A stretch of 16,955 bases of DNA from an uncultured archaeon (GTDB lineage Archaea; Asgardarchaeota; Heimdallarchaeia; Heimdallarchaeales; Heimdallarchaeaceae): assembly GCA_964549075.1 (NCBI GenBank), contig CAZJUB010000057.1, positions 1 to 16,955 of the forward strand, read 5' to 3'. A program made the translations under genes and the position numbers. Below are positions 1-16,955 of the stretch, piece by piece. The notes beneath the pieces are model-generated. The model was given only the letters and a program-made list of their open reading frames with translations, was not told the origin of the DNA and ran no database searches. Position 1 is the stretch's first letter, and every line of letters starts with the position of its first letter.

Positions 1-95
1 TACATGAACTAATACATGAGAGTGAGGAGATATTAGGTTTTTTCGGGATGAGTGAAACAGCGATAGGGGAGATATTGGTGGAGGGGATAGGATGA
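1..95 (+). CDS. 3' end of a gene with an HExxH zinc-metallopeptidase-like motif (partial, runs off the window start)
   Basis: Frame from nt 3 is open: HELIHESEEILGFFGMSETAIGEILVEGIG*. The TGA at 93-95 overlaps the ATG (92-94) of the next gene as ATGA, typical of translational coupling. Not in the ORF track because it is truncated. Confidence 0.65.
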   Translation, partial: HELIHESEEILGFFGMSETAIGEILVEGIG

Positions 96-910
96 TAGAA
101 GTAGTAAACTACATAGTCACCAGGAGAAAAGAATTAAGGAAAGAAAGAAAGGAATTGAAAATTAAGAGAAAGAGATTCACTAGATTTCTAGGTTTTACAC
201 TCGGAGATTGTATAATGTTTTTGACATTTGGATCAGTATTTCTTGGAGCAGGAATAATAGAGGTTTGTCATCCTCTAGCAGGAGGGTGGAGCTCAGGAAC
301 GAAATTAAATCTAACAATTGGAAGTGTCTTTCTAGTTTTAGGAATGTTGTATTTCGTGCCATTGTCTAAGAAATATATGAAAGAAGTAATAGAAAGAGAG
401 AAGAAAATAGGAAAATATAATGTGATACTAAATAATATGGAATTGTGGAATTTAGAGTACTTAGAAGAAAGGATCATAGTTATCAGGAATATACGAAAGA
501 AGATAGTTGAACAATCAGAGGAAGAGAAGGAAAAGATAGAAGAGAAGATAAAAGAATATGTAGAATGGAAAGAAAGACCTGAGTTGAGAGAGATTCACTC
601 ATTCAATGAAAAGGACTATAAAAGGATGAGAGAGAACGTAAGTGAAATAGCTTTCAAGAAGAGGATGAGGAGGATAAAAAATGATAGAAATATCAAAATC
701 GAGAGTCTGGTAAAAACAAAAGATGGTGATGTTATCTTGTTTTGTATAAAGAAGAGAAGATGGAAAATATGGAAAAAAGAAGAAGAGACACATAGGTTCA
801 TATCTCATGAATATTTAGTGGCTGAACATTATAAAATACCAGTTATTGAAGAAATAGGATTAATGGAGAGAGGGAAAGAGATAGAGATACGGATGGATAA
901 GAGGTTCTAA
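92..910 (+). CDS. Hypothetical membrane protein with two predicted TM helices and a Lys/Glu-rich cytoplasmic region
   Basis: 272-aa ORF with hydrophobic segments FLGFTLGDCIMFLTFGSVFLGAGIIEV and LTIGSVFLVLGMLYFVPL, followed by a charged coiled-coil-like region. GGAGG-like SD sequence upstream and ATGA overlap with the preceding gene. Confidence 0.8.
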   Translation: MIEVVNYIVTRRKELRKERKELKIKRKRFTRFLGFTLGDCIMFLTFGSVFLGAGIIEVCHPLAGGWSSGTKLNLTIGSVFLVLGMLYFVPLSKKYMKEVIEREKKIGKYNVILNNMELWNLEYLEERIIVIRNIRKKIVEQSEEEKEKIEEKIKEYVEWKERPELREIHSFNEKDYKRMRENVSEIAFKKRMRRIKNDRNIKIESLVKTKDGDVILFCIKKRRWKIWKKEEETHRFISHEYLVAEHYKIPVIEEIGLMERGKEIEIRMDKRF

Positions 911-919
911 ATAACCTAA

Positions 920-2254
920 TTAAAGTAGATTAAGTTCATCGAATAAATCAGTCAGAAATTTTGCTCTTTCTGGTTTTACATTGATAAAGTTAAGAATCAT
1001 TATCTTGATGAATTTCTTAATCTCCATCTCAAAATCTCTATTATCAGGTATATCTACTGATCCAAAACATATGCTAAGCTGTTGAACCAGTTCTTCTTCC
1101 TCCTTTTCAGTTAAATCAGACAAGAATGGTTTGTATAAGTGAGCTGCAAAAGTCAAGATAAATTCAAAACCTGTAAAACCAAACATGTTTAAGCTTTTCA
1201 TTAGAATTAGGATGAAACGGTTAAAAATGAAGGTACCAAAATTTCTCAGTATTATGGAATAAATTCGGTTCTTAGAATCTTCATCTAGTTTGGTACATAT
1301 TGTGTCGATCATCACTGACCATATTTCAATGAAGTTTTGGGGATTGATTATGAATTCTTTTGCGATTGCTTTGAGATAATCTATAGCTATGTTGTTATTC
1401 ATTAACATGTACTCTTCTGAGGTAATGAGCATATAAGTAATGATTTTCAGCTTGAATGCTTTATCTTCAAGATCTGAAAGAGAGAGTTCATCCAATTCTC
1501 TTTCTAAGTTTTCTAGTTTTATCCTATTGTTCTCAGAATCTACATAGAATGATCTATGTGCAAGAGAATTTCGTAATGCTGAATCCATAGCATCAAAAAC
1601 CTTCTCATATTTACCGTTATTATACGAAATGACATTATTTATTCTAAGTTGTCTGTGACCACTTTGAGAGTTAATTCTCGAGTTGATTTTCTCAACATAA
1701 TTACCAAAAAGAAACTCAAAATCACTCACATAGCTATTCGCATAATATTCATAGATATCACCAGAACTAGTTAATAACTGAAATATTTCCAGAATTGGTT
1801 TATAGAAAACCTCATCTATTCTCTTTTCAGAAATAAGTTTGATTACATCTTCTGAAATCGAATCTGGTTCTTGCTTATTTTTATTGATGATAAAAGTAAA
1901 AACCAGAAGAATAGTTCTGAATAATTCTTTTCCAAACCAATAATCGTAGAAATCCGTTCTCTCTTCTTCTGAAAGTTTATCTACGAAATCACCTGTAACT
2001 TCACCAAACTCCTTCCGAAGTTCTGAGATACTTTCATCTAATCTATTAGATTTAATATATCGACCAGCGTATTTGTTCACTCTTGGATGAATCATAAAAA
2101 TCATCGTATCAATGAATAATTTTCTTGGTTTTTGTCTTATTATTTCCAAAAAACCTTCTAAGTTGAATGTTGGACCAAAATGTTCATCTGCAAATGAACT
2201 AAAGAATTTTCTAGATTCATCATCTATAATGTATGACTTTTTTTCTCCTTCCAT
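920..2254 (-). CDS. Hypothetical alpha-helical protein with a HEPN-like RxxxxH motif (putative RNase)
   Basis: 444-aa ORF containing VFDAMDSALRNSLAHRSFYVD (R228-H233, nt 1556-1573), an amphipathic helix followed by R-N-x3-H as in HEPN domains. Confidence 0.7.
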   Translation of the reverse strand: MEGEKKSYIIDDESRKFFSSFADEHFGPTFNLEGFLEIIRQKPRKLFIDTMIFMIHPRVNKYAGRYIKSNRLDESISELRKEFGEVTGDFVDKLSEEERTDFYDYWFGKELFRTILLVFTFIINKNKQEPDSISEDVIKLISEKRIDEVFYKPILEIFQLLTSSGDIYEYYANSYVSDFEFLFGNYVEKINSRINSQSGHRQLRINNVISYNNGKYEKVFDAMDSALRNSLAHRSFYVDSENNRIKLENLERELDELSLSDLEDKAFKLKIITYMLITSEEYMLMNNNIAIDYLKAIAKEFIINPQNFIEIWSVMIDTICTKLDEDSKNRIYSIILRNFGTFIFNRFILILMKSLNMFGFTGFEFILTFAAHLYKPFLSDLTEKEEEELVQQLSICFGSVDIPDNRDFEMEIKKFIKIMILNFINVKPERAKFLTDLFDELNLL

Positions 2255-2288
2255 AAATAGAAGAAATTAATTTTGTTTTTATTTGTTG

Positions 2289-2531
2289 CTATTTAAAAAT
2301 ATGAGATTGGAAGAATTGGTCTAAATCCGACTGTTTCTTGGGACGCATAAAATCCTTCAATTCTTTATCTTTAAGGTCGATGAACCACTGTTTGATGAGT
2401 TTGGTTTCAGGATGAACAACAGATTTAGGGATCCAGATAGGTTGGTCAGTGAAATTAGCCACAAAAGCAAGGAAAGCTTTCTCAGTTTCAAGATCAATCT
2501 TACCAAGCTTATAGGGAGAATATGAGCTCAT
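2289..2531 (-). CDS. Small 'ETEKA...WIPKS...WF' protein, paralog 1 (80 aa), with a C-terminal canonical PIP box
   Basis: Start reassigned from 2615 to the ATG at 2531 (MSSYSPYKLGK...). A TTTATAT box lies 24-30 nt upstream and similarity to paralog 2 covers only this part. Ends KKQSDLDQFFQSHIFK (QxxLxxFF). Confidence 0.75.
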   Translation of the reverse strand: MSSYSPYKLGKIDLETEKAFLAFVANFTDQPIWIPKSVVHPETKLIKQWFIDLKDKELKDFMRPKKQSDLDQFFQSHIFK

Positions 2532-2554
2532 ACTAGTGGAGAAAAAGGTTTTCG

Positions 2555-2564
2555 ATATAAAAAA
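2555..2564 (-). promoter_or_regulatory. Putative archaeal TATA box for a leaderless transcript of 2289..2531
   Basis: Minus strand reads TTTTTTATAT, 24-33 nt upstream of the ATG at 2531, which is the expected archaeal spacing. The AT-rich background lowers specificity. Confidence 0.45.
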
Positions 2565-2665
2565 GAGAGCAAATTGTGCGCGTCTTAATGAATTTTTATT
2601 TTTCACATTGTTCATCAGAATAAATTATGAAATCTTTTAATAGTTTATAAAGTTATAAAGATGAA

Positions 2666-4267
2666 ATGAAGAATACAATCAAAGAAAATTACTGTGATAG
2701 ATTCATAGAGATAACAGAATGTGCAGTAAAAGAGACTATGAATTACTTGAAATCATTAAAGGAGGAGGAACTCGAAAAAAGTAAAATCTTCTTTGATAGC
2801 TATCAAACTTATTGTATAATTAATGAGGGAAGCCCTGAAGAAGGTAGTATGGGTTATGAAACATTAGAACTATATACAATATCAATTTACTCAATAAGAG
2901 ATCTACTCATAAAATACCTAACTTCAGAAAAAAACACACATACTGTTAAAGAGCTAGTTGAGATGGGGAGTTACACAGATACTGAAGCATCGATTTTGAA
3001 TCCTCAATTTACTCTATTTGGTTTTACTTTCAGGATAATATTGGAAGAGATGTTTAAAACAGAAGATATTAACCAGATACAGAAATTGAATGAAATTTCA
3101 TTTGATATAGAACTGTTTAATTGTATAATTTCGGAAATAACTGATTTCGCGGTGAAAGATGAACTAGAATGTGAGTATTATTATTTTATCTTTGGTCCCC
3201 CTTTGCAAGGTAAAGATGATTTCTTCAATGAAGAAATGCAAAGCATGATAACAATTCCGAATAATAAAAAAAGGGAGGATTTAATAAGAAAATTTAATTT
3301 TAAGAAAGGAATTTATGGCTCGGGAAAAACTTGGGAACAAACTCATGCCATTATGGGATGTTCAGGTTGGATATCTGGAAAAATAAGGATTAAAACACCA
3401 AATTTCGATGATAATGGTTCTGTTCTTAAAGAAGTAAAACTCCCCTCTCCAAAATATATTCAAGAAGCTTTCAATCTTTTAAGTGAAAATATAGATATTC
3501 ACTTTGTTAGTATTCCTAGTAATTATAATTTGTATTCAATTTATATCTATCCAGAAAGTGACAAGGTACGATATGCATTAGAACGTCTTGGAAGAAGAAG
3601 CTTTCCTAAATGGTTGGAAGAGGTTGTTTTTTTCCCAATTGGAGAAGAGAAATTTATGTTGGATGAGACTAATTTATTCTTTATCCGAGGATATCCAGAA
3701 ATGAGAATGAAATTATCTAAAACATCAATTGAAGAACTAATATTTACTAGATACATTAACCTAATAACCATATCAAACAGCATGAATGTAATTCTTGAAG
3801 CATGTATAATTCTTGAAACATTATTAACAACAGAACCAAAGGAATTGGGATTTCAGTTAAGAGTAAAACTTGCAGTTTTATTAGGTGAGGATTATAAACA
3901 GAAAAAATTCATTCAAGATGTAACTAAAATAATCTATGAAATTAGAAGTGATATAGTTCATAATGGAGGACATAAATCAGAGAAGAAGTCGAGAAAATTA
4001 GGTGGATTGATTAGAACTTCTAAACTATCCAAACAATTAGTCAAATTACTACTCTTAAGACTTATAACTGTTGAAGAGGGCAAATTGAGTATAATTAAAA
4101 GGGATGAACTAGTTACTCAGCTTGATAATTACATGATTGGAGAGAAAACGGAAATCAATTCTAATGTATATTTTGAGAAAAGAAGAAAAGAGTTTTTCGC
4201 AAGTATTCTTGTAGATCAGCAATTATCCATTCTTCTAAATAAACACACTAATGGGGAGAAAAATTAA
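2666..4267 (+). CDS. ApeA-like HEPN domain protein (C-terminal HEPN RNase, long uncharacterised N-terminus)
   Basis: 533-aa ORF. C-terminal IILETLLTTEPKELGFQLRVKLAVLLG...IIYEIRSDIVHNG matches the ApeA-like HEPN pattern (LE.L...EL..R.A.LL...Y..RS..VHG). R427-H432 at nt 3944-3961. Confidence 0.8.
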   Translation: MKNTIKENYCDRFIEITECAVKETMNYLKSLKEEELEKSKIFFDSYQTYCIINEGSPEEGSMGYETLELYTISIYSIRDLLIKYLTSEKNTHTVKELVEMGSYTDTEASILNPQFTLFGFTFRIILEEMFKTEDINQIQKLNEISFDIELFNCIISEITDFAVKDELECEYYYFIFGPPLQGKDDFFNEEMQSMITIPNNKKREDLIRKFNFKKGIYGSGKTWEQTHAIMGCSGWISGKIRIKTPNFDDNGSVLKEVKLPSPKYIQEAFNLLSENIDIHFVSIPSNYNLYSIYIYPESDKVRYALERLGRRSFPKWLEEVVFFPIGEEKFMLDETNLFFIRGYPEMRMKLSKTSIEELIFTRYINLITISNSMNVILEACIILETLLTTEPKELGFQLRVKLAVLLGEDYKQKKFIQDVTKIIYEIRSDIVHNGGHKSEKKSRKLGGLIRTSKLSKQLVKLLLLRLITVEEGKLSIIKRDELVTQLDNYMIGEKTEINSNVYFEKRRKEFFASILVDQQLSILLNKHTNGEKN

Positions 4268-4294
4268 TATAAAAACCGTCTTAGGTCAAAATTG

Positions 4295-4567
4295 TTAAAC
4301 ATTATCAGAAAACAAAGATAGTTTGGTTTGAACCATTTTCTTCTCTTGTTTTTTCCACTCTCTTTTCCCTTCCTTGATTTGCTTGATAAACCATTTCTTG
4401 ATTCGTAATTGTTTATCAACAACAGACTTAGGGATCCAGAGAGGTTCATCAGTAAGGCCGGAAATAGTAGCATAGTAAGAGTTAACAGTTTCAGCAAGAA
4501 GGTAATCAATAGAATAATCAGAGAAAGAAGGATCAGCAGGAGGAATATCTTCGAAAACCATAAACAC
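4295..4567 (-). CDS. Small 'WIPKS' protein, paralog 2 (88-90 aa), with a C-terminal PIP-like motif
   Basis: LAETVNSYYATISGLTDEPLWIPKSVVDKQLRIKKWFI aligns with paralog 1 LETEKAFLAFVANFTDQPIWIPKSVVHPETKLIKQWFI. Ends MVQTKLSLFSDNV. Start is GTG 4567 or ATG 4561. Confidence 0.75.
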   Translation of the reverse strand: MFMVFEDIPPADPSFSDYSIDYLLAETVNSYYATISGLTDEPLWIPKSVVDKQLRIKKWFIKQIKEGKREWKKQEKKMVQTKLSLFSDNV

Positions 4568-4635
4568 TTTCAGAGAAGAAAGAAGAAAGAAAGTATAAAA
4601 AGACCAAAATATAGTATTAGGTCGATGATTAGCTC

Positions 4636-6972
4636 TTGAGTTCTAAAAATAAAAGTAAATCTAAAGGATATTGGAAAGGCAAAATAGGATTAGAAAGGGC
4701 AGAAAAAGAGATTTTGCAACTCAAAGGGGAATTAGGTAGGACACCTAAATTAAGAGAAGTAGGAGGGATATACAAAGCGATAACTTCTGGCTGTTGGACA
4801 GAGTATGGAATTAATACTTGGTCGGAACTATTAGAATATTTACAAATAGAATCCTCTACAAGTGAGAGGATAAAATGGAAAGGAGAGAAAGGATTAGAAC
4901 AAGCTAAGAAAGAATATATCCGAATTTCGAGAAAACTGAAAAAACGACCAACACAACATGATATTTCAGGAATTACTAAAGCGATTAAAAGAGGAGTTTG
5001 GGTAGAATTTGGTATAGAGGAGTGGGATGATTTTGTTATTGCTTGTGGTTTTAAACCTGAAGCTAAAAAGGGAAAATGGATGGGAGAGAAAGGATTGGAA
5101 AATGCTGTAAGAGAAATTAACAATTTCTATGAAATCCATAATAAAGTTCCAACAAGTAGTAATGTCTCTGCAGGAATAATAGACCGAGCTGAAAAAGGAC
5201 ATTGGAAGGAATATGGAATAAGTTCATGGAATGAACTGTTGAAGTATTGTGGGTACGAAGTGCATATAGAACAGGGGAAATGGAGAGGAAAAGAGGGACT
5301 AGAAAGAGCGAAAAGAAAGATAGTGGAATACAGGCAAAAACACGAAAAGAATCCAACTACATTAACAAAAGGATTTAGAAGTCTTTCAAAATGCGCAAAT
5401 TCAGATTATTGGAAAAAGTATGGTGTCAGAAATTGGGGTGATCTTTTAGATTATTGTGGACTAGAGCCAAATAAATTACCAACTGTATGGGGGGGAGAGG
5501 AGGGGTTGGAGAAAGCAAAACAAGAAATTCTTAAGTATTATAAAACGCATAACAAAGTTCCTAGAAAAAACAATGTGTCATGGAGAATTTCAGGGGCATG
5601 TCTACAAGGATATTGGAAAGAGTATGGTATATCTTCTTGGAATGATTTATTGAAGAAGTGTGGTCTTAAACCAACTCATGAAGGAGGAAAATGGATAGGA
5701 AAGAAGGGGTTAGAAAAAGCACAAGCAATTCTTCTAGAACACTATAAGAAGACAGGAAAAACACCAATTAAGAAAGATCTTCCTTCAGGTATAAGTGCTG
5801 CAGCTTTAAGAGGATACTGGAAGAAAGAAGGAATAGAGTCATGGAATGATCTACTAATATTCTGTGGATTAGAGCCTAATGTTGAGAAAGGAAAATGGAT
5901 GGGAAGAAAAGGATTGAAGCTTGCTAAAGAAGAACTAGTGTCAAGATATAAGGAAACTGGCAAAGTGCCTACTTACAGTAATGTTCATGGTGGAATAACT
6001 TCAGCTATAGGTGCTGGCAACTGGCAAGAGTTTGGGATAAGTACTTGGAACGATTTACTTGAATATTGTAATCTTGAACTACATAATATATGGGGTAAAT
6101 GGAAAGGAAGAGAGGGATTAGAAGAAGCAAAAAAAATCGTTTTAAACAAAGCTAAAGAATTAGGTCGAGTTCCTACCAGAAACGATGTAAGTAGGAGCAT
6201 TGAAAGTGCTGCAATAGATGGCCACTGGATAGAATTTGGGGTACAAAATTGGAACGATTTACTTGTTTACTGTGAATTAGAACCAAGTCATGTGATAGGA
6301 ATTTGGGTAGGAAAAGAAGGATTAGAAAAAGCTAAGAAAGAATTAATTGAGCTCTATAATTCACAGGAAAAAACTCCAACAAGGAATGCATTGTCAGCTG
6401 GAATACAGAAAGCTATAGAGAGGGGGGAATGGAAAGAATTTGGTTTTACTGGAAGTACATGGAATGAATTTGTTATTTATTGTGGATTAGAACCAAATAT
6501 TGGTTATCATGGAGATGCATGGTTAAAGTGGGAACAGTGGTGTGAAAAAGCTATTTCACAAATCTATCCACATAAATTTAGAACCAAAATTATGCTTCCA
6601 AATAGAAAATTTCCTGATTATACTGTGAGATTAAATAAAAACAAAATTCTGATAATAGATGCAAAATTAAGCACATTTACAGAGGGAATAAAAAAAGATA
6701 TCAGGAACTATTTAGGATATTGTGATCAACTAGAATTTTGGTGCTTGTTTGGAAAAAGAACAAAGAAAATTATTGACAATAAAGAAATATTATTTCTTAA
6801 GCCAGAAGACATTATAATTAAAATAAAGTTGGAGGAAGAAAGAAAAAAACTTGAAGTAGAAGTAAGAGAACTCTATGAATATTCAAGAAGTGTTTTTAGA
6901 GAAATATCTATGGTTAGAAAAATTAAAGATGATTTTCAAAAAACTTTGGATTTTTGGTTAGGTAAAAATTAA
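4636..6972 (+). CDS. Tandem-repeat protein (9 x ~68 aa, resembling homing-endonuclease-associated repeats) fused to a C-terminal PD-(D/E)XK nuclease and a PIP-like tail
   Basis: 778 aa, TTG start. Repeat consensus W.G..GLE.A...I/L.......K.P.......I..A...G.W.E(Y/F)G...WN(D/E)LL..CGLEP. C-terminal WLKWEQWCEKAI...FPDYTV...LIIDAK supplies the E-helix, PD and D-x-K motifs. Ends FQKTLDFWLGKN. Confidence 0.85.
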   Translation: MSSKNKSKSKGYWKGKIGLERAEKEILQLKGELGRTPKLREVGGIYKAITSGCWTEYGINTWSELLEYLQIESSTSERIKWKGEKGLEQAKKEYIRISRKLKKRPTQHDISGITKAIKRGVWVEFGIEEWDDFVIACGFKPEAKKGKWMGEKGLENAVREINNFYEIHNKVPTSSNVSAGIIDRAEKGHWKEYGISSWNELLKYCGYEVHIEQGKWRGKEGLERAKRKIVEYRQKHEKNPTTLTKGFRSLSKCANSDYWKKYGVRNWGDLLDYCGLEPNKLPTVWGGEEGLEKAKQEILKYYKTHNKVPRKNNVSWRISGACLQGYWKEYGISSWNDLLKKCGLKPTHEGGKWIGKKGLEKAQAILLEHYKKTGKTPIKKDLPSGISAAALRGYWKKEGIESWNDLLIFCGLEPNVEKGKWMGRKGLKLAKEELVSRYKETGKVPTYSNVHGGITSAIGAGNWQEFGISTWNDLLEYCNLELHNIWGKWKGREGLEEAKKIVLNKAKELGRVPTRNDVSRSIESAAIDGHWIEFGVQNWNDLLVYCELEPSHVIGIWVGKEGLEKAKKELIELYNSQEKTPTRNALSAGIQKAIERGEWKEFGFTGSTWNEFVIYCGLEPNIGYHGDAWLKWEQWCEKAISQIYPHKFRTKIMLPNRKFPDYTVRLNKNKILIIDAKLSTFTEGIKKDIRNYLGYCDQLEFWCLFGKRTKKIIDNKEILFLKPEDIIIKIKLEEERKKLEVEVRELYEYSRSVFREISMVRKIKDDFQKTLDFWLGKN
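4672..6507 (+). repeat. Nine coding tandem repeats of ~204 nt (67-69 aa)
   Basis: The repeat-initial Trp codons are at 4672, 4876, 5077, 5281, 5488, 5692, 5896, 6100 and 6304. Conservation is clear in protein and visibly diverged in DNA. Confidence 0.95.
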
Positions 6973-7118
6973 GGTATATTCTGATACAGCTTATTTGGCT
7001 TCAGAATAATCTCTCCTTCAAGTAATTTCTGTTCAAAGAACTTTTCTGCAACTACAAGATATATATTCTTCTCTTCAGCTTTTGAAAAGATATGAACATT
7101 ATAGAAGTGAAGATATGT
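6969..7118 (-). pseudogene. Possible 3' remnant of a lost gene (49 open codons, no start)
   Basis: Minus frame reads TYLHFYNVHIFSKAEEKNIYLVVAEKFFEQKLLEGEIILKPNKLYQNIP*. Its TAA overlaps the nuclease stop (TTAA, 6969-6972). An in-frame TAA lies immediately upstream and there is no start codon. Confidence 0.3.
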
Positions 7119-7125
7119 TTAAATA
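7118..7125 (+). promoter_or_regulatory. Putative archaeal TATA box for the 1730-aa gene
   Basis: TTTAAATA lies 22-29 nt upstream of the TTG at 7147; no SD sequence is evident. Confidence 0.4.
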
Positions 7126-7146
7126 AAATAATTAGATTCAAACTAG

Positions 7147-10100
7147 TTGTTTGATATGGACTATGCAGATTTAGTAAGAACGGATCTTCCACCTTGTGTC
7201 TTAATAAAGCAATTTCTTGACTCAGAAAAAATAGTTAAATCAAGGACTTTTCCAGTATTTGTTGGTTATTTGGATGAAGTTATTGAGATAGCTAGAACCT
7301 GTTTCATTACAGAAGAAAATACTGAACAGCTTAAGTCATATTTTGAACATTTAGAAAGAGAAATAGAAGAGAATAAGAGTCGGGATAATTCTGAAGAAGT
7401 ATCTTTAGAAGGATGTATATTAATTAATGAATTCGTTGAAAGGTTTCCATCTCTAAAATATGCTTTTATGGGAGCACATTATAGGTTTCGAGCTAAAGAG
7501 AACGAAGAAGTATCCTTTGATATATCAGTCGTAGGATTGCACCCTGTTCAACATATTTCGATAGATGCTTACGAAGATTATGAAGCAATTCAATCAGAAA
7601 TTGTCTCACAAGCTAAGTTAAAACTTAAATCAGCTGAATTCTTCAAAGAAGCTCAAGGGACAAATCTGATGTATCGTATGGAGAAGGCATTTGGGAAAGA
7701 TTCTCTATTTGGTTATATAGCACGAAGAAACATATCAGAGAGTACTAGAGAAAAAGAGAGAGAGAATAAAGTAATCCAACCATTAATAAATGAATTAGAA
7801 AAAGTTGTAGAGGAAAATAAGGTCATATTGAATAAAATCCCTTATACAGAAATCCTACTAACTTATGATAAGAACACGAAAAGAGGAGGGTTTAATTTCC
7901 CAAAAGGTAGAATAGACCTTGATAATCTAATCTATTATGACGGAGAGATAGATTACAAAAAGATAGATGAATGGGGGATCTCAAATAATTACACCAAAAC
8001 CGAAGAAACAATTGTTCGATTTCTTACTAAAATTGACCAAGAGATTAATAACAAAAACATAGCACTTTCAGTCATATACTTACTCCTACAAATCTACAAT
8101 AAACGTGAATTTAATGAAAAGAGACCTATGGGAGGGATTCCAAGTTTCTATTATGAACCAGCTGCATTATTAGGACAAGGCTTTCAAGATTTTAGAAAAA
8201 GTATTCAAATTACAGAATCTCTCTATTCAAAGTACCATCTCAAATATTTGGATGATTTGTTTAAGAAAACCTTTGAGATATTTAATTCAGCATTTAGAAA
8301 CTTGATAGGTCACGCATATTGGATTAGTCAATATGAAGAACCTTTTTACGAAGAAGTAGTAGATGTATTTTTGGCACTTCTAATCTCAAGATGGTTAATA
8401 ATCTATAATCCAGAAAGAATAAAAGAAGTGTTCCAATTATTAAGAGAATTCTTTAAAAAATTCTTTGTGTTTAAACAACTTGATGAAAGAGTATCTCAAT
8501 ATCTAAAAGCTTTATTCAAGTATAAATTAACCGAATTTGTTCAAGATAATAGAATCTTGAGTGATTTGTTTGAGAAAAAAAGAGAAGAAACCTATGTCTT
8601 TGAAGAGGATATAAACACACTAATTGGAGAAATACAAAACAAAAACACTTTCCTTGAATGTAAAGACTTCCTTAATCACATTTTTACTTCAAATGAAGTT
8701 ACTCTTCGTTCATTCATTTATAGATTAATGGAAGAATGGGAAGAAGATGTAGCCAACTATGCTTTCACAGAAATGATTAGAAGAAACTGGTTCCCAGAAA
8801 CACTAGAAGAACAGATAACTTACAATCTAAGGATTGGTAATTGGGAAGAATTATGTAAAATTGAAGATGAACAAGCGATAAAACATCTTAGGAAAAAATT
8901 GCTAGAAAGAGATGCAAAAGAATCATTCAATATTTATTATAATCGTGACAAAAGAGAGATATTATCTCAGCTTGCTGAAAATAAACTAGCTATTGACCTT
9001 TTTATAGAGATTGCTGATAATGAGGATATAGAACTTAGCTCAACAAGTATATATTCTTTGCAAGAAATAGCACTTAAAGGTAATAAAAAAGCCCTTGACT
9101 ATTTCCTTTCTAAAAAAATAAAGCATCTTACAGATTCTAATGAAGCACCTATTATTTTCTCAATTGGAGAATTAGCTAAAAATGGCAATAAAAAGGCAAT
9201 TGACTTTATTATTGAGTATTCTAAGTTCTTCTTTCAAGAAAAATTATCAGATCTTCAGGTTAGTATTCGAGCAAATCTAATAGAATCAACAAATTTCTTC
9301 AACAAGTTAATTGATTTAATGTTTTGTCTAGATTCTGATGAGATTATTGATTTATTGGTTGAACAAGCTAGAATTGAGAATCCTTTTCAAAGTACTATTC
9401 TGGGAAGACTCTCAGATATCAAAGATAAAAGAGTTGAGAAGTTATTTTTAGATATATATAGAGGTGATTTCACTATCGATTCAAAGAAGATTGTTGCGAA
9501 AGAAATAGGAAAGAAATATGTCAATCATGCAATAACTCTATCAGAAAAAATCATTCTAGAATCTGAATTCTTCACTAATTTTTACAAGGAGGGAAGAGAT
9601 AGAAAAACTCCGAAAGAACTAGTAAATGAGATGTATAGTGATGAACAATCAAAAGAAGATTTTTATCTCCTAAATGAACTAATACAAGGATTAGCTGAAA
9701 ATGGAAGCTATAATGCTTTTGAGTATCTAACATCGCTACTACTACAGCAACATACTAGTGTTATTTGGGATTATACTAACATAGGTTCATCATATTATTC
9801 TTTTAACGAACAGAAAATCACACGTCTTTTAGACATCTATGATAAAATTCCTGAACACTTGAAGATAATTGTAGGTGGAGTTTTTGGAAGGATGTCAGAA
9901 TTACAGAGAAGTAAAAGAAAAGGAGAGATAAGAGCAATTTTAAGAGAACTTCTAGAAAAAACTAAAGGTTCATCGAGCGATTTACATTTAATGTTCGAAA
10001 AACTAATCGTCTTACATCCTCCTGAAAATCAGGATTACAGTGAATTAGAAGAAATGGTAGTAAAATTGTATAAAAACAGTAAAATTAGTATAGGGTCTTA

Positions 10101-12339
10101 TTTTTATTTTAAAATAATGAGGTCTTTTCCAGAAGACTCCAGAAAAAAGATCACCACAATTCTCAAAAAAGATGACTATCACATTTTTAAACACCCACAG
10201 CGAAGAAGAATCCATTTGATAGGTTTGAAAGAACACAATGTAAAGTTAGATGAACCTGAAGTGCTTGAGGGCGATTCAGAAAAGGAATCTACACTATTGA
10301 TAGATGACATCCTTGATTCAGAACAGAAGGAAACAATCAGACAAGAAGTTTTAGACGCATTTAGAAGTATGAGTAAAATAAATCAATTCATCGGGATAAG
10401 AACATTTCTCACTGAAGAAGATGAGATGAAACTTAAGTGGCGTGATGTAGAACAAAGATTATCCAAGAATCCAGAGGAATTTATTCAAGATTTGGAAGAG
10501 ATAATATTTAGTGAGGAAGCAGAAGTTAGACTGAGAAGAATAGCAATTCACGATTATGCTAAGCTATTTTTTGCATATAGTTTTAGTACAAGGAAAAAGG
10601 AGAGAAAGAGAAGAAGGGACAAAATATTACCACTCCTTAAACATGATAACAAGGATATAAGAGCTCAAGTAGTTTATTCTTTGATATTCAAGATAAGATT
10701 TACAGGAGGTCTAGAATTTGAGGAAATTGAAGATGAATTGATTTCTATGAAGGAGAGGTTCATAGAAGCAGTTTTTGATCAACTGAAATATGATAAGAAT
10801 CAGAGAGAGTATTTTGATAGCGAAGATTATTATATCAAACTTCTAGAAGAGGAAGCAGGACTAGAAAATTTCGATATTCTACATGAGATCATTAGAAAGA
10901 TATCGAATGAATACAAGGAAATAAAGAATGTACTTCTAAAATATCTAGATGATTCAGATGTCAGAATAAGATTACTTGCTTTCGAATTATTGATAGCTTT
11001 GGAAAAAGGCTCAGAGAAAATAAGTAAAGATTTGGAAAATGTGATTTCTAGGATGCAAACAGATACAGAAATAGAGAAAAATGAAATATTGAGAATATTA
11101 AAAACTCTAGAAGCCTTTTGGACTTTAGAAAATTTACTATCAAGTCTTCAGAGTAATGACTATTCAATTCGTAAAAAAGCTTTGAAATTAATAGAAAAAA
11201 ATAAAGATGAAAGGTTGGTGGATTTACTAATTGAAGCTTTTCATAAGGAAAATAGTCAGAAACTCCACATTATAGATTCTTTAAAAAAAATTGGTGATAA
11301 AAGAGCTATTCCGCTCTTAATTGAAGGTTTAAAAGACGAAAATAAAAGTGTAAGAACCTATTCTGCATCAGCTCTAAATCTTCTTCAAGCACATGAAGCA
11401 GTTGAACCGCTTATTGAACTTCTTGAAGATGAGGAAACTTCTGTAAGAAAAGCAGCTATTGCTTCCCTTGGAAACCTAGGTGATCAGAAAACAGCGCAAT
11501 TACTAATCCCGTTCCTTCAAGATGAGGATAGTACTGTGAGACATGCCACAGTTGTAGCCCTTGGTTCACTGGGAGATAAGAAAGCAATAGTTCCTCTAGT
11601 TAACCTTCTAAAGGAAGAACAGGATAAGCATCACAAAAGAAGTATCATAAATTCACTTGGTCGTCTAGAAGCTAGTCAAGCAATAGATTTGCTAATAGAA
11701 GAATACAAGGATACAGAATCAACTGTTAGAGTGGCTGCAATAAACGCACTGAGTAACTTTGATGACCCTCGAATTAGACCATTTCTAATAAATGCATTAA
11801 ATGATAACAGTCCAGGACCAATCAAGAGTGCAGTAGAAGCTTTAGCAAAAGAAGGAGTGGAAACATTAAAATCTCTGCTCTCTCACGAAAATGAGTATGT
11901 GGTACAACTAGCTATAGAAGAAATAGCTAAGATAAAATCTAAACCAGCAATTGAAGCATTATTAAATGTCTTGAAAAAGAAGGATTTCAAGTTAAAACAG
12001 AGTGCTATATATGCCTTAAAGGAAAATGGTGATAGTAGTATAGTTGAACCATTAATGGAGATGTTAGTAGAAGAGGGATGGTATAATCGTACAGCTATTC
12101 TAGAAACTATTGAAGAATTCAAGGATGAAAAAATAATAGAGATTGCTTATACTTCCACAATTGAAAGTTACAAGAATGAAACTGATAGTGGAACGAAACG
12201 AAGTATGATTTACTTCTTAGCAGATTTCTTGGAAGAAAGGAGTGAAGAATTTCTAAAAGAGATTCAAGAAATTGAGACAAATTCAGAATTAAAACAACTA
12301 ATTCAAGAAGAATTAGAGGAATTGGAAGAAGAGTTATAA
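7147..12339 (+). CDS. Large HEAT-repeat (PBS-lyase HEAT-like) solenoid protein with an N-terminal HEPN-like motif
   Basis: 1730 aa. Regular ~31-aa repeats from ~11125 onward (e.g. AIPLLIEGLKDENKSVRTYSASALNLL, AVEPLIELLEDEETSVRKAAIASLGNLGD) and degenerate helical repeats from ~8860. TFEIFNSAFRNLIGHAYW (R384-H389) at nt 8296-8313. Alternative start ATG 7156. Confidence 0.85.
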   Translation: MFDMDYADLVRTDLPPCVLIKQFLDSEKIVKSRTFPVFVGYLDEVIEIARTCFITEENTEQLKSYFEHLEREIEENKSRDNSEEVSLEGCILINEFVERFPSLKYAFMGAHYRFRAKENEEVSFDISVVGLHPVQHISIDAYEDYEAIQSEIVSQAKLKLKSAEFFKEAQGTNLMYRMEKAFGKDSLFGYIARRNISESTREKERENKVIQPLINELEKVVEENKVILNKIPYTEILLTYDKNTKRGGFNFPKGRIDLDNLIYYDGEIDYKKIDEWGISNNYTKTEETIVRFLTKIDQEINNKNIALSVIYLLLQIYNKREFNEKRPMGGIPSFYYEPAALLGQGFQDFRKSIQITESLYSKYHLKYLDDLFKKTFEIFNSAFRNLIGHAYWISQYEEPFYEEVVDVFLALLISRWLIIYNPERIKEVFQLLREFFKKFFVFKQLDERVSQYLKALFKYKLTEFVQDNRILSDLFEKKREETYVFEEDINTLIGEIQNKNTFLECKDFLNHIFTSNEVTLRSFIYRLMEEWEEDVANYAFTEMIRRNWFPETLEEQITYNLRIGNWEELCKIEDEQAIKHLRKKLLERDAKESFNIYYNRDKREILSQLAENKLAIDLFIEIADNEDIELSSTSIYSLQEIALKGNKKALDYFLSKKIKHLTDSNEAPIIFSIGELAKNGNKKAIDFIIEYSKFFFQEKLSDLQVSIRANLIESTNFFNKLIDLMFCLDSDEIIDLLVEQARIENPFQSTILGRLSDIKDKRVEKLFLDIYRGDFTIDSKKIVAKEIGKKYVNHAITLSEKIILESEFFTNFYKEGRDRKTPKELVNEMYSDEQSKEDFYLLNELIQGLAENGSYNAFEYLTSLLLQQHTSVIWDYTNIGSSYYSFNEQKITRLLDIYDKIPEHLKIIVGGVFGRMSELQRSKRKGEIRAILRELLEKTKGSSSDLHLMFEKLIVLHPPENQDYSELEEMVVKLYKNSKISIGSYFYFKIMRSFPEDSRKKITTILKKDDYHIFKHPQRRRIHLIGLKEHNVKLDEPEVLEGDSEKESTLLIDDILDSEQKETIRQEVLDAFRSMSKINQFIGIRTFLTEEDEMKLKWRDVEQRLSKNPEEFIQDLEEIIFSEEAEVRLRRIAIHDYAKLFFAYSFSTRKKERKRRRDKILPLLKHDNKDIRAQVVYSLIFKIRFTGGLEFEEIEDELISMKERFIEAVFDQLKYDKNQREYFDSEDYYIKLLEEEAGLENFDILHEIIRKISNEYKEIKNVLLKYLDDSDVRIRLLAFELLIALEKGSEKISKDLENVISRMQTDTEIEKNEILRILKTLEAFWTLENLLSSLQSNDYSIRKKALKLIEKNKDERLVDLLIEAFHKENSQKLHIIDSLKKIGDKRAIPLLIEGLKDENKSVRTYSASALNLLQAHEAVEPLIELLEDEETSVRKAAIASLGNLGDQKTAQLLIPFLQDEDSTVRHATVVALGSLGDKKAIVPLVNLLKEEQDKHHKRSIINSLGRLEASQAIDLLIEEYKDTESTVRVAAINALSNFDDPRIRPFLINALNDNSPGPIKSAVEALAKEGVETLKSLLSHENEYVVQLAIEEIAKIKSKPAIEALLNVLKKKDFKLKQSAIYALKENGDSSIVEPLMEMLVEEGWYNRTAILETIEEFKDEKIIEIAYTSTIESYKNETDSGTKRSMIYFLADFLEERSEEFLKEIQEIETNSELKQLIQEELEELEEEL

Positions 12340-12355
12340 ACCAGTTCTGAGAAAG

Positions 12356-15300
12356 TTGATTGACATGTTAAGAAAATTAGGGAAGAAAGAAGAACTACAA
12401 CTTACTTTGGAAGAATTATTAGAAAAGCTGAAAAATGAAAGTCCTAAAATAGGCTTGAACAAATATCTTAGTTGTCTTGAACAAGGAATTCTGAAAGAGC
12501 TTGATCTTAGTTGTCTTGAACAAAGAATTCTCGAAGAGCTTGTAGTGAATCCTTATCTATTAAGTAAAGATTTAGCTAAGAAAATTGATATAACTGAGGA
12601 GATGATTAAAAAATTATTTAAAAGTTTGAGTACTAAAGGTATTCTCTTATGTCCTTCATTAAATTATTCTACTTCAGATTATTATGAATTTTTTGCGCTT
12701 GGGATTGATAATTTGAGTGATAATAATATAGTTTTCTTTGAAAAGTATGAACTTTTTCCCAGTTCCTCTATAACTAATGGTTTTTCTTCTAAGAAGCTTA
12801 ATAATTCAGCTATATATACCGTGACAAATAAAAAGATAGTTTTTAATTCCAGAATTTTAGCTTTGAAAGTAATAACAGATATAGGTAATGTTTCAATTAG
12901 AACATTATTAAGAATGATTGCAAGATTAAAATACGAAGAGGAAAGTAGAAACTATCGACAAAACTATCGACAAAGTGTTTTTCGGTTTTCACTCTCTAAT
13001 TCAAATAAACTAGCAGGTAAAGAACTGATAAATTTACTCGTCATATCAGAAAAGGAGTTTAGCAATTTTTATGATAAAATTCCATTTATTACAATTGCAT
13101 CTTTTGAAACAATTAATAATTCAGGTAATATTAAATGGTTTACTTTTCTATCTATCTTACCTTATGATATAAATTTTATACGAAAAATCATAAATCGTTA
13201 TATAAATCTTGAAAAAAAGTTCTTTGAAATAGTTATTAATGATGAAAGAAAACAAGTTCTAAAATTAATAGAGGAATCAGTCAAACTAAGTTTTAACGAT
13301 CTAATTAGAGGGAGTCTAGACGAGAGAAATGAAGCAATAAAACAACTAGGTAAGGGATGGGAACGTTGGGAAAGCATTATTTATGTAGAAAAATATTTAC
13401 AAGAAAATCCAACCGAACATGAGGAAATTGCAAAAGCTTTCTTCAAATCACTTTTCGAAAAAAAAGACTTTCTAGATAGGGGAGTTGACAATTCTTCTAT
13501 TTTATATTCTAATATAGCTAAAAAAATTAGATCTGAAGCAATTCTAAATATTTTAGAAAAAGAAGAAAATGAGAAAATTAAGATCTGGATTATAGAATTC
13601 TTAATTAAATTAAAAATTATTAAAATTCAAGAATTCCATACTAACGAGCAGAAAGTCGCTGCATTAAATGTTCTAGGGATTCTAAAAATTCTCAAACTTC
13701 AAATAGACAAGGATAAAAACACAATCACTTCTCCTAATCTTTTATCGAATCTTGAAAATCACAAAACTGTTGAACTTATGATTAACCTGCTTAAAACTAG
13801 AGATAATGAAGTAAAAGAGAACGTAATAAGAGTTTTAGGCTTATTAGATCCAAGTGTGTTAGAAAAAATATTAGAACCTTTAATATTAACAATGTTAGAT
13901 GAAGAAGATAATAAGATCAGAAAGATGACAATAGGACTCTTGATGAAATTTAAAAGAAATGTAATGGAAACATTAATGACTTTAGTTGAGCAAGAAAGAA
14001 TAACAGAAACTGAAAAATTGATAGTTATTCATGAGCTAAAATTGTGGAATATTGCTGATATTACAAAAAAAGTATTAGAAAAAGAAATGGTTAACCCAAT
14101 AGATGCTCTTGAAGCCTTAGTTCGATTAGGTGATAAAGATTCATTACAAAAACTATATGACATTCACCCACAAAACCAATATGGTTATGGTATTTATCCA
14201 ACTCATTGGGATTTAAATGATGTTGAAAAAGCATATGAAGCTCTTGTTCGACTTGATAAAGAAGGTTTTATTGAAAATCATGAAGAAAGACTTATAGAAA
14301 GCATGAAGTATAAACTGCGGGAAGTTACAGATGATAACTCTGCTAAAGTATTGTTAGAAACCTATGTAAATCAATTGAAAGAATGCAAATCTATCAAAGC
14401 CATTTTATGTTTTCTTGATCCTGATCAATTTGATGATGAGATTAGCGTTAAAGTTTTAGCTAATTCAAATAATAAAGATATTCTTTCTGTGTTGAAACAA
14501 GAACTAACTAATGATTGGCGAACAAGAATACTTATCCAATTACTGAAAAATAAAGATAAAGATATAAGAAAAATTGCTGTAGAAACCTTGGGGAAGTTAC
14601 ACGACAATACAGCAGTAGACCCACTTATTGAAGTACTGAAGGATGAAAATGAGGAAATAAGAAAAACTGCTAGTTATGTTTTGAGGTTTTTTGGAGACAA
14701 ATGTGCAGTTGAACCATTAATCCAGACCCTAGAAGACAAAAATTCAGATGTAAGAAAACAAGCCATTGATTCTTTGGGATTTTTTAGAGATAGAAGAGCA
14801 TTAGAGCCACTTATAGAAACATTGAAGGATAAAGACCCATCAGTAAGACTGACTACTATCGATACTTTTTGGCAATTTTCAGATATAAAAATAATAAATC
14901 CACTTATCGAAGTACTGAAGGATGAAAATGAGGAGGTAAGAAAAACTGCTATTCATACTTTGGGGCTTTTCAAATACTATAGCACATCAATACCTCATAT
15001 TAAAGTACAGAAGGATGGGGAAGAAAAACTGATTGCTATCAATACTTTTGATAGTTTAAGGGATTTTCCAGATATGAAAGTTATAGATTCACTTATCAAA
15101 TCACTGAAAGATGAAAATAAAGAAGTAAGAAAAACTACTATTGGTACTTTAAAACATTTTCCAGATAAGAAAGTTATAGATTCACTTATCGAAGAACTGA
15201 AAGACGAGAACTGGGAATTAAAAATGGCTATTGCTTATGTCTTAATAGATATGTTGTGCAATTTAAGAGTAGTAGAACCATTAAGACATGCGCTAGAAGA

Positions 15301-15358
15301 TGAAACCGATTTTCAGACAATGTGGGTGATTTGCTACATACTTTATGTACTAGATTGA
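12356..15358 (+). CDS. HEAT-repeat protein with an N-terminal winged helix-turn-helix (AsnC/MarR-like)
   Basis: 1000 aa, starting 16 nt after the previous stop. LEQRILEELVVNPYLLSKDLAKKIDITEEMIKKLFKSLSTKGIL is a wHTH pattern. C-terminal repeats such as AVDPLIEVLKDENEEIRKTASYVLRFFGD. Alternative start ATG 12365. Confidence 0.85.
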   Translation: MIDMLRKLGKKEELQLTLEELLEKLKNESPKIGLNKYLSCLEQGILKELDLSCLEQRILEELVVNPYLLSKDLAKKIDITEEMIKKLFKSLSTKGILLCPSLNYSTSDYYEFFALGIDNLSDNNIVFFEKYELFPSSSITNGFSSKKLNNSAIYTVTNKKIVFNSRILALKVITDIGNVSIRTLLRMIARLKYEEESRNYRQNYRQSVFRFSLSNSNKLAGKELINLLVISEKEFSNFYDKIPFITIASFETINNSGNIKWFTFLSILPYDINFIRKIINRYINLEKKFFEIVINDERKQVLKLIEESVKLSFNDLIRGSLDERNEAIKQLGKGWERWESIIYVEKYLQENPTEHEEIAKAFFKSLFEKKDFLDRGVDNSSILYSNIAKKIRSEAILNILEKEENEKIKIWIIEFLIKLKIIKIQEFHTNEQKVAALNVLGILKILKLQIDKDKNTITSPNLLSNLENHKTVELMINLLKTRDNEVKENVIRVLGLLDPSVLEKILEPLILTMLDEEDNKIRKMTIGLLMKFKRNVMETLMTLVEQERITETEKLIVIHELKLWNIADITKKVLEKEMVNPIDALEALVRLGDKDSLQKLYDIHPQNQYGYGIYPTHWDLNDVEKAYEALVRLDKEGFIENHEERLIESMKYKLREVTDDNSAKVLLETYVNQLKECKSIKAILCFLDPDQFDDEISVKVLANSNNKDILSVLKQELTNDWRTRILIQLLKNKDKDIRKIAVETLGKLHDNTAVDPLIEVLKDENEEIRKTASYVLRFFGDKCAVEPLIQTLEDKNSDVRKQAIDSLGFFRDRRALEPLIETLKDKDPSVRLTTIDTFWQFSDIKIINPLIEVLKDENEEVRKTAIHTLGLFKYYSTSIPHIKVQKDGEEKLIAINTFDSLRDFPDMKVIDSLIKSLKDENKEVRKTTIGTLKHFPDKKVIDSLIEELKDENWELKMAIAYVLIDMLCNLRVVEPLRHALEDETDFQTMWVICYILYVLD
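12465..12542 (+). repeat. 39-bp in-frame tandem duplication
   Basis: atcttagttgtcttgaacaaggaattctgaaagagcttg / atcttagttgtcttgaacaaagaattctcgaagagcttg (36/39 identical), encoding LSCLEQGILKEL / LSCLEQRILEEL. Confidence 0.95.
12949..12972 (+). repeat. 12-bp perfect tandem duplication
   Basis: aaactatcgaca x2, encoding NYRQNYRQ. Confidence 0.9.
14621..15210 (+). repeat. Recently duplicated HEAT units (93-nt periodicity)
   Basis: 14621-14672 vs 14900-14951 are 49/52 identical and 279 nt (3 x 93) apart. ttttccagata(t/a)gaaagttatagattcacttatc recurs at 15064 and 15157, 93 nt apart. Confidence 0.85.
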
Positions 15359-15487
15359 TTTTATCTTAGAGAAGAAAACTGGATGAAGTTGATTTATAGG
15401 TTAGAAAAGGGAGATACTTACCAATACTCAAAGAAGAAGCAGAGAATAATTTAGACGTAGAGTTCAAGTTTAGGTTATATCAAGTTA

Positions 15488-16300
15488 TTGCAAGATGAAA
15501 ACAGAAAACTAAGAATGTATGCAGTGCAAACGCTAGGGCAACTGGGGGATTTAAGAACTGTTAACCCACTTCTCCAAATTTTGAAAAGCGAAGACCGTTT
15601 TGTAAGTGGACATGCAGCGCTAGCATTAGGACAATTGAGAGATCTTCGATCGGTTGCTCCATTAATCCAAGTGTTGAATGATAAAAATGAAGATGTAAGA
15701 TTACGTGTTGTAGAGGCCTTAGGACAACTAGGGGATCCAAAAGCGATTGAACCACTCATTCAAGCATTGGAGGATAAAGGAAGAAAAGTAAAAGAAATCG
15801 CTTTTTCTGTATTAGTAAAATTGGGAGATCCAAATGTAGTTGATCTGTTTATCCAAAGGTTGAAGGATGAAGACAATAAGGTAAGATGGTATGCTGTGCG
15901 AGCTCTTGAACATTTAGGGAATCCGAGAGCGGTTGAACCTCTAATTCAAGCGCTTAAGGATAAAGACTTTATAGTTGTGGGTTCTGCTGCTCATGCGTTA
16001 GGACAAATAAAGGATCCAAGAGTTATTGGACCACTAATCCAAGCACTAAATGAAGATGATCGTTTTGCTGTGAGTGCTTTAGATCAGATGAGAGAACCTC
16101 AGTTTATTGAATCTTTTATTCAAGCATTGGGGAATGAGAACAAGAAGATAAGATTGTATGTTATTTCTGTGTTACAACAATTCAATGGTAAAAGAGTTAT
16201 TCTTCCTCTACAACAGGCTTTAGAAAAGGAGAAAGATAGAACTGTTAAAGAGATTATCAGAGGTACAATACAGATAATAAAACAGAATCTGAATAACTGA
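15488..16300 (+). CDS. HEAT-repeat (PBS-lyase HEAT-like) protein, repeats only; may be a 5'-truncated or split gene
   Basis: 270 aa with about eight regular units (AIEPLIQALEDK..VK..A...L..LGDP). The TTG start falls inside a repeat unit (upstream in-frame ...LGYIKL-LQDENRKLR). Same frame as 12356..15358. Confidence 0.75.
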   Translation: MQDENRKLRMYAVQTLGQLGDLRTVNPLLQILKSEDRFVSGHAALALGQLRDLRSVAPLIQVLNDKNEDVRLRVVEALGQLGDPKAIEPLIQALEDKGRKVKEIAFSVLVKLGDPNVVDLFIQRLKDEDNKVRWYAVRALEHLGNPRAVEPLIQALKDKDFIVVGSAAHALGQIKDPRVIGPLIQALNEDDRFAVSALDQMREPQFIESFIQALGNENKKIRLYVISVLQQFNGKRVILPLQQALEKEKDRTVKEIIRGTIQIIKQNLNN

Positions 16301-16440
16301 ATAGCTTTTATAGAAATTTAAAGAGAAGTGTATTGCTATGAAGAAAGAAGAGCAAGAACCTACCTATAAGGAATTCAGACATATTTTAATAACTTACTTC
16401 TCCTTACTGAATATGAAATGAAAAGATTAGTCATAAACTA

Positions 16441-16955
16441 TCAATGTTTATTTTCCTCATATTTCAGGTCTAAATGATCTCTAACAGTTCTCATAAATAG
16501 TTCAATTGAATATTCTGATACATGCTTCATGTTTTCAAGAGGATCAAATTTCAAATATTGTATTCCATCTTTAATTAAAACTATCTCACTTAAATTGAAA
16601 TCCTTTGACCAAGAACATTTTTCTCTATCAAATTCTCCTCCAAGAAATAGGTGGGTGTTAGGACCTTTGGGATGTATCAGATGATTACGTATTTTTTCAT
16701 TAAAAATAACAAGTTCATCAGCTAGCTTTGTGGAAATTTTGTTCAACTCTTCGGCTTTCCTAATTCGTTTCGACAAATAAGAAACTTCAGCAAATTCTGT
16801 AGCAGAGATTATTGAAGATAAGAATGAATCTATAGCAGAGGCAATTGAAAGAATTGAAGCAGCAATAATCCAAAACGGACATGCTTTGAAGATGATTCCG
16901 GATCCATCAACTGGCTTGTGGAAATGTGTTGATGAGTTAGTAACAGAGATTAATA
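16441..16955 (-). CDS. HEPN-like protein, partial (5' end beyond the window)
   Basis: The frame of the 111-aa ORF stays open to the window edge: ...PFWIIAASILSIASAIDSFLSSIISATEFAEVSYLSKRIRKAEELNKISTKLADELVIFNEKIRNHLIHPK... This gives the first HEPN helix (A.IL...SAID..L) plus RNHLIH (nt 16672-16689). Confidence 0.75.
   Translation of the reverse strand, partial: LISVTNSSTHFHKPVDGSGIIFKACPFWIIAASILSIASAIDSFLSSIISATEFAEVSYLSKRIRKAEELNKISTKLADELVIFNEKIRNHLIHPKGPNTHLFLGGEFDREKCSWSKDFNLSEIVLIKDGIQYLKFDPLENMKHVSEYSIELFMRTVRDHLDLKYEENKH

Follow-up and report, generated by a model that had tools for sequence, protein, structure and literature searches.

We analysed a 16,955-nt stretch of DNA from a Heimdallarchaeial genome (the window) and found that two small paralogous proteins, S1 and S2, and a large protein, L2, end in PIP-type motifs, the class of tail that docks on the sliding clamp PCNA, and that tails of this type are conserved among their relatives. 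The best explanation of the region from 920 to 6972, and in our judgement a fairly probable one, is a set of strain-variable accessory genes of defence-island type. We likewise consider it probable that S1, S2 and L2 are independent PCNA-docking accessory genes in such islands, rather than parts of one system. The host is not a bacterium, the case that would have left a PCNA-binding motif without a partner, but an archaeon with one PCNA gene (G000:C98).

Table 1. Features of the region, in window coordinates
Feature	Positions	Strand	Description
U2	920..2254	-	444-aa orphan accessory gene in the same variable stretch; LRNSLAH (Rx4H-like) motif
S1	2289..2531	-	80 aa from the most likely start; mechanical ORF 2289-2615
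S1 PIP box	2310..2333	-	QSDLDQFF; strict consensus match, preceded by RPKK
S1 TATA-like box	2553..2564	-	TTTTTTATAT; 24-33 nt upstream of the ATG at 2531
L1	2666..4267	+	533 aa; divergent from S1, between S1 and S2; no PIP tail
S2	4295..4561	-	88 aa, ATG at nt 4561; ORF 4295-4567; subfamily B
S2 PIP-like tail	4307..4330	-	QTKLSLFS; degenerate (Q, L, one aromatic)
S2 TATA box	4593..4599	-	TTTATAC
L2	4636..6972	+	778 aa; repeats, nuclease domain, helical linker, PIP tail
L2 PIP-like tail	6937..6960	+	QKTLDFWL; residues 768-775

C-terminal tails of S1, S2 and L2

In S1, a globular core of about 50 aa (ETEKAFLA...PIWIPKSVV...IKQWFI) is joined by a Lys-rich linker to the PIP box at the C-terminus. 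Its most likely start is M29 (nt 2531), because homologues start there (MSEYS...) and the TATA box falls inside the longer ORF. The C-termini are RPKKQSDLDQFFQSHIFK for the S1 ORF, KKMVQTKLSLFSDNV for the S2 ORF and DDFQKTLDFWLGKN for L2, and all three motifs were recovered where they had been predicted (Table 1), 6, 3 and 3 residues from the stop, respectively. The S1 octapeptide also occurs in five homologue clusters. S2 is paralogous to S1, with which it shares 37% identity over 67 aa. Its tail has a serine at position 8 and so matches neither the full PIP consensus nor even the relaxed pattern. Most of its subfamily-B relatives end in QTKLKxFF; since S2 and its closest relatives have a single aromatic (F-S/T), S2 may bind PCNA weakly or not at all. 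In the L2 tail, positions 7 and 8 are W and L, which fits the relaxed pattern only.

These tails are conserved beyond the window. Among 112 S homologues, 84 carry the relaxed PIP motif within the last 16 aa and 40 the strict one, and in 55 of the 84 the motif is the exact C-terminal end. Q-x-x-[LMI]-x-x-[FY] is present in 80 of the 86 full-length members (position 4, L70/M8/I2; position 7, F73/Y7), with F38/L14/M13/I8 at position 8 and K-K before the motif, while the x positions vary between subfamilies. The L2 tail is kept in 4/4 close relatives, the query counted, and relatives end in QRTLDYWL, QKTLDYWI and QTQLSDFL. Of 58 distant L2 relatives with the C-terminal nuclease domain, only 12 have the relaxed PIP motif and 18 have Q..h..a, against backgrounds of 1.0% and 1.7%. 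On these counts the tails are genuine, conserved motifs of the PIP type, as the original prediction required.

Such tails are found on few other proteins of the host genome. In a scan of the last 16 residues of its ORFs of 100 aa or more (n=2963), 24 (0.8%) match the relaxed pattern Q..[LIMV]..[FYWH][FYWLIMV] and 11 the strict pattern Q..[LIM]..[FYW][FYW]; PolB, a Y-family polymerase, the RFC large subunit, Fen1, NreA and a fragment of Hel308 are on the list, so that known PCNA clients of this organism use tails of the same kind. The same scan flags a DUF72 protein, a DUF2797 protein and an unannotated 341-aa protein as candidate PCNA clients.

The S family and its core domain

S1 and S2 belong to a family of unannotated proteins of about 75-90 aa. 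Strong matches are restricted to two Heimdallarchaeial genera, present in 20/22 genomes of the first (g1) and 2/2 of the second (g2), with one to eight copies per genome; in all, about 88 matches were obtained in the 32 genomes that gave any. Four of the seven matches in the host genome are degraded copies. We found no match to S proteins in Pfam (E<=10), NCBIfam or PADLOC, and no description of the family in the literature; in a 2025 paper on the Asgard replication machinery, the terms 'PIP' and 'PCNA-binding' are absent from the main text. A PIP-less subgroup (4/112), whose tails read ...PPxW, is found among metabolic genes in a neighbourhood that is conserved, so the core domain has a PCNA-independent function.

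The core, about 50 aa long, is phage-like and probably a beta-barrel. With a net charge near zero, it does not resemble a DNA-binding protein. The Atlas clusters closest to it consist of small hypothetical Uroviricota proteins (scores 0.90-0.91), PHROG 8389 matches 48/86 S members and PHROG 29577 matches 31/86, and the core also occurs in a 67-aa phage protein. The fold information comes from the Atlas model of a homologue (P0024, pTM 0.56), whose structural neighbours are small viral proteins and S1-like or DUF2171-like barrels. In IMG/VR only one distant S relative was found; tblastn of S1 and of this phage relative found no match in GenBank phages, and the S-family profile found none among PDB sequences (E>=0.63).

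We considered whether the S proteins could instead be AbrB/MazE-like or other DNA-binding regulators of a divergent neighbour, with the tail used for dimerisation or partner binding. The WIPKSVV segment resembles the AbrB-type (V/I)PK(E/S) and is exactly the segment aligned by hhalign, and 14 of the 25 S genes examined point away from the gene upstream, across a short intergenic gap. However, hhalign gives a probability of 0.4% in both comparisons, and the Pfam MazE_antitoxin model (PF04014) finds two other genes genome-wide and no S gene; with S proteins lacking any Pfam match even at E<=10, we rejected the AbrB relationship. The tail, moreover, agrees with the PIP consensus at each position and, like those of host Fen1 and RFC, follows K-K at the very end of the protein. 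We consider a regulatory role of this kind very unlikely.

Genomic context of the S genes and L2

The prediction that the large protein carries a nuclease domain held. In L2, nine tandem HNH_repeat (PF18780) units of about 68 aa each (residues 13-618) are followed by a nuclease domain that is of the PD-(D/E)xK and not the HNH type (residues ~620-745, WE...PD...DAK...LEFW), and its catalytic E/PD/DxK motifs are conserved across 36 L2 relatives. PF18780 matches L2 with 42.5 bits (gathering cut-off 26), is also carried by the relatives and is the sole Pfam family found at E<=0.01; the C-terminal part by itself gives a weak RmuC match (E 0.01).

Each S gene has a predicted TATA promoter of its own, which speaks for independent genes. 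An A/T box lies 25-35 nt upstream in 25/25 S-family genes examined and is conserved within subfamilies, and the spacing of the S1 box predicts a leaderless or short-leader transcript.

The neighbours of S genes are diverse, and many are of defence type. Within two genes of an S gene we found HEPN (two), AbiV, YaaC (two), NYN (two), a Pycsar-type TIR, Schlafen AlbA_2 and HsdR, as well as DUF4145, DUF7019, TnpB and a HerA-like ATPase, with an OLD-family nuclease further out in one locus; no Pfam match was found for 37 of the 77 neighbours. This defence-island context is an association across 21 loci, viewed without a matched control set. A genome-contig scan returned only four loci. A family of 275-aa proteins, cl8, whose tail is RKVLSEFF, recurs beside S genes in two loci (L051 and L053), and a cl8 fragment adjoins an S pseudogene on contig C108 of the host genome (G000).

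Of the two remaining genes of the variable stretch, L1 belongs to a rare family and U2 is an orphan. The L1 family has six members (L1 and five homologues), and IRSDIVHNGG (Rx4H, HEPN-like) is invariant in 6/6; by this motif L1 is a candidate HEPN-like protein. No match to L1 was found in Pfam, PADLOC or NCBIfam; hhalign comparisons with an AbiV neighbour (9.8% probability) and a RiboL-PSP neighbour (0.2%) are not significant, and the family profile yields only a weak match among PDB sequences, to an esterase (E 0.034). No U2 homologue was found in the 30 other family genomes, and the relatedness of L1 and U2 is not significant.

The original prediction had joined the three tails into a single clamp-targeted module, in which PCNA would load L2 on replicating (possibly invader) DNA and S1 and S2 would be its dedicated competitors, antitoxins or adaptors. 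Its clamp-targeting half is supported by genuine, conserved tails in a host that has PCNA, but the single system with small proteins serving the nuclease is not borne out in that form. The S matches adjoin many different, unrelated genes across the genomes, the copies examined are co-directional with their upstream neighbour in 11/25 cases, and S genes have promoters of their own. L2-type nucleases occur in 2/31 family genomes, the host and G115. In both, the nuclease belongs to an operon that diverges from a small PIP-tailed gene (in the window and at L051 of G115), which may point to a looser functional link between S proteins and nuclease; yet the adjacent S gene belongs to subfamily B in the window and to A2 in G115. 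The recurrence of PIP-tailed cl8 beside S genes would also suit a module, and bacterial toxin-antitoxin systems that target the clamp do exist (RipA/RipB, PMC12795458). L1, which lies between both S genes, has no PIP tail. Taken together, we regard a dedicated module as quite unlikely.

A different origin for the S proteins was also weighed, in which they are not host tools: integrated mobile elements or viruses would carry them to hijack or block host PCNA (for takeover, anti-defence or addiction), with the islands as the cargo of these elements. Features of this kind are the phage-like core, the multi-copy family with its decayed copies, the TnpB genes nearby, and the fact that the 5' half of S2 and about 40 nt upstream, promoter included, are duplicated with 88% identity on a second host contig (C141:31-195), next to another divergent gene. 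Moreover, at one site where synteny extends across eight core genes with 64-89% identity, the border of the variable segment is occupied by an S gene of a different subfamily with an identity of only 23%, and the genes beyond it differ. Against such an origin, no integrase, tRNA target, terminal or flanking repeat, nor Rfam family was found across the window, capsid and packaging genes are absent from the loci examined, and the viral relatives amount to the one distant IMG/VR sequence, with none in GenBank phages. We consider such an origin unlikely, and retain the reading of independent accessory genes in defence islands.

The HEAT-gene flank was rejected as a clean synteny anchor, because its homologue in G199 has different intervening genes; an S gene of subfamily B lies 2.6 kb upstream of that homologue, on the opposite strand. 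Four salt-marsh metagenome contig sets compared with the window gave nothing but contigs of paralogues at 4449-4608 and, at 12322-12362, a repeat present in several contexts; a clean island deletion was absent from these four sets, two 'skips' with sides of 20-21 nt being disregarded.

Proposed mechanism and comparison with known systems

In the mechanism that we propose, the C-terminal PIP boxes would direct S1, S2 and L2 to PCNA. The S proteins form a lineage-restricted, multi-copy family of mini-proteins with fast turnover. Their tail would enter the pocket of PCNA that receives PIP motifs, so that each mini-protein would occupy the clamp and compete with PolB, Fen1 and other clients, or tether whatever its core binds. 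The S proteins probably occupy the clamp in the manner of TIP in the Thermococcales or of p21 and PAF15 in eukaryotes. L2 would be an independent nuclease, homing-endonuclease-like or restriction-like, which its PIP tail would put on clamp-loaded (replicating or repairing) DNA, as in NucS. The motifs and their conservation, the PCNA gene, the nuclease motifs, the promoters and the island context are what we observed; from them we infer that the proteins bind PCNA physically, that they occupy the clamp or compete on it, and any part in virus-host conflict. A more specific proposal, to which we assign a low probability, is that phage-derived, diversifying mini-proteins plug PCNA and so stall replication when an invader is sensed, or that an invader hijacks the clamp with them, while PIP-tailed effectors such as L2 ride PCNA onto replicating foreign DNA. 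If it were true, it would be a parallel in prokaryotes to p21-type clamp blockade and to eukaryotic PCNA-tethered antiviral factors.

Docking through PIP boxes is well known, but the archaeal PCNA interactome has been little mapped outside its core. In the S family, the canonical PIP box is the sole recognisable functional element, and it occurs in defence-type islands and beside a PIP-tailed nuclease. If binding holds, these proteins would supply an Asgard clamp with small natural ligands, possibly a second archaeal example of a clamp inhibitor after TIP, and would connect replication with virus-host conflict in a way that can be tested.

Several known systems act on sliding clamps in comparable ways. 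SocAB is a toxin-antitoxin system that targets the bacterial clamp. The RipA/RipB Rosmer system (PMC12795458) is likewise of toxin-antitoxin type and acts on the bacterial sliding clamp. Like S, these are small accessory-type proteins directed at a sliding clamp, but their target is the bacterial beta clamp, their folds and motifs differ, and no toxin-antitoxin pairing is evident for S. Among eukaryotic clamp regulators, p21(Cip1) and PAF15 are short proteins chiefly marked by a PIP box of high affinity with basic residues on its flanks, and they act by occupying PCNA. The tails of S subfamily A3 (KKQKTMTDF/Y) resemble the p21 PIP box. The two groups are not homologous, and the folded phage-like core, two-genus range and island context of S argue against an ancestral relationship with p21 or PAF15.

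For L2, the closest parallel is NucS, an archaeal RecB-like nuclease that binds PCNA through a PIP motif at its C-terminus (PMC4929162). NucS/EndoMS and L2 share a PD-(D/E)xK nuclease with a C-terminal PIP-type motif; however, nine PF18780 units take the place of the NucS N-terminal domain and L2 has no NucS Pfam match, and L2 is a rare accessory gene (2/31 family genomes), whereas NucS is a widespread repair enzyme.

For the S proteins, the parallel is TIP, a 64-aa protein restricted to the Thermococcales that combines one small globular domain with a short linker and a PIP motif proposed at one terminus. TIP binds PCNA, and in vitro it prevents PCNA from stimulating PolB and Fen1 (MacNeill 2016, PMC4929162). 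Compared by description, both are very small, confined to a single archaeal lineage and built from a globular domain, a linker and a terminal PIP motif. They differ in that the proposed PIP motif of TIP is N-terminal and its domain PH-like, whereas S proteins have a canonical C-terminal PIP box and a phage-like core with WIPKSVV. Unlike TIP, the S family is Heimdallarchaeial, is present in one to eight copies per genome and resides in defence-type islands.

C-terminal PIP motifs and the host clamp

The original prediction placed PIP-type motifs, which bind the sliding clamp PCNA, at the C-termini of the small proteins S1 and S2 and of the large protein L2. All three motifs sit exactly at the predicted positions, with basic residues before them; the distance to the stop is 6 residues in S1 and 3 each in S2 and L2. 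The genome that carries the window as contig C57 (G000; 3.2 Mb, 217 contigs, ~30% G+C) contains one PCNA gene, as do 58 of the 61 genomes of the class that were searched. In the last 16 residues of all G000 ORFs of at least 100 aa we looked for the relaxed motif, Q..[LIMV]..[FYWH][FYWLIMV]; 24 of 2963 ORFs match, 11 of them in the strict form Q..[LIM]..[FYW][FYW]. The matches include PolB, a Y-family polymerase, the RFC large subunit, Fen1, NreA and a Hel308 fragment. These counts and identities indicate that a C-terminal PIP motif is rare in G000, with real clamp clients strongly over-represented among its carriers; it is established, and supported by MacNeill 2016 (PMC4929162), that these families are PCNA partners. 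Three further proteins with a strict motif (a DUF72 protein, a DUF2797 protein and an unannotated 341-aa protein) are candidate PCNA clients, so far uncharacterised. The PolB gene of this genome also contains a LAGLIDADG-domain intein; its protein terminates in a PIP box.

Downstream of the five-gene region of the window lie three very large tandem HEAT-repeat genes. The PADLOC matches of the first two products (HEAT-ARM_XIII, WGR_XIII and HEAT_CxxC_PDDEXK) are repeat-driven. For the N-terminal region of the first product, just 2 of the genus's 24 other genomes have a homologue. A ~40-nt sequence that covers the end of the first gene and the beginning of the second is repeated at 92-97% identity on G000 contigs C99, C163, C37 and C10, and in metagenome contigs it runs on, on both sides, into many different sequences.

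Features of the window and of related loci (G000, genome carrying the window; G115 and G184, other genomes; C and number, contig; L and three digits, examined locus)
Feature	Location	Strand	Product or C-terminal tail
U2, orphan	window 920-2254	-	444 aa
S1, small PIP-tailed protein	window 2289-2615	-	ORF
L1, protein between S1 and S2	window 2666-4267	+	533 aa
S2, paralogue of S1	window 4295-4567	-	ORF
L2, predicted nuclease	window 4636-6972	+	778 aa
HEAT-repeat proteins, three in tandem	window 7147-16300		1730, 1000 and 270 aa
~40-nt repeated sequence	window 12322-12362		across stop of 1730-aa HEAT gene and start of next
S gene, third intact copy	G000 C41:8042-8314		QTKLKIFFDTR
S gene next to syntenic block	G184 L045:7865-8173		
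Match to S2 5' half and promoter	C141:31-195		
PIP-less S homologue	L056:7645-7911	-	...PPAAWSGE
PIP-less S homologue	L057:7977-8252	-	...PPDWTPSKS
Protein with C-terminal S-type core	L041:1420-2142	-	240 aa
~275-aa RKVLSEFF family	L051:3989-4813 (G115)	-	RKVLSEFF
~275-aa RKVLSEFF family	L053:8843-9694	+	RKVLSEFF
~275-aa RKVLSEFF family	L048:7045-7872	+	RKVLSEFF
~275-aa RKVLSEFF family, fragment	G000 C108:3700-3840		
Zinc-finger PD-(D/E)xK protein (L102)	G000 C2:49001-50167	-	388 aa
PolB gene with intein (L093)	G000 C2:20149-24192		PIP box
DUF72 protein	G000 C74:500-1366		QQKLADFF
DUF2797 protein	G000 C50:4014-4937		QQSLSEFF
Unannotated protein	G000 C9:48320-49345		341 aa, QTLLESFF
PolB	G000 tail scan		QKSLDNWF
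Y-family polymerase	G000 tail scan		QKTLSQFF
RFC large subunit	G000 tail scan		QSSLESFI
Fen1	G000 tail scan		QKSLDSYF
NreA	G000 tail scan		QTKLDMFL
Hel308 fragment	G000 tail scan		QKQLDDFF

The S family, its tail and its core

Over 67 aa, S1 and S2 share 37% identity; they are paralogues, and G000 holds a third intact S copy together with four further, degraded ones. Searching 5.8 billion proteins with a profile recovered 112 S-family proteins of 50-149 aa, none with a Pfam domain; the named sources are all Heimdallarchaeota, Asgard or Thorarchaeota MAGs. The terminal motif is kept: in the last 16 residues, 84 of the 112 have the relaxed and 40 the strict PIP, and in 55 of the 84 it forms the very end of the protein. 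The remaining 28 fall into three groups, namely truncated or frameshifted entries, one-aromatic variants (S2 itself among them) and four PIP-less proteins with ...PPxW tails. Among full-length members the motif is present in 80 of 86, with Q in all 80, L70/M8/I2 at position 4, F73/Y7 at position 7 and F38/L14/M13/I8/T3/S2 at position 8; K predominates at the two positions before the motif. The x positions vary by subfamily (KKQSGLEDFM, KKQSDLDQFF, KKQKTMTDF, VQTKLKxFF, KQTTLADYF), a pattern that marks selection on the contact residues. S1 and S2 belong to one family, in which the tail is the most conserved linear feature. In two genomes of the genus, the PIP-less subgroup has a conserved set of metabolic neighbours (hydantoinase, aspartate dehydrogenase, AHSA1-like).

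The core of ~50 aa, ETEKAFLA..F.D.PIWIPKSVV...IKQWFI, has nearly invariant W, P, K and S and is followed by a Lys-rich linker. It has no match in Pfam, NCBIfam, PADLOC or PDB sequences, and a kinship with AbrB/MazE, which we tested, is unsupported. In the ESM Atlas, the model of one S homologue, P0024 (pTM 0.56, pLDDT 0.72), is closest by features to clusters of small hypothetical tailed-phage proteins (0.90-0.91, with 202-210 of 256 features in common) and closest by structure to small viral proteins, S1-like and DUF2171-like barrels and a 240-aa Promethearchaeota protein. PHROGs annotated without a function match 48 and 31 of the 86 full-length members, and a 67-aa protein from one IMG/VR phage contig has this core too and lacks a PIP. 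We infer that the core is a small phage-type beta-barrel. A 240-aa protein of another Asgard family, present in 8 of 68 genomes sampled, combines an unannotated N-terminal domain with the S-type core (WIPKSVI), which lies C-terminally; a PIP tail is absent.

The predicted nuclease L2

L2, which the original prediction took for a nuclease, contains the homing-endonuclease-associated repeat PF18780 (42.5 bits, cut-off 26) as nine tandem units of ~68 aa, and a C-terminal domain in which WE...PD...DAK...Y..C..LEFW is conserved over 36 relatives. These motifs make up a PD-(D/E)xK active site and agree with that assignment; the domain also has a weak RmuC match. The 173 C-terminal residues of L2, used as query in an exhaustive search, returned 69 representatives, and the closest four, L2 included, keep the terminal motif (QKTLDFWL, QRTLDYWL, QKTLDYWI, QTQLSDFL). 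Among 58 relatives in which the nuclease domain is C-terminal, 12 end in a relaxed PIP, and within the last 20 residues 18 show Q..[LIMV]..[FYW], against backgrounds of 1.0% and 1.7% for G000 ORFs of at least 200 aa, an excess with binomial tails <1e-7 even minus the four closest sequences. G000 also encodes a protein in which multiple C2H2 zinc fingers are fused to a PD-(D/E)xK domain distantly related to that of L2; of the genus's 24 other genomes, 16 have ~390-aa proteins matching this domain.

L2-type genes are rare: 2 of 31 family genomes have them, and no other Asgard family sampled does. In both genomes the operon with the nuclease runs divergently from an S gene, with a 274-aa gene (tail RKVLSEFF) between the two in G115. 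These two co-occurrences leave some room for the original model of one clamp-targeted system, with the nuclease loaded via PCNA and the small proteins serving as competitors, antitoxins or adaptors.

S-gene context and possible action at the clamp

Strong S matches among 301 genomes of the phylum are confined to the window's genus (20/22) and one sister genus (2/2), at 1-8 per genome; none turned up in four genomes, two of them closed, from three further genera of the family, or in the rest of the order searched. In all S genes examined, an A/T-rich TATA-like box lies 25-35 nt 5' of the ATG and is conserved within subfamilies, indicating independent promoters and predicting leaderless transcripts; its position places the S1 start most likely at M29 (nt 2531) and the S2 start at nt 4561. 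The 5' half and promoter of S2 are 88% identical to a sequence whose divergent neighbour is a different gene. G000 C41 and G184 C1 are syntenic over eight genes (64-89% identity), and the gene next to the block is in both a small PIP gene of the S family, yet the two share only 23% identity (subfamily B vs A1) and unrelated genes lie beyond. S genes thus belong to the variable fraction of the genome and can mark its edge by their position.

Across 21 loci with 25 S genes there is no constant neighbour, and the upstream gene is divergent for 14 S genes and co-directional for 11. We scanned 77 proteins at most two genes from PIP-bearing S genes (two PIP-less loci and the window excluded) and found two HEPN, one HEPN_AbiV, two YaaC-like and two NYN proteins, a Pycsar-type TIR, a Schlafen AlbA_2, a Type I HsdR, a DUF4145, an N6-methylase fragment, a DUF7019, a TnpB, a HerA-like and an AAA_21 ATPase and three MalT-like TPR proteins; 37 have no match. 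OLD-family and RiboL-PSP HEPN proteins are slightly farther away. In the window, U2 has no homologue in the 30 other family genomes, and L1 has five other homologues among 5.8 billion proteins; IRSDIVHNGG, invariant in this family, is an Rx4H motif that may be of HEPN type. The region is accessory, fast-changing and of defence-island type, the enrichment being descriptive, without a matched control set. Proteins of a ~275-aa family without a Pfam match have a CEGxC motif, a C-terminal region that is acidic and a PIP-like tail lacking Q (RKVLSEFF). In two loci their genes are the immediate divergent neighbours of S genes, and in G000 a fragment adjoins an S pseudogene.

The variable linkage of the S genes contradicts a single system in which S proteins serve the nuclease; the data do not require one, and we consider it unlikely. 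S genes may serve the host or, alternatively, mobile elements. Literature searches found no description of the S family, nor did a term search of a 2025 paper on Asgard replication. Its members would be PIP-box clamp ligands, a known kind, and this is directly testable. The tails of S1 and L2 probably dock on PCNA; that of S2 may do so, with less confidence. The mini-proteins would occupy the clamp, or tether to it a partner of their core, and in this they would resemble TIP or p21; L2 would be placed on clamp-bearing DNA, a positioning that likens it to NucS.
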